Shown: positions 1 through 64,000 of the stretch, in pieces
How the letters are laid out: every line of letters begins with the position of its first letter
Numbering within the stretch: position 1 is the first letter of the stretch
IMG/VR virus record: IMGVR_UViG_3300046163_000033
Coordinates: 5,521-69,520 of that record
Source of the DNA: a virus
Strand: one strand, 5' to 3'
Length of the DNA stretch: 64,000 nucleotides
Made by a program: the position numbers and the translations under genes
Notes under the pieces: model-generated
What the model saw: the letters and a program-made list of their open reading frames with translations, nothing else
What the model was told of the DNA's origin: nothing
Databases searched by the model: none

Positions 1-246
1 GACAATTGCGGTTTAAACCTGTCTGAAAAATTAACTATTGTAGGTCAATTAATAGGTCGATCAAAACGTATACATGAAGACGACATATACGAGTGTATGC
101 TAGATTTACATGATATGGGTAAAAAAATAACTATAAGTCGTATAGCAGGCTTATTAAATTGTTCAGCAAGAACAATACATAGAAATATGAGCTATGAACT
201 TAAAAAAGAAAAAGAACTTTTAAATCAAGAAAATGAAAAAATATAA
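1..246 (+). CDS. Partial (5'-truncated) protein with C-terminal helix-turn-helix
   Basis: Frame 1 is open from the window start to TAA at 244-246. ITISRIAGLLNCSARTIHRNM is HTH-like. Overlaps the start of the sigma gene. Confidence 0.6.
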   Translation, partial: DNCGLNLSEKLTIVGQLIGRSKRIHEDDIYECMLDLHDMGKKITISRIAGLLNCSARTIHRNMSYELKKEKELLNQENEKI

Positions 247-994
247 TATACCTAATTATATTCGTTACAAAAACGATTTGTTAGTGCAATTAAAGAAAAT
301 AGAAGATATTGATGTACAATACTTAAATCAAGAACAGTTGCAATGGAAGTTTATGCTTTTAGTAGAAAACATAGCTCGTAAATTCTCTACAACACAACAA
401 GCATCAGGTGTTATGAGTATTAATGATCTTATACAGGAAGGTAATTTAAACTTATGTAAAGCTATTAGACGTATAGACTGGACAAGACTTAGTGAATCAG
501 AAGATCAAGAAAAAACATTGAAATCTTTTTTATCAAAAAGAATTAAAGGTGGTATACGTAGAGCCATTGATAAAAACAGAGGTGATATAAGAATACCAGA
601 ACATAAACTTAATGAAATCCGTAAAGATAATGGTAAAGATCATAAGATGGTCGCAATGTTTTTTAATAGTATGTTTTTATCTATTGATGAAAAACCTAAA
701 GACGACGAAGAGAATATGATATACCAAATAGCGGATAAATCAGAGCCTTATAATATTGGCTTATTAAATATTTATTTAACAGGGTTATTAAAGAAACATC
801 TTAATAACCGTGAATACGATGTGCTTAGACTAAGCTATGGATTAGACTGTGAAAAGCATTCTGCAAATAAAATTGCAGAGATATTAAACATCGAAGGAAG
901 CAGTGCTTATGTACGTGTTTCAGAGCTTAAAAAACAAGCTGTAGATAAACTAATTGATAGCGTTGATCACTCGCAAGTGCTTGACTATCTGTAG
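233..994 (+). CDS. Phage-encoded sigma-70-family RNA polymerase sigma factor
   Basis: Region 2 LLVENIARKF...DLIQEGNLNLCKAI, region 2.4/3.0 IRRAIDKNRGDIRIPEH, and region 4 LNNREYDVLRLSYGL...RVSELKKQAVDKL. Confidence 0.88.
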   Translation: MKKYNIPNYIRYKNDLLVQLKKIEDIDVQYLNQEQLQWKFMLLVENIARKFSTTQQASGVMSINDLIQEGNLNLCKAIRRIDWTRLSESEDQEKTLKSFLSKRIKGGIRRAIDKNRGDIRIPEHKLNEIRKDNGKDHKMVAMFFNSMFLSIDEKPKDDEENMIYQIADKSEPYNIGLLNIYLTGLLKKHLNNREYDVLRLSYGLDCEKHSANKIAEILNIEGSSAYVRVSELKKQAVDKLIDSVDHSQVLDYL

Positions 995-1020
995 TTTACC
1001 TTTGTAAAACTTAATTTAAA

Positions 1021-1032
1021 CATGTAATTATA
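1021..1032 (+). promoter_or_regulatory. Candidate phage promoter motif CATGTAATTATA
   Basis: Intergenic, just upstream of the ERF gene; matches six other intergenic copies of CNWGTRAYWNTA. Confidence 0.55.
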
Positions 1033-1037
1033 TTAGT

Positions 1038-1543
1038 ATGACCATAAACCAAAAGTTAGCCACAATTCAAACAAAATTTAAATCGAAGAAGAGTAGATTT
1101 AATTCATTCGGCAAATATTACTTCAGATCAGCCGAAGACATTCTCGAAGCAACAAAACCCTATTTATTAGAATTAGGAGTAACAGTAACAATAAGTGAAA
1201 ACTTAGTTGAAACTAATCCTATGCCTATTATAGAGAGTTGTGCTGTTATATCTGATGGTAAAGATAAAATACCTGCTACAGCATTAGTTGGTGTTGATCT
1301 TAACCAAAAGGTATGCAAACACCACAGCAGTTTGGTACAGCCTCGAGTTATGGTAAGAAGTACGCACTAGGAAATTTATTCCTAATTGATGATACTAAGG
1401 ATGCAGACGCAACTAACGGTCTACCTATGGACAAAGCAGCTATAGCTAAAGCTAAAAACTTTGTACAGGCCGGCGGCAAACTAGAAGCCATCAAAAAGAA
1501 ATATAATGTAACTCCTGAAATTGAAAAACAAATAACATTATAG
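1038..1543 (+). CDS. ERF-family single-strand annealing protein (frameshift near 1310, likely sequencing error)
   Basis: KSRFNSFGKYYFRSAEDILEA in the first ORF and QQFGTASSYGKKYALGNLFLIDD in the second are the two halves of an ERF domain. Confidence 0.8.
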
Positions 1544-1544
1544 T

Positions 1545-2273
1545 ATGACTAAACAAGAGGTGTTAGATAAGCTTAAAATTGATGAGCATTACTACGGTGA
1601 CTTTGGTAAACAATACCTTAGTAACTCAGATATATCAGCTTTATTAAACAACCCTTTAGCACTTGGACAACAGTCACCACCATCAGCTGCATTTTTAGTT
1701 GGTGGTTATTTTCACACAGCTATACTAGAGCCTAATAAGCTTGATAAGTATAAAGTTGTGAAATCGTCTACTAGAAATACTAAAGCTTACAAAGACATAG
1801 CTGGAGGAGAGTTATGTCTACTACAACATGAGGTTGACTCTATAGAATTAATGAGAGAAAAAATCATGAGTAATGATGTATGTAAAAGTTTAATAACAGG
1901 TAATGTTGAATATGAACAACCTGGTATTACAGAACTTGAAGGTCAGATGTGGAAAGGTAAAGCTGACATAGTTAATCACGATGAAAAGTTAATCATTGAT
2001 TTAAAAACTACAGCAGATCTTTCTAAGTTTAGATACTCAGCTTCTAAATACAATTACGATAGTCAAGCTTTTATTTATAGTAGTCTATTTGGTTATGAAT
2101 TTATGTTTATTGTTATAGACAAAAAGACACATCAAATAGGTATTTATGACTGTTCGCCTCAGTTTTATGAAACTGGGCAGGACAAGGTTAAAAGAGCCAG
2201 TGAGGCTTACGATCTGTTTTATAAGACAGACAGTTTCGATCCGAAACAATATTTTATTAGTAAAACCCTTTAA
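1545..2273 (+). CDS. RecE/exonuclease VIII-like PD-(D/E)XK exonuclease
   Basis: YLSNSDI, GGYFHTAILEP, KGKADIV...IIDLKTT and YDSQAFIY motifs; adjacent to ERF. Confidence 0.8.
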   Translation: MTKQEVLDKLKIDEHYYGDFGKQYLSNSDISALLNNPLALGQQSPPSAAFLVGGYFHTAILEPNKLDKYKVVKSSTRNTKAYKDIAGGELCLLQHEVDSIELMREKIMSNDVCKSLITGNVEYEQPGITELEGQMWKGKADIVNHDEKLIIDLKTTADLSKFRYSASKYNYDSQAFIYSSLFGYEFMFIVIDKKTHQIGIYDCSPQFYETGQDKVKRASEAYDLFYKTDSFDPKQYFISKTL

Positions 2274-2284
2274 ACCCTATTATT

Positions 2285-2488
2285 ATGGCAAGAAAAAGAA
2301 AAGTAGCAACAAAACAATGTGCAATGACTGGAATGAACTTTCCTGTAACTGAATTTTACAAGAACAATACAACTGCAGATGGTTTGCACCCATATGCTAA
2401 GAAAGCAGATAATTTCAGAAGAAGAACTGGTGTGAATGCAGCAGATCTTAGAACTATGTTCACAAATCTTTTTAATACAACAGCATAA
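2285..2488 (+). CDS. Small basic protein, degenerate zinc-ribbon-like
   Basis: 67-aa ORF whose stop overlaps the next start; KQCAMTG..FPVTEFYKN..TADGL pattern. Confidence 0.6.
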   Translation: MARKRKVATKQCAMTGMNFPVTEFYKNNTTADGLHPYAKKADNFRRRTGVNAADLRTMFTNLFNTTA

Positions 2489-2796
2489 TGGCATTAATAT
2501 TAGCAGCAAGCATTAACCTAAATGAAATACCTAAAGACAAGATCATTATTGGTAAGAAAGGTAAATACTTACCTATCAGTATTACTCTTAATGATGAGCT
2601 TGATCAGTTCGGTAATCAAGGTCCAGTCATTGTATCGCAGAGCAAAGAAGAACGCGAAGCAAAACAAGCAAAGACATACTTAGGTAATGTAAAATTAGTA
2701 TGGACCAACGGAGAAGTTAAAAAATTCGATAACCCACAGCAACAACAGGCAGCGCCTGCACCAGCAGCAGCTATCGAAGATGATTTACCCTTTTAA
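2488..2796 (+). CDS. Single-stranded DNA-binding protein
   Basis: Short beta-rich core, Q/A/P linker and acidic C-terminal EDDLPF tail; sits between recombination and primase genes. Confidence 0.75.
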   Translation: MALILAASINLNEIPKDKIIIGKKGKYLPISITLNDELDQFGNQGPVIVSQSKEEREAKQAKTYLGNVKLVWTNGEVKKFDNPQQQQAAPAPAAAIEDDLPF

Positions 2797-2806
2797 TTAA
2801 TAATAA

Positions 2807-4534
2807 ATGCAAGTAAACAACACGGAGATTAATGGATTTTTAATCGACCAGTTTAACCAACACAATTTAGATGTAGGAAAAACGCAGGGGATTTGTCCCC
2901 TGTGTTCACATGAGAGGAAACCTAAAAATCAAAAAGCTAAATGTGCTAGTTACGATTGGGAACGAGGTTTGGGTACTTGCCATCATTGTGATTCATCATT
3001 TCAATTACATACGTATCAACGTAAAGGATCGTCTGAGAAGACATATATACGTCCTAATGCATTAAACGTTGTAGACCCAAAACAAATAACGTCTAAGGTC
3101 TCGAAATGGTTTGAGTCCCGTGGAATATCTCAGAAAACCCTCGACGATCTTATGGTCACAGAGGGTCCTGAGTTTATGCCACAGACCGGCAAGTCCGAGA
3201 ATACAATTCAGTTCAATTATATAATAGGCGATGAGTTAATCAATGTTAAATACAGAGATGGTCGTAAGAATTTTAAGTTATATAAGGGTGCTGAAAAAAT
3301 ATTTTATAACATAAATAGTATAGTTGGGTATGACACTTGCGTTATAACCGAAGGCGAAATGGATGTGTTAGCATTGCATGAGGCTGGAATTAAAAATGCA
3401 ATATCAGTACCTAACGGTGCAACTCTAAACTCTAACAACTTAGATTATTTAGATAACTGTATAGATTACTTTGAAGATAAAGAAAGAGTAATACTAGCTT
3501 TAGATGATGATGAACCAGGTCAAGCTTTGCAACAAGAACTTATTAGACGTCTTGGAGCTGAAGTTTGTTTTTTAACTACATTTGAAGACTGTAAAGATGC
3601 TAATGAATATCTTATTAAATACGGTAAAGATAAGTTAGTTAATCGTATTGAAGGTGCTAGACCTGTGCCATTAGAAAACGTAACCACATTAAAAGATATA
3701 GAAGATGAAATCACAGACTTTGTTAAAAACGGTTTCAAACCTGGTTATCAAATTGGCATACCTAATTTTGACAGCATTTTTAGTACTTATACTGGTCAGT
3801 TTATCACTGTCACTGGCATACCTAGTAGCGGAAAGTCAGACTTCGTTGATCAAATGGTAGTAGGGTATAATCAGAGATATGAATGGAAAACAGCCTTTGC
3901 ATCTCCTGAAAATGCTCCTACATATTTACATGCTCATAAGTTAATGAGGAAAGTTTGGCAAGATATGCCTACAAGAAATGATATTGGTACTGATAAATGG
4001 AATCAAGTTGCTGAACATGTTAATGATAACTTTTTCTTTATTGATATGGAACGATATACTCTTGAATCTGTATTACGTAAAGGCGCTGAGCTTGTTAAAC
4101 GTAAAGGTATTAAATGTCTTGTTATAGATCCTTTTAATAAAATTAGAGATGTTGATTGTAAGACTGAAGATGTAAACAGATATACAATGGAATATCTAAC
4201 TAAGATTGAAACGTTTGCAAAGAAATATGATGTATTAGTTTTTATTGTAGCACATCCAACTAAGATGTACAGAGACAAAGATGGTAATATTGAAGAGCCT
4301 ACAATGTATAACATTAAAGGTGGTGGTGAATGGTATGATGCATCTTATCACGGTATATTAGTTCATAGAAACTATGAAGAAAAAACTGTAAAAGCTAAAA
4401 TACTTAAAGTTAAGTTTCAAAACTTAGGTGAAAACGGAGCTGAAGCTCATTTTAAATGGGAACCTAGATCAGGTTGTTTTGTTCCACACATCTTGCCGAC
4501 TATGGCTGAAGACGAAGCAATGCCTTGGGATTAA
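2807..4534 (+). CDS. Bifunctional primase-helicase (T7 gp4/Twinkle-like)
   Basis: Zn finger CPLC...CHHC, TOPRIM ITEGEMD and LALDDDEPG, KDANE, Walker A GIPSSGKS, LVIDPFN, IVAHPTK. Confidence 0.93.
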   Translation: MQVNNTEINGFLIDQFNQHNLDVGKTQGICPLCSHERKPKNQKAKCASYDWERGLGTCHHCDSSFQLHTYQRKGSSEKTYIRPNALNVVDPKQITSKVSKWFESRGISQKTLDDLMVTEGPEFMPQTGKSENTIQFNYIIGDELINVKYRDGRKNFKLYKGAEKIFYNINSIVGYDTCVITEGEMDVLALHEAGIKNAISVPNGATLNSNNLDYLDNCIDYFEDKERVILALDDDEPGQALQQELIRRLGAEVCFLTTFEDCKDANEYLIKYGKDKLVNRIEGARPVPLENVTTLKDIEDEITDFVKNGFKPGYQIGIPNFDSIFSTYTGQFITVTGIPSSGKSDFVDQMVVGYNQRYEWKTAFASPENAPTYLHAHKLMRKVWQDMPTRNDIGTDKWNQVAEHVNDNFFFIDMERYTLESVLRKGAELVKRKGIKCLVIDPFNKIRDVDCKTEDVNRYTMEYLTKIETFAKKYDVLVFIVAHPTKMYRDKDGNIEEPTMYNIKGGGEWYDASYHGILVHRNYEEKTVKAKILKVKFQNLGENGAEAHFKWEPRSGCFVPHILPTMAEDEAMPWD

Positions 4535-4794
4535 TGGCTTGGCGTAAGAAAAAAGTTTACGTTGAACCACCTGAGTGGACCGATGAAGATACTGAAGCTT
4601 ATTTATGGTGTGTAAATCACGGTATCAAAATAGGACCATTTGCAGCTAGTAATGATTATGATAATTATTATTGGTGGATTGATGTAGAAGTTAACGGAGC
4701 TAAAAAACGATCACCATTTAAATACGATGGTAGACAAATTAACAAAAAGATATTTGAATTATATAGATTTTATTATGACAAAAACAAAATTTAA
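4534..4794 (+). CDS. Hypothetical protein
   Basis: ORF whose ATG overlaps the primase TAA (TAATG). Confidence 0.65.
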   Translation: MAWRKKKVYVEPPEWTDEDTEAYLWCVNHGIKIGPFAASNDYDNYYWWIDVEVNGAKKRSPFKYDGRQINKKIFELYRFYYDKNKI

Positions 4795-5422
4795 AACAGC
4801 AAGCGATGCATTTAATTATTTTTTTCCAATAATAATGTTTGAAGGAGAAAAGTTTGATAATACTAGAGCTTTATTTAATGTAGGTTTTTATATAGAAAAT
4901 CCTATGGATAATCATATACTAGCTAAAAACAGAAAATGGAGTCATGAGTATGCAGAAGCTGAATGGCAATGGTACTTATCAGGTGATCCTAATATAATTA
5001 AACTAGGACAAATATATGGTAAGATACCACCGATATGGGAACGTATGGCTGATAGTGATGGTAATGTTAATAGTAATTACGGTTATCAATGGGAACGTAA
5101 TCATCAATTAGATTATGTTGTAGCTAAATTAAAAGATAATCCTAACACAAGACACGCAGCTATTAGTATATACGACTGTAAAGAATTTAAAAAATACCGC
5201 AAGGATACACCTTGTACGTATGCAGTTCAGTTTACAGTATTAAATAACAAACTAAATATGTCAGTTGTGATGCGTTCTAATGACCTCTGGTACGGTTTCT
5301 GTAACGATCAGTATTGTTTTTCAATGTTACAACAATTAGTTTCAGAGAGGACAGGATATGAGATCGGTACTTATTACCACTTTGCACATAACTTACATTT
5401 GTATAACGATAAAATAACATAA
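4775..5422 (+). CDS. Thymidylate synthase-superfamily enzyme, most like dCMP hydroxymethylase (T4 gp42 type)
   Basis: EAEWQWY, IPPIWERMADSDGNVNSNYG, DTPCTYAVQF, MRSNDLWYGFCND, HNLHLY. Asp occupies the position of the ThyA specificity Asn. Confidence 0.8.
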   Translation: MTKTKFKTASDAFNYFFPIIMFEGEKFDNTRALFNVGFYIENPMDNHILAKNRKWSHEYAEAEWQWYLSGDPNIIKLGQIYGKIPPIWERMADSDGNVNSNYGYQWERNHQLDYVVAKLKDNPNTRHAAISIYDCKEFKKYRKDTPCTYAVQFTVLNNKLNMSVVMRSNDLWYGFCNDQYCFSMLQQLVSERTGYEIGTYYHFAHNLHLYNDKIT

Positions 5423-5423
5423 T

Positions 5424-6194
5424 ATGTATTATTTATACCACATACCAGGTAAAAAGATAGGTGTTACACGTGATCTTAATACTCGTGTTACATTAATTCA
5501 GGGCTATAGCTCTAGTGAATATGAAGTTCTTGATCAGTCGGACGATATAGATTATATATCGGACAAAGAGATAGAACTTCAAAAGTCTTATGGCTATAAA
5601 GTAGATAGAAAGAAATATAAAAACCTTTTTAAGAAAATGAAAATAAACGTAACAGAACAAACTTCAACTTTTGCAGTTCCTTTAAACAAATTAAAAGGAC
5701 ATCTTATGGATAATATGAATATGAAATGGGATACATCTCACGGTAAGTTCTACATAGATATGCAAACAATACAATGGATAATGGATAACGCTAAAGTTTC
5801 AATGTATAATGATAAGAGATCTTACATATACAATAAAGCTTTTGCAGAGTACTTTAAAACTAATACAATTATGGAAATACCAGACTATAATAAAAGTCAG
5901 GTTATGTTTGATAAAATTAGAACATGGGCTTATGAAAGAGGTTTATATGAAAAAGGAAATCCTATGGTACAGTATGTTAAACTACAGGAAGAAGCTGGCG
6001 AGCTAGCTAAAGCTTTATTAAAAGATGATCAACCAGAAGTTATAGATGCTATTGGTGATATGGTTGTAGTGTTAACTAACTTAGCTCATCAACGAGGTGT
6101 TTACATTGAAACATGTATACAGTCTGCATATGAAGTTATAAACCAAAGAACAGGTAAAATGATTAACGGAACATTTGTAAAAGATGAAGATTAA
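5424..6194 (+). CDS. Multidomain protein: GIY-YIG-like N-terminus plus C-terminal MazG-like NTP pyrophosphohydrolase
   Basis: N-terminal YYLYHIPGKKIGVTRDLNTR; C-terminal WAYERGL, KLQEEAGEL, DAIGDMVVVL, AYEVINQRTGKMINGTFVK. Confidence 0.75.
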   Translation: MYYLYHIPGKKIGVTRDLNTRVTLIQGYSSSEYEVLDQSDDIDYISDKEIELQKSYGYKVDRKKYKNLFKKMKINVTEQTSTFAVPLNKLKGHLMDNMNMKWDTSHGKFYIDMQTIQWIMDNAKVSMYNDKRSYIYNKAFAEYFKTNTIMEIPDYNKSQVMFDKIRTWAYERGLYEKGNPMVQYVKLQEEAGELAKALLKDDQPEVIDAIGDMVVVLTNLAHQRGVYIETCIQSAYEVINQRTGKMINGTFVKDED

Positions 6195-6468
6195 AACAGA
6201 AGATAAGATAGTACAGGCAGTACTAAGGAAGATGGACCAACGTAGTTTAATAGGCCAGAAAAAATATGGAGCTACAATGATGCAAGAAATTGAAGGTCAA
6301 GAAAAAGATTTAAATAGATTTTTAATTGATGTACAAGAAGAATTAATGGATGCATTATTATATATTGAAGCAGCTAAAAGATGTTTACAAGATGAGATAG
6401 AAGAGGTTGCATACAATAGGTTTACTAAAGATGTAACTAATATAAACGTAAATGAAGAAGTCTTATAA
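6184..6468 (+). CDS. Small all-alpha NTP-pyrophosphatase-like protein
   Basis: GQKKYG...VQEELMDALLY acidic helix motif. Confidence 0.5.
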   Translation: MKIKTEDKIVQAVLRKMDQRSLIGQKKYGATMMQEIEGQEKDLNRFLIDVQEELMDALLYIEAAKRCLQDEIEEVAYNRFTKDVTNINVNEEVL

Positions 6469-6937
6469 ACGTAAAAGAGGACCAGTCCGAGCAAAAAAAG
6501 TAATATATGATAATATTAAATTTGCATCAGGGCTAGAAGTATATATGTATAAAGCTTTGAAAGAAGCTAGAATCGTAGCTGAGTATGAGCCTACAAGCTA
6601 TACTCTGCTTAACGGTTTTGATTATGAAGGTATATGCTTTGAAAAACAAGCTAACGGTAAAGGTGAATACAAAGATAGAGGTTGTAAAAAGATTTTACCT
6701 ATAAAATACAAACCAGATTTTGTAGGTAGAGATTTTATAATTGAATGTAAAGGTAGAGCTAATGAATCATTTCCGCTTAGGTGGAAATTATTTAAATCAT
6801 GGATAGCACAGCATTCACCTAGTATAGCACTGTTTAAACCTCAAAACCAAAAAGACTGTGATGAAACTATCAAACAGATAGAAATCATGAGAAAAAATCT
6901 TAGAACAAATGCAAAGAAAAAACAAACTAGCCTCTAA
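6452..6937 (+). CDS. T7 endonuclease I-like Holliday junction resolvase
   Basis: FASGLE, YKPDF and IIECKG motifs. Confidence 0.8.
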   Translation: MKKSYKRKRGPVRAKKVIYDNIKFASGLEVYMYKALKEARIVAEYEPTSYTLLNGFDYEGICFEKQANGKGEYKDRGCKKILPIKYKPDFVGRDFIIECKGRANESFPLRWKLFKSWIAQHSPSIALFKPQNQKDCDETIKQIEIMRKNLRTNAKKKQTSL

Positions 6938-7073
6938 ACATATAGCTAGAACTAAATATAAGGAACGTAAGATCGATACTTATATTAAATGGACAGTTAA
7001 TAAAAGAGGTTATTTAAAATGGAAGGATCTAATTGCGATCCATAATAAATATAATATACAATGCTATGGGTAA
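6909..7073 (+). CDS. Small basic hypothetical protein (54 aa, not in the ORF track)
   Basis: ATG 6909 to TAA 7073 (MQRKNKLASKHIART...IQCYG) fills the gap and overlaps both neighbours. Confidence 0.45.
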   Translation: MQRKNKLASKHIARTKYKERKIDTYIKWTVNKRGYLKWKDLIAIHNKYNIQCYG

Positions 7074-7218
7074 ATCAAAACAATGGGAGTTATCAGCTGG
7101 AGTGTTTCCAGGTATACTCTTTGGAATAAGAAGTTATGAAGACGGAGATTTTCAAGTAGATCACGTTTTATATTTAGGAATATTTGATATATGTTTAACT
7201 CTATACTATGAAGAATAA
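7066..7218 (+). CDS. Small hypothetical protein
   Basis: MGKSKQWELSAGVFPGILFGIRSY...; overlaps the nrdB start. Confidence 0.55.
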   Translation: MGKSKQWELSAGVFPGILFGIRSYEDGDFQVDHVLYLGIFDICLTLYYEE

Positions 7219-8197
7219 TATGAACGTACCATTATTTACAGAAAGAATACCGTACAAGCCTTTTGAATATCCTGAGTACTATACCGAGGGTTGGTTAAAG
7301 CAAGCTCAAGCGTTTTGGTTACATACTGAAATACCTATGAGTGGTGATGTTAAAGACTGGAATGAAAAATTAACTCCAGAAGAAAAAAACTTAGTAGGTA
7401 ATATACTATTAGGTTTTGCACAAACAGAATGTGCTGTGTCAGATTACTGGACACAAAAAGTTGTTGGCTGGTTTCCTAAACATGAAATACAACAAATGGC
7501 TATGATGTTCGGCTCACAAGAAACAATACACGCAGTAGCATATAGTTATTTAAATGAAACTTTAGGTCTTGAAGATTATGAAGCTTTTTTACACGAACCC
7601 GCTACAGCTGCTAGGTTTGATAACCTTGTAGCTTACGAAGGCAATGATCCTGTAGGTATAGGTAAATCATTAGCTACGTTCTCAGCTTTTGCTGAAGGGG
7701 TTAGTTTATATTCTGCCTTTGCTGTATTATACAGTTTTCAAATGAGAAACCTATTAAAAGGTATTGGCCAACAAATGAAATGGTCTGTAAGAGATGAATC
7801 ATTACATAGTAAAATGGGTTGTCAACTATTTAGACACATGTGTTCACAAATACCAGGATTAAAAGAAGAATGTAAAGAGCATGTATATGATGCAGCTTTA
7901 ACTATGCATAATGCTGAAATGACTTATATATCTAAGTTATTTGAAATGGGTGATATTGAAGGAATAACAGAATATGACCTTAAACATTTTATTAAAAAAC
8001 GTACAGGTGATAAACTTAAAGAATTGGGCTACAAAGCAGAAGGAAAATTTAAATTTGAATATGACCAAAAGTCAATTGAAAAAATGGCTTGGTTCGATCA
8101 TCTTACTGGGGGTCACACTCACACTGATTTCTTCGCTATTAGGCCGACTGACTATAGTAAAGCAAATGAAGGCGAAGACTTTGAAGATGTTTGGTAA
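7208..8197 (+). CDS. nrdB: Ribonucleotide reductase class Ia beta subunit
   Basis: FWLHTEI, QETIHAVAYS, AEGVSLYSAF, RDESLH and TDFF diiron/tyrosyl motifs. Confidence 0.95.
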   Translation: MKNNMNVPLFTERIPYKPFEYPEYYTEGWLKQAQAFWLHTEIPMSGDVKDWNEKLTPEEKNLVGNILLGFAQTECAVSDYWTQKVVGWFPKHEIQQMAMMFGSQETIHAVAYSYLNETLGLEDYEAFLHEPATAARFDNLVAYEGNDPVGIGKSLATFSAFAEGVSLYSAFAVLYSFQMRNLLKGIGQQMKWSVRDESLHSKMGCQLFRHMCSQIPGLKEECKEHVYDAALTMHNAEMTYISKLFEMGDIEGITEYDLKHFIKKRTGDKLKELGYKAEGKFKFEYDQKSIEKMAWFDHLTGGHTHTDFFAIRPTDYSKANEGEDFEDVW

Positions 8198-8214
8198 TAA
8201 TAAAATTAAATAAT

Positions 8215-8442
8215 ATGAAAGAAAGTAAATTAATAGAGATGCAAAATAGAATAGCTAATTTAGAGGCTATATTTAAACAGTTAATACCTGAATTAAACGG
8301 TATAAAAGATTTATCTTTTGGTGTTTTTGATACAATAAAATTAATGCCAGGTTATGAAGATGCTATAACTCAATTAAAAATTAAATCTGATGAAGCTAAA
8401 GCTAAATTAGAAGAAAAAAAGTTTGAAACAGATGTGGAATAA
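8215..8442 (+). CDS. Hypothetical coiled-coil protein
   Basis: ORF between nrdB and nrdA. Confidence 0.55.
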   Translation: MKESKLIEMQNRIANLEAIFKQLIPELNGIKDLSFGVFDTIKLMPGYEDAITQLKIKSDEAKAKLEEKKFETDVE

Positions 8443-20338: not shown

Positions 20339-21222
20339 TTAATTTTTTAGATATTTTGCAAAATCTCTGTTATTATAAGTATTGCTATATGGACTAGGTA
20401 TACCAAAATTTATATCAAGATCACTAGTAGAAGTCATACCTCCAAAAGTATTAGAGCCGCTTCCGGCTACTCCTTTCCCGTGCCTGGTAGTTTAAGTTCA
20501 GCTCCTAAATCAGCGCCTGCACTAGGCATTAAACTATCGCCTAATGCTCCAAAGCTACTAGCTATTTGACCAACAGCATTTGCTTTGGCCATTCTAGATC
20601 CCTTTATTCCAGCATTAGCTGTTGTATAACTTTGTCTAAGAAAAGTCATTTTACTATTGTCTCTAGCTTCTTGTTTATTAAACTGAAAAGATCTACCCAT
20701 TGCATCTGCTTGTTGCATTCTTCTACCTTCTTGTATGTTTACACCTTGAACTCTTACCTGTTCTTGAGTCTGTGCAGCTTGTAGTCTTTCTTCTCCACTT
20801 GCTCTTAATTTTTCATTTTGTGCCTCTTGCATTTCTATGCTTGCAGCAACACCTTTTTTACTTTGTAATGCAGCTTGAGCTAAAGCGGTTGCACCACCAG
20901 CACTAGCACCACTTGCTCTTAATGTATCTAATGTATTAGCTAAGGCTATATCAGCTTCTTCAGCTTGCATTTCAGCACCAGCAGTTGAAACACTAAGATT
21001 ATTATATGGGTTACTTAAATTACCACTAAGATCTTTAGCTAATGAACTTAAGTTAGAAAAGTTATCATAAGGATTAATTACCTTTTGTCTGTTCTTTTCA
21101 AGACTAGACATCTCTGCTCTTGCCTTTTTTTTCTCGGCTGCATACGCTCTCATGTTTCTTCTAGCAGCTGCTTTTTTAGCAAATCCACCGACTATACCGC
21201 CAATTGCTTTAAATAATCCCAT
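20339..21222 (-). CDS. Ala/Gln-rich probable DNA ejection (internal virion) protein
   Basis: Gly-rich hydrophobic N-terminus MGLFKAIGGIVGG and coiled coil GASAGGATALAQAALQSK. Probably continues past a shift near 20470 to TAA at 20339. Confidence 0.6.
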
Positions 21223-21233
21223 AATTTATTCTA

Positions 21234-22841
21234 TTAATACGATGATTCAACTGTGTCGCTGGACACTGCGAATAATTCTCTTTTTTGATTTATACTGTTA
21301 TCTAGCTTAAATTTAAATGTACTAAAAAATCCTTTAACACCAGTCATGTTATTTCCAAATACTATTTCCCCTGCCGTTGGCGATGAGTTGTTTATAATAT
21401 TTGCAAAGTATTTATTTTCTTTTCTTTTAAATTTATTAGAAAACATTTCACTTTCTAAAAGTGATAAGCTGTTAGGTACGTTTCCATATTTAGCTATTGG
21501 TGTTAACGCTATATCACCTGAACTAGCAACTACACTATCTACTATCCAATCATTTCCTCCTTCATAGTTAACTGTTTTAAATACTTTTACAGTAGATGGT
21601 TTTGCGTTCAATACAACTGTAACATCAGAATCATTTTCTATACCATAGAAATTAGCATAAGGACTAGAGCCATAGTGACTATATATCTTACCACTATTTG
21701 TAGAGAAAAACGTAGATGTCAAACTAAACATTAGTTTTGGTTGAAAAGTAAATAAACTTGTCCAACCTTTTACACTTTCATCAAATGATACGGTTTTAAA
21801 TGATTCATTGTAAAATATTAAAACTTCGTTACCAGGTATTTGAGTACCTATGTTACATTTAAATGACGATGGATTACCTGATGATATTACAGATTCAACC
21901 CTTCCATATAGTTGACCAACAATTTGACCTGATGTAGTATATTTGTATATATACATACCTGCTGTTATATTTGTATTAGCAGCATTTAATGTTAATGTTA
22001 CATCAACACCATCAGATGGTTGGTTGTATGTTTGTGGAGTTGCTGCGTTTCCTGATTGAGCAACAAAACCAGTTGATCTATTTTTCTTTATAGATAGTAT
22101 ATAGTTTTTAGTATGGTTATCCCAACCACCTACAATACCATTAGTAGAAGTACTTGAGTCGGTTAATTGATCTCTGAAAAAATCATGCATACCATAACCA
22201 GATATTTCTACGATCTGTCCGTTTGTAGATAATTGTAATACACAACCTCTTTTTCTATCAGTAAAGTATTTTCTATAACCATAAGCAGCAAAGCTTAATG
22301 GATCTTTAGCTATACCATACTTACCTTGATAAGCTATTATCTGTCCAATTACTAATCTACCAGATGTAGTTAGAGCTGAACCTTCTGCAGAATATATAGC
22401 ATCTTTATCTATAAGTGCTCTATTTACTTTGTCTTCTTGAAATATAATTAAGTTAGTATCTTCTGCATATAGTTTTTGTATTGAACCATGCGCTGGATCT
22501 AGGCTTCTAGTTATATCTTCTGCTACTGAAAACTCATTAGTTTGATTTATACCAGTTCTAGAATTAAACACTCCAGAGTATATTAAAGAGTTAAACCTAT
22601 TTTGGTTACTAGCATTGTCTTCTACTATATGAGCTTTAACACCTATATCTGTTGATGTATTATTATAACCACCTCTTATTCTTGACTCTTCTATAAACCA
22701 ATCAGTTGCATTAACAGGTGTATATGCTTCAGGTACGTTAGCATACGGTGATGCTGGTGCTGATGGAGTTTCAGCAACAACATTTGTTAATTTCTTCAAC
22801 CAGTATGAGTTAAAATATTTAAGTTCTAAAGTAGCACCCAT
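21234..22841 (-). CDS. Tail/nozzle structural protein
   Basis: Beta-rich 535-aa ORF (FNSLIYSG, YFTDRKRG, GGWDNH) in the tail module. Confidence 0.6.
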   Translation of the reverse strand: MGATLELKYFNSYWLKKLTNVVAETPSAPASPYANVPEAYTPVNATDWFIEESRIRGGYNNTSTDIGVKAHIVEDNASNQNRFNSLIYSGVFNSRTGINQTNEFSVAEDITRSLDPAHGSIQKLYAEDTNLIIFQEDKVNRALIDKDAIYSAEGSALTTSGRLVIGQIIAYQGKYGIAKDPLSFAAYGYRKYFTDRKRGCVLQLSTNGQIVEISGYGMHDFFRDQLTDSSTSTNGIVGGWDNHTKNYILSIKKNRSTGFVAQSGNAATPQTYNQPSDGVDVTLTLNAANTNITAGMYIYKYTTSGQIVGQLYGRVESVISSGNPSSFKCNIGTQIPGNEVLIFYNESFKTVSFDESVKGWTSLFTFQPKLMFSLTSTFFSTNSGKIYSHYGSSPYANFYGIENDSDVTVVLNAKPSTVKVFKTVNYEGGNDWIVDSVVASSGDIALTPIAKYGNVPNSLSLLESEMFSNKFKRKENKYFANIINNSSPTAGEIVFGNNMTGVKGFFSTFKFKLDNSINQKRELFAVSSDTVESSY

Positions 22842-22845
22842 GTTT

Positions 22846-22857
22846 TATTATTACTTG
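22846..22857 (-). promoter_or_regulatory. Candidate phage promoter motif CAAGTAATAATA
   Basis: Sits in a 29-bp gap, preceded by an A-run. Confidence 0.5.
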
Positions 22858-22870
22858 TTTTTTGTTATTA

Positions 22871-25800
22871 TTACGTCCAGCCATTTGTTCCAGGAACAGG
22901 TCTTGCACAACCGATACAAGATCTCGCAAATTTATCACTACATGTATTAGCATCTCCACTTATTTTAATACCACTTGCATTAAACTTAGCCGATGAATCT
23001 ATTTGGTTAAAAGGTTCTGCAGGGTTTGATGCTGTTGAAAACCCATAGAACGGTGTTGTGTTGCTAGCTGATTGATGTGTAAAAGTACTTGTCAACCCAG
23101 CGTCTGTGTAAAATATATCTACATATTCAGAATAAGGCATTGGAGCATATCTAGTTGTATTACCCGTAGCGCAAGTATATGCAGTTTGAGGTGAAGAAAG
23201 ATTATATAAATAACTTTTTGGAGTTTTGTTATCAGTAACATTGCCACCATTTTCAACAACACAAGTGCTATAATATAAGTCGTTTGAGTTAACCCATAAA
23301 CATAATGAGTCTGAGTAAGCGCCTGCATATTCAGTGTAAGCATCTTTAGCAACTATAGCATATTCTCCAACTGAATTAAATGCAAAAGCAGTTGAACCAT
23401 ATCTAGTGCTGTTTATAGTACTGTTTGTCCAATCACCATTTGCTTGTATATTAGAACCGTTGACGTCATCTATTTGTTGCCAAGTAGCATTTGCATCTGC
23501 TCTATGATAAACAAGCCATTCAACACTCATTGTAGTAAAATTAGGACCACCTTGAGAACTACCATAAGAATATAACTGCTGCATATTACATTGAAAAACA
23601 ACAGTACCTTGTGTAACAGCATTACCTAATTTATTTATAAAATTTGAATCATTAGTGTTTGCTGAAACAGTTAAACCACTTATTTTAGGATTATTAAAAT
23701 CACTAGCCGTTAAAGTATTATTAGATAAATACCAAACAGCAGTTCTTGTGTTTGAACTAATTGTATTATAAGGAACAACTGATTGTTGTGTTGCTGGTAT
23801 ACCCGAGCTAACTACACCTTGAGCTACACATCCAGACTTTGAACTAGAATTTAAAGGTACAGCGCCAACAGTTATAACCTGTTGCTTAGTAACACTTTTA
23901 GTATTTAATTGAGGAACGTTGTTTAGTATAGCATCTTCAATTTTTAATTGTAAAGTGTAAACACCTATAGGCGTAGAGTTTGCTGTTTTAGTAACAACAC
24001 CAGTTGTATTATCAGTTATTTGAAAATAACTACCTGGTGATTGTGAAACAATACTATATCTTAATCCTAAATTACTATTAGTTATTGATCCATTGTAACC
24101 TTGTCTTGTAACACCTATATTATCACCAGCACTAACTATAACGTCTGGCAAAGAAGTACCATCTACAAATACAGGATCTAAATTAGTTAACTCACCTGTA
24201 AAAAGTATTGTACTTGTGTCGCCACCAGAGTTGGCTACGGTTGTAAAAACAAAAGTATAGTTATAAACTTCTTTAGAGCTTTTGTTTACAGTTCCAGCTG
24301 TACCATCATTATAACCAGCTGCAGAATAATTAAAAGTATTTACTAGTGTTTCTATTTTATACCCTGTACCAGATGTTTTAATTTTAAATTGACTACCAGC
24401 ACCTATGTTCTCTGTAAATGTAGAGCCATCATATGTTATGTTACCTGTAGCTCTTGTTGTACCCGCTCCGTCAACAACAGTGATAGCAACTTGAGCTATT
24501 TGAGTATTAGCAAAATTACTACCTTGATTATTCTGCGGATAAAATATAGCTGTAACATCTGTGTTAGCAGCCATGCCTTCTGTCTGCGAATAGCTTAGCG
24601 CTGAAAGTTGACTTACACCATCAAAACCAGTTTCAACATCTGCATTTAAATCAGCTATTAATCCAGCTGTAGTAGTTTCATAAAACAACTGTAACAAACT
24701 ATCAACAGGTTCTGTTTCAACAATTGATAAATAAGGTTTCATTGTTGCGGCTGTTGTCCCTATAATAGTTGTTCCAGCATTAGATGTTGCTAATCTAGCT
24801 ATAAAAGGATTTGTTTCAAGTTGATATAAAGGTACAACCGCAGGAGGTGTAGGTACTGTTATATAGGTAGCACCCATTGATAAGTCATTAGCTGTGGCTA
24901 TAGTGTCGGCCGTCATAGATAATGGTAAAAACTGTGAGCCAGCTGCTGCAGAATTTACAGGAAAAAACTGTACATTACTTGTTGCTGTATTGTTATTAAC
25001 CCTACCGTAAAGTTGCACTGAACTTCTAAATTGTTTTTGTTGATCAGATGTTTCGTTTAAATCTCTAGGTATTTTATTTATATTATCGTTTAACAAAACA
25101 ACATTAGCTGTTTTATTATCTTCATCAGTTGGGAAAACAGGTGGGTCTGTAACGCCAGTAGTAGTTGGATAACCATTTAAAAATCCTGGTAAATAAACAT
25201 TATAATATTCTTGCTCTTGTTGTTTAACAACAACTTTATATGAATACCAACCTAATGGATTTGGTAATGTATAAGCAAATTTAACATCAGGGCTATTACT
25301 ATTAGAGCTGTATAATAAATCATTAACCTCTCCATCAGTTGTTATTGTATAAGCCGAACCAACATTTGCTACATTAGTTACTTTAACAAAATCTGTATAT
25401 TCACCTCTTAAGTATGAATTTAACGTAGGTACGTTTGTTTGTCCAGTTGACAAAGTAAATGTAAATGTATTACCATTTATATTAGTTGTAGTACCAGTAG
25501 TATTAAAACCTTGACCTATTTTTTCAGCGTATAAACCTGGTTCGCCTGCGTTTGCCGTATCACTTGTTATTGATTCGTTGACAACAACTTTTAAAGCATC
25601 ACCAAACCATTGGTTTAAATTTTGAGTACTAGCTTTGTACGGGTGATAAAAAGTTGAACCACCAAAAAAGTTTCCAGCCAAACTTAAACCTGCATCTACC
25701 GATGAAAGAATAACAGATGACTGTCTACCAAATTTATCTGATAATACAAAACCTACTTGATAATTTCTATTTTGTTTTAATGTATGATTAGGATATTCTG

Positions 25801-27160
25801 CCCAGTTTGTAAATGTAGTAGTATTTTTAGCTGAAGCGCCAACGTTGTAGTTTAGCGTATTAGGAGGAGTATGTTGACTTTGATAATTACCATAAATAAC
25901 TCTGTTACCTGAAACTTCTTGTGACAAAGCTCTAACAGGAACACGATCATAAACTCTTACCGTTTGTCTTTCTGGTAATGTTTTAAATGGTTTTCTTGAC
26001 TGATAATTGTATGTGTAAATATTAGTGTTTTGGTTTGGCCAACTAGTATCCACAACGTTTATTGAATCTAAAACTTTAACTGCTCTAGCGTCTGACTCTT
26101 TATATAATATATCTATTCCTATTATTTTATAACTGTCAGTATCAGCTGTTCCTATTTTAGTTTGTTGATCAGGTAAAGGTATTAATAGTTCTACATTTTG
26201 TACACCATTTTCCATAAAAGCAAGTATAGTACTTCTATAAGCAGCGTCTTCATCGCCATCAAAAAAATAACCTTTTTGTTGAGGTATAAAAGCTGGCTGT
26301 GTAAATGGAGCCATAATAGAATACTCTAAATCATCAAATTTAAATCTATAACTAAATCTAACAAATAAATCTTGAAGAAAGTCTGGATCACCAGGCCAAT
26401 CACCACCTTGATTAAAATCATAAGTAATGTCTTTACCAGTCATTGTAGTGGTTAAAAATGTTAAAACATCTAAATTTGCTACAGTTGCCGCTACGTTTAT
26501 AGTTACAGTTGTACCAGAAACGTTTGTTACATATATATATTGATCAGCTGTTATGCTTGGACCAATGATATTCATACCCTTTTTTATAGCTACATTAGCT
26601 GCTGATAATGTTATAGTTGTAGAGCTACTCGCTGCTCCAGCCGTACTAGTTGTAGACTTTAATAACTGTAAAGGTTCGTATGGATTATATTTAGCAACTG
26701 ATATTTGGTTTTCTTTTGTATAATAACCTAATGTTTTAGTTACATTTATTTTTCTAGGTTGATTTCTATTATCTGTCCAAAATAAAAGATCTTCCACTAA
26801 GTTTACACCTATGATAGGACTTGACTTACTAAAATTTAAAAAAGAGCCTGTAACTAATAGTGTATAACTAGATGCTTCATATTTGTAAATCCAATGACTT
26901 ACGTTATCTGTTAAAAATGTATAAACAATACTATTGTTATTATCTGTAAAATAACCTATAATCTCTGCATTTGCATTTGCTGTATTACTAACTTGAACTA
27001 AAGTGTTGCCTAGTATGTTTTCTAATGCGCCTATATCATCATCTTCAGATTTACCTACAGATATATTGTTTGCATCTCTATACTCACCGTTAGGAATCAA
27101 TCGGTCGTCAAGATCTTTATTCATCTTGGACCTTAGAAAGCTATTCTTTATTTCAGCCAT
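22871..27160 (-). CDS. Large tail stabilization/muzzle-like structural protein with C-terminal Ig/cadherin-like region
   Basis: N-terminal KMNKDLDDRLIPNGEYRDANNI, LLFWTDNRNQPRKIN, FSYRFKFDD and GNRVIYGNY resemble tail stabilization proteins of Bacteroidota podoviruses. Confidence 0.65.
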   Translation of the reverse strand: MAEIKNSFLRSKMNKDLDDRLIPNGEYRDANNISVGKSEDDDIGALENILGNTLVQVSNTANANAEIIGYFTDNNNSIVYTFLTDNVSHWIYKYEASSYTLLVTGSFLNFSKSSPIIGVNLVEDLLFWTDNRNQPRKINVTKTLGYYTKENQISVAKYNPYEPLQLLKSTTSTAGAASSSTTITLSAANVAIKKGMNIIGPSITADQYIYVTNVSGTTVTINVAATVANLDVLTFLTTTMTGKDITYDFNQGGDWPGDPDFLQDLFVRFSYRFKFDDLEYSIMAPFTQPAFIPQQKGYFFDGDEDAAYRSTILAFMENGVQNVELLIPLPDQQTKIGTADTDSYKIIGIDILYKESDARAVKVLDSINVVDTSWPNQNTNIYTYNYQSRKPFKTLPERQTVRVYDRVPVRALSQEVSGNRVIYGNYQSQHTPPNTLNYNVGASAKNTTTFTNWAEYPNHTLKQNRNYQVGFVLSDKFGRQSSVILSSVDAGLSLAGNFFGGSTFYHPYKASTQNLNQWFGDALKVVVNESITSDTANAGEPGLYAEKIGQGFNTTGTTTNINGNTFTFTLSTGQTNVPTLNSYLRGEYTDFVKVTNVANVGSAYTITTDGEVNDLLYSSNSNSPDVKFAYTLPNPLGWYSYKVVVKQQEQEYYNVYLPGFLNGYPTTTGVTDPPVFPTDEDNKTANVVLLNDNINKIPRDLNETSDQQKQFRSSVQLYGRVNNNTATSNVQFFPVNSAAAGSQFLPLSMTADTIATANDLSMGATYITVPTPPAVVPLYQLETNPFIARLATSNAGTTIIGTTAATMKPYLSIVETEPVDSLLQLFYETTTAGLIADLNADVETGFDGVSQLSALSYSQTEGMAANTDVTAIFYPQNNQGSNFANTQIAQVAITVVDGAGTTRATGNITYDGSTFTENIGAGSQFKIKTSGTGYKIETLVNTFNYSAAGYNDGTAGTVNKSSKEVYNYTFVFTTVANSGGDTSTILFTGELTNLDPVFVDGTSLPDVIVSAGDNIGVTRQGYNGSITNSNLGLRYSIVSQSPGSYFQITDNTTGVVTKTANSTPIGVYTLQLKIEDAILNNVPQLNTKSVTKQQVITVGAVPLNSSSKSGCVAQGVVSSGIPATQQSVVPYNTISSNTRTAVWYLSNNTLTASDFNNPKISGLTVSANTNDSNFINKLGNAVTQGTVVFQCNMQQLYSYGSSQGGPNFTTMSVEWLVYHRADANATWQQIDDVNGSNIQANGDWTNSTINSTRYGSTAFAFNSVGEYAIVAKDAYTEYAGAYSDSLCLWVNSNDLYYSTCVVENGGNVTDNKTPKSYLYNLSSPQTAYTCATGNTTRYAPMPYSEYVDIFYTDAGLTSTFTHQSASNTTPFYGFSTASNPAEPFNQIDSSAKFNASGIKISGDANTCSDKFARSCIGCARPVPGTNGWT

Positions 27161-27163
27161 GTA

Positions 27164-28585
27164 TTAAAATTTAAGCCATTTAGATTTTTGTCTCATAACT
27201 TGAACTATTTGATCAAGTTTTATATTAGATAATCTAATCTTAGCATTTCTTAGTTTAGCACTTCTTTCTTTTTTAAATCTCTGTACTATGTATTCTGGTA
27301 CTTTAGCGCTAACAGATAATATTGAATGTATAATATGAGAGTATAAAGCATCTTCTGCCAACTTAGGTATTCTAGCATCAAGATCATAAGCATTTCCATC
27401 TGATATATACTCTATAACTACAAGCTTACCTTTTAAATCGTTGCTAAAAGATATTTTACCTTCTCTGTCGTTTATTGTAAACCAACCATTACGCTGACTA
27501 GTTTCAGGGTTAAGACCATATCTTTGACCTAAAGCTAATTCATAAAAGTTATTTTGATTTAAAGTGTCTGCGGCGTTTTCATCTTGTGCGGTAAATGCTC
27601 CTGAAATTCTTCTTGGATCATTAGATGCCCAAGCTGCTTCTACTTGTGATGTAGTAGTTATATTAGAGTCAAAACTATCTTGTGTTGGTGTACCAAGATT
27701 ATCTTGAGCTGGTGAAGCGTAAGGATCTGTTGTTAATGTATTTGCTGGAAATATGGTATGTTGAACACCAAACTTATCAGTCCAAGACATTCTAACATAA
27801 TTAACGTAATCTTGAGGTATAATAACATTTAAAGCATTGTTTACAGTAAGCTCTTGTGATCTAATGCTTCTAAGTGTATCGTAACTAAATTCTTGTAATC
27901 CACGTTTTGCATGAAATATTACATCAGTTCTTTTTACGCTAGGTATTAATTTACCAGCACCTACATATGCTATTAAAAAATTATCAATAACATCTGTTAA
28001 TCTAGTATATTCATAACTACCATAGTTTTCTTCTATAGCAGTTTCTTTTAATTGTATTTTTAAATAATTGTTAGCTGGTAAATCTATAGCTGCAGTAACA
28101 ATATTATTAACCATAGAATATGGTTCATCAAATTGAAACAACACTGCTGTTGTAGCATTACCTGGTAAAGCAATAGGTTTGTCTAAAGTTATTGCAACAC
28201 CATTTACACTTACTACTTTAGCACCAGTAGGATTATTAGTTATACCACCACCGTATATACTCATACCAGCTATTATGTTTGCGTTAGCCACCGCTATTTG
28301 TATAGTTGCTGATGCAACCCCACCATTTTCAGTTGCTACAGCGTTTTGAACTGTAGTAGCTGGTGTTATTTCAGTCCATGTTAAAGCATCTGTACTTTTA
28401 TATAATAGAAAATTATTCAGACCGTATTGACCGTTAGTAGGATCAGAACTTCCAAATATTAAATTTGTATCAAAAGTAGATGTTATATTTATACCTACAC
28501 CTCCTGTTGCTGAGTACTGCTGCTGTGCTCCAGCGTAATATTGTCTATTAGTTTCGGTGACTAATCCACCATCTGGTCTTGGCAT
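27164..28585 (-). CDS. Tail ring/adaptor structural protein
   Basis: DVIFHAKRGLQEFSYD and IPQDYVNYVR; position downstream of the capsid gene. Confidence 0.55.
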   Translation of the reverse strand: MPRPDGGLVTETNRQYYAGAQQQYSATGGVGINITSTFDTNLIFGSSDPTNGQYGLNNFLLYKSTDALTWTEITPATTVQNAVATENGGVASATIQIAVANANIIAGMSIYGGGITNNPTGAKVVSVNGVAITLDKPIALPGNATTAVLFQFDEPYSMVNNIVTAAIDLPANNYLKIQLKETAIEENYGSYEYTRLTDVIDNFLIAYVGAGKLIPSVKRTDVIFHAKRGLQEFSYDTLRSIRSQELTVNNALNVIIPQDYVNYVRMSWTDKFGVQHTIFPANTLTTDPYASPAQDNLGTPTQDSFDSNITTTSQVEAAWASNDPRRISGAFTAQDENAADTLNQNNFYELALGQRYGLNPETSQRNGWFTINDREGKISFSNDLKGKLVVIEYISDGNAYDLDARIPKLAEDALYSHIIHSILSVSAKVPEYIVQRFKKERSAKLRNAKIRLSNIKLDQIVQVMRQKSKWLKF

Positions 28586-28588
28586 ATA

Positions 28589-29512
28589 TTAACTTTTTTG
28601 ATTCATTTCTTCTTGTTGTATTTGACCCGCAGCAACTTCTATTATTTCACGATCTCTTACAACAACACCTGCATATAATAATATTTTTATTATAAGTTCT
28701 GTTTGCTCTGATGAGTGTATTTCAAAGTTGTTTGATGTAGCTGGTAAAAACATATTGATTGTTACCATGTAAAATTCCATATAGGATCAATAGGTTTTCT
28801 TAAATAATTAACTGATATACCACTTTGTATAGTTGTAGGATATACATTTAAGTAATTATTTTGTAAGTATATATAGGATATTGTAGTTGTAGGTTTTGTA
28901 AGATTAGAACCTAGTAAATGATATAACTCCTTGATACCAACTCTTTCTAATTCTTGTATAGGTAAAGCTCCTGCGTATATATAACAGTACCTAATCTATA
29001 AAATTGCTTTAGGATATATATTTATAATCTATAGTTTCCGCTAGTTGGTTGAGATGTTAAAAGTTAAATTTCCATTTGTTAATAGTATATTCAGCATCTG
29101 TAATTAACATTAGCAACAAACTTGCTATACCCCATTGTATTTGACTAAAGCTTAATAGCTTCCTGTATAAATGCTGTATGTTAATTAGCTGGGTTACAGC
29201 TGTAACTGTTGATTTGCGGAAGAGTCCGGAGTATTGTGAAGGTAATCTAAAACCGCTTGTAGTATATGTTGCGGCATCTATTTCTTTAAATATAGATAAT
29301 TTTTCATCTATGTTAATTTGTCTATCGGAATAGTCTAAATCAACTTGAGGCACACGTAATTGCTGATTCATATCTTCAGCGTATTTTTCAAATATTTCTA
29401 ATTGAACTTGCCCACCTATTTTATTAAACTCAACAGGTGTCATATAACCTCTCTGTTCTTTATTTAGTATTAATAAAACGGTTTGATATACAGTATTTAC
29501 GTTTATTGCCAT
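28589..29512 (-). CDS. Head-tail adaptor/ring protein (several frameshifts)
   Basis: N-terminal ILNKEQRGYMTPVEFN and C-terminal FEIHSSEQTELIIKILLYAG pieces separated by an indel-rich stretch. Confidence 0.55.
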
Positions 29513-29530
29513 TTTAATATTTTAGTTAAT

Positions 29531-29562
29531 AGTGATTAGGGCCACCAAAGTGACCCTTCACT
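29531..29562 (-). other. Stem-loop directly downstream of a promoter motif
   Basis: AGTGAAGGGTCAC-TTTG-GTGGCCCTAATCACT on the minus strand. Confidence 0.5.
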
Positions 29563-29567
29563 ATAAT

Positions 29568-29579
29568 TATAGTTACATG
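29568..29579 (-). promoter_or_regulatory. Candidate phage promoter motif CATGTAACTATA
   Basis: Intergenic, immediately after the upstream stop codon. Confidence 0.55.
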
Positions 29580-30341
29580 TTATTGTAACTTTTTCTCAAT
29601 TGTTCTGAAAACTTCTACACCTTCATCAGTCTTAAACCATGCGGCCATAGCTGAATATGGGTTTTCATCAAAAGGAACAGTTAATAGTTTTCTATCATTT
29701 GATCCCCAATGAATAGTTCTTTGATCTTGTGATAGTTTTACTATATGTTGTTCAACTGCTCTAATAGCTGTGTTTCTTAATCCAACATTTTCATCATTAG
29801 CAATTGCTAAAAAATTACCTGGATTTCTTCTTGCCATTAATAATAAGTCTCTTCTTAATTCTTTAGAGCTTAACGTTGCAACTTCAGATCCTTTTTCAAC
29901 TCTTAAAACTGCTTCAGCATGATCTAAATCCATGTTTTTAGCAGCCGTCATAGCTTCTAGTTCAGCATCTAAATCTGCTAAGTCATCTTGAGCAACTTCT
30001 TTTTGATCCCACTCGGCAAATATACTGCCTTTTTTAGGGTGATGATGTAAAAATTTTTGTAAGTTTTGTTGTGACTCACTAACTGTCATTACTCCATCTT
30101 CAAATATAACATGACCTAATGTACATTCACCTTGTTGTTCATCAACAAATGGCGAGTTTTGATTAGTTGCATATCTTAATTCTCTTTGTGTGTTTGTACT
30201 TTTATCAAAATATAATAAAGGATATTGAGTACTATGCTTGGTTTGTAATGTAAAAGTTAGTGGTGTAATGTCGTGTAATAAATAATACACTCTAGTTTTA
30301 ATCTCCCATTTAGGGGTTTTGATTTCTTTTGTCTTTGACAT
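29580..30341 (-). CDS. Hypothetical (probably structural) protein downstream of the capsid gene
   Basis: Intact 253-aa ORF (RELRYATNQNSPF). Confidence 0.65.
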   Translation of the reverse strand: MSKTKEIKTPKWEIKTRVYYLLHDITPLTFTLQTKHSTQYPLLYFDKSTNTQRELRYATNQNSPFVDEQQGECTLGHVIFEDGVMTVSESQQNLQKFLHHHPKKGSIFAEWDQKEVAQDDLADLDAELEAMTAAKNMDLDHAEAVLRVEKGSEVATLSSKELRRDLLLMARRNPGNFLAIANDENVGLRNTAIRAVEQHIVKLSQDQRTIHWGSNDRKLLTVPFDENPYSAMAAWFKTDEGVEVFRTIEKKLQ

Positions 30342-30360
30342 AATATGATATAATATAATT

Positions 30361-30400
30361 AAAAAAATAAAGGGCTAGGCGCCGAAGCGCCTAACTCTTT
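30361..30400 (-). terminator. Intrinsic terminator after the major capsid gene
   Basis: AAAGAGTTAGGCGC-TTCG-GCGCCTAGCCCTTT then ATTTTTTT; C(UUCG)G tetraloop. Confidence 0.88.
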
Positions 30401-30409
30401 AAAAAAGTA

Positions 30410-31894
30410 TTAAGCTTGGAATAACACGAAGTTATTAGCAGCTTGAGTTACAAGACATCTCTCAGATAAGAAATGAACTTGCATTGCATCTAGTGCAGAG
30501 TTGTATACACCTCCAACAGATCCAGTGATCCAAGACTTGTAACGTCTGTCATCAGCTTCTGAAGATCTGTATCTTACGTGTAAGAATGGTCTTCTAACGT
30601 TTGTACCTAATAATTGGTCATAAACTGTAGAAGTTCCAGCAGGTACTAATACACCATCTATTCCACTAACTGCAACAGCACCTCTTGTAGAAGCGTCGTT
30701 TAAGTATTTCCAGCTAGTTTTGTAGAAATCATAAGAACCTCTTCTAAATCCAGAGAATCCTAAGTTAAGTGCCATTTGCTCAGAGTTTTCAAATAAACCG
30801 TAAGCAGTACCACCTTGTGAACCACCAGAGATTTGAGATAACATATCGTCAAAACCAAGATCAGTTGATCTGTTTAAGAATAACATGTTTTCTTCAATTG
30901 CTCCTTGAGTATCAAGGTTTTTAAGGATTTGATCGAAATCACTGATACCAGTAGCAGCAGAAAATCCTGACATGATGTTACCTCTTGTTTGGATAGCTTG
31001 GAATAAACCTTGCGTTCCATGAGCAGCAACAGCAGCATTAAATCCAGTATTACCAATGTTACCAGCAGCAGCTTGTACAGCAAACTGACCAGTAGCAGAA
31101 GCTAATTCACCTTCAATCATTGCCATTTCTAAGTAGTCATCAAATCTTAGTCTTGTTTCAGACTCAGACTTTAGATACCATAAGTATCCTGATGTACCAT
31201 CTTCAGTAGCAACTTCAACCCATCCAATTTGCGCAGTGTCAGAACCATTGATTTCAAATCTATCTTTGATAATGATTGGTTGATTAGAGTATTGAGTAAA
31301 TTGTGGCTGTACTGAGAAGTTTCCGCTTCCAGTTCCTTTAGCAAATAAAGAACCATAAACGAATATCTTTAATCCAGCAGCACCTGCAGCAGCAGCGATA
31401 CCTAAAGTATCCCAGTTAGCAGCAGTAAATGGATAAGCAGTAACGTTAGTTAAAGCACCATTTGCAGCTACAGCACCTACAATACCTTTTAATGTAACAC
31501 CAGTAGTTGGGTTCATTACAACGATAGTATCGTTAGGAGCAATTGCATTTTTAATAGAAGTTGCACCAACAGCAGCGTTAGTAGGTACACTGAAAACGAA
31601 AGTTCCAGCACCAGGTCCTGTTAGTGTACATCCTGTATAAGAGATGTGTAATCTATTTTGTTCAGACCAAATTACTTGATCAGATGTCATTGGCATTTCA
31701 GCGCCAACCATTTTTAAGAAACCAGATAAAGTTCTGTTTCCATATCTTTCTACCTCAGCTTCATAAACTTCAGGAAGGTATTGTTGAGCGAAGTCATTTC
31801 CACCTCCATTAGCAAAGTTTAAGTAGTTGCTATTTAAGATTTGTTGTTGTAGTGACGGCACGATCGAGCCGTATACAGGATTAATTTGTCCCAT
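30410..31894 (-). CDS. Major capsid protein
   Basis: Follows the scaffold gene and precedes a strong terminator; strongly biased codons; QQYLPEVYEAEVERYGNRT, WSEQNRLH, FLSERCL. Confidence 0.8.
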   Translation of the reverse strand: MGQINPVYGSIVPSLQQQILNSNYLNFANGGGNDFAQQYLPEVYEAEVERYGNRTLSGFLKMVGAEMPMTSDQVIWSEQNRLHISYTGCTLTGPGAGTFVFSVPTNAAVGATSIKNAIAPNDTIVVMNPTTGVTLKGIVGAVAANGALTNVTAYPFTAANWDTLGIAAAAGAAGLKIFVYGSLFAKGTGSGNFSVQPQFTQYSNQPIIIKDRFEINGSDTAQIGWVEVATEDGTSGYLWYLKSESETRLRFDDYLEMAMIEGELASATGQFAVQAAAGNIGNTGFNAAVAAHGTQGLFQAIQTRGNIMSGFSAATGISDFDQILKNLDTQGAIEENMLFLNRSTDLGFDDMLSQISGGSQGGTAYGLFENSEQMALNLGFSGFRRGSYDFYKTSWKYLNDASTRGAVAVSGIDGVLVPAGTSTVYDQLLGTNVRRPFLHVRYRSSEADDRRYKSWITGSVGGVYNSALDAMQVHFLSERCLVTQAANNFVLFQA

Positions 31895-31909
31895 TTTTAA
31901 TAATAATTT

Positions 31910-33074
31910 TTAGTTAAATTTCCGTTTTTTGATTGTCAATTTTGAAGAATCAATACCAGACACTGCTTTAACTTTAAACCCTCCAACAAAAACATCCTCA
32001 GGAGCTCTTGATCTTGGGTTAGTATCAACGTTGTTTGACTTAGCGGCAATATCTCTAATAGCATCGGACTTACCTTGCTCATAGAAATGCTGCGCTATAG
32101 TATCAGCGTGATCAGCAGCGTACATAGCTTTGTGATAACCTTTGACATCTGCAACATTACCTTTTTTATCCAGGAACTTCCCGATCGTATTATTAATGTT
32201 CGATTGACTATCGACAACATCATTAACGTTTTTAACTCCATATCTAAATTTCTTTTCACCAACGCTAAATTCAAAACCTTTGAACTCATTATTGAAATAA
32301 TCTTTAGTGTTAGACTTAAACGTCTCATGTTGTTGTTGAGCTGTGTTTTGCTCTTCGTTGTAGCGTTGAAAAAATCTACAGCCTTTTGTTGTTCTTGAGT
32401 AGTACCAGGTCTCAACTTGATCTCTTCGTAATACTTACCCTTTAAACCTTCTAAATGGCTTTTAGCTTTTGCAACCTCTTCTTTATATGCAAGTTTCTTC
32501 TTCGAATATCTCTTGCTTCATCTAACTCTTCATCAAACTCAAAGTTATCTTCTAATAGAAAATTAACTTCTTCTGAATTTAAGTGAGATTTAGTTTGTTT
32601 ATAATACTCTCTTAATAGAGTATCGTTATCTACATTAGAATAATCTGCATTTAATCTTACATAATCTTCTAATGTTCCACCTGTTTCTTTCATAAAGTCT
32701 ACGACTTTTTCGATGTTTTCAGGTAAATTAATATCTTGTTTTATTTCATCTGACACCTTTACTATTGGCTGTTCTGATGATTGTACCATTTCTTCACCTA
32801 TAGAAATTACCTCTTCTTCAGGTTCTTCTTTTATTTCTTCAATAATAGGTTTTTCTTCTTTGGATTCAGCAACCTCGCTGGACTCTTGCTTTTGTTCGTC
32901 TACATTTGTAGGTTCAGCTACAGGTGTATCTTTTACTTCTGTTTCTTTTACAGGAGTAATTTCTTCTTTTGGTTTAGATAAATCTACTTTAATAGTTTCA
33001 TCTTGTTTGCTTAATTGTTTAGGTTTTTTAAGTTTTACTTTAAAAGTACCTTCTTCTAGTGTTTCTTCTGACAT
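31910..33074 (-). CDS. Capsid scaffolding protein (several frameshifts)
   Basis: Very acidic N-terminus, GGTLEDYVRLN, and C-terminal IAQHFYEQGKSDA; lies between portal and capsid genes. Confidence 0.65.
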
Positions 33075-33102
33075 AATATAATATAATAAAAATTAATAAA
33101 AG

Positions 33103-35493
33103 TTACGCAGGCTGTTGCTGCATATCTGTGTTTTCAGGTGAAATACCTGAAGATTCAAAATTAGTAGGTGGAAGATCATTTTGTCTTTGGCTAATTAATT
33201 TTGATTGTTGTGTAGCTTGCATTTCAGTTCGTTTATCTTTACGATCTTCTATTTCAGCTTCTTTTTTCTGTGTTTGCATCTACATCCATTTGTTTAAGTT
33301 TCATATCGTACTCAAATTCTTGAGCCATTAATTGTAACTTAAGTTGGTTTTCAGTTTGCATTCTTTGAATTTCAAACTGGGATTTTGCTTGTTCTATTTG
33401 TGTTTGAGTTTGAGCTAAAGCTTCACTTTTCTGTACTTCTTGCATAGAAGCTCTTTCAGATGCTTCAGCATTTGAATCAGCTTGTGCTTGTATATTAGCC
33501 ATTTGAGCTTGTTGATCAGCTTCTTGCTTTTTAACTCTTTTGTATTTTAATACTTGATTAGCTAATGTTAAGTTTCTTATTTCTCTAATATCAATAGCAT
33601 CTTCAAGATATATTTGATTTTGTTGTAAAGCCATTTGAATATTTTGCTCAAGCATAGCTTTTTCTTCTTCTTCTGGTTCTAAATCTAAGTATATACCAAA
33701 ATCATAAAGATGTAAATCATCTATTTCATGCAATGTTGCTACATTAAATTTACCTATTGCAGCTTTTAAAGCGTTGTTAGTTAAATCAAAATCAAGCATA
33801 TCGGCTATTCTTAAAGATATGTTTTCACACGTTCTTAATGTTAGATATAAACTAGCATTAAAATATGTTTAGTAGCTATATTAGAAGCATTGGCAGCCAT
33901 TTTTTGCAATCCGACTAAAGCGTCCTTGTCTGGTAAACTGCCGTCTCGTGCTTCATTAAGACCTGTTACGTCTCTTATCATCTGTAAATAATACTGATAA
34001 GTATTAATTAGAGATGCTATTTTTCCATTAGCACTAGATGTTTGTAATTCTTGAATAGGTACTTTACCTCTATTAGGATCACCATCCTGTGTCAACGATC
34101 TACCAACTATACTACCAGTTTGAAATACATGTTTAACGCTTCCTGTGGATTATAATTAGTACCATTACCTAAATCAACTTCTGCTAAACCATCTACATCT
34201 ACAAACACACCATCTGGAACCATTCTAGCAATCACCTGTTGTAGCTTAAGTGATGTAAGCTGTATCATATCAGCAAAACCAGTTATACGTCCTACAAGTG
34301 AATCTATACGACCTTGATACATATGAGGCGCAACGATGTTGTAATTCATATTTACCTTAGTTAAATCACTTTTAGGTCTTGTCATATTCTCTGACATTTC
34401 CCATTTTAACATTTGTTCAACTCCCATAACTTTAGCTCCAGTAAACAATACTTCTATTGTTCTTGAAACTCTTTCAAAGTTATCATTTTCAGGTGGATTA
34501 AATGTATCTGGTTTTTCTAATACTTTTTCTAAACCATTATCTGTATTTTTAACTTTAAATACTTGGTCTATATAAGATTTATATTCAAAATAAATAACCT
34601 GAACTAAATCATTATCTGAATTAGGAGATCTCATATAGGCTTCTCTACCAGGATATTTTTGTATTTTTTTAAGTTCTTCGTTAGTTAAATTAGGAAATTC
34701 CTTTTTTAACTCAGGTATTGTAATAGATTTTATTTCACCTACATAATAAAGATCTTGAAAATTAGGATCATTTGTGTAGGAATAAACTAAATTAGCAGGA
34801 TCAACATAGTCAATCACCACTCCTTCAGCTTTGTTAAAACTAGTTTTTACAGCTCCAATACCTACTGTAACTATATCTTCTGTAACTCTTTTGTTAATTA
34901 ATTCGTATTTGTTAAAATCTAATACGTTGTTAATAACTTCTTCTTCAGCAATTTCTACAGATTGTTTGTAGTTTAATTGCATATGAACCTCAAGCTCTTC
35001 TTTTGACTGTGGTAAATTAGCAGGATCAACTACATTGTAAACATCTACACCTAGATTTTGTTGTATATTATCAAGCAAAGGCTTTGATAACATGTCTCTT
35101 AATATAGATGAAGCATAGTTAGTTCTTTGTTTTTGTGAAAAAGGATCTTGAGCGTAAGCTTTTATATCATAATTTTTGATGATATACCATTTACAACTAT
35201 ATCTACAAACTTAGGTATAATAGGCACTGGCTTCCAGTCTAAATTTAAATAAGATAAATCACCGTTTATTGATAATTCATCTTTATATTTTTGACAGGTT
35301 GTTCACCTCTAGCGTATAATCTTAATCTATTAAAGTTTTGAAAACCTTATTGCCAACTGTCCTGTTAACTCTTCCGCCTCTAAACCATTCGTATTCAATT
35401 GCCTTGCAACAAGTAAGCCATATCCCAACTACGCTTTTCTCGCGACAGGTACCACCTGATAGGAAACGAACTATTAGTACTCGTATTAATCAT
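33103..35493 (-). CDS. Portal protein (several frameshifts)
   Basis: About 795 codons when rejoined: LNLDWKPVPIIPKFVDIV, YLQMIRDVTGLNEARDG, Gln-rich C-terminus; directly after the terminase. Confidence 0.8.
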
Positions 35494-37693
35494 CTAATTA
35501 ATAATTTTTGAATTATAACCTTCGTTGTATACTTTACTAAAGTTTAACTAACTTTTTCTTTACTAATCGGCACAGGTTTATATTTATTTTTATTGCAAGC
35601 CATATAGCTAAGCCAGAGCTAATAGATGCATCGTGTTTTGTTCTTTTGTTTATATCAAATGCAGCCCAATCTTCTAATGTTCTTTGAAAATACATTGTAC
35701 CATATTGTTCATTGTTATAACCAACAAACATTTCAATATAAGATTCAATAGCAGCAGCATGAGCTTGTTTAACATCTTCACTAGAATTAGGTATACCACC
35801 TATTTCTTTTTCTGTAACAGATAATTTATGCATTGTTTTATCTGGTCTATTCATAGAGTAACCTCTGTAACCTCTTCTTTTAAAATGATATAACAATCTT
35901 GGCTTATTGTTTTCTGCGAGTATAGGCATACCATAAAATATACAAGCCATGAGTACATCTTCAAAAAATATTTCTGCAGTTTGAGGTCTAGCTATATATT
36001 CTAAAAAAAATAAATTAGGAGGCGCATCTTCCATGCTAAACTTAGTTAAACCGTGTAAAGATCCTTTTGATCCTCTACCATCTACTGTTCCTGATATATC
36101 ATAGCTATCACATCCAAAAGCTCCCATATGATCATTGCCAGGATATTTTCTATTATTTTTAACAAGTATTCTATTTTGTTGGTTTATATTTGGTATCCAT
36201 GAAACAAGAAATCTACCTTGTTTACTTGGTACAAACATAACTGTTGTATCTTGTATTCCTTCTTCCCACTGAAAATTACCCTGTGTGACAACATTAGAGT
36301 GTTTTAAATCTTCATTATAATCTATTTGCTCGTATATTTTTGTTAAATTAAACAAAGATTGTTTTGTTTCATCTCTGAATGCGTGTTTCTCAGTACGTGG
36401 AAACTGTCTATATAATTCATTAAGTGCATCAGGATCGTCCTTAAGACCTTCTACTTCATTTTCCCAGTGCTCGATAACACCGATTTCAATGGGGAAAGCC
36501 ATCTGGCCCTTCTTTAGGTTTTTGCGGTGTCTCAAAGACAGGTAATCCATAAGAATCAATGTATCCTTCGTAATTCCACTCCATAGGAATGAACAAGCTA
36601 TATAATCCCGAGCTAGTCTGCCCATTGCGGTTTCTTCTGGTAACGTCTGAGTCATCATATAATTTTTTATAATTTCTACCTCCTTTATCTAAAGCATTTG
36701 ACGTTGATCCCATCATACACTTACCTATAATTCTAGAACCTAATCGTAAACAAGTTTTTGTAACTCTCCAGTTATTTAATATATTGTCAGGTTTTTCCCA
36801 CTTACCAGATTCATCGTGTACAAGTAGTTTTAATTTTTCACCATCATAACTGTTATCTCCTGTATTTTTCCAGTCAATAGTTGTATCTAATCCTTCTAAT
36901 TCTTCTAACTGTTCGTTGCTATCTAGTTTACGTCTTGTAAATCTACTAGCTGGAACTCTGTATGCAAGTTCTGTTTTTGGCCGATCCATACCGTCTTGAA
37001 TCGGCTTGAAGAAAAACGGATAGTTGACGGAAATTGGTACGATTTTATCGGTAAACATTTTCTTTGCATCAGCCCCAGACTTTGATAAGACACCGTATCT
37101 AGCATCACTAGAGATAGTGGCAAGGTTGACAGTTTCGCCTGATGCCATGAATGAAAAACCAGACCGTCTGTTTTTGAGGTAGCACATTCCGTAGCAACGT
37201 TTATCTGCTTTACAAGCTTCCCAGAATATAAAGAATAATCTGTTTGCTTCTCTAAAATCTGCTTGCCCAACATCAATCTTGGACCACTGCAGGTACATGT
37301 AATGAGTACCAGTAATATAAGTAGCTTTACCTTTATTAGTGAACCAATAGCCTTCGTGGCGCCTAGCAAATTCTCTATCAATATATGCATACCATTTTTC
37401 TTTAAAATCATCTGGATATTGTTTCCAGTCAAATATTGTTTTAATCTTTTTTAATGCTTAGGATACTCGTGTACTTGCCACTTGTCGTAATCCTTGTTAA
37501 CATCTTTTTCTTTTGGTAATGCTATTTTAAGATTTTGTATTTCATAAACCTCACCTATCTGACCAGTTTTAGATATAACAATAACATCATGTTCTTTGTT
37601 ATAACCATACTCCCACTTTTTAGATTTGTTTAATCTTTTTATTACATGTGGTTTTATGTGGTCAATTACTTTATATAATGTTTGCTTATACAT
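35494..37693 (-). CDS. Terminase large subunit (several frameshifts)
   Basis: Walker A LKNRRSGFS, Walker B LLVHDESGKW, MGSTSN, and nuclease motifs GCDSYD, ENNK, HDASISSGLA. Confidence 0.88.
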
Positions 37694-37968
37694 TACTTAG
37701 ATCTTCTTTCTGCAAAACCTCCAAAAGCTTGCTTTTTCTTTTCTTCTTTTGGTTTTTCATTTAACATATCTTCCTCTTCTTTAATACGGTTAAGTATTTC
37801 GAAAGCATCAAATATAGCTAATTTTTTAGTTGCAGCAGCATTTTTTAATCTATCAGCCGATATATCATCATCAGAATCAACTATAGCTTCTTTTGCCACC
37901 TTAATAAGTTCCTCAACTGCTATGTGCCCAGCTAGGATTATATTCTGTTTCGTTTCCTTGACGTTCAT
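37693..37968 (-). CDS. Probable terminase small subunit
   Basis: Helical 91-aa ORF coupled (TAATG) to the large subunit; C-terminal GFAERRSK. Confidence 0.55.
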   Translation of the reverse strand: MNVKETKQNIILAGHIAVEELIKVAKEAIVDSDDDISADRLKNAAATKKLAIFDAFEILNRIKEEEDMLNEKPKEEKKKQAFGGFAERRSK

Positions 37969-38520
37969 ACTTAATTACAATATCATTTGATTTCATACAA
38001 TAAAGACGCTTGCCATCAACTACAAAATCAAACTCACCAAACGGTGAATAACCTACAAGGTCTCCCTCGTTGATTTTTAACGCTTCTAACGAACTATTAC
38101 CATATTTTAATATACCAACAAGGCGTTCTTCTAAATTAGCGTCTATATCATCATTGTTATGAATTGGACTTATAAAGCATCTATCGCCAAAAGCTTGCCA
38201 TCTGTCTTTAGATTTGTATAAATATACTTGATTTAATTGAACAAAATATAAACCATCTTTAAAATATGATCTTACTGTTTTTTCTCTTGTCCTCTTATAT
38301 CGTAAAAACTTCTAAATACATTATGATGAATCATAATTAAATCACCTGTTTTAATGGTGTTTTATAAGCTTTGGGTACAGCTATAACTTTAGCTATGTTA
38401 TTAACAGATTTAAAACTTTCTGACTGAGTGTTAATTATAAGGCTTTTGTCACCTACTTTAACTTCATTATTATATCGCTGGCCATAAGGCTCAACGATAA
38501 AAGTCAAATATACTTTTCAT
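37913..38520 (-). CDS. Tandem GroES-like (two cpn10-like domains) protein, frameshifted and missing from the ORF track
   Basis: Domain 1 has ...IAKVIAVP...GDLIMIHHNVF. Domain 2 has AFGDRCFISPI...VGILKYG...INEGDLVGYSPFGEFDFVVDGKRLYCMKSNDIV. Confidence 0.6.
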
Positions 38521-38750
38521 TAGTATTCTAAATCATACTCAACGGATATTGCCATGTTAGAGTTAAACTTTCTTCCACGGCAATACCTCGTTGTTTTTTT
38601 TAATGTAAATGTTATAAGAATTATCTTCTGCTGTCAAAGAGTATATGAGATATAGTGTGACCTCCATACACTGACTGAGTCAAAGAATAATGCATCGCAT
38701 CAGGTTTTGTAATCAGATCCGATGCTGATTTTTCTAATAACAGATGACAT
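38520..38750 (-). CDS. Hypothetical protein (frameshifted)
   Basis: MSSVIRKISIGSDYK...AMHY...SYNIYIKKNNEVLPW...NMAISVEYDLEY; coupled to both neighbours. Confidence 0.55.
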
Positions 38751-39004
38751 TACTCCTTAACTTCTTCTTCTTTTTCGATAGGAGTGTAAGAACCGTCTTC
38801 AAGATTAATATTAATCGAACCGTATTCTTCTTCTAGTTCTTTCTTAAAGTCTTCAGTTTGTTTGTTAACCTCATGGAACTTAGCTAATACTGCGGTTTTT
38901 TGGGCTTCTAAGAAACCTGTTTCATTTAAAAGTTTGTTTAACTCTTTTTGAAAATCTTGAATCTTTTCTAATTGGTCTTTGGAAATTGATTTTACTTCAC
39001 TCAT
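38750..39004 (-). CDS. Hypothetical coiled-coil protein
   Basis: 84-aa ORF ending EEEYGSININLEDGSY. Confidence 0.65.
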   Translation of the reverse strand: MSEVKSISKDQLEKIQDFQKELNKLLNETGFLEAQKTAVLAKFHEVNKQTEDFKKELEEEYGSININLEDGSYTPIEKEEEVKE

Positions 39005-39038
39005 TTTAATTTAATTTAATTGGTTATTAATGTATTAA

Positions 39039-39050
39039 TATAGTTACAGG
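39039..39050 (-). promoter_or_regulatory. Candidate phage promoter motif CCTGTAACTATA
   Basis: Intergenic, at the head of the packaging/head gene block. Confidence 0.55.
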
Positions 39051-39056
39051 TTTTAT

Positions 39057-39518
39057 TTATTTTTTAAATAAACTTGTAGCCTTTTTCTGTCGTGCGTCCG
39101 CCAAATAGGCTAACACAACAGACATCATTACTTTTTCAAATGTGTCGTTCCAGGTTACACCTATGTGAAACGGTATTGAATCTACACTGTCTAATAAGCC
39201 AGCAATAGAAAATATAACAATACACCACACTAATACTAGTGGGCGTACGTTTTTAGAAAGCCATGAATCTGACATTGAGTCAGCTTGCCACCTTGAGGTA
39301 ACAGCTTCCATCTCTTTATTTTGTTGTTCAAATATAAGTTGTTGTAATTTTATTTTATCTTCACCACTTACGTCAGATTTACCGATAGCAGCAATAGCTT
39401 CAGCTGGTGAAGTTACACCACTTAGTACACTACCTAACGCAGGGTTAACTAATGATGCAGCACCAAACAATAGTTTACCTACCGTTGTGTCTTTAAATTT
39501 CTTTTTAGGATCTGGCAT
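39057..39518 (-). CDS. Putative holin (3TM type)
   Basis: RWQADSMSDSWLSKNVRPLVL followed by TM helices; a shifted reading gives VLAYFGGR. Confidence 0.7.
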   Translation of the reverse strand: MPDPKKKFKDTTVGKLLFGAASLVNPALGSVLSGVTSPAEAIAAIGKSDVSGEDKIKLQQLIFEQQNKEMEAVTSRWQADSMSDSWLSKNVRPLVLVWCIVIFSIAGLLDSVDSIPFHIGVTWNDTFEKVMMSVVLAYLADARQKKATSLFKK

Positions 39519-39816
39519 AAGCTTCTTTTTCCCAAGGAAGATCTTTAGCACCTTCCTGCATTTGTGCTCTTGAGTAGCGTTTACCTCTCCAGTAAACCGC
39601 ACTGTCATCATAATCCAAATCACCTCGCTTCATTTGATCAATATGAACTTTTTCATGATTGATAACATCTTCAATTTGTTTTGGATCTTTAATATCTTTA
39701 CTTATTAAAATACTTCCATTTCTGTCTGCTTTTCCTAACACACCTTCCTCTAAACCTACATTGTAAATTGGTGTACTGTCATAAGTATACGGAGGGTTGT
39801 TTAGTTTAAATGCCAT
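39505..39816 (-). CDS. Small zincin-like metallopeptidase
   Basis: VINHEKVHIDQ HExxH motif and downstream LPWEKEAY. Confidence 0.7.
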   Translation of the reverse strand: MAFKLNNPPYTYDSTPIYNVGLEEGVLGKADRNGSILISKDIKDPKQIEDVINHEKVHIDQMKRGDLDYDDSAVYWRGKRYSRAQMQEGAKDLPWEKEAYARS

Positions 39817-39965
39817 TATTTTCCAGGAAACATTTTATTTAGTTTGTCTTTACGCTGTTGGCAGCCACAGGGTATATTTAAACCCTGTGACACTGCATCA
39901 ACAACTTTCTTAATACCAGTTGCTTTAGTGAAAGACTCTATTTTATCACCTAAGCCTCTATTCAT
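39816..39965 (-). CDS. Small protein with CGC motif (49 aa, not in the ORF track)
   Basis: MNRGLGDKIESFTKATGIKKVVDAVSQGLNIPCGCQQRKDKLNKMFPGK; TAATG-coupled on both sides. Confidence 0.7.
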   Translation of the reverse strand: MNRGLGDKIESFTKATGIKKVVDAVSQGLNIPCGCQQRKDKLNKMFPGK

Positions 39966-40348
39966 TATGCTTGTACGAATGATCTCCAGTACATTCTGTT
40001 TTTAGGAGTAGCTTGATCAAATCCTAAAATACATTTAGACTTAACACCTCCTGGGTTAGCAGTAAGTGAATAGTTGAAAGCCTCTTTTAAAGGTGCTCCA
40101 ATTGGAGTTACTGGAATGTTTCCAGCTCCTACAGCAGCTCCTGAATCTTTAATAGAAGCAACTAATGTTACAATATCAGCAGCACCTACTGGTGAATCTA
40201 ATAATACTGTTAAAGTACTTACGTCTGTTTGCGTGATTTCAATGATTTTATCTACATTGATTAGGTGTTCCCCTTCTCCAAATTGAGAAGCTCCAGCAAC
40301 ACCACTGTTTGTGTTATCAATTACATTGATAGAAATAAATTTTGCCAT
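39965..40348 (-). CDS. Hypothetical protein, probably structural
   Basis: 127-aa ORF, ALTANPGG-like motif (SLTANPGGVK). Confidence 0.65.
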   Translation of the reverse strand: MAKFISINVIDNTNSGVAGASQFGEGEHLINVDKIIEITQTDVSTLTVLLDSPVGAADIVTLVASIKDSGAAVGAGNIPVTPIGAPLKEAFNYSLTANPGGVKSKCILGFDQATPKNRMYWRSFVQA

Positions 40349-40393
40349 GTTTTTAATTTTTAGTTTGTTAATTGGTTAGTTTGTATTTATTTA

Positions 40394-40702
40394 TTATTTT
40401 ACTTTTTTTCTAGGTAGTTTACGCATTTCAGCTTTCATACCCATTTTAGGTTTAGCCGTGGGTTTGTCCATCATAGAAGCAGGTGATTCTTTTTTCTTTA
40501 TTCTTTTACCTACTCTATCCATTTTATCTTCTAGCTTGTACATTTTTTGCTCCTCTGCTTCACTAGTTTGACCCATTTCATAACGATCATAAAGTTCTTT
40601 ATGCTTAGCTGATAGCTTATCCATTCGTTTATTAGGATCTAATTTAAAAGGAGATCCTAAGTTGAACATTTTTGGATATTTAGTTGTTCCTGATTTTCCC
40701 AT
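40394..40702 (-). CDS. Small Lys/Met-rich protein
   Basis: 102 aa; GSPFK and ESPAS motifs. Confidence 0.6.
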   Translation of the reverse strand: MGKSGTTKYPKMFNLGSPFKLDPNKRMDKLSAKHKELYDRYEMGQTSEAEEQKMYKLEDKMDRVGKRIKKKESPASMMDKPTAKPKMGMKAEMRKLPRKKVK

Positions 40703-41019
40703 TATTTCTTATATTTTTTACCACCACTAAAACATCCTTTTTTAGTCGCAGGTGATCCTCCTTTTTCTTTAGCTGCTTTTTTCATAGGCTCATTAGTATC
40801 ACCATCACCATCTAAATCAATGTAATCAGGTTTAGCTTGGTGTATAGGATTTTTTTTACCTCCATAAGCTTTAGCAGGACTATCATGTTTACCATACATG
40901 TTCATTGCTGACGCGTGTTTAGCAACTGGATTATCTTTCATCAAGTTACTCTTTTGTTGTTTGTTCGATTCACCTCCATATGATATACTCATATTAGGTC
41001 TGTTCATTGAAAATCCCAT
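40702..41019 (-). CDS. Small Lys/Gly-rich protein with DxDxDG motif
   Basis: DSPAK, GSPATKK and PDYIDLDGDGD. Confidence 0.6.
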   Translation of the reverse strand: MGFSMNRPNMSISYGGESNKQQKSNLMKDNPVAKHASAMNMYGKHDSPAKAYGGKKNPIHQAKPDYIDLDGDGDTNEPMKKAAKEKGGSPATKKGCFSGGKKYKK

Positions 41020-41021
41020 AA

Positions 41022-41180
41022 TTAATGTTTAAAGTGTTTAGAGACCCAAGAACCTTTTTTTGAATCTGATTTAGAACCTGCTTGTGCATTTTCTGCATAA
41101 TGTTTTCTCGCGCTTTTTGATAGCGACTGGTTGCTAGCTTCCTTTACGTCGTAAGCTGTTTTCTTGCTAATGTTTGGCAT
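41022..41180 (-). CDS. Small basic protein (52 aa, not in the ORF track)
   Basis: MPNISKKTAYDVKEASNQSLSKSARKHYAENA...WVSKHFKH fills the gap. Confidence 0.55.
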   Translation of the reverse strand: MPNISKKTAYDVKEASNQSLSKSARKHYAENAQAGSKSDSKKGSWVSKHFKH

Positions 41181-41193
41181 AATATAATTTTTT

Positions 41194-41550
41194 TTATTTT
41201 TTTCCTTTATATAAGTCTCCTCCAGGTTTTAGTCTTTTAGCTAATGCTTTTCTAGGAGGAGTGCACGTTGCTTTTGTCATTGGTGTACAATAACCTTTAT
41301 GATCGGGGTTAATACCCATAAATCCTGTTTTGTAAAAAGGCGCTTTCTTTTGTAATGGTGGATTTTTTTTAGAATATCTTTTTGTTTTACCATATTCTAT
41401 ATCATCACCCTTTTTATTATATCTACCTTTTTCATAGCCATCATAGCTATAGTTTTCTTGACCTTGTTCTTTTACACCTCTAGCTCTTTCTCTTCTGGCT
41501 TGACGTAAACCTTTATTTGCTTTTCTAATATCTTTTCTTGATGGTTCCAT
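41194..41550 (-). CDS. Small basic protein
   Basis: 118 aa; INPDHKGYCTPMTKATCTPPRKALAKR. Confidence 0.6.
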   Translation of the reverse strand: MEPSRKDIRKANKGLRQARRERARGVKEQGQENYSYDGYEKGRYNKKGDDIEYGKTKRYSKKNPPLQKKAPFYKTGFMGINPDHKGYCTPMTKATCTPPRKALAKRLKPGGDLYKGKK

Positions 41551-42083
41551 TAGTCTAATGCTATTAAGTTAGTTAATCCACCTGAAACAGCAGTTACTTG
41601 AACAACCGATACTGGTAATACAAATCCAGCAGCAGGGTTAACAAATGTTAATTCTTGATTTGAAGAAGTTAAAACTGATATAGTAGAAGATGCAGGCGAA
41701 GTGCCTATATATAAATTATATTCTTTCCACGAGCTTTGAGCTATACTAAAAAAAGTTAAAGCTTGAGCAGCTGCAGTTTGAACAGGTTTATTAAGAGTAA
41801 CTGTTGTTGTTGTAGCTCCGTAAACAACTGATTCAACAATAACGTTATCATTAATTGAAACAGCAGGTACACCTCCAGATCCAGCAAGAGCTGTCATGTA
41901 CATACCTCTTTTTATAATTAAATTAAGGTTAGTTAGAACAAATGTTTTAGACGTAGCTGCATTAACAACACCCGCTTGAGCAACTGTTTCTATAACTTTT
42001 GCCGTGCCGTCTATTAAGTTAGTAGCACTTATAGTTGGTACAATACCTCCTTTATATGCTTCAGTGTAATAATTTCTAATCAT
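41550..42083 (-). CDS. Hypothetical beta-rich (probably structural) protein
   Basis: 177 aa; YNLYIGT...AGFVLPVSVVQV. Confidence 0.6.
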   Translation of the reverse strand: MIRNYYTEAYKGGIVPTISATNLIDGTAKVIETVAQAGVVNAATSKTFVLTNLNLIIKRGMYMTALAGSGGVPAVSINDNVIVESVVYGATTTTVTLNKPVQTAAAQALTFFSIAQSSWKEYNLYIGTSPASSTISVLTSSNQELTFVNPAAGFVLPVSVVQVTAVSGGLTNLIALD

Positions 42084-42108
42084 AATGTTTTATTTTTTTT
42101 TTTTTATT

Positions 42109-42384
42109 TTAACATTTCCACCTTCTTCTTGCAGCCTTACCTCTTTCACCAGTCCAACCTTTTGATCTTGCGCAGAATGATTTTCTTCTTTTAGCAGCCT
42201 TGCTACCTGGTTTTACTTTACCAGTAACGGCAGTTTTTAATTTACTACCTGGGTTTTCTGCTCTATATTTTTTTACTCCTGCTTTAGTCATACCAGCACC
42301 TTCTTCTGTTTTTCTAAAAGTTCTACCTTTACCTTTGGTAGTCTTTCTCATATCTAAGGGTCCGTTAGGTAGATTAAAAGCCAT
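42109..42384 (-). CDS. Small highly basic phage protein (RRKSFCAR...WKC type)
   Basis: GAGMTKAGVKKYRAENPGSKLKTAV...AAKRRKSFCAR...ARRRWKC. Confidence 0.7.
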   Translation of the reverse strand: MAFNLPNGPLDMRKTTKGKGRTFRKTEEGAGMTKAGVKKYRAENPGSKLKTAVTGKVKPGSKAAKRRKSFCARSKGWTGERGKAARRRWKC

Positions 42385-42545
42385 TATTTTTTCTTTTTAG
42401 AACCTACTTTAACACAGTTATTAACCATTTTTGGACTTCCATCAGGATTTTTCTTTCCACTAGGAGATTTCTTTTTACCTTTTGCTACATAACCTTTCCA
42501 GCATTTAGGCCCTTTCATCATTTTTTTAAGTAACGGTGTTGCCAT
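42384..42545 (-). CDS. Small basic protein with CWKGY...NCVK motif (53 aa, not in the ORF track)
   Basis: MATPLLKKMMKGPKCWKGYVAKGKKKSPSGKKNPDGSPKMVNNCVKVGSKKKK. Confidence 0.65.
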   Translation of the reverse strand: MATPLLKKMMKGPKCWKGYVAKGKKKSPSGKKNPDGSPKMVNNCVKVGSKKKK

Positions 42546-42547
42546 AA

Positions 42548-43012
42548 TTATATTATTCTATATTTTGTTTTTTTATTTTCTTTGTAAGCTTGTAAACATC
42601 TTCTTCTGTTAATGTCTTCAGACACATAACTTACATGTACCCAATCTGGATTATCCTCTGTTCCAAATTCCCAAATCATCTGATCATAATCTAAGTTATT
42701 TTTAATGTACTCATACATTTCTGCATTAGTTTTATAACCGTATGTATCATCTATATCAAGTGCACATCCTATACAATGTTGTGAGGTTGTACTTCCGCCA
42801 ATAGCAGAGTTCAATTTGGGTGAGCGATAGAAACTATTTATAGCGATTGGACCGCCTACCCATTTACGTAGAGGTTCAAACACTTTTTCAGCAATAGTTT
42901 TCATGTTAATTAAATCTAATTCTCTAGGTGTATTGTTAATACTTAACCTAGTAGCTGTGTGAGATTTAATACCTTCTTTCAGCGAGATGTGTTCACTTAT
43001 TCTATCACTCAT
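42548..43012 (-). CDS. Endolysin, peptidase M15 family
   Basis: INSFYRS..LNSAIGGSTTSQHCIGCALDI and WVHVSY zinc ligands. Confidence 0.88.
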   Translation of the reverse strand: MSDRISEHISLKEGIKSHTATRLSINNTPRELDLINMKTIAEKVFEPLRKWVGGPIAINSFYRSPKLNSAIGGSTTSQHCIGCALDIDDTYGYKTNAEMYEYIKNNLDYDQMIWEFGTEDNPDWVHVSYVSEDINRRRCLQAYKENKKTKYRII

Positions 43013-43024
43013 TTTAGTGAGTTT

Positions 43025-43228
43025 TTACTTTGCAGATACGTGTCTTCTACCACCACCATTATTAGCTTGAGCCTTTTTAGTAACTGGTCCTGAGCTATAA
43101 GGTACTGGAGCTTGAGATATTTTCATGCAGTTGCTACCGTATCTTGAGTTGCCTGGTACTAAATTACTAGGTTTAAGACCTGCTTCCCATATTACGTTTT
43201 GTCCGTATTGTCCTGGTTGTTTTGCCAT
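43025..43228 (-). CDS. Small hypothetical protein
   Basis: 67-aa ORF packed in the operon. Confidence 0.55.
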   Translation of the reverse strand: MAKQPGQYGQNVIWEAGLKPSNLVPGNSRYGSNCMKISQAPVPYSSGPVTKKAQANNGGGRRHVSAK

Positions 43229-43232
43229 AATA

Positions 43233-43802
43233 TTATTTTCTTATTTTTATTCTACCTTGATCTTCAAGATCCTGTACGCCTACTTGAAAATATTCCTCTT
43301 TGTTTATTTTAGCGTTATCTATATAATCATCTTCATCTATCATTTTTCCTTTTTGCCCTCTAAAATTGTTTGGCAAAAATAAAGTATCTTTACTTCTGTC
43401 TTCAGTTCCTGGTTGCCAAACTCCAGGTCTTTGATTTACAACATATGGCCTACCTTTATTTGTATCAGCATGAGGATAGTCAGTTTGTTTAGCTGGAGAG
43501 CTATAAACATTAGGATGATTTTTTTCCTGCAAAGCTTGTTTGTATTCTTTTTCAGTATTAACATAGCCACTTATGCCATAACTAGCGTCACTGCCTTTTT
43601 GTAACTTAGGATCATTCTGTACAGTTTGCATTTTACCTTTCTTTTGCTGCATCATAGGTGATTGAACCTCTGGCACAGGAACTGGTTGTGACATTCTATT
43701 AGCTAAGAAGTTTTGTTCAGTCTGAAGAGGATCATTTAATTGACCCATAGACTGTTGATCCTTAAAGCTAATGAACTTATTAGGGTTGATAGGATTTATC
43801 AT
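43233..43802 (-). CDS. Hypothetical low-complexity protein
   Basis: 189 aa, Q/P/K-rich, SSPAKQ motif. Confidence 0.55.
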   Translation of the reverse strand: MINPINPNKFISFKDQQSMGQLNDPLQTEQNFLANRMSQPVPVPEVQSPMMQQKKGKMQTVQNDPKLQKGSDASYGISGYVNTEKEYKQALQEKNHPNVYSSPAKQTDYPHADTNKGRPYVVNQRPGVWQPGTEDRSKDTLFLPNNFRGQKGKMIDEDDYIDNAKINKEEYFQVGVQDLEDQGRIKIRK

Positions 43803-43906
43803 TTTTTCTTTTCTTCTAACTTCTTAATAATACTTTTTAAAGCATCAATTTTTTTGTCAAGCTTAGAATAGTCTTTTTTTTCTACTTTCTTTTCTTTTTT
43901 TGCCAT
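43799..43906 (-). CDS. Very small Lys-rich protein (35 aa)
   Basis: MAKKKEKVEKKDYSKLDKKIDALKSIIKKLEEKKK; ATGA overlap with the next gene. Confidence 0.45.
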   Translation of the reverse strand: MAKKEKKVEKKDYSKLDKKIDALKSIIKKLEEKKK

Positions 43907-43908
43907 GA

Positions 43909-44352
43909 TTATCTATTTTTATCTTTATTAACGTGTTCTATGGATGTTATCATTACTTTATCCATATAGGTTTTACCTTTCATTATTTTATTACGATGTA
44001 ATGATGTAGGTATATCTTCTTCGCCTAGCATAATACGGTACATCCGACTTATAAGTTGTTTACACTTGAAGGAAACTTTATAGATATTGTACTTTTGAGT
44101 TGTGCGGTTATGTTTTCTCCAAACCGTTATCCAATCTTCTTTAAGTAATCTGTTCCAGCGTCTGTTGTCCCAACTATAAGAATATGTACCGATTTTAAAA
44201 TCTTCTCTTGTAAAAAGATCCATGCAATCGAAGTATATTAGTAATTCTAAATCCGCATCATTTAAGTTGTTATTTTTGCAAGCCCACTTTCTGATTATTC
44301 TATAATGTTTTAAAAGATTTAAATTTCTAACATCAGAAGCCTCTAGTCTCAT
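43909..44352 (-). CDS. Hypothetical protein (possible winged-helix)
   Basis: 147 aa; LKHYRIIRKWACK..L..ADLELL. Confidence 0.6.
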   Translation of the reverse strand: MRLEASDVRNLNLLKHYRIIRKWACKNNNLNDADLELLIYFDCMDLFTREDFKIGTYSYSWDNRRWNRLLKEDWITVWRKHNRTTQKYNIYKVSFKCKQLISRMYRIMLGEEDIPTSLHRNKIMKGKTYMDKVMITSIEHVNKDKNR

Positions 44353-44609
44353 AACACTACTACAACGTGATTAACGTGAACCACGGTATAGATTTCTTTT
44401 CTTATTTCTATTTGATGTGAATTATTTTTATCAAAATAAATAACATCGTTTTCTTTTATTCCAGTTATATCACTACCGGCTGATACTATAACACCTTCAG
44501 TATATCTAATATCTTCTCTCTGTTTTTCAGCTAAAAAAAGACCACCTTTTGTTTCAGAAATACCTTGTTTACTGGTTTTTACTATTAAATTTTTACCTAT
44601 TGCTTTCAT
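44349..44609 (-). CDS. groES: Co-chaperonin GroES
   Basis: [10 protein letters not shown], mobile loop [24 protein letters not shown]; directly downstream of groEL. Confidence 0.85.
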
Positions 44610-46147
44610 TAATTCTAAGATTATTAATTACACAATCAGTTGATAAAATAGTAGTAGCTACAGATGCTGCATTTTTTAAAGCGCTTTTTGTGACAAGTAA
44701 AGGATCAATAATCCCTGACTCAATCATATTTACCATATTTCCTGTAACAACATCTAATTCCATCTCCCAATTCTTTTGGTGCTTGGTAATCTGTGATACC
44801 AGCATTACTTAGAATTGTTTTAAACGGAGCTTGAATCGCTGCATATAAAACTTTTTGACCTTCACTATGTGGAAATAATTTAGAAGCATTTAATAATGCA
44901 ACACCACCACCAGGTACAATACCTTGTTTAATTGCTGCTTTAGTAGCACATATAGCGTCTTCTATTCTATCTCGTTTTTCTTGTAATTCAATTTCTGAAT
45001 TAGCACCTACTTGAACAATAGCAACTTTACCAGATAGTCTAGCTAATCTTTTTTCATTTTTAACTATAATAGCAGGTATTTTAGTTTCAGCAATAGTATT
45101 TTTAATTTCATTAATTAAATCTTTTACTTCTTGAGTTGTTTCACCTACTTGTATAATTGTTTCTGCTTCACTAGATACAGACTTTAAACATTGACCTAAC
45201 TGTTCTGGTTGTATTAAATCTATATCATCTCCTAAGTCTTCATTTATAATTGTAGCTCCTGTAAGCAAAGCAAGATCACGTAGTGTTTCTTTTTTACTAA
45301 TACCGTATGTAGGTGCATCAATTATATTAACTTTTATATTGCCTTTAATTTTATTCATAGCTAATGCAGACATTACTTGTGGTTCTGCATCACCTATAAT
45401 TAATAAAGACTTGTTATTTTTAATAACATATTCTAGTACACTTTGTATTTTTCTAATATTATCTATCTGTGATTCAACTAATAAAACTAATGGATTATCT
45501 AGTTCAGCTGTTTTAATATCTTGATTAGTTACAAAATGTATATTTTTTAATCCTTTATCGTACTGTATACCATCAATAACTTCAAAGCTTGTCTCTGACA
45601 TTTCTGTTGTTTCCATCATTACTACACCATGTTCACCAACAGATCTAAATGCATCGGCTATAATTTTACCTAGCTCTGGATCGTTATTTGTAGAGATAGT
45701 AGCTACTTGATCAATCATTTCACCCTTAACAGGTATTGCTACAGTTTCTAAATATTCTACACAGCTTTATCTGTTGCTGTTCTATAGCTTTTTTAAATCT
45801 CTAGAGTTTTCTTTTGTTGCAACTTTATAAGCTTCTTCTAAAATAGCATGAGCTAGAACTGTTGCAGTGGTTGTACCATCACCAGCTTCTCTAACTGTTT
45901 TTCTAGCTGCTTGTCTTAATAATGTTGCTCCCATATTTTCTACAGGATCTAATAGTGTTATAGCGTCAGCTACTGTTACACCATCTTTTGTTATAATAGG
46001 TTCACCGGTTTGATCTTCTAACATAACACACTTACCACTAGCTCCAAGAGTGGAGCTAACGGCTTGTGTAAGTTTTGTAATACCAGCAAACACATTGTTT
46101 TTAGCATCAGAACCAAAGTTCAGATTCTTTACAATTGCATTTGACAT
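44593..46147 (-). CDS. groEL: Chaperonin GroEL (two frameshifts)
   Basis: [74 protein letters not shown]; no GGM tail. Confidence 0.93.
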
Positions 46148-46179
46148 AATTTAATTTAATTTGATTTGATTGATTGATA

Positions 46180-46479
46180 TTATTTAAACGTCTTAACTAC
46201 TTTAGGTCCTTTTAAGAAATCTACTTTCTTTGCATAGTGATCAACACTACCATCAATTGCAGTCTCTGCGGCTTCCATAGTTTCACGTCTTGTTACATCG
46301 TACCATTTGTCTTTTTCTACAAGGTCACGGTGTTCGGTTTGAAAATAACCATTAGGTAACTGTACTATTCTCCAATGTTTCTTTTTGGATAAATGTTTCC
46401 AGATCTTAATAGTTTCTTCGGTAATCTGCGGTGTTTGTGGTTGGCCCATACTTGAGCTCAACGAATAAAAATAAGTCAT
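46180..46479 (-). CDS. Hypothetical protein
   Basis: 99 aa; WRIVQLPNGYFQTE, DVTRRET. Confidence 0.65.
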   Translation of the reverse strand: MTYFYSLSSSMGQPQTPQITEETIKIWKHLSKKKHWRIVQLPNGYFQTEHRDLVEKDKWYDVTRRETMEAAETAIDGSVDHYAKKVDFLKGPKVVKTFK

Positions 46480-46550
46480 CGTGTTTTGGTTTTAAGGGTT
46501 AAACTTTATTTTTGGTTAATATTGCCTCGCTAGCAATATAGGTTTAATTA

Positions 46551-46562
46551 TAGTATCACTTG
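46551..46562 (-). promoter_or_regulatory. Candidate phage promoter motif CAAGTGATACTA
   Basis: Intergenic, preceded by an A-run, at the head of the chaperonin block. Confidence 0.5.
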
Positions 46563-46580
46563 TTTTTTATAAAACTTACA

Positions 46581-46952
46581 CTATTCTTCCACTGGTGGCA
46601 CTGGTGGTGCAGGTGGCATGTTCCATGTAAAATATAAATCTTCATTTACAGGTGTTATTTGTTTTTGTATTTGAGCATCAATACTTGTTTTCATAGCGTC
46701 AACATCTAATGCTCCTTCAAGCCACCCGATCACTACGTTTTCAAAAGCTTCAGTATCTGCGTAAGGTACAAAAGGTTCTCCAGCTACATAAGTAAAGCTT
46801 TGAGCGCCTATTTGACTTGCTTGATATTGTTGTCCTCCAGACTCTTCTACTCCTTGATAAGTCCAGTGTACTGTAAAAATCACATTATCCTCGCCTTCAG
46901 CTTGGATATGTGCATTCATTTGGTTAATGTTCCATTTGTAAGTAATTGCCAT
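46581..46952 (-). CDS. Tail fibre-associated hypothetical protein
   Basis: MAITYKWNI...NVIFTVHW...VIGWLEGAL; last gene of the fibre cluster. Confidence 0.55.
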   Translation of the reverse strand: MAITYKWNINQMNAHIQAEGEDNVIFTVHWTYQGVEESGGQQYQASQIGAQSFTYVAGEPFVPYADTEAFENVVIGWLEGALDVDAMKTSIDAQIQKQITPVNEDLYFTWNMPPAPPVPPVEE

Positions 46953-46970
46953 TTTTATTGTTTTAATTTA

Positions 46971-47375
46971 TTAGTATATTGCTGTTATAGTTATATTACC
47001 ACTTGTACCAAAAGGATTTGCTGACGCTGAATAAGTAAATTGACCAAAACCAGCAGTCCATGATGATTTTTGTGGAAAAGATGTTCCGTTTATTGTTATG
47101 TTTGTCCAATCTGGATATGGAAAATTATCAAACCATAAAAAAACCTCACCTCCATTGTTATTTGTCCAACCAAGTCTTATTATATCATTTCCATCAAAAT
47201 CTTGATCAGTCATAAGTCCATATGAGTTTTCTATAAAACCATAATAGTTTTTAATTCCACTACCAGGGTTAAAAGTCCAAGAACCTACAGTCATAGTTGA
47301 AGTAAAATCATAAGCAACACAATCTTGGTCATATCCGTACCAGGCTGAAAAATTATAAGGACAAGCTATAGACAT
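46971..47375 (-). CDS. Small tail/adhesin-like protein
   Basis: Aromatic- and Gly-rich 134-aa ORF (FSAWYGYDQD). Confidence 0.5.
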   Translation of the reverse strand: MSIACPYNFSAWYGYDQDCVAYDFTSTMTVGSWTFNPGSGIKNYYGFIENSYGLMTDQDFDGNDIIRLGWTNNNGGEVFLWFDNFPYPDWTNITINGTSFPQKSSWTAGFGQFTYSASANPFGTSGNITITAIY

Positions 47376-47385
47376 AGTTTATTTT

Positions 47386-47871
47386 TTAAAAAGCTGCACA
47401 ATCAATGTAGGTTATTACTCCTGATGCATTTGTCTTAATAACGGTTGCATCGTTACCCGCAGTTTGACACCACGACCAACACTGCATAGTTGGATATTGA
47501 TCCCAAAATAATTCTCCTTGCCTTTCAGGAACAGTTGTTGTTAACGCAGGGTTTGTGTATAAAGTATCACCAACTGCCAAGTCTTGAACTGTAGCCGCTT
47601 GAGAAGTATTAAAATAAAAAGTTTGTGTTTGAGGATAAGAACCAGGAACGCCGATATATTTTAATTCTCCGTCTGATCCATTCGCAACAGGATTAGGTGT
47701 GCAAGCTTGATTAACTGTTGGATATGAATTACCTGAACCTTTTGTATTGCCACCATTAATCATATCATATAAAGATATTGGTCCAGTTACAGTACCAGAA
47801 CCATAAGTTGCATATAATGCTTCTTGAGCCATTGCTAGCTGAGATAATGATCCTGAAGTTGGTACTGCCAT
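47386..47871 (-). CDS. Small tail/adhesin-like protein
   Basis: MAVPTSGSLS start, directly after an S74-chaperone fibre gene. Confidence 0.55.
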   Translation of the reverse strand: MAVPTSGSLSQLAMAQEALYATYGSGTVTGPISLYDMINGGNTKGSGNSYPTVNQACTPNPVANGSDGELKYIGVPGSYPQTQTFYFNTSQAATVQDLAVGDTLYTNPALTTTVPERQGELFWDQYPTMQCWSWCQTAGNDATVIKTNASGVITYIDCAAF

Positions 47872-50800
47872 TATTTATTACAATTACATTTATTTGACTT
47901 TAATTCCTCTATTTCAGCTTTTAATTCTTTTATTGCCTCAAGTAATATTGGTGCTATACCTTGATGTCTCATCGATAACATCCCGTCTTTATTTTCTCTT
48001 ACAAGCTCTGGCATAACTTTTTGTACATCTTGAGCTATAAAACCAACGTCTTCTTTTATATCTAATATACTGTCAGATTTTTTCCAATCAAATGTTACAC
48101 CTTGTAGTTTACTTACTTTATCTAAAGCTGATTTAATAGGTTTAATATTTTCTTTTAATCTAACATCAGATGGTGAACCATACGCTACCACATCACCTAC
48201 AACAGTTAAAGAAGTATCAGTAAATAATGCTGAAGCCAGCATGTTGGTACCATCATAACTTCTTACTGCAAATCTATATGCTGATATTGTAGCACCAACA
48301 TTAGATTGATCATATAAAGTAGCTGTACTAGTTGTAGGATTTGAGTGATTAGCTCTAAACCTATATGAATCAGTAACAGCGTCTCCAGTTATTGTAAGAT
48401 CTCCAGTATAAGAACCAGACATTGTAATATCGTTTGCATTAGCCGTTATACCGTTACCACCAATAACATTTAATGTAACACCACCACTTGTTCCACCACC
48501 AGTCATACCTGTACCAGCGGTCACGCTAGTTATATCACCTGTTGTTGGTGGAGCTGTCCATACTAAATTTATAGAACCTGAAGCTTTTGATAGATAATAA
48601 CCTGTTCCAGGTGCTGCGGTTTTTGGCATTCTCCAAAACGTATTGGCTATTGTTGAAGTTGCTGTTGGGCCAGTTAATTCTAAATTACCATTACCATATA
48701 GTTTAAATAAAGTATCAGTTACTCTTGCGTTGCTACTACTTGAATTTAAATATTCATTTATAAGGGCAAAATAATAAGTTGCGTTTTCAGCTGGTGTAAC
48801 AATACCTGGATTAAAGTAAATTTCATTTTCTCTACTTCCACCAGAGTTGTTATAAACAAAAGCCATACCTTGATCGTTTGTAGGAGCTGTAGTTGCGGCA
48901 TTACCAGCTACATATAAATAAGCATCAGATCCAGAACCGTTCATCAATATTCTTTGATTTGTGGTATCTCCTCTTGCTGTAACTGATTGTAAAGTGTCAG
49001 CTTCTGTGTATGAAGTTAAATACCCACTGTCATTGGTCCACATGGATATATTACCTGATTTGTTGGTTAAAGTACTTGTGCTTACGTTAGAAACTAAAGT
49101 TGAACTTGAACCAGCTGGTAATAACATTGTGTTAGTTACACCAGCGCTATGAGGTTGTGATTTTAATATTTGACCGTGAGTACCCGCATAGCACATTAAT
49201 TTAATACCACCATCAACGGTGCCAGCACCATCAATTTGTACTAAACCAGCTGAAGGAGAAATTTGATCAATTACAGGTGTAGTTAATGTTTTATTAGTTA
49301 AAGTTTGTGTACCTGTTAATGTAACTACGGTGCTGTCTATAGAAAATTCTTCATTTGATAAACTTAAACCTGTTCCAGCCGTATATTGTGTGTCATCATT
49401 AGGTGGTGTAGCCCAAGCGTTATCACCTCTTAAAAAAGTTGAACTACTAGCTGTTCCTGATGCGGATAAATCTAAAGTTGTTTGAGCCGAAGCAGCGGCA
49501 GGTGTTGTTTTTATAAAAGTTCCAGCTGTTAATTGTATGGTTGATGCAGTGCCTGCGCTTGGTGTTATAGTTACATTAGTGTTATTACTACCAGGAGCTG
49601 CCACACTAATCGTATAAGTTATAGGTTGAGTGTCAGCATCATCTCTCCAAGCTGGATTACCTGATGCATCTGTTTTCCAAACTTTACTAGCGACAGCACC
49701 TGGGGCAGCTACATAACCCGGAATTGTTTTTGTGTTAGCATTCCAAGTATTTGTTGCGGTTTATAGTTAACAAATCAGCTGCTCTTGTAAAAGTAATATT
49801 AGAGCCTTGTTTGAATACCATTGTATCTTGTTCAGTTCCATCGTTAGATAAAACTAAATCATATTCTCCAGCTGTAGAACTTGCTGCACCAGCTAAAGTG
49901 TATTGATCGTTATCATTAGCCGCAGCAATAGTTAAAGAATTTGCCGCTCTTGTAAACGTAATGTTAGAACCTTTTTTAAACACCATTGTGTTCTGAGCTG
50001 TTCCATCGGCTGATAAAACTAAATTATAATTAGCAGCAACACTTCCATCAGCAGCTCCAGCTAAAGTGTATAACGTGTTATCATTGTCATTAGGTGATGT
50101 TAATGTCATCACATAAGGATCGGTAGTTGTACCTGCTCCAGCTAATCCTGTAGCTAAAGCTCCAGTTGCAGTTTTAAATTGTAAAAACTCACCAGTAAGC
50201 AAAGTTTTATTTACAGGTGTAGACGCATTGTCTCTTACTTTCCAACTATATGTTCCACCACTTGACCAAGGCACGTTAACAACCATTTTTCTATCAGCAG
50301 CAGTAGAATTATTATCAAGTTGAACAGCGTAATATCTTGTAGAATCAGTTGATAAACTATTAGTTGCATGACTAGCAGCAGTTGTATCTATATCTGCTGA
50401 AAATACAAAATTAGACAAACTTAAACCTGCGCCCGCTGTATACGTGTTTTGAGTGTTTGTATCAGGCGACGTAAGCGTCATTATATAAGGATCACCAGTG
50501 CTACCAGCTCCTGTAAGTGCCGTACCTAATGTTCCTGTTGCTGTAACAAACTTTAAATACTTTAAATTATTAACTGTTTTATCTGCATCATCAGAGTCTC
50601 TTATGTACCAAGTTGTATTTTCTTGAGTATCTGTAGCTGCAATAGTAAAGTTATCTGCATCGGTGTATGTAAAAGTTATATTAGCACCCTTAACTATTTT
50701 TATATCTTGTGTTCCACTTCCAGCGCCACTTAAAACTTTTCTTAATATTATATCGTTTGTAGATGCTTGCCAAGAGTTTGTATATATGTTTTGTGTATTA

Positions 50801-52434
50801 GTATCTGTAGTATAACTAGGAACATCCCAGGTGTTATCTTTACTTAAAAACTTTGTACTAGTATCAGAAGTGCCATCTTGTGCACTTAGATCAGCTGTAA
50901 CAGTCACAGCACCAGTAGTTGCAGTATTAGGTGTTAAATCAATAAAAGTACCATCAGTAGTTGTTAAACTAGTTACACCAGCATTTGTAGCGGGTACTCT
51001 AGTCCAAGCAGTTCCATCATAAACACACCAATCACCTAAAGCCCAAGTGCTAGGTGGATTTGATCCACCATTTGGGTAAGCAGTTCCGGCAACATCACAT
51101 ATCCATAAAAACCCCGCGCCTTTGTTACCTGCTAAAGTTAAATTTGGATTACCACCGCCTCCGCCTGAAGCATCCCATGTGCCTTGAAATTGTAGTCCTG
51201 TAGGTATTGATGCCCAAGTTCCATCACCTTTTAAATAAGTTGTTCCAGTTCCACCTTCAGGTACGTAACCCACATTAGCACCACCAATATATTTAGCCGA
51301 TGTTAAAGTTAATTCTCTGTTAGCTATACTTTCAACTAAAGGCGCACCTGCTGAATCCGCTGTGGCTAAAGTTACTCCTGTTACACCAGTATCTGTACCA
51401 GTTAAAGTTATTGTATTTCCTGTTTGTGCAGCTGTAACACTACCACTACCTAATATTAAAACCGTTCCACCACTGTTACTTAATAACACACCGGAATTAG
51501 TGTTGTCTGATCCAGTACCGGTAATAGTTTGAAATGGATTTTGTGTATCTGTCCAAGGTACATTAACAAACATTTGATCTGAACTAAGCTCTACAGGGTA
51601 GTTTTTAGCATTTTCTGTATAACCAATTTTAACACCACCTAAATCTGAAGACGTAGCAACTGGTAAAACATAAGGCGTGTCAGTCCAGGGAACATTGACA
51701 AACATTTTTTCACTACTTAGTTCTACAGGATAATTTTTTGCATTTTCTACATAACCTATCTGTACACCACCTCTTGTGCCATCAGCGGCTAAAGGTAGAG
51801 TGTATATTGTATCCGTCCAAGGTACATTTACAAACGCTTGTTCATTTGATAATTCTAATGGATAATTTTTACCAGCTTCTGTATAACCTATTTTTATACC
51901 ACCAAGAACTGCAGTTGTAGCAACTGGTAAAACATAAGGTGTTGGTATAGTTGGAAAAGTAACTAAGTTACCTAAACCATTTATGTATTGTGCAGCTGTA
52001 CCCGCACCTGTAACTGTTAAAACACCAGCTGTTGTTATAGGTGAATTAGCCACTGTAAATGCTGCAGGCATGGTAAGACCAACGCTTGTTACTGATGCAG
52101 GCGAATTAACTATCCAAGATGTACCAGTCACTGTTGATGATAAAACTTGGCCAGCTAAACCAGGTGATCCACTTGAATCATAAAATCTTCCTGTTACTTT
52201 TATATCACTAGTAAACGTAACTGCATTAGAAGTTGTAGCGCCTATGTTAGTTACTTGTTGTAAATTTTGAGCACCTGTTATTGGTGCAATCATATCTAAT
52301 AAACTTTGTATTGTAAAACTAACTGTAGGATTGTCATATATTGGTACAACTGCATTTTCATCTAATGTTACAGTTCCAATAAGTAAATCTTCCGGTTTTG
52401 GAGCATATTGAGGATACGAATATATTATTGCCAT
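47871..52434 (-). CDS. Long tail fibre with C-terminal intramolecular chaperone (peptidase S74); frameshift near 49755
   Basis: The 899-aa and 577-aa ORFs join through TNTWNANTKTIPGYVAAP. C-terminal SDVRLKENIKPI...GFIAQDV...LLEAIKEL. Confidence 0.8.
51544..51939 (-). repeat. Three tandem 132-bp (44-aa) repeats in the tail fibre
   Basis: xYxLPxAxxxxxGGxxIGYxExxKNYPxELSxxxxFVNVPWTDT, three copies. Confidence 0.9.
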
Positions 52435-52437
52435 TTA

Positions 52438-55146
52438 TTATTTGTTTTCTAATTCTTTTACTCTAACTTCTAACTCTTGTATTGCTTTAACTAATATTGG
52501 AACAAGTACTGAATATTTTAATGATTTTATTCTATCACCTTGTGGATTTAAATCGTCTTCTACTAATCCAGGAAAAACCTTTTCAGTTTCTTGTGCTATT
52601 AATCCTATTTGTTTTAAATCATCTCCTATAAAATTAAAGTTTTTTACTTTTAATTTTTTAACATCTTCTAACTTAGGTGTTGCATCAGTAATATTTTCTT
52701 TTATAGTTTCATCTGAATACTGACCGTAAGAATTATTTCTGTTTCTCAGGTTACCATTTAAATTACATAGTAACATATTTGTATCAGATCCAGATGTTGG
52801 AGCAGCTTGAAAAACCAAATGATAACCACCAGCATTCATTGAAGCAGATGTGTATGATAATAAACCTGTTGGGTTACTTACACCATTAAGATTGTTTTTA
52901 ATACCAATACCACTTGAGGTATTTATTTGTATATTTAATTTACCACCTATATTACCTGAGTTAAAACCTATACCTACATCTTGAAGAAAATAACCATTTT
53001 GCCCAGATAATGTTCCAACAAGTGTTAAAGCATTTATATTACTTGTGCTAGCAAAATCCCCATAGTATGTTGTGTTTGTATCATAGTATCTTGGTGCTGT
53101 AACATCGTGAGTTGATATAATTGTTCTTTCGCTTGTCCAAAATTCAAAAGGCCCTCTCTGTACATTACCCTCTAATCTTGAATATCTTGGAGATCCCCAA
53201 AAAGGAATTGCAATTATTGTATTATAATAATTTGCACCATTACCGTGGTTACCTATGTAATAATTATGCCAACCGCTAAATCCTGAAAATGAACCTGAGC
53301 TTTGATAAAAAGTAAAAGTGCTGTTTCCATATCCGGTAATAACAACATTGTTAGCATTAGTTGCTGTTGTAGCTAAAGTTGCTGTTGCTGAATTACCTGT
53401 ACATGATCCAGAAGAACCAGTTACATTACCAGTTACATTACCGGTGAGATTACCTGAAAAATTACTTGTAGCTGTTATAATTGATGCTTTAAATTGTTCA
53501 TAAGCATTACCAGGATTATTTCTAACAGCTATTGTACCGTTTGCTTCAATTGTTATTGATGATGCAACTACACCTCCCCAATGCCAAGATATTCTAGGTG
53601 GAGTTCCGCTTGTGCCACTTGAAGAAGCCATTAGTTCTATAGCCGCAGTACTATAACTTGTGCTTGTACTTGAAGGGTAAAACGTTGTGTTACCTGTTAT
53701 TGATTGATTACCTGTTGTTCTTATAACAGTGCTATCTACTGACAAAGTACCTGTTGATGTAATTGTTCCCCCTGTAAGTCCTGAACCTGTAGCAACTGAA
53801 GTTACTCCACTTGACTGAACAGGGTTAGGTAAGTTAACAGAATCCCAAACTGTTCTCCAACCTTGCCATGTTCCACTATTTTTACCTCTTACGGCTATTT
53901 CACCTGTTCTAAAATTACTAAATATCTGAGAAACCCAAGATGAATTATATGCAGCAACAAAAAGCCCTCCGTCGGCATAACCAGCGGCTGAAGAAGTGTG
54001 TATGTAACCAGACATGTTAGACGTAGCGGAATCTACAGCAATACCATTAGTATTATTTCTAGATGTAAAAGTAGGTCCACTAAATTGAGTTGTAGCTGTT
54101 ACGGTTACAGCTGGACCTGAAGCATTAGTTAAACTTATACCTGTACCTGCAACTAAAGAAGTTACTCCACTTCCACTAGGAAGATTTGAATCGTTCCAAT
54201 ATTTTTTCCAACCTTGAAAAGTACCATTCTGAAGATTTTGTGTATATATATCACCAGTACCACTACCAGTCATTTTAATCGCTAACGTATTACTATAGTA
54301 AGTGGTTGGATTACCATGTCCTAATCGTAAAGTTGTGTACCAATCTCCAGTTGGAGCTTCCGTTGTTCCTAAACCAGATGCTTGCCAATATTGTGCTGCA
54401 TCACTAGGTGTTCCTCTATTAGTATCTAAATAACCTGATGCACCTGTAACACTTGTTTGAACTATATTTGGAGCTGAGTTTGTTATTGTTATATTAGGTG
54501 TAGTAGTACTATTTGCAACAGAAGCCGTTATGCCTGTGCCTGCTGTTACAGCTACTGAAGTTACTGTTCCTCCAGATCCTGGATGAGCGTCAACATAAGC
54601 TTTGTTAGCAGCATCAGTGCTATCGGTAACTGTATCAACGCCTTGTATTCTACCTGTGCCTCCTAAAGTTATATCACCTCCTGAAACAGTAAAATCTCCA
54701 GCTATAGTAACATTTCCAGAACCATCAAAAGATTGTTGTACAACATTATTGTGTTTAAATTCAATATAATCCGGTGTGGCTTCTCTATAAAATATTCCGT
54801 AAGTTGTGGCATTAGCAAGTATAACCATAGGTACAGTAGCACCAGGAACATAGTTAATCCCAAAACCAGTTGCACTTGTTGTAAAACCTGAAAAAGTTGC
54901 AGTTGTTCCAGTTAAAGCACCCCCAACAGTAAATGATATACCAGAAGCTGTAGCCGTAGCACCTGTAAGTGTACCACCAGCTAAAGGTAGGTATGCACCT
55001 ACAATATCACTTTGTGGTATCCAAGTCGGTGCTGCATTACCATTTGATTTTAATATCTGTCCAGCCGTACCATGATTGCCGTTAAATTGTACAGCACCTG
55101 TAGAGTGAACGTCAAATATCCCATTTATATTAGATAATGATGCCAT
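52438..55146 (-). CDS. Tail fibre with C-terminal peptidase S74 chaperone
   Basis: GxWxxWxxxWDS fibre repeats; SDETIKENI...GLIAQET...LVKAIQEL. Confidence 0.8.
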   Translation of the reverse strand: MASLSNINGIFDVHSTGAVQFNGNHGTAGQILKSNGNAAPTWIPQSDIVGAYLPLAGGTLTGATATASGISFTVGGALTGTTATFSGFTTSATGFGINYVPGATVPMVILANATTYGIFYREATPDYIEFKHNNVVQQSFDGSGNVTIAGDFTVSGGDITLGGTGRIQGVDTVTDSTDAANKAYVDAHPGSGGTVTSVAVTAGTGITASVANSTTTPNITITNSAPNIVQTSVTGASGYLDTNRGTPSDAAQYWQASGLGTTEAPTGDWYTTLRLGHGNPTTYYSNTLAIKMTGSGTGDIYTQNLQNGTFQGWKKYWNDSNLPSGSGVTSLVAGTGISLTNASGPAVTVTATTQFSGPTFTSRNNTNGIAVDSATSNMSGYIHTSSAAGYADGGLFVAAYNSSWVSQIFSNFRTGEIAVRGKNSGTWQGWRTVWDSVNLPNPVQSSGVTSVATGSGLTGGTITSTGTLSVDSTVIRTTGNQSITGNTTFYPSSTSTSYSTAAIELMASSSGTSGTPPRISWHWGGVVASSITIEANGTIAVRNNPGNAYEQFKASIITATSNFSGNLTGNVTGNVTGSSGSCTGNSATATLATTATNANNVVITGYGNSTFTFYQSSGSFSGFSGWHNYYIGNHGNGANYYNTIIAIPFWGSPRYSRLEGNVQRGPFEFWTSERTIISTHDVTAPRYYDTNTTYYGDFASTSNINALTLVGTLSGQNGYFLQDVGIGFNSGNIGGKLNIQINTSSGIGIKNNLNGVSNPTGLLSYTSASMNAGGYHLVFQAAPTSGSDTNMLLCNLNGNLRNRNNSYGQYSDETIKENITDATPKLEDVKKLKVKNFNFIGDDLKQIGLIAQETEKVFPGLVEDDLNPQGDRIKSLKYSVLVPILVKAIQELEVRVKELENK

Positions 55147-55155
55147 TTATTTTAT

Positions 55156-57279
55156 TTATCCTATTAAGTAGCCATAAAAATGACCCTCAGTATTTACTAT
55201 TTGAAATGATCCAGCGTTAGCATAACCCCATAACTCTATATAATCACCTGCAGCTAATGGCATAACAACACTTCCGTTAATACCAAACCAATCATTAACA
55301 TCATTATCTACTCCACCACCTCTAAATCTGTAAGAAGTTCCTACACCGTTTTTTCGAATATATATAGCCATGTATACTGTAACACCAGTGTTTATTTTAC
55401 AAGTGTTATTTGTGCCAATTAAATAATTTCCTGCTATAGGCGCTGTAAATCTATAGTTTGTTGTATCATAATTACTATTTGCATCTACTTGCTCACTACT
55501 ATAAGCAATTTTTACTTCTGTAGTACCAACAGAAACACCAGGTGTAACAGTACTAGCAGAAAAAGCACAACTAGTAGGTTTTGTAACATTGCCGTCAGTA
55601 TTTATAACCATGCGTTGAGCCATGTCTGCCGCAGAACTTGGTTGTGTATAAAAAGCTAAACCTCCTCCATATGTACCATTTCCAGCATTTTTTATACCAT
55701 ATATACCACCTGTTACCCTTAAATCGGCGCTACCTGACCACCATTTCTGAGCAAAATTTATTCCATTACCAAGCACACCTGGTGATGCAGCTGCGCTTGA
55801 ATGACTTTCTATCCTTATTGAATTTTCTCCATTAGCTAATGAAGGAGTGGCTGGCCCTGATACGGTTAATTTACTATTAGGACTAGTCGTATTAATCCCG
55901 ACGTTGCCACCGTTAAACCACGAATTACCTTCGGTAAATATTCTTACTTTTTCAACACCTTCGTTAATTAATTGAAGTATAGTGTCATCAGCTCCGGTTG
56001 CTGAAGATCCTGTACCTATTGAAACTATTTTATCGCCACCTTTATCTAATTGAATAATTGCTCGACCTTGATCTGCATCTAAATGTAAAATTCTTTCAGG
56101 CGAAATCGTTCCTATCCCGACGTTACCGTTATAGTTAACTCTCATTCTAATTTCTGGAGCAGCACTTCCTGTAGATAGGGTTTTTGTGTAAAAATCTATA
56201 GTACTTCCCGATGTAGAAACTGAATCTCCTTGTTGAGTAAAAGCTATTTTACTTTGCTCTGTTTTTGTTGAATTTTGATAAGTTCTTGAATAATGTGTTA
56301 TAGCGGTACCAAAACCAGTATAACCAACGCTAGGATGTTCACTTGTTAAATACATTAAGTTAACAGGTGCGGTTCTACTAGTGGTCGCTGAAACTGTTCT
56401 TTCTAATTGCAACCTAACTAAAGGTGAAGTCGTTCCTATTCCTACGTAGCCGGTATCTTTAATAAACATTAAACTTGAACCATCTCCATCTTTAAATTGA
56501 AAGCTTCTAATTGATTGGTTATTGTCTGAATCTATGGTTATAGCTCCTGATTCTCTAAAATTAATTTCAGCAAAATCTCCTATTAAAAAATTTATTGCAG
56601 ATCCATATAATCCAATGTTACCATTATTTTCTACATGAGCTTTTTCACTACCTGCCTCGTTATAAACAACAAAACTTTTAGCGGTTGTTGCACCTAAATA
56701 TCCTTCAATTGTATTAGCTATTTTTAGTTCAATTAATGCTGTGCCAGGAGCATTTCTATTAAGACTTAATATAGTTCCAGATCCTGAAAAAATTGCTGTT
56801 GTTCCTGTAACACTTCCTGCAAAAGTTGAGTTTTGTGATGAGTCTAAAGTTAAAGCTGCTAATCCACTAGCGCCTGTTGCAATAACCAAAGCATTGTTTT
56901 CTGTACCATATATAATCCCTAAGTCTCCTTGATTTACATTTGACCAAGTAATAGCAGGTCTAGATGCTCCAGAACCTTTAACTACTAACCCTGTATAATT
57001 AGAAACACCATCAATAAGTACAGTTCCTGCAAAAGTTGCATCACCACCACTAGATATAACTAATCTTCCACTTGCAGCCGCATCATCATATATTTGAAAA
57101 TTACCAGATGTGTCTGATAAAATAGAGTAAACTTTACCACTACCACCTGAATTTTTTAATTTAATACCTGAATTAGTTCCACCTATTTCCAAAGCATAAG
57201 AAGCTGCATCTGTATTTATACCAACTCTAAGATTCGATGAAACTCGTAATACGTTATTTATATTTGATAAGTTTGCCAT
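55156..57279 (-). CDS. Tail fibre/receptor-binding protein with C1q-like C-terminus
   Basis: GNVGIGTxSP repeats; NYDTTNYRFTAPIAGNY...GSVVMPLAAGDYIEL. Confidence 0.75.
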   Translation of the reverse strand: MANLSNINNVLRVSSNLRVGINTDAASYALEIGGTNSGIKLKNSGGSGKVYSILSDTSGNFQIYDDAAASGRLVISSGGDATFAGTVLIDGVSNYTGLVVKGSGASRPAITWSNVNQGDLGIIYGTENNALVIATGASGLAALTLDSSQNSTFAGSVTGTTAIFSGSGTILSLNRNAPGTALIELKIANTIEGYLGATTAKSFVVYNEAGSEKAHVENNGNIGLYGSAINFLIGDFAEINFRESGAITIDSDNNQSIRSFQFKDGDGSSLMFIKDTGYVGIGTTSPLVRLQLERTVSATTSRTAPVNLMYLTSEHPSVGYTGFGTAITHYSRTYQNSTKTEQSKIAFTQQGDSVSTSGSTIDFYTKTLSTGSAAPEIRMRVNYNGNVGIGTISPERILHLDADQGRAIIQLDKGGDKIVSIGTGSSATGADDTILQLINEGVEKVRIFTEGNSWFNGGNVGINTTSPNSKLTVSGPATPSLANGENSIRIESHSSAAASPGVLGNGINFAQKWWSGSADLRVTGGIYGIKNAGNGTYGGGLAFYTQPSSAADMAQRMVINTDGNVTKPTSCAFSASTVTPGVSVGTTEVKIAYSSEQVDANSNYDTTNYRFTAPIAGNYLIGTNNTCKINTGVTVYMAIYIRKNGVGTSYRFRGGGVDNDVNDWFGINGSVVMPLAAGDYIELWGYANAGSFQIVNTEGHFYGYLIG

Positions 57280-57282
57280 AAT

Positions 57283-59037
57283 TTATGCTCCAATTCTTTT
57301 TAAATCAAATTTTAATATTTTTCCACCTGCATTTTGTAAATTAGTGTATGTGTATGAGCTTTGCCACTGAAGCTTAGACAACGCTCCTGAAGTGCCTAAT
57401 TCTTGGGTTATTCTAATTGAAGGTATAACACCTGTAGCGTGACCAGTGCCTAACATAGGTGGGAAATTAAACGCGGTGACTCTATTAGTTCCTATTGTAC
57501 TCCAGTAGAAATTAGTAGATGCAGCATATGTATAATAATTAGCACCACCGGCCGTGAAATCTTCTATATAAGCTACTATAATATAAATACCGCTTTGAGT
57601 TAAGGTAGCACTAGTAGCAAATGTATACCAAGTGTTAGCGGAATAATTACCAACAACTTGATACGAAAGTTGATTGTAGATACTGCCTCTATATCTAACC
57701 GTGCCATTAATATCTAATTTAGCTGTGGGTGAATCCGTTCCGATCCCGACATCGCCGTTATTTAATATCCACATTCTACCTGTAACACCGGAAACAGTTA
57801 AATCAGTTGTGTTAGGGTTAGTTCCTAAAACTAAAGCACCTGCATAAGCCGCTGTGGAAGTTCTTCCATGCCAAATAGCTGATTGTACCCAGTCGTAAGC
57901 TTTAAAACAAATCCCCGCTCTAGCTTGCGATTGGTCATTGTTGTGAACTTCTATTCCACGAAAAACATCACTGCCACCATCCTCTCTAACATTAAGTTTT
58001 TGATCAGGTGTAGTTTCTCCGATACCTACGTTACCATTGCCTCTAATAATAAAAACATTTGTTGAATCTTGATGACGTATTAAAAACTGTTGATAATAAG
58101 TCATTACATCAGCACTCTGGTTATTAACTACGCTGCTTTTATAATACCAAGAATGGTAATCATCAGGATATGTATGAATCCTTTTATTGCCATCTGTGGC
58201 CGCGGTAGTTAAGCCTATACTGCCATTAACTTGTAAAGTTTTTGTTGGCGAAGTCGTTCCAATACCTAAATTTCCATCTGATTTTAAATATAATGGCACT
58301 GAACTTCCTTGTCTTATTCTAAAATTACTTGTTGAAGCTAAATCTAAAGAAAATAAATTTGATGTTATGCCAAAAACCCCACTACCATTATCATTTCTTA
58401 TTTGTAGTATATCAGAAGAAGCTCCACCATCAAAAATACCTCTTCCTTCTACGTGTAATTTTTGTTCAGGCGAATCCGTTCCGATTCCTACGTTGCCGCC
58501 TTCTAAAATAGTAAATTTATCTGAATACGAACCAGCTGTAAATCTTGTTATAATATATTTATTAGCTGTTGTAGCATATACACCCCATCCATCATCAGTA
58601 GTATCTCCTTCAATTAATATTATTCCAGTGTTTCCTCCAGCAGAACTTCTTACTGTTAAAGCTGCATTTCCTGATTGACTTTTTCCAATTCCGACGTTTC
58701 CAGCGCTGTCTAATTGCATTGTTAGTACTGGTGTCGCAACTGTTCCCGCATTTCCTGTTGCAAACCTGTTAAAATTAATATTGCCTCCAGAGCCAAAATA
58801 AACCTGGCTAGCGTATCCAGCGCTTCTTAGATACCATGCCCCGTTATAATATATGTTGTCCGCAAGCCAAGCATTATTAACTGAATAAGATTGTAGTTCT
58901 AATGATCCAGCTTTTATACTTGAATTTGATGTTGATGGAGCAACTTCTAATTTAGTAACAGGCCCAGTAACATTGATTCCTACATTACCTCCAGTTGTTA
59001 CTAGGAACTTATTATTTATATTAGATAAATTAGCCAT
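57283..59037 (-). CDS. Tail fibre/receptor-binding protein
   Basis: Six G[ND][VL]GI-type beta repeats (e.g. GNVGIGTDSP, GNLGIGTTSP). Confidence 0.75.
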   Translation of the reverse strand: MANLSNINNKFLVTTGGNVGINVTGPVTKLEVAPSTSNSSIKAGSLELQSYSVNNAWLADNIYYNGAWYLRSAGYASQVYFGSGGNINFNRFATGNAGTVATPVLTMQLDSAGNVGIGKSQSGNAALTVRSSAGGNTGIILIEGDTTDDGWGVYATTANKYIITRFTAGSYSDKFTILEGGNVGIGTDSPEQKLHVEGRGIFDGGASSDILQIRNDNGSGVFGITSNLFSLDLASTSNFRIRQGSSVPLYLKSDGNLGIGTTSPTKTLQVNGSIGLTTAATDGNKRIHTYPDDYHSWYYKSSVVNNQSADVMTYYQQFLIRHQDSTNVFIIRGNGNVGIGETTPDQKLNVREDGGSDVFRGIEVHNNDQSQARAGICFKAYDWVQSAIWHGRTSTAAYAGALVLGTNPNTTDLTVSGVTGRMWILNNGDVGIGTDSPTAKLDINGTVRYRGSIYNQLSYQVVGNYSANTWYTFATSATLTQSGIYIIVAYIEDFTAGGANYYTYAASTNFYWSTIGTNRVTAFNFPPMLGTGHATGVIPSIRITQELGTSGALSKLQWQSSYTYTNLQNAGGKILKFDLKRIGA

Positions 59038-59046
59038 ATATTATTG

Positions 59047-62000
59047 TTATGATGTATATCTAGTTACAGCAGTTGCTCCTTGACCGACTTGAATTGTATA
59101 ATGTATATCTTGAGTTGTAGTTGCGGCAATTTCACACTTAACAGTATCACCACCTACACCTTGACCATCATTAGTAAAAGTAACTACATAGTCACCGTTT
59201 GTAGCAGCGCCACTATCTATTATTTTATTGTAAGTTGGACCTGTATTTAATATGTGTGCTACAGTGTATTTTTTACAAGAATATCCAGAGGTTGCAGATG
59301 TTAAATAAACATCAAAAATTAAAGCTCCAGTTGTTGTTCTTGTTAATCTAAATAATGTGGCTGCAGCAGCTCCACCAGTAAAACTTTTGCTTCCAGTAAA
59401 AGTTCCACTATTACCACCACCATGTATTATATTACCATCAACAGTTAAGTTACCGTCGATTTCTACGTTACCTGCAAAAGTTGCATTTTGTGTGCCTCCA
59501 ATAGTTAACGCTAAAGTTGGTGTGCTTCCTGTACTTATTCTAAAATCTCCTGCTGTACTAATTTCTGCACCAGTTACATTGTTTTCTGGTGTTATAAAAG
59601 AATTAGCAGAATATTTTAATTTTTTTCCTGCAGCAATACTAATGTCTTCTGTAAAAGTTCCACCACCTGTTACACTAACACCTGTACTTGTTGTTTCAAA
59701 CTTTAACGAATTATCATAATATAATTTTACTGCACCATCAGTAACAAATCTTGCCATATACTCAGAAGAACCTTTATTTATCTGTACTTCTGTTCCATCA
59801 CTTTGTATACTTAAAACCCCTGTACCACTTTCATTTATATAACTATTACTACCATCGTGGTATATCTGTAAATCTGAACCACCTCCAAATGTTGCCATTA
59901 CATTATCTTGGAAGTTTTGCATTTTATAATTAATAGTAAAACCAACAGCTCCATTGACTTCAAAATAAGTAGCAATACCTCCAGAACCATTATCTGACTG
60001 AAATGTAATATTTTTATCATCTGCAAGTTGTCTTAAATATAAATGTCCAGTGTTATTATCAATAAAAGAATTTGTGGTATTGTGATATATTTTAAGATCA
60101 TCAGAAGTACCAAATTTAGCTTTTATATCATCATCCCACTTTACATCTTTTAAAAACCTACTTTGACTTTGACTACCATCTAATTGAAAATAAGTAGCTA
60201 AACCACCAGAGCCATCGTCACTTCTAAATATTATATCGCTATCGTCAGCGGAATTCTGTATATACAAATGACCACTTGTATTACTTATTCTCCCGAAATT
60301 ACCAGCACTATTGTAATCTATAACTAAATCAGAGTTAGTACCAAGATTTATAGATTGATCATCAGCCATTATAATATTATTAGCACCTGATGTATTACCA
60401 ACATCTAAAACCGCTGACAAAGATCTTGCGGGGTCTAATGTTAAGATACTAGATATTGTAGCTTGTTTAAGTACATCTGAGTTTTCACTATCATTTATAA
60501 GTATAGTATCAGCAGCTACAGGATTTGTTTTAACTGTAGCTAAATGTACTAAGTTGTTTGTATCAGAAGTTACAGCTATTGTAGGGACAGCACTTGTACC
60601 AGCTACAGTTATACCATATAAACCAGTTACACCTGTTACTGTACCAACCGTTGGTGTTGTCCATGTGTTTGCTACATTTACTCCACCTCCAGATGTTAAT
60701 ACTTGCCCAGCTGTACCATAGCTAGAACCTAGTGATAAACCTTTAGCTAATATTAAATTTTCATTTAATGTAACGTTACCTAAAAATGAAGATACATCAG
60801 CGCTTGTGTTACCAAATGTGTTGTTACCTTGCGTTGTAAAGTTTATGGTATCGGCTATAGTAACTACACTACCGTTATCTGTTATATTAGAATTACCTAT
60901 TGTTTGATTAGTTAACCATTTAGTCATAGTATTAGGCGTACCTGTACCACCAGCTAAACTTGAGTTATCTATTTTTTGCCATTCATCTACTCCACCACCA
61001 GCACCATCATCTGCAAATATTACCCAGTCTCTAACATCCCAGTCATTAGGTGGGTTACCAGCTCCATTTGGAGCAGCTGTACCTGCAGTATCACAAATAT
61101 AAAAATGACCATTTACTTTATAGCTTGCTTGTGTTAAATCAGGTGTACCACCTCCAGTACCAGCAGCACTCCAAACACCTTGATAAACTAAACCTTGAGG
61201 TAAATTTGTTATTTGCCCTTGTAGTTTTTCTAAAGCTTCTATAATACTATCGCCATTAGCAACAGATCCACTAGTAGCATTAAAGCCAGATAGTTCTTTG
61301 TTGTATACAACACTGTCTGATATGGTTGAAACTAAAGGAACATTACCACCGCTAGTGTAAGTTACACCAGCAGCAACAGTATCACCTGACATAGAAACTG
61401 TACCTGCTGCAGCTAAAGCCGTAGCTGTATCTGCATTACCTTGTAAAGGTCCAACAAAAACAGTTGATGATATACTTGCGTAGCCTGTATATGCACCAGA
61501 TGATCCAGTAAATGTACCGTCTGTTAATACGCCACCAACTTCTAGTTCACCACCTATAGCTACTTTACCAGTTGCGCCACCTGCAAATGTAAAACCTGCA
61601 GCACCAGTTATAGTTTGAGCACCATCCCAATATGTAACTTGATTAGCAGCACCTGTACCTGTTACAGAGGTTCCAGATAAGCTAATTAAAACTTCTTTAT
61701 TTGCATTATTCCAAGAGGTTGATATATTAGTATCACCTTTAAAATGTATTTGATTACCGTTTGCAACCGTATAAGGACTACCACTTCCACTGTCAGCCTC
61801 TACTAACCATGAGTATGGTGTTGGATTTGGATCATCTATCCAATTAGTACCTGACGCACCTGTTGAAGAAAGTATTTGACCAGCAGTACCAGTATCTCCA
61901 CTTGAATCAGTGTAGCTGTTAGTATTCACTATACCATTTAATGTACCTATACCTGTAGCTTCAAAAGCACCACTTACTTTAGCACCACCTAATAATGTCT

Positions 62001-62793
62001 CTAATCTTTTACCTGTACCAAACTGTAGTTCAACACCAGCTGTGCCGTTTAAGTTTAATTTTTTAGTAGTAGCAGTTGCTGATATATCTATATCACCAGA
62101 GCTATTTGATATTGTAGTTTTACCAAGTGTATTAAGTATTTTTAAATCAGTCCCATCATGCTCTATTGTAGCATCGGCTCCAGTTCCTAGTATAACTTTT
62201 GATGTATCTGTAAAAGTAACGTCATCTCCTGCGGATACAATTATATCTTTACCACCAGTTACTTGTCCTGCGATAAGAGTTTGAGCCAATGTTTCAGGGT
62301 TAGGTGTTGTTGCTATGTAGTCAACAATAGCTTTAGTTGTAGCTAATTTAATATCATCACCAGGTGCTGTCAGTGAAGTTACTATAGATGTTATAGCTGG
62401 AGTGGCACTACCTACTTTCAAACTGGTTAAAGTACCTAAGCTAGTTATATTTGGTTGTGCATTTGTTTGAAGCGTACCTGTTATTCTTGTCGATGTGAAG
62501 TCTGTAAAGTTTTGACCCACACCACCTACTATAGATGCAACACCTGTGTTGAATGTGTTAGCATATACGGTTTGTGCTGGATCTTGAATAGTACCAAGTA
62601 TAATATCTCTTCCTACTGCTATGTTACCATTGTTTAAAACATCTTGCAGGTTGTTACCAGTTACTGTTACAAGGTCAATTATGCTTTGAACAGTAAAATT
62701 TCTTGTTGCTTTGCCTGTGTTATCTACATCTGTACCTAAAACTAAGTCATTTAAACTAGGCGTTACTGTTGGGTATGAATATATTATTGCCAT
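59047..62793 (-). CDS. Long tail fibre protein
   Basis: G/T-rich; repeated DLxIYHxxxNSxI and DxxIxFxSDxGSGGxATYF units; GTAGQxLxS repeats. Confidence 0.75.
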   Translation of the reverse strand: MAIIYSYPTVTPSLNDLVLGTDVDNTGKATRNFTVQSIIDLVTVTGNNLQDVLNNGNIAVGRDIILGTIQDPAQTVYANTFNTGVASIVGGVGQNFTDFTSTRITGTLQTNAQPNITSLGTLTSLKVGSATPAITSIVTSLTAPGDDIKLATTKAIVDYIATTPNPETLAQTLIAGQVTGGKDIIVSAGDDVTFTDTSKVILGTGADATIEHDGTDLKILNTLGKTTISNSSGDIDISATATTKKLNLNGTAGVELQFGTGKRLETLLGGAKVSGAFEATGIGTLNGIVNTNSYTDSSGDTGTAGQILSSTGASGTNWIDDPNPTPYSWLVEADSGSGSPYTVANGNQIHFKGDTNISTSWNNANKEVLISLSGTSVTGTGAANQVTYWDGAQTITGAAGFTFAGGATGKVAIGGELEVGGVLTDGTFTGSSGAYTGYASISSTVFVGPLQGNADTATALAAAGTVSMSGDTVAAGVTYTSGGNVPLVSTISDSVVYNKELSGFNATSGSVANGDSIIEALEKLQGQITNLPQGLVYQGVWSAAGTGGGTPDLTQASYKVNGHFYICDTAGTAAPNGAGNPPNDWDVRDWVIFADDGAGGGVDEWQKIDNSSLAGGTGTPNTMTKWLTNQTIGNSNITDNGSVVTIADTINFTTQGNNTFGNTSADVSSFLGNVTLNENLILAKGLSLGSSYGTAGQVLTSGGGVNVANTWTTPTVGTVTGVTGLYGITVAGTSAVPTIAVTSDTNNLVHLATVKTNPVAADTILINDSENSDVLKQATISSILTLDPARSLSAVLDVGNTSGANNIIMADDQSINLGTNSDLVIDYNSAGNFGRISNTSGHLYIQNSADDSDIIFRSDDGSGGLATYFQLDGSQSQSRFLKDVKWDDDIKAKFGTSDDLKIYHNTTNSFIDNNTGHLYLRQLADDKNITFQSDNGSGGIATYFEVNGAVGFTINYKMQNFQDNVMATFGGGSDLQIYHDGSNSYINESGTGVLSIQSDGTEVQINKGSSEYMARFVTDGAVKLYYDNSLKFETTSTGVSVTGGGTFTEDISIAAGKKLKYSANSFITPENNVTGAEISTAGDFRISTGSTPTLALTIGGTQNATFAGNVEIDGNLTVDGNIIHGGGNSGTFTGSKSFTGGAAAATLFRLTRTTTGALIFDVYLTSATSGYSCKKYTVAHILNTGPTYNKIIDSGAATNGDYVVTFTNDGQGVGGDTVKCEIAATTTQDIHYTIQVGQGATAVTRYTS

Positions 62794-63443
62794 TATATTA
62801 GTTTTGAAATTGTTAATGATGCATTAGGTGTATCTGTAAACCCTGCAGTGTTATTCAGCACTTTATATAGTGTTCCTGAATCAGCACCACCTGCATCTCG
62901 TACCATTTGGAACTCATAAAACGTTCCACCCGCTGATATATGTACAATATCTTCTATTACCATTCTTAACCTGTCGTTTGACCCGTTAGATGTAACATCG
63001 TGAAGATTAGTTTGCCCAACTTGTGTGGTATTATCTTTAAATGTTCTAAATAAGAGTAAAGGCTTGTTGTTTAAGGTAGCACCTATAGAATATTCTTGCT
63101 TTATATAGTAAGTTCCTGTAGTTGTGAAGGTAACTTTACCATTAGCGTCTATTTTTACGTTACCTGGCGTAGGAATTTGTGCTGCACCGAATAATATTGT
63201 GTATATGCTGTTAGTTGCTGCTGGTCCTTGCGAAGCTATTAACTGTGCTGTCGCATTAGTATCAGACGTTGCTACTAATTGTTCTGTAAACTGCTGATCA
63301 ACCAGCGTTTTTATCGATGTGAATGTGTATTGTACCGTGGGATTGCCAACTACTGCTGTTCCGGTCGCGTCATACGTGTTAGATCCCAGCACTTGATCCA
63401 CTAATTGTGGTGTAGATACGGGATATGAAGAGATTATTGCCAT
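62793..63443 (-). CDS. Tail fibre-related structural protein; first gene of the late arm
   Basis: Shares the MAIIxSYP N-terminus with two fibres; TNF/C1q-like beta C-terminus. Confidence 0.6.
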   Translation of the reverse strand: MAIISSYPVSTPQLVDQVLGSNTYDATGTAVVGNPTVQYTFTSIKTLVDQQFTEQLVATSDTNATAQLIASQGPAATNSIYTILFGAAQIPTPGNVKIDANGKVTFTTTGTYYIKQEYSIGATLNNKPLLLFRTFKDNTTQVGQTNLHDVTSNGSNDRLRMVIEDIVHISAGGTFYEFQMVRDAGGADSGTLYKVLNNTAGFTDTPNASLTISKLI

Positions 63444-63503
63444 ATATTGTTTTTTTTTATTGCATTATGGAAAACAGACTCCTGGTGAAGCGTGCTTGAT
63501 TAG

Positions 63504-63515
63504 TAATATTACACG
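63504..63515 (-). promoter_or_regulatory. Candidate phage promoter motif CGTGTAATATTA heading the late arm
   Basis: 60 bp upstream of the first late gene, preceded by AAAAA. Confidence 0.5.
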
Positions 63516-63560
63516 TTTTTGCTCCACTTTACTCTTATATATAGATGTATATATCAATAG

Positions 63561-63607
63561 TGTGACAATAGCCTATTACTCTACTACCTTAATAGCCTTA
63601 TGTCACA
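63561..63607. repeat. 18-bp imperfect inverted repeat in the divergent non-coding region
   Basis: TGTGACAATAGCCTATTA - 11 nt - TAATAGCCTTATGTCACA (15 of 18 complementary). Confidence 0.75.
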
Positions 63608-63815
63608 GTTTTCATTCTGAAAAGCTGTCAATTATATAGAAGTAAAGCATTGCTACTATCCCCCTGACTACCAGCCTGTTACGTAAAACGCATATTTTTT
63701 AGCCCACCGGGCCACTTTTTAGTATATTTCAGTAAAAACATTTCACCTTTTTACAAACTAAACACAAGTACATGTAGATAATATAAATGTAAGTAAAATA
63801 TAAATAATACACAAT

Positions 63816-63956
63816 ATGAATTTAAAAGAAATATACAAAGAATTACAAATGCTAGATGAATTTCACTCTACATTTAATCCAACTGATGAGTCAAAGTCTC
63901 GCATGAGAGAACTAATAGCACTCATACCAATATCAAAGTATGATAGAGTAAGATAA
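63816..63956 (+). CDS. Small hypothetical protein, possibly first of an early-gene arm
   Basis: 46-aa ORF MNLKEIYKELQMLDEFHSTF... with an A-rich leader, divergent from the late arm. Confidence 0.45.
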   Translation: MNLKEIYKELQMLDEFHSTFNPTDESKSRMRELIALIPISKYDRVR

Positions 63957-64000
63957 TAGTAATTAATTAAATATAATGTAAGTTAATTAGCACTCGCGTG

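Follow-up and report, generated by a model that had tools for sequence, protein, structure and literature searches.

The thymidylate synthase (TS) family gene at positions 4775-5422 (+ strand) of the window, by which we mean the whole stretch of 64,000 nucleotides of phage DNA analyzed here, probably encodes a dCMP 5-hydroxymethylase of the T4 gp42 type. Judged from its residues and by analogy with T4, the 215-aa protein would produce 5-hydroxymethyl-dCMP at the nucleotide level, with the MazG domain encoded by the next gene acting as dCTPase. The window is part of the genome of an uncultured marine phage of 69,520 bp, which is rated complete and is AT-rich with a GC content of ~33%. The initial annotation had proposed a dCMP hydroxymethylase-type enzyme with the decisive Asp in a non-T4 phage. 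Both points were borne out, as the protein showed the full gp42 signature with T4 gp42 as its best solved relative, and the source is a 69.5-kb marine phage.

The synthase gene has an alternative ATG at 4727, and its homologues are mostly 213-216 aa in length. Upstream of it a primase-helicase is encoded (2807-4534, + strand; 42% identity in tblastn to the DNA primase/helicase of Cellulophaga phage phi10:1). Further downstream the beta subunit (7208-8197, + strand; PDB 9dws, 4e-50 and 6cwo, 1e-42) and the alpha subunit (8423-10156, + strand; PDB 6dqw, 3.5e-147) of a ribonucleotide reductase were found. The synthase/MazG pair is located within this replication and ribonucleotide reductase module, and the nearby reductase genes form a context of deoxynucleotide supply.

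The 215-aa protein matched PF00303 with an E-value of 1.1e-28 and 100.6 bits (cut-off 24.3) over profile positions 44-215 of 266. In the profile search against the PDB the top matches were T4 gp42 (1.5e-18) and the CMP hydroxymethylase MilA (2.2e-18), and gp42 ranked above every ThyA chain. A tree of ThyA, gp42 and their relatives placed the clade in a group of 41 rows together with gp42 (SH-aLRT 93), with SPO1 gp29 and RB69 gp48 outside this group; the tree contained long branches and its deep nodes were weak, 25 of its 53 inner branches having a support below 80.

All three peptide strings quoted in the initial annotation were found in the translation of 4775-5419 (+ strand). The string given for T4 gp42, MRSNDVVFGFRND, was recovered in the PDB alignment and the one given for E. 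coli ThyA, ...RSCDVFLGLPFN, in a separate alignment. The catalytic Cys and the Arg-Ser of the phosphate/base site are present as C147, R167 and S168 (ThyA C146, R166 and S167). The base-specificity position is occupied by D178 (T4 D179, ThyA N177). An acidic residue, D144 within KDTPC, is found three positions before the Cys, and S100 within NSNYG (T4 S94) stands two positions before the catalytic Tyr, while D170 is kept at ThyA position 169. Each of these residues was present in 80/80 loci from IMG/VR. Throughout this set (66-96% identity, 69 distinct sequences) the ORFs were intact, 13 key residues were invariant and the short C-terminus was kept. Among full-length cluster representatives the D/C/T/D/D pattern was found in 105 of 117.

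Over the alignment the protein is only 26% identical to T4 gp42 (PDB 1b49, 1b5d, 1b5e, 6a9a, 6a9b, 6l18), which is 246 aa in length. All 12 compared catalytic positions were identical between both proteins, with E63, S100, Y102, D144, C147, T148, R167, S168, D170, D178, H208 and Y210 corresponding to T4 E60, S94, Y96, D145, C148, T149, R168, S169, D171, D179, H216 and Y218. They also share the motifs NSNYG and MRSND..GF.ND, and both are without the ThyA C-terminal tail; the 215-aa protein ends with HLYNDKIT, five residues past the HLY motif. Differences were found at T4 R124, which is His here as is the equivalent of ThyA R127, and at T4 R177 and R220, which are Cys and Asp, respectively.

Several of these features have been linked to function. 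According to two reports (PMC8670742, PMC13326640), Asp at ThyA position 177 determines dCMP specificity. In published work on T4, hydroxymethylation is assigned to an acidic residue (Asp or Glu) at the third position ahead of the Cys in combination with Ser94, a site two residues before the catalytic Tyr where Thr qualifies as well, and a D145N variant yields no product. Asp145 and Ser94 are tied there to hydration in place of hydride transfer, and the T4 enzyme has no counterpart of the hydrophobic C-terminal tail by which ThyA closes its site for hydride transfer. None of the published hallmarks of a T4-type dCMP 5-hydroxymethylase is thus missing from the sequence of the 215-aa protein, and it represents a TS-family enzyme of predicted cytosine type.

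The gene at 5424-6194 (+ strand) encodes a fusion protein of 256 aa which consists of three parts and was recognized by PRA-PH and MazG profiles. That the synthase is followed by a MazG domain had already been noted, and this order proved to be general: the MazG gene was located directly downstream of the synthase gene in 78/78 loci, even in the 5 of them where the gene order differs. The C-terminal part (5886-6194, + strand) is a true MazG domain of the all-alpha NTP pyrophosphohydrolase type according to profiles, fold and acidic residues. It scored 27.3 with PRA-PH (PF01503, cut-off 21.3) and 22.7 with MazG (PF03819, cut-off 22), Pfam profiles of MazG-type domains matched 32/32 members of the fusion family, and the PDB profile search yielded 1vmg (1e-07). 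The residues E189, E190, E193, D208 and D212 were invariant in these alignments (n=32 sequences). Using the model of the fusion protein, Foldseek retrieved MazG, HisE, DCTPP1 and S-2L MazG-like chains with TMt values up to 0.77; MazG, HisE, dCTPase and the dGTP-directed MazG-like enzyme matched the domain about equally well. PHROG 1992 ('MazG-like pyrophosphatase') spans aa 64-225 of the protein. The same domain type was matched by 1125 phage records, e.g. of Streptococcus thermophilus, Staphylococcus and Flavobacterium phages. Since it is so widespread in phages, the MazG domain alone does not imply a dCTPase. We regard it as a probable candidate dCTPase, with the adjacency to the synthase gene as the sole argument.

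Homology between the MazG protein and T4 gp56 was considered as well and rejected (BLASTP E 0.64, hhalign 1.9%). The dCTPase/dUTPase gp56, which removes dCTP and yields dCMP according to the annotation of the T4 record, is proposed as a functional analogue with no detectable sequence similarity to the three-domain fusion.

The N-terminal domain of the fusion (aa 1-60; 5424-5603, + strand) possibly belongs to the GIY-YIG superfamily (T5orf172/MUG113-like). It was modelled as beta-beta-alpha-beta-alpha with pLDDT values of 87-94, and weak Pfam matches were obtained to T5orf172 in 12 of 32 members and to MUG113 in 9 of 32 (best E 0.0024 and 0.005, respectively), two families which we take to belong to the GIY-YIG clan. 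Neighbours of this domain in the protein atlas carry T5orf172; the Foldseek search with the fusion model gave no match to it. For the middle alpha/beta domain (aa 74-148; 5643-5867, + strand) a confident model was obtained. It had no match in Pfam, the PDB or Foldseek, and no function was assigned.

Carried over from the T4 enzyme, the mechanism would start with the attack of Cys147 on C6 of dCMP, while Asp178 would read and protonate the N3/N4 face of the cytosine and methylene-tetrahydrofolate would donate the one-carbon unit. Asp144 and Ser100 would position a water molecule, so that the exocyclic methylene is hydrated with no hydride transfer and 5-hydroxymethyl-dCMP is formed. The GIY-YIG-like/MazG fusion would most probably hydrolyse dCTP to dCMP, which would both feed the hydroxymethylase and exclude plain C from the phage DNA, and the job of T4 gp56 would be taken by an unrelated-looking protein. 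Deoxynucleotides would come from the phage ribonucleotide reductase, and phosphorylation and incorporation of the product would be carried out by host enzymes or an unrecognised phage protein. The substrate and product of the synthase, as well as the substrate of the MazG domain, are accordingly to be read as putative.

The initial annotation saw neither a kinase nor a glycosyltransferase in the window, and within the searches made none turned up elsewhere in the 69,520-bp genome either. A dNMP kinase was not indicated by any small P-loop ORF or thymidylate-kinase family match in the genome, and neither a family A/B DNA polymerase nor a glycosyltransferase was found there, the latter also with T4 beta-glucosyltransferase and the b-gt-like protein of locus L054 (described below) as queries. 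T4 and RB69 rely on a dedicated kinase (PMC13326640). The genome contains ~90 ORFs, of which about half are without annotation; the Pfam or PHROGs comparisons covered only ~45 of them, so that a kinase or transferase may be encoded in unrecognised form.

In addition, three C-containing hexamer palindromes were depleted in the genome (P<=1.4e-4), namely GATATC (1 observed vs 19.5 expected), GGTACC (4 vs 19.8) and GGATCC (0 vs 8.9). Full masking of the cytosines would not need such a strong depletion, which argues against fully shielded cytosines. Taken together with the absent dNMP kinase, it weighs somewhat against a full replacement of cytosine.

The depletion would fit a phage that makes 5-hydroxymethyl-dCMP (or a modified CMP) and whose DNA is not bulk-substituted, the product being used partially, transiently or for another purpose; alternatively, the cassette would mainly reshape the host nucleotide pool. 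The same can be said of the kinase, polymerase and glycosyltransferase that were not recognised, and of MilA, which scores like gp42. However, 5hmC that carries no glucose leaves DNA open to some restriction enzymes, so that avoidance of restriction sites and modification can coexist. Furthermore, the cassette is part of the replication and ribonucleotide reductase module, is invariant in 80/80 loci and has relatives that adjoin a beta-glucosyltransferase-like gene. Host kinases may also suffice, since a related synthase alone gave trace incorporation in E. coli (PMC13326640). We consider the absence of bulk substitution rather unlikely on balance.

With a gp42-type hydroxymethylase as the preferred reading, modified cytosine is predicted from the genes to occur in the virion DNA. 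A broader proposal would be that an abundant group of marine Flavobacteria-type phages swap cytosine for naked 5hmC by means of two dedicated genes, one for a small hydroxymethylase lacking the tail and one for a nuclease-like/MazG fusion, and manage with no kinase, glycosyltransferase or polymerase of their own. The GIY-YIG-like domain would then cut unmodified host DNA like T4 endonuclease II, and a single protein would couple the breakdown of host DNA and the removal of dCTP to the supply of dCMP. We put this forward as a speculation which, taken as a whole, is unlikely.

Either a 5-hydroxymethyl or a 5-methyl product had been envisaged initially. The former is favoured by our analysis because Asp144 and Ser100, which take the place of Leu and Pro in ThyA, correspond to the two residues linked to hydration in studies of T4; the latter is disfavoured by sequence. 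A dCMP methyltransferase forming 5-methyl-dCMP, as in Xanthomonas phage XP12, would find its precedent in ThyA, which is converted to a dCMP methylase by Asn177Asp alone according to the two reports (PMC8670742, PMC13326640). In the 215-aa protein, however, this Asp is accompanied by both hydration-linked residues, and the ThyA tail that seals the site for hydride transfer is missing, so that we see little probability in a methyltransferase. The distinction between methyl and hydroxymethyl was made by the published residue rules alone.

It had also been anticipated that the gene would be annotated automatically as plain thymidylate synthase, and the labels of JGI and PHROGs indeed say so. An ordinary enzyme converting dUMP to dTMP would agree with the PF00303 match and with the position of 4775-5422 as the sole TS-family gene of an AT-rich phage with a ribonucleotide reductase; that neither a second TS-family gene nor ThyX was found in the 69.5-kb genome also counts among the arguments for the hydroxymethylase. 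Yet Asp, Asp and Thr stand where ThyA has Asn177, Leu143 and His147, no C-terminal tail is present, and all 8 matches to NCBIfam TS models, each of the equivalog type, were far under their cut-offs (17-86 bits vs 108-576; e.g. 86 vs 327). We hold this function to be very unlikely and the public 'thymidylate synthase' labels on genes of the clade to be probably wrong. A flavin-dependent 5-hydroxy-dCMP synthase like RB69 gp48 or DLP3 gp80 (Lee et al., NAR 2026, PMC13326640) is extremely improbable and disfavoured by sequence: these enzymes belong to the same fold family and share the cytosine-type Asp, the short C-terminus and an acidic residue at the third position ahead of the Cys, but they use flavin and O2 and have Asn at ThyA position 169, whereas the Asp that speaks against a 5-hydroxylase is kept here as Asp170 in 80/80 loci, and RB69 gp48 lies elsewhere in the tree.

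Compared with T4, the dCMP 5-hydroxymethylase proposed here would operate in a 69.5-kb marine phage in which neither a kinase of the gp1 type nor a homologue of gp56, a glucosyltransferase or a phage-encoded polymerase was recognised. A resemblance in domain content was seen to the network described by MetaGPA (Yang et al., eLife 2021, PMC8670742), where contigs enzymatically selected for modified cytosine are reported to combine TS, PRA-PH (PF01503) and DNA ligase domains. Our genome likewise encodes PF00303 with Asp177, PF01503 and the DNA ligase domains PF01068/PF14743. The network also includes dCMP deaminase and carbamoyltransferase domains; here no dCMP deaminase was found in the genome and no carbamoyltransferase among the proteins scanned.

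Enterococcus phage VPE25 has a TS homologue which aligns to 96% of the query at 35% identity and carries the D/C/T/D/D signature too, along with the Ser and the Tyr. It differs in its length of 281 aa and in its tree clade, and the gene directly downstream is of the pyrophosphatase type, annotated as dUTPase, and not MazG. VPE25 carries a T4-like b-gt beside the TS homologue and a second sugar enzyme, whereas no glycosyltransferase was recognised in our phage. The DNA of VPE25 is cytosine-modified by experiment, being resistant to bisulfite and MspI and sensitive to PvuRts1I, as stated in the report on this phage (Duerkop et al., mBio 2016, PMC4999554). In Bacteroides phage BF486P2 the gene downstream of the synthase was examined as a MazG candidate and is not MazG.

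The same gene pair (~71% identity) was found beside a b-gt-like protein and a PLP enzyme in the three loci L054, L050 and L072. The N-terminus of the 315-aa protein of L054 resembled the N-domain of T4 beta-glucosyltransferase (hhalign 87%, E 4e-6) and VPE25 b-gt (82%), a similarity that is limited to the N-terminal ~100 residues and to hhalign. Sequence and profile searches of the PDB with this protein were empty, and 7 of 24 members of its family matched PF09198 below the cut-off.

In total, 567 related stretches were present in IMG/VR, and near-identical DNA was found in 21 runs (all Logan contigs), which came from 15 seawater and marine virome studies. Contigs of 4 runs were aligned; assembled contigs carry no signal of base modification. 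Cytosine modification at the nucleotide level is a textbook strategy since T4, and its spread across metaviromes is already published; a description of the synthase/MazG cassette in marine Flavobacteria phages was not found in the literature searched. If the predicted function is true, a common group of ocean phages would contain 5-hydroxymethylcytosine, with a bearing on the ecology of restriction and anti-restriction in Flavobacteria-type hosts. Virome protocols built on unmodified cytosine would be affected, among them bisulfite or enzymatic conversion, certain steps that use restriction and the base-calling of nanopore reads, and a compact enzyme pair for producing 5hmC nucleotides would be at hand.

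Finally, two NTP pyrophosphatase-like genes had been proposed next to the synthase. This held for the MazG domain of the fusion; the second candidate, an ORF of 94 aa (6184-6468, + strand), was rejected despite its QEELMDALLY string, based on Pfam, PHROGs, PDB profile, Foldseek, hhalign and protein atlas comparisons. None of 30 family members matched any MazG-clan family of Pfam, and the PDB profile search gave no match at E<=10. Foldseek with the AlphaFold model (mean pLDDT 68.6) gave none either, the hhalign probability against the MazG family was 0.6%, and PHROGs returned families of unknown function only. The ORF follows the MazG gene in 72 of 77 loci and, according to the alignment, encodes a conserved helical protein with no function assigned, whose invariant residues include RS..G..KY and QEE.MDA.LY.

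The 215-aa protein encoded at 4775-5422 (+) belongs to the thymidylate synthase family (PF00303, E 1.1e-28), and the three peptide strings quoted in the initial annotation were all found in its translation. The best solved relative was T4 gp42, the deoxycytidylate 5-hydroxymethylase dCH (1.5e-18), with the CMP hydroxymethylase MilA close behind, followed by ThyA chains. All eight NCBIfam thymidylate synthase matches, each of equivalog type, were far under their cut-offs.

The protein was aligned with T4 gp42, RB69 gp48, SPO1 gp29, E. coli ThyA, the homologue of Enterococcus phage VPE25 and others. It carries the signature E63, S100, Y102, D144, C147, T148, R167, S168, D170, D178, H208 and Y210. 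T4 gp42 has the same residue at every one of these positions, and E. coli ThyA differs from the protein of the window in having Leu, His and Asn. The gp42-type Asp previously noted at the specificity position is indeed present (D178). According to the MetaGPA study (Yang et al., eLife 2021, PMC8670742), Asn at E. coli-numbered position 177 reads dUMP and Asp reads dCMP, and in metaviromes Asp177 is associated with contigs selected by experiment for modified cytosine. Three residues ahead of the catalytic Cys, methylating ThyA has Leu and hydroxymethylases have Asp or Glu. The substrate water of T4 dCH is held by Asp145 and Ser94, and the D145N variant makes no product. The other phage enzymes differ from the protein of the window: SPO1 gp29 has Asn at 147 and 177, and RB69 gp48 has Asn at 169 in place of the Asp found here (D170). 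This Asp169 to Asn exchange marks flavin-dependent 5-hydroxy-dCMP synthases (PMC13326640). Like T4 dCH, the protein lacks the C-terminal tail of ThyA; with its end five residues past HLY, it is even shorter than T4 dCH. With good confidence, we predict a gp42-type hydroxymethylase that is specific for cytosine.

With similarly good confidence, the protein can be assigned to a marine lineage that is new, short in sequence and very widespread. A homologous protein search yielded at least 8000 scored matches, the best 120 of which were 71-98% identical, mostly 212-228 aa long (range 172-245) and derived from JGI, ENA, Tara and NCBI sources. IMG/VR contained 567 related stretches. Among the top 80 loci, which comprise 69 distinct sequences at 66-96% identity, every one had an intact ORF. 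Throughout these loci the short C-terminus was retained and 13 key residues were invariant, except for His127, which was Gln or Arg in 14. Near-identical DNA was present in contigs of 21 runs, drawn from 15 seawater and marine viral metagenome studies, and none of the seven indels listed for cassette-covering contigs of four runs fell within 4775-6468. Three more Illumina runs with raw reads, added from the same study, lay outside the index, and a search of the public runs yielded nothing on base modification.

An exhaustive representative search gave 45 clusters with E<=1e-30. After removal of 33 sequences under 190 aa from the best 150 representatives, 117 were compared and 105 of them showed the D/C/T/D/D pattern. 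A tree was built from 11 references and the 45 best-ranked of the 117 representatives, leaving out 72. Here, the protein grouped with its homologues from the related viral loci L054 and L072 and with the cluster representatives P0121 and P0136 (SH-aLRT 100). This clade was nested in a 41-row group including gp42 (SH-aLRT 93), with SPO1 gp29 and RB69 gp48 outside it, the deep branches being long and weak.

The cultured Bacteroides phage BF486P2 (L002) carries two thymidylate synthase family genes (5156-5917 and 7989-8669). In both products, Asp occupies the specificity position as well as the position three before the Cys. One product is 48-49% identical to the protein studied here; the other is very divergent, with the conserved Glu58 replaced by Leu.

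The gene is followed by a 256-aa fusion gene (5424-6194, +). An AlphaFold model (mean pLDDT 84) divided its product into three parts: a beta-beta-alpha-beta-alpha unit (aa 1-60), an alpha/beta unit (aa 74-148) and a helical bundle (aa 155-240). The bundle is the MazG domain expected at this place from the initial annotation, which proved genuine; its residues E189, E190, E193, D208 and D212 are invariant. The first part gave weak matches to T5orf172 and MUG113, presumably families of the GIY-YIG clan. The fusion directly followed the synthase-like gene in 78 of the 78 loci with enough downstream DNA, five of which had a different gene order. Because of this linkage, and because TS and PRA-PH domains co-occur on cytosine-modified contigs (PMC8670742), a dCTPase role is proposed for the MazG domain. 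Against this role count the 1125 phage records of many genera matched by this MazG type, the various substrates of its structural neighbours and the lack of a detectable relationship to T4 gp56.

In 72 of 77 loci, the next gene after the fusion was a 94-aa ORF (6184-6468, +), which encodes a conserved, helical protein. It had been taken for a second pyrophosphatase-like gene. No test linked it to a pyrophosphatase, and this assignment was rejected.

In the loci L050, L054 and L072 the synthase-like/fusion pair is located directly behind several additional genes (L054: 2391-6017; L072: 2456-6017). The synthase-like proteins of these loci were 71% (L054) and 70-72% (L050 and L072) identical to that of the window. 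The additional genes encode a DUF6378 protein, a 315-aa protein, a PLP-dependent enzyme and two proteins without assigned function (300 and 186 aa). Over its first ~100 residues, the 315-aa protein is similar to the T4 beta-glucosyltransferase N-terminal domain (hhalign 87%, E 4e-6), with which it shares an NFFGG motif; against the VPE25 beta-glucosyltransferase hhalign gave 82%. The C-terminal half contains invariant GDSHS and GNIDIRFH motifs. The family comprised 324 homologues at E<=0.001; no Pfam domain was found among the 120 listed, and a Pfam beta-glucosyltransferase match below the cut-off was obtained in 7 of 24 members. The additional genes of these loci look like a candidate cluster for hypermodification that starts from a 5-hydroxymethyl pyrimidine.

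The VPE25 homologue is 35% identical to the protein of the window, has the same signature and lies two genes from a beta-glucosyltransferase. The DNA of VPE25 withstands both bisulfite conversion and MspI, whereas PvuRts1I cuts it (Duerkop et al., mBio 2016, PMC4999554). For the phage of the window, modified virion DNA is plausible. T4, VPE25 and the MetaGPA contigs already provide examples of this kind of system.

The earlier remark that no kinase or glycosyltransferase is visible in the window held for the whole genome as far as tested: no thymidylate kinase family member, no small ORF with an N-terminal P-loop, no T4 beta-glucosyltransferase and no homologue of the 315-aa protein of L054 was found. 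A second TS, ThyX, a dCMP deaminase and a family A or B DNA polymerase were likewise not found in the genome. Both T4 and RB69 rely on a dNMP kinase of their own for this purpose, although in E. coli the synthase alone gave trace incorporation (PMC13326640).

We also tested the 64 hexamer palindromes over the whole genome (Bonferroni limit ~8e-4). The three most depleted, GATATC (1 seen, 19.5 expected), GGTACC (4 and 19.8) and GGATCC (0 and 8.9), all contain C; CCATGG was strongly depleted too (0 and 6.5). The AT-only word TAATTA likewise passed the limit, and overall depletion was equal for C-containing and AT-only palindromes (0.86 each). The depletion of C-containing words suggests that some restriction enzymes can, or once could, recognise the cytosines. 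It is a pattern of restriction avoidance, here in a phage for which cytosine modification is predicted.

The window (bases 5521-69520) is part of a 69,520-bp IMG/VR record of 100% completeness (CheckV) and has a GC content of ~31-38%. The cassette is located in a plus-strand replication and nucleotide module. This starts with a sigma factor gene, a split Erf-like single-strand annealing gene (overlapping ORFs 1038-1370 and 1313-1543), an exonuclease gene, a primase-helicase gene (2807-4534) and a small ORF. Downstream of the 94-aa gene, a DUF1064 resolvase-like gene and the ribonucleotide reductase (RNR) beta and alpha genes (7208-10156) complete it. Upstream of the window lie genes for an ATP-dependent DNA ligase and for a Pyr_excise-type glycosylase, and the remainder of the window carries minus-strand genes for structural proteins, lysis and tail fibres. 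A host from the Flavobacteriia is probable, since the relatives of the primase-helicase sequence are found in phages that infect Cellulophaga, Riemerella, Tenacibaculum and Flavobacterium. Among solved structures, the RNR subunits are closest to 6dqw (alpha, 3.5e-147) and 9dws/6cwo (beta), class Id enzymes of the Flavobacterium type, which would fit such a host. The Erf-like split probably stems from a difference in homopolymer length or from faulty assembly, as relatives have a single ORF (170-186 aa) and contigs of three of the four runs compared carry one additional A after position 1305.

In many related loci (L023, L027-L033, L035, L055, L057 and L058) a JmjC-domain protein (~270 aa; PF08007, 1.8e-15) and a small cupin (~115 aa) follow RNR alpha; both are absent from the window. 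The large terminase region (35537-37432, -) is broken up into three ORFs that overlap (35537-36658, 36486-37298 and 36923-37432); a frameshift, an intron or misassembly may be the cause. The ORF 35537-36658, the one scanned, matches the C-terminal part of a TerL profile (412-728 of 758). A 332-aa phage protein (44720-45718, -) aligns with positions 145-475 of the 540 in the PHROG 'chaperonin groEL' profile (2.8e-71).
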